A stretch of DNA of 15,181 nt. Origin: Eledone cirrhosa. Taxonomy: Eukaryota. This document shows, piece after piece, positions 1 through 15,181 of this stretch. Position numbers and translations under genes: made by a program. The stretch covers positions 1 to 15,181 of the forward strand of contig CAXHJY010001332.1 of NCBI GenBank assembly GCA_964016885.1. Reading direction: 5' to 3'. Position 1 is the stretch's first letter. The number at the start of each line of letters is the position of its first letter. Under the pieces are notes generated by a model. That model searched no databases. It saw only the letters and a list, made by a program, of their open reading frames with translations, and was not told the DNA's origin.

Positions 1-10039: not shown

Positions 10040-10889
10040 ATATATAGTTTACTGAGGCTGCTCCACTAGACCCTTACGTATATGTCCCAGGTTCCACATA
10101 CTAAAACACACTGGGAAACTACAAAATAACCGACTTCTGAATCAACCTCAACAAATCATTAATCTCTACTGATATATGGTATTGAGTACTCCTTCGTCAA
10201 AATCAATGCATGCATATAGACACAAACACATACACACACAAACACACACACACACACACACATACATATATATACATATATATATTTAAATATATATATG
10301 CGTATTTAAATGTGTATGTTTGTATATATGTGTAAGTATGTGTTTGTGTGTGTGTTTGTATCTGTTTGTGTATCTAATTATATATCTATATATTTATTTA
10401 CATGAAAGAAACTCAGTAAATATGAAGCATATTCTATAGTGTCGTGTAGATATATTTGTATGCTACACATACATTGTACAGTGTACACAAATTGCGTTAT
10501 TTTATTCATAATATGTTATATAGTTGAGTATATATTTCTTAGTTTTCTCGATGAAGAATGAAGAATCTGCAACCTTTAAGCCGTGACTGGCTTAAAAGAC
10601 ACTGTAAGGCCTTCTGAAAGAAGCACAATGCTCGGAGGCAACGCGTTTTTGCTCATTTAATTTCTAAACTTTCTTATGATATAGGGAAAAAAACCCACTT
10701 ACATTTTTATATTTACATATGTAATTTTATTTTGTAGTATAACAGATATTGAGTGAGATCTTTTTTTCTTTCTTCTGGTCTAGAATATGGCCCAAGTATA
10801 GTTAAATTGTTAAAGTTTTAATTGATGTATCTATATATTACTAAATGTCTGTGATTGTTTGCTTACTTGTCTGTAATGTAATACAGCCA

Positions 10890-11021
10890 AAAGAGCGCAT
10901 AATGGGAAAATACTTTGAAAGGAAGTTGATGGTGAAATAGGAAAACAAATGGAATAAATGAAGTTTGGAGTAAATCGAAGCACGTGTTCCCGAGATATGG
11001 GGATTTTCCGGGTACCTTCAT
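10890..11021. mobile_element. Possible Tc1/mariner-type terminal fragment
   Basis: Ends ...cgggtaccttca-TA. The reverse complement TATGAAGG resembles the TACGAGGG start of many mariners. No partner TIR found in the window. Confidence 0.3.
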
Positions 11022-11360
11022 AAATAGAGAGAGAGAGAAAGAGAGAGAGAGGGAGAGAGAAAAAGATAAAGAGATAGTGGTTGTGAGAGAGTAGATTGAA
11101 AGAGAGATATAGAGAGAGGGAGAGGAGACAGAAATAGGGAATGGAAGAAAGAGAGAGAGAGCTGGTGTTGTTGTTGTGTGTATATATATATGTATATACA
11201 TATATATGTGTGAGTGTGTGTGTGTCTATGACCAGTGTATATAGATCACAGACGCCCACATATATATATATATATATATATACATACAAACATTTATATA
11301 TATATAGACACATATATATATAATAATAATACTATTTATAGTTATGTATATACTATAAAC

Positions 11361-13627
11361 CAGGGGTCACCAAACTACGGCCCGCGGGCCGGATCAGGCC
11401 TGCGACGTCAGTTCATCAGGCCCGCTGACGGTACTTGCATTTGCGTGATAAAACGGATGGAACACGAGATGTTTCTAATTCAATGTCTTTTTCATTTTCA
11501 GATCCCGTTTTCTTCACCCTTCATTATAGCTACTAAGAAAAGAAAAGTGGACGCTGAGTGTCGCATTTTCAATGAAGAATGGGGAGTAAAGTACTTCTTT
11601 GTGGAAACAAAGGACCAGAAAGCTAGTTGCGTGGAATGCAGCGAAAGTGTTGCCGTTTTGAAAGAGTACAATCTTCGGCGTCACTATGAAGCAAAACATC
11701 TATCAACATATTCAAAGTTTTCTGGAAAGTTACGCTCTGAGAAATATGAGTCCATGAAACGTGGTTTAGAACTCAAAGAAATCTCTTCACAAGAATATTT
11801 GCTGAAAATGAATCTGTCACTAGTACAAGTTACAAAATAGTGCATAAGTTGGCAGAGCGAGGCAAACCGTTTACTGATGGCAACTTCATCAAAGAGTGTA
11901 TGATGGAAGCAGAAAATGACTTGTCCTGAGAAAGCCGATTTGTTTGGAAGTATCAGCCTTTCGGCAAGTTCAGTTGTGCGGAAAACAGAAGAACTTGGAG
12001 AGAACATAGTGCTACAGATACGCGAGAAAGCTAGGAACTTGTTGTGGTATTCTCTGGCGCTGGATGAGTCTACTGATTTCTCGAGTACGTCACAACTTCT
12101 CGTGTTCATTCGTGGTGTCAATTTGGACTTTCAGATAACGGAAGAGTTGGCATCCATTTGCTGCATGCATGGAACAACAACTGGAAAAGACATGTTCATG
12201 GAAGTGCAGAAAACTTTGAAAGACCTTCAGTGGAATCAGCTTCGAGGTGTTACAGTTGATGGAGGAAAAAACATGGCTGGAGTGAGCAAGGGTCTGGTCG
12301 GGCAGATTAGGACTCAGTTGGAAGATTTGCAAATTCCGGACGCTCTGTTCATACACCGCATCATACATCAGCAATCACTCTATGGGAAAGACTTGGATAT
12401 TTCTTGTGTACTGAAACCAGTCGTTTCTGCTGTGAACTTCATTCGGGGATATGCACTCAATCACCGTCAGTTCCAGGCTTTTCTTGAAGAAATTGATTCT
12501 GATTTCTGTGACTTGTCTTATCACACAGCAGTGAGGTGGCTCAGCTGCGGTAAAGTCCTGTTTCGTTTTTACAAGCTCCGAAACGAAATAGATGTTTTTC
12601 TCACTGAAAAAGATAGAGCTGATCCACAGCTGTCAGATCCTACCTGGCTGTCAAAGTTGTCATTTTTGGTCGACATCACATCCCACATGAATGAACTGAA
12701 CTTGAAACTTCCGGGAAAGGATAACGTCATCTGTGATCTCTACAGAATCATCAAAGGATTTCGGAGAAAGCTGTCATTGTTTGAAGCACAAGTGGAAGGA
12801 GAAAATTTCTCTCATTTTCACTGTTTCAAAGAGTTTTGCGCTACAATTGCTGAAGGTGTCAACCTCGATTTTCCTAAAAAGATTATTCGTGACTTGAAGA
12901 AGCATTTTTTGGAGAGATTTTCAGATCTCGACAGAATTGAGAGTGACATTCTTCTGTTCCAGAATCCGTTTGATTGTAACCTTGATGATGTGTCAGTTGA
13001 ACTACAGTTGGAGCTCATTGATTTGGAAGCAAATGACTTGTTGAAAGAGAAGCACAGAGAAGGAAAACTTGTTGAATTTTACCGCTTCTTACCTGATGTT
13101 GAGTTTCCGAAATTGCAGAAAATTACCGCAAGTATGGCATCATTGTTTGGAACAAGTTATGTCTGTGAGCAAACATTTTCAAAAATGAAGTATGTGAGGT
13201 CAACACATCGAACGAGATTGACTGATGAACATTTGAAAGCAATTCTCTTGATTGGATGCAGCAATTCCAAACCAAACATTGATGATATCTTGAAAGCCAA
13301 ACGTCAGTTTCAAAAATCTCACTAACCATTTTTGTTGCTTAGTTTGTAAGATTTGGATATGTGCACGCTAGGTTTGATGTAACTATATTTTTAATAACGT
13401 CGCCTTCTTTGATAACCTTTTAGTAAATAAATATGTTGTTTGTCTTTGTTTTTTGTGCATTGCACGCCACTTACCCATGATTAACATGGAATGCTAAACG
13501 TTGTGTTTCGTCTTTTTCCCCAGAGCTTTCTTTCTGGCTTGCAAGTATTGAACAGAATGATTATGCGGCCCGCGCTCGCCATTCTTTCAGTTATCCGGCC
13601 CACCTGAAAAAAGTTTGGTGACCCCTG
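11361..13627 (+). mobile_element. Full-length hAT DNA transposon, Buster/Charlie/SPIN group, 2267 bp
   Basis: Perfect 16-bp TIRs CAGGGGTCACCAAACT (11361-11376) and AGTTTGGTGACCCCTG (13612-13627). Perfect 8-bp TSD CTATAAAC (11353-11360 and 13628-13635) with central TA. Subterminal GGCCC motifs at both ends. Internal transposase. Confidence 0.98.
11526..13325 (+). pseudogene. hAT transposase (GTF2IRD2/SPIN-like), about 600 codons, disrupted
   Basis: N-terminal KKRKVD basic motif and BED-type finger (W..KYFF...CVEC...NLRRHYEAKH), ALDESTD, TVDGG, VRWLS, VCEQTFS and RTRLTD. The presumed start reads ATA at 11526. There are frameshifts near 11772 and 11924. The CxxH motif reads RIIH. Confidence 0.93.
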
Positions 13628-13707
13628 CTATAAACAACTATAAAAAGGAAAGGTCAGTAATTTCCTACTACCTTATTACCAGTAAGAGAAATAGCTCAAT
13701 GTAAGAA

Positions 13708-13821
13708 CTATTTATTTATTTATTTATTTATATATATATTTTATATATATATTTTATATATATATATTTTATATATATATTTTATATATTTATTTATTTA
13801 TTTATATATATATATATATAT
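13708..13821. repeat. AT-only low-complexity tract with (TATT)n and (TA)nTTT units
   Basis: Direct inspection. Confidence 0.9.
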
Positions 13822-13994
13822 AATTGTTTCTACTTTCGACACAAGGCCAGTAATTACCCAGTACATTACTGGTACTTTATTTTATCGACCTCGTAAGGAT
13901 GAAAGGCAAAGTTAACCTCGGCGGGATTTGAACTCAGATCGTAAAGGGACGTAACTATGCTGGAAAGCATGTCCGACCCTCTACCAATTCTGCC
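13822..13994 (-). mobile_element. SINE family A with internal deletion in the 3' part
   Basis: ttgtttctacttt...cacaaggccag...ccagtacattactggtactttattttatcgacc.cgtaaggatgaaagg.aaagttaacctcgg.g.gatttgaactcaga. Confidence 0.88.
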
Positions 13995-14036
13995 TATATA
14001 TAATAAATGTAATCTGAGTTTTTCGAATATTAATAC

Positions 14037-14213
14037 TTGTTTCTACTTTTGGCACAAGGCCAGCGATTATCCAGTACATTACTGGTACTTTATTTTATCG
14101 ACCCCGTAAGGATGAAAGGTAAAGTTAACCTCGGTGAGATTTGAACTCAGAATGGCAAAGGCTGTAACTCTATGCGTCAAAGCATGGCGGCCGACCCTCT
14201 ACCGATATGCCAA
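14037..14213 (-). mobile_element. SINE family A inserted in the left arm of the fold-back element
   Basis: Highly similar to 13822-13994. It interrupts sequence that is contiguous in the right arm. Confidence 0.88.
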
Positions 14214-14314
14214 CAACATTCGATTCGTTTGCAATTATGCAAACAAGTCTCAATTTTATAGCCATGTCAGTAGAATGAACCCTTCATTCTTGCTCTTGTG
14301 TTGGCATGCGAACA

Positions 14315-14364
14315 GAACTGCAGACACCAATGTTTCTGGGTATCACCCTTCATCAGTACAGCTC
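14315..14364 (-). ncRNA. Type I hammerhead ribozyme
   Basis: Minus strand gagctgta-CTGATGA-a gggt gat accc a-GAAA-ca ttgg tg-TC-tgcagttc. 8-bp stem I (two G-U), 4-bp stem II with A.A at its base, stem III ca/tg, GUC triplet at 14325-14323. Confidence 0.8.
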
Positions 14365-14707
14365 ACTGTCACCTGCCAAACTGTCAGAGCTAGTGAAAAT
14401 ATATGCTATTTTCAAAACTACACAGTGACTGATCGGCCTGATTTCCATATTATTAGACTGGCTGATCACTCAGATCTGCATATGAGCAGACTGGCCAGTC
14501 AGTTTCCTGTATACGAGCGATATTATGCAAACAAGCCACAAGAGCAAGAATGAAGTGTTCATTCTACTGACATGGCTATAAAATTGAGGCTAGTTTGCAT
14601 ATTTGCAAACGAATCGAATGTTATTATTAATATTCGAAAAACTCAGATTACATTTATTGTGTTCAGCCATGTAAAATAAAATTTTCTTTTATATGTATAT
14701 ATATATA

Positions 14708-14798
14708 CTAGCTGGCGCGTCCGGCTGGCGACCGGCTATGTATACCTGCCCCCACCACTGCAAAAATACTACACACCTTCCCGTGTCATATTGTCCTT

Positions 14799-14864
<66 letters not shown>

Positions 14865-14926
14865 ATGTGTATATATTGAAGGGAGATACGGAAACTAAAA
14901 CAGTGTTGTCATATAGAGAGTGAAGA
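14708..14926 (-). mobile_element. Probable non-autonomous Helitron containing a (CT)n tract
   Basis: The minus strand ends ...ccggtcgccagccgg-acgcgccag-CTAG followed by T, a GC-rich hairpin about 10 nt before a terminal CTAG. The far end reads tcttcactctctatatgacaac (TC start), but the exact 5' boundary and A|T target are not confirmed. Confidence 0.45.
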
Positions 14927-15181
14927 GCGACAGAGAGAGTAAAGCAGTTAAATTATAGAGAGGAGAATAATCTTACATACATACATACGTACATACATAT
15001 AAAATATAGATATGTGTGTTTGTGTATGTGTAAGTGTGTTTTTGTATGTGTGTATGTGCATGTGTGTGTCTGTGTGTTTTGTTTTGGTGTTATATTATGT
15101 GTGTGTATGTGTGTGTGTGTGTGTTACTTATGCGAGTGACGACAGAAAGTATGTGTATTTGTGTGTGTGCGTGTGTGTGTG

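What the first reader, a model, noticed from the sequence alone, without database searches (positions are those of the whole stretch)
14002..14658. Fold-back element enclosing a well-formed hammerhead ribozyme and a structured spacer
Seen: about 120-bp inverted arms (34/34 and 82/86 identity) flank a 236-bp spacer. It holds the best hammerhead of the window (minus strand, 8-bp stem I, GUC) and further stems: cactgt/acagtg, tgaaaata/tattttca, tgatcggcc/ggctgatca, ctgc/gcag. A 14-bp attatgcaaacaag occurs at 14234 and again at 14522. Removing the SINE gives a roughly 480-bp non-coding unit with no TSD. Known: MITEs have TIRs but no ribozyme, and retrozymes have direct repeats. Inference: a non-autonomous ribozyme-bearing element with inverted termini that fits neither class neatly, possibly Penelope- or DIRS-dependent, whose RNA would be a long rod with a self-cleaving loop.
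Basis: partly seen in the sequence, partly recalled or inferred. Interest (0 to 1): 0.8.

Follow-up and report, generated by a model that had tools for sequence, protein, structure and literature searches.

The report
Fold-back Penelope-type retroelement insertion
This hairpin-shaped stretch with a hammerhead ribozyme motif is real, but it is one truncated copy of a very common repeat plus a shorter inverted copy of the same end, likely laid down together by a Penelope-type jumping gene, which is a pattern already described and not a new kind of element.

Summary
The arms (34/34, 82/86), the 236-bp spacer, the hammerhead motif and the 14-bp repeat are all present. The interpretation mostly fails. 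Public reads show a high-copy family, but its members do not run from spacer into right arm: past 14522 they continue into another shared sequence (26 contigs, 4,843 reads), and other copies fold back at their own breakpoints. The family reads as one linear unit on the minus strand: 33-bp repeats, hammerhead, a structured 144-nt end, then (TA)n or an optional tail of about 35 bp. Depth falls about tenfold away from that end. This is the 'inverted 5'-truncated copy plus tail' anatomy published for Penelope-like elements (PMC8557442). The 14-mer looks like filler copied at the junction. The hammerhead is a dimer-type motif with an A·A mismatch at the base of stem II, and its cleavage is untested. 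Still open: whether the family is the end of a coding element or a non-coding unit of about 400 nt. The scan noted the same pattern before in shark-type genomes (e1-7789271, e1-7788964). The host is probably an octopus (recalled, not tested).

The parts
14002..14035 (-). Last 34 bp of the direct copy (3' end of the family, no tail), abutting a short (TA)n run
   Evidence: 34/34 match to 14625-14658; most loose ends at the equivalent place are (TA)n
14036..14214 (-). SINE-like repeat inserted later into the left arm; not part of the family
   Evidence: Aligns with two other window copies, mean column identity 81%; X6 contig 19 runs from 14339-14215 straight into 14623-14653 without it
14215..14300 (-). 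Arm portion of the direct copy, following the hammerhead in the inferred RNA sense
   Evidence: 82/86 match to 14537-14622; contigs span hammerhead and arm (table 8)
14315..14364 (-). Type I hammerhead motif: 8-bp stem I, 4-bp stem II with A·A at its base, 3-bp stem III inside a 10-nt self-complementary stretch; predicted cut 14323|14322
   Evidence: cleavage not tested
14364..14427 (-).
14427..14492 (-).
   Evidence: 23/33 identical in the window; 5 of 15 joint rows shown are net 33-base duplications here, the best with 3,431 reads from 24 starts and contigs in X1, X4 and X6
14493..14522 (-). 5'-most retained part of the direct copy; inferred truncation point at 14522
   Evidence: Loose ends behind 14522 with one shared consensus, agreement 0.85 in X1 and 0.93 in X12
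14522..14537 (.). Junction filler copied from mid-arm (14234-14249); inferred to be specific to this locus
   Evidence: 14-mer exact; 16 letters with the family's majority letter at 14248; X1 depth 0 at 14523 and 14529-14531
14537..14658 (+). Inverted, 5'-truncated second copy of the family's 3' end (right arm)
14658..14692 (+). Optional tail on the inverted copy, about 35 bp by inspection (shown by reads only to about 14680), then (TA)n; pairs back with the arm in the predicted RNA fold
   Evidence: At 14661: X1 depth 192,032 (104 contigs with the variant letter), 1 X4 contig, 2,398 X12 reads; 8-bp helix 14570-14577 with 14665-14672

Best explanation
The locus holds a 5'-truncated copy of a high-copy hammerhead-bearing repeat joined head-to-head to a shorter inverted copy of the same end, and was likely made in one insertion event by a Penelope-like reverse transcriptase-endonuclease. 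Shown: the family is colinear on the minus strand (33-bp repeats, hammerhead, 144 nt, fixed end, then (TA)n or a tail), the right junction is not shared by the family, and a SINE-like repeat splits the left arm. Inferred from published Penelope biology: the enzyme nicks AT-rich DNA on both strands and starts reverse transcription at two nearby internal sites of a structured RNA region downstream of the hammerhead. One cDNA (no tail) ran about 345 nt and the other (with tail) about 155 nt. Their truncated ends were joined with a 16-bp filler copied from the arm, and the SINE inserted later. The hammerhead would cut only as a dimer or with protein help, and this copy is likely inert. The rod-shaped RNA would be a by-product of read-through, not the transposing molecule.
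For:: loose ends behind 14522 (26 X1 contigs, 1 X4 contig, 4,843 X12 reads); fold-back joints with other breakpoints in X12 (14364>14603, 14452>14647, 14490>14554, and strand switches 14327/14437, 14405/14431, 14307/14478; 6 of 15 rows shown, 97-165 reads, 1-2 starts each); (TA)n behind 14657-14658 in all 4 runs (66, 1, 1 contigs, 757 reads); a tail in part of the copies; an uninterrupted arm after the hammerhead in X6 contig 19. X1 depth falls from the arm end (524-692 thousand) to 14500-14519 (61 thousand), Spearman -0.92 over 17 bins. Three of the 4 arm mismatches are private to one arm, so the arms were near-identical at insertion. Right arm plus tail folds at z -4.88, 0 of 200 shuffles, and 11 of 11 mapped variable places are unpaired or keep their pair. 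Stem III is self-complementary over 10 nt. Literature: PMC8557442 passages, PMC11167929 parts 1-2, PMC4209133 parts 1-2. A second, unrelated fold-back with a one-sided extension and a broken PLE-type frame lie in the same window.
Against: No coding sequence is linked to this family; only 30 letters upstream of 14522 were seen, so membership rests on anatomy. Summed contig depth is not copy number and the bins are not independent. The six fold-back joints come from one RAD run with 1-2 starts each, have no contig support, and could include ligation chimeras (14307 lies on the restriction site); 143 joint rows and 73 variant rows were not shown. Missing coverage of the filler in X1 proves nothing alone, and the runs may be another individual or species than the window (best share of words 0.52). 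One arm mismatch (14281/14556) is at a family-variable place, which could mean two different template molecules. The A between C11.1 and G12 is not in the published PLE consensus as described in the text I read.
Confidence: 0.83

Rival explanations
1. Same insertion mechanism, but the family is a non-coding head-to-tail unit of about 400 nt (non-LTR retrozyme type) in which the tail runs directly into the sequence upstream of 14522; it would be cut by paired hammerheads, possibly circularised, and copied in trans by a Penelope-like enzyme. This refines the best explanation and does not exclude it.
For: By eye, the last 6 letters of the 30-letter loose-end consensus behind 14522 are the reverse complement of window 14687-14692, where the tail gives way to (TA)n, and that consensus could pair with 14666-14681. 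Two single-locus joints look like direct tandems (14521>14263, 14489/14640). The family part folds better than chance (z -3.28 and -4.88). About 400 nt lies in the published monomer range (PMC7229834).
Against: The overlap is a 6-letter A/T-rich word and was not tested statistically. X4 contig 15 has 69 loose letters that were laid nowhere, although about 30 of them should match 14649-14680 under this model. The tenfold depth gradient argues against tandem arrays being the main form. This locus has only one hammerhead.
Confidence: 0.25
2. One reading: a family with fixed inverted termini and a fixed ribozyme spacer (MITE-like or DIRS-dependent) that moves as a 480-nt rod.
For: The locus would fold into a very stable rod (z -16.95); the arms end at the same base; other fold-back copies exist.
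Against: The junction at 14522-14537 is not seen in X1 contigs while 26 contigs leave for another sequence; other fold-backs have other breakpoints; depth is polar; the right end runs on into a family tail; the 14-mer matches mid-arm, unlike a DIRS internal complementary region (PMC8969392).
Confidence: 0.06
3. Two independent insertions of the same family in opposite orientation that happen to abut.
For: The family is abundant; one arm mismatch lies at a family-variable place.
Against: No host DNA or (TA)n lies between the copies, only a filler copied from the arm; 3 of 4 mismatches are private; the tail is on one side only, as published for single events; similar junctions recur at other loci.
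Confidence: 0.06
4. Assembly artefact (a read folded back on itself).
For: No public contig spans the whole stretch or the filler.
Against: The arms differ at 4 places, only one carries the SINE and only one carries the tail; a mirrored read would give identical arms.
Confidence: 0.02

Closest known systems
Complex insertions of endonuclease-positive Penelope-like elements (pLTR, adjacent inverted 5'-truncated copy, 30-40 bp tail; Craig et al. 2021, PMC8557442, passages read)
   Same: Inverted repeats flanking the unit, one-sided tail, 5' truncation, (TA)n target without a discernible TSD, hammerhead near the end.
   Different: No open frame or second pLTR is retained here, so the clade cannot be assigned; a 16-bp templated filler sits at the junction.
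Minimal PLE hammerheads (Cervera and De la Peña 2014, PMC4209133, parts 1-2 of 4 read)
   Same: Type I, extra nucleotide after A9, short palindromic helix III that suits dimer folding; that paper also reports pairs on opposite strands 100-700 bp apart.
   Different: An additional A lies between C11.1 and G12 (A·A mismatch), helix II has only 4 bp and helix I has 8 bp. A U·U mismatch at that place is described for axolotl HHR_Amex2 (PMC7229834, section 15).
Poseidon element of Anolis, PAc (Frangieh et al. 2024, PMC11167929, parts 1-2 of 4 read)
   Same: Ends defined by internal reverse-transcription start sites in a stem-loop downstream of the hammerhead; optional tail; AT-rich target.
   Different: In PAc the start site is 85-92 nt past the cut and inside the ORF; here the end is about 144 nt past the predicted cut and no ORF is established.
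Animal non-LTR retrozymes (PMC7229834, passages and section 15; bioRxiv 10.64898/2026.07.22.740005, parts 1-3 of 5)
   Same: Non-coding, type I hammerhead, self-paired RNA, proposed to derive from PLE pLTRs.
   Different: Defined by head-to-tail tandem units, which this locus lacks; inverted copies are not mentioned in PMC7229834 (0 occurrences of 'inverted').
MITEs and ITR-type DIRS elements (PMC8969392, passages)
   Same: Short non-coding unit with inverted ends; no TSD as in DIRS.
   Different: Ends and interior are not fixed across copies, depth is polar, and there is no terminal-complementary ICR.

Membership tests
Penelope-like element (EN+) | RT plus GIY-YIG open frame linked to the repeat | not testable with these tools
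   Only 30 letters upstream of 14522 were seen; no genome held. The PLE-type frame at 7947-8651 shares no DNA similarity with the finding.
Penelope-like element (EN+) | Type I hammerhead with palindromic helix III near the end | tested here: met
   self-duplex -7.0 kcal/mol, -8.8 with the family's majority letter at 14328
Penelope-like element (EN+) | 5' truncation with a fixed 3' end | tested here: met
   Depth gradient (with caveats); fixed end at 14657 and scattered inner breakpoints
Penelope-like element (EN+) | Inverted 5'-truncated copy adjacent to the 5' end | tested here: met
   This locus, plus 6 of 15 joint rows shown
Penelope-like element (EN+) | Optional 30-40 bp tail at one end | tested here: met
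   Family reads both stop at 14657 and run on to about 14680 (14681-14770 was skipped as repeat, so the full length of about 35 bp is by inspection)
Penelope-like element (EN+) | AT-rich or (TA)n target, TSD often not discernible | tested here: met
   (TA)n loose ends in 4 of 4 runs; both flanks of the locus
Penelope-like element (EN+) | Partial tandem forming a direct pLTR | tested here: inconclusive
   Absent at this locus; two single-start direct-type joints in X12
Non-LTR retrozyme | Two or more head-to-tail units, each with a hammerhead | tested here: not met
   One hammerhead at this locus, no tandem of that period; unresolved for the family
Non-LTR retrozyme | Closed non-coding monomer of 150-450 nt | tested here: inconclusive
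   6-letter overlap between tail end and upstream consensus, by eye
Non-LTR retrozyme | Linear and circular RNA expressed | not testable with these tools
   No RNA holder listed
MITE | Fixed terminal inverted repeats bounding all copies, with a TSD | tested here: not met
   Polar depth, variable junctions, right end continues into a family tail
DIRS (ITR type) | Internal complementary region matching the start of the left ITR and the end of the right ITR | tested here: not met
   The 14-mer matches mid-arm 14234-14247; definition
Hammerhead ribozyme | Conserved core and three helices | tested here: met
   no near-fixed family difference at core places among the 40 variant rows shown (73 not shown); A·A at the base of stem II; not called by Rfam
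Hammerhead ribozyme | Self-cleavage | not testable with these tools
   Needs an in vitro assay

The most novel reading that the evidence does not exclude
The family is a non-coding, roughly 400-nt head-to-tail or circular RNA (retrozyme type) with a variant A·A hammerhead and a conserved, structured enzyme-binding end, and it is dispersed at high copy number with the full Penelope integration signature (inverted copy, optional tail, (TA)n target). That would be direct genomic evidence that Penelope enzymes mobilise retrozymes in trans, and would give a minimal natural template for them.
Probability: 0.25. Interest if true: 0.5.

Novelty: new member of a known kind. Interest (0 to 1): 0.17.

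Why it matters
The fold-back itself is ordinary: Penelope-like elements leave such structures routinely. Two things have modest value. First, the structured 3' region with its optional tail, supported by family variation, is a natural candidate for the enzyme-binding and initiation element that PMC11167929 could only map roughly. Second, if the family closes into a 400-nt non-coding unit, it would tie retrozymes to Penelope enzymes by mechanism, a link that the papers I read argue from distribution and sequence similarity.

Tried and rejected
No whole genome is held, so no BLASTN copy count was possible. Exact-pattern scans found nothing: metagenome contigs 0 and 0, prokaryote genomes 0. Rfam gave no hammerhead at the finding. 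No RNA holder was listed; this says nothing on expression. Read starts and ends in X12 (14305, 14308, 14233, 14252, 14585) coincide with GCATGC and AATT sites, so they are library cuts and not biological ends; the same holds for the 21-letter limit of X12's loose ends at 14522. The 145-codon open frame on the plus strand (14116-14553) was rejected: no Atlas hit for its 102-residue part, and 13,313 of 18,280 X12 reads carry one extra base behind 14368, which shifts it. Four 14-letter motifs of the element had 0 hits in the supplement of PMC8557442 as held. The repeat library of PMC13282606 and the bioRxiv supplements were not seen, so the family may already be catalogued. Paper searches for octopus/hammerhead/Penelope, retrozyme/cephalopod and non-autonomous inverted PLEs listed no description of this family. 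For the neighbouring frame at 8235-8648, Pfam and two word-index protein searches were blank, and Pfam was also blank for 8 of 8 relatives. Look-ups of earlier findings by sequence, place and relatives gave nothing relevant. ARAGORN found no tRNA in the window, so the SINE's tRNA origin is not shown.

Full report
OBSERVATION. The hammerhead motif on the minus strand (14364-14315, predicted cut 14323|14322) is more than chance: 0 of 3000 shuffles hit my descriptor (written after seeing the motif), and the core pattern occurs 3 times in the window against 0.17 expected. It is not a textbook monomer. Rfam misses it, a rival hairpin is 4.9 kcal/mol more stable, stem II has an A·A mismatch at its base, and stem III is 3 bp inside a 10-nt self-complementary stretch, which suits folding as a dimer.

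FAMILY EVIDENCE. No genome was held. I therefore laid 4 of the 14 listed runs on 14180-14770 at 80% likeness: 8,169, 44 and 14 contigs from three organism labels and 45,744 RAD reads (a few of these lie on the SINE end at 14180-14214). Five results matter. (1) The right junction is not a family feature. Behind 14522, 26 X1 contigs, 1 X4 contig and 4,843 X12 reads continue into one other shared sequence. X1 depth is 0 at 14523 and 14529-14531, and the 154 X12 plus-strand reads laid there carry at least 14 other differences. (2) Fold-backs recur with other breakpoints: of 15 joint rows shown (143 not shown), 3 jump from the spacer into the right arm and 3 switch strand within the spacer. Each has 1-2 starts in one RAD run and no contig support, and one lies on the restriction site, so some may be chimeras. 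Of the other 9 rows, 5 are net 33-base duplications near 14462-14490, 2 look like direct tandems, and 2 are local rearrangements. (3) The outer end is fixed: (TA)n follows 14657-14658 in all four runs, while another part of the copies runs on past 14661. The tool skipped 14681-14770 as repeat, so the tail length of about 35 bp is by inspection. (4) Depth in X1 falls about tenfold from that end to 14500-14519 (Spearman -0.92, 17 bins); summed contig depth is not copy number, so I use only the trend. (5) X6 contig 19 runs from the hammerhead through the arm without the SINE, so the SINE came later.

ANATOMY. On the minus strand the family reads: unknown upstream part, variable 33-bp repeats, hairpins, hammerhead, about 144 nt, fixed end, optional tail. 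The locus is a direct copy cut at 14522, a 16-bp filler that matches mid-arm once the family's majority letter at 14248 is used (255,361 of 257,646 X1 depth), and an inverted copy cut at 14537 that carries the tail. Three of the four arm mismatches are private to one arm and the fourth is at a family-variable loop position. The right arm with its tail folds into a branched structure (z -4.88, 0 of 200 shuffles) closed by an 8-bp helix between arm and tail. I mapped 13 variant rows onto it, giving 11 distinct places: 7 are unpaired and 4 keep their pair. I left out three rows at or near the borders (14214, 14215, 14539), and 73 rows were not shown.

MECHANISM. Shown: the colinear family, the private junction, the optional tail, the (TA)n target, the polar depth. 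Inferred from published work: a Penelope-like RT-GIY-YIG protein nicks both strands of AT-rich DNA and starts cDNA at two nearby internal sites downstream of the hammerhead, the stretch between them being the tail (PMC11167929). Two cDNAs of unequal length are then joined at their truncated ends, here with a templated filler; that joining step is my inference from general knowledge of end joining. In the Anolis element the hammerhead needed protein and was dispensable for insertion in vitro, and minimal PLE hammerheads cut weakly and as dimers (PMC4209133). A single copy here is therefore likely inactive.

COMPARISON. [quoted passage not shown] The locus works like such an insertion and meets five of the seven PLE features I listed; one is inconclusive, and the linked protein frame could not be tested, so membership rests on anatomy. 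MITE and DIRS features were tested and not met. The tandem feature of retrozymes is not met at this locus. The window holds a second fold-back of the same build and a broken PLE-type frame, both unrelated in sequence to the finding. Penelope-like families are reported as abundant and recently active in Octopus vulgaris (PMC13282606, passages); that the host is an octopus is my recall from the SINE and not a tool result. Two earlier notes of this scan reached the same reading on shark-type DNA; I had recorded my reading before seeing them and did not check their DNA.

WHAT REMAINS OPEN. Only 30 letters upstream of 14522 were visible. Their last 6 letters are the reverse complement of 14687-14692, the apparent tail end, so the family may close into a non-coding unit of about 400 nt. 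The overlap is short, A/T-rich and judged by eye, and X4 contig 15 speaks slightly against it. I put this at 0.25. My paper searches listed no description of this family, but repeat libraries and bioRxiv supplements were not visible.

WHAT I READ. PMC8557442: passages and a supplement search. PMC11167929 and PMC4209133: parts 1-2 of 4. bioRxiv 10.64898/2026.07.22.740005: parts 1-3 of 5. PMC7229834: passages and section 15. PMC13282606 and PMC8969392: passages. All others: search listing only.

VERDICT. Observation confirmed, interpretation partly supported. New member of a known kind; interest 0.17.

Noticed in passing
window 7154-7361: A second fold-back of unrelated sequence: arms 7226-7292 / 7295-7361 match 62 of 67, with a hammerhead-like motif at +7301, a 72-bp extension on the left side only and (TA)n on both sides. 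Same anatomy as the finding.
   Followed up: partly
window 7947-8651 (+): Broken open frame (one stop) whose last 138 codons match 2,579 proteins at E up to 0.001; two long hits that I read carry a YRDD reverse-transcriptase motif upstream and a Cys/His-rich endonuclease-like end, the layout of Penelope-like proteins (motif labels recalled). Atlas lead to GIY-YIG, 11% of one cluster.
   Followed up: partly
window 11361-13627: DNA transposon relic with 16-bp perfect terminal inverted repeats and an 8-bp direct repeat on both sides (11353-11360, 13628-13635), read by eye; hAT-like by recall.
   Followed up: no
window 13814-13988, 14036-14214, 3376-3457, 3845-3986, 5199-5247, 9505-9585: Six copies or fragments of one SINE-like family; it resembles octopus tRNA-derived SINEs by recall only.
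   Followed up: partly
window 14272-14290 and mirror 14547-14565: Arm hairpin with a variable loop; family changes at 14279 and 14283 occur at similar shares (25% and 26% of X1 depth) and would swap an A-U for a G-C pair. Co-occurrence in the same copies was not shown.
   Followed up: partly
window 14337 and 14349: The extra A on each side of stem II seems to be family-wide: no majority difference at 14337 among the rows shown.
   Followed up: partly
window 2105-2175 (+): Degenerate hammerhead-like motif (Rfam HH9, 20 bits, E 0.7, below threshold; core pattern at 2121).
   Followed up: no
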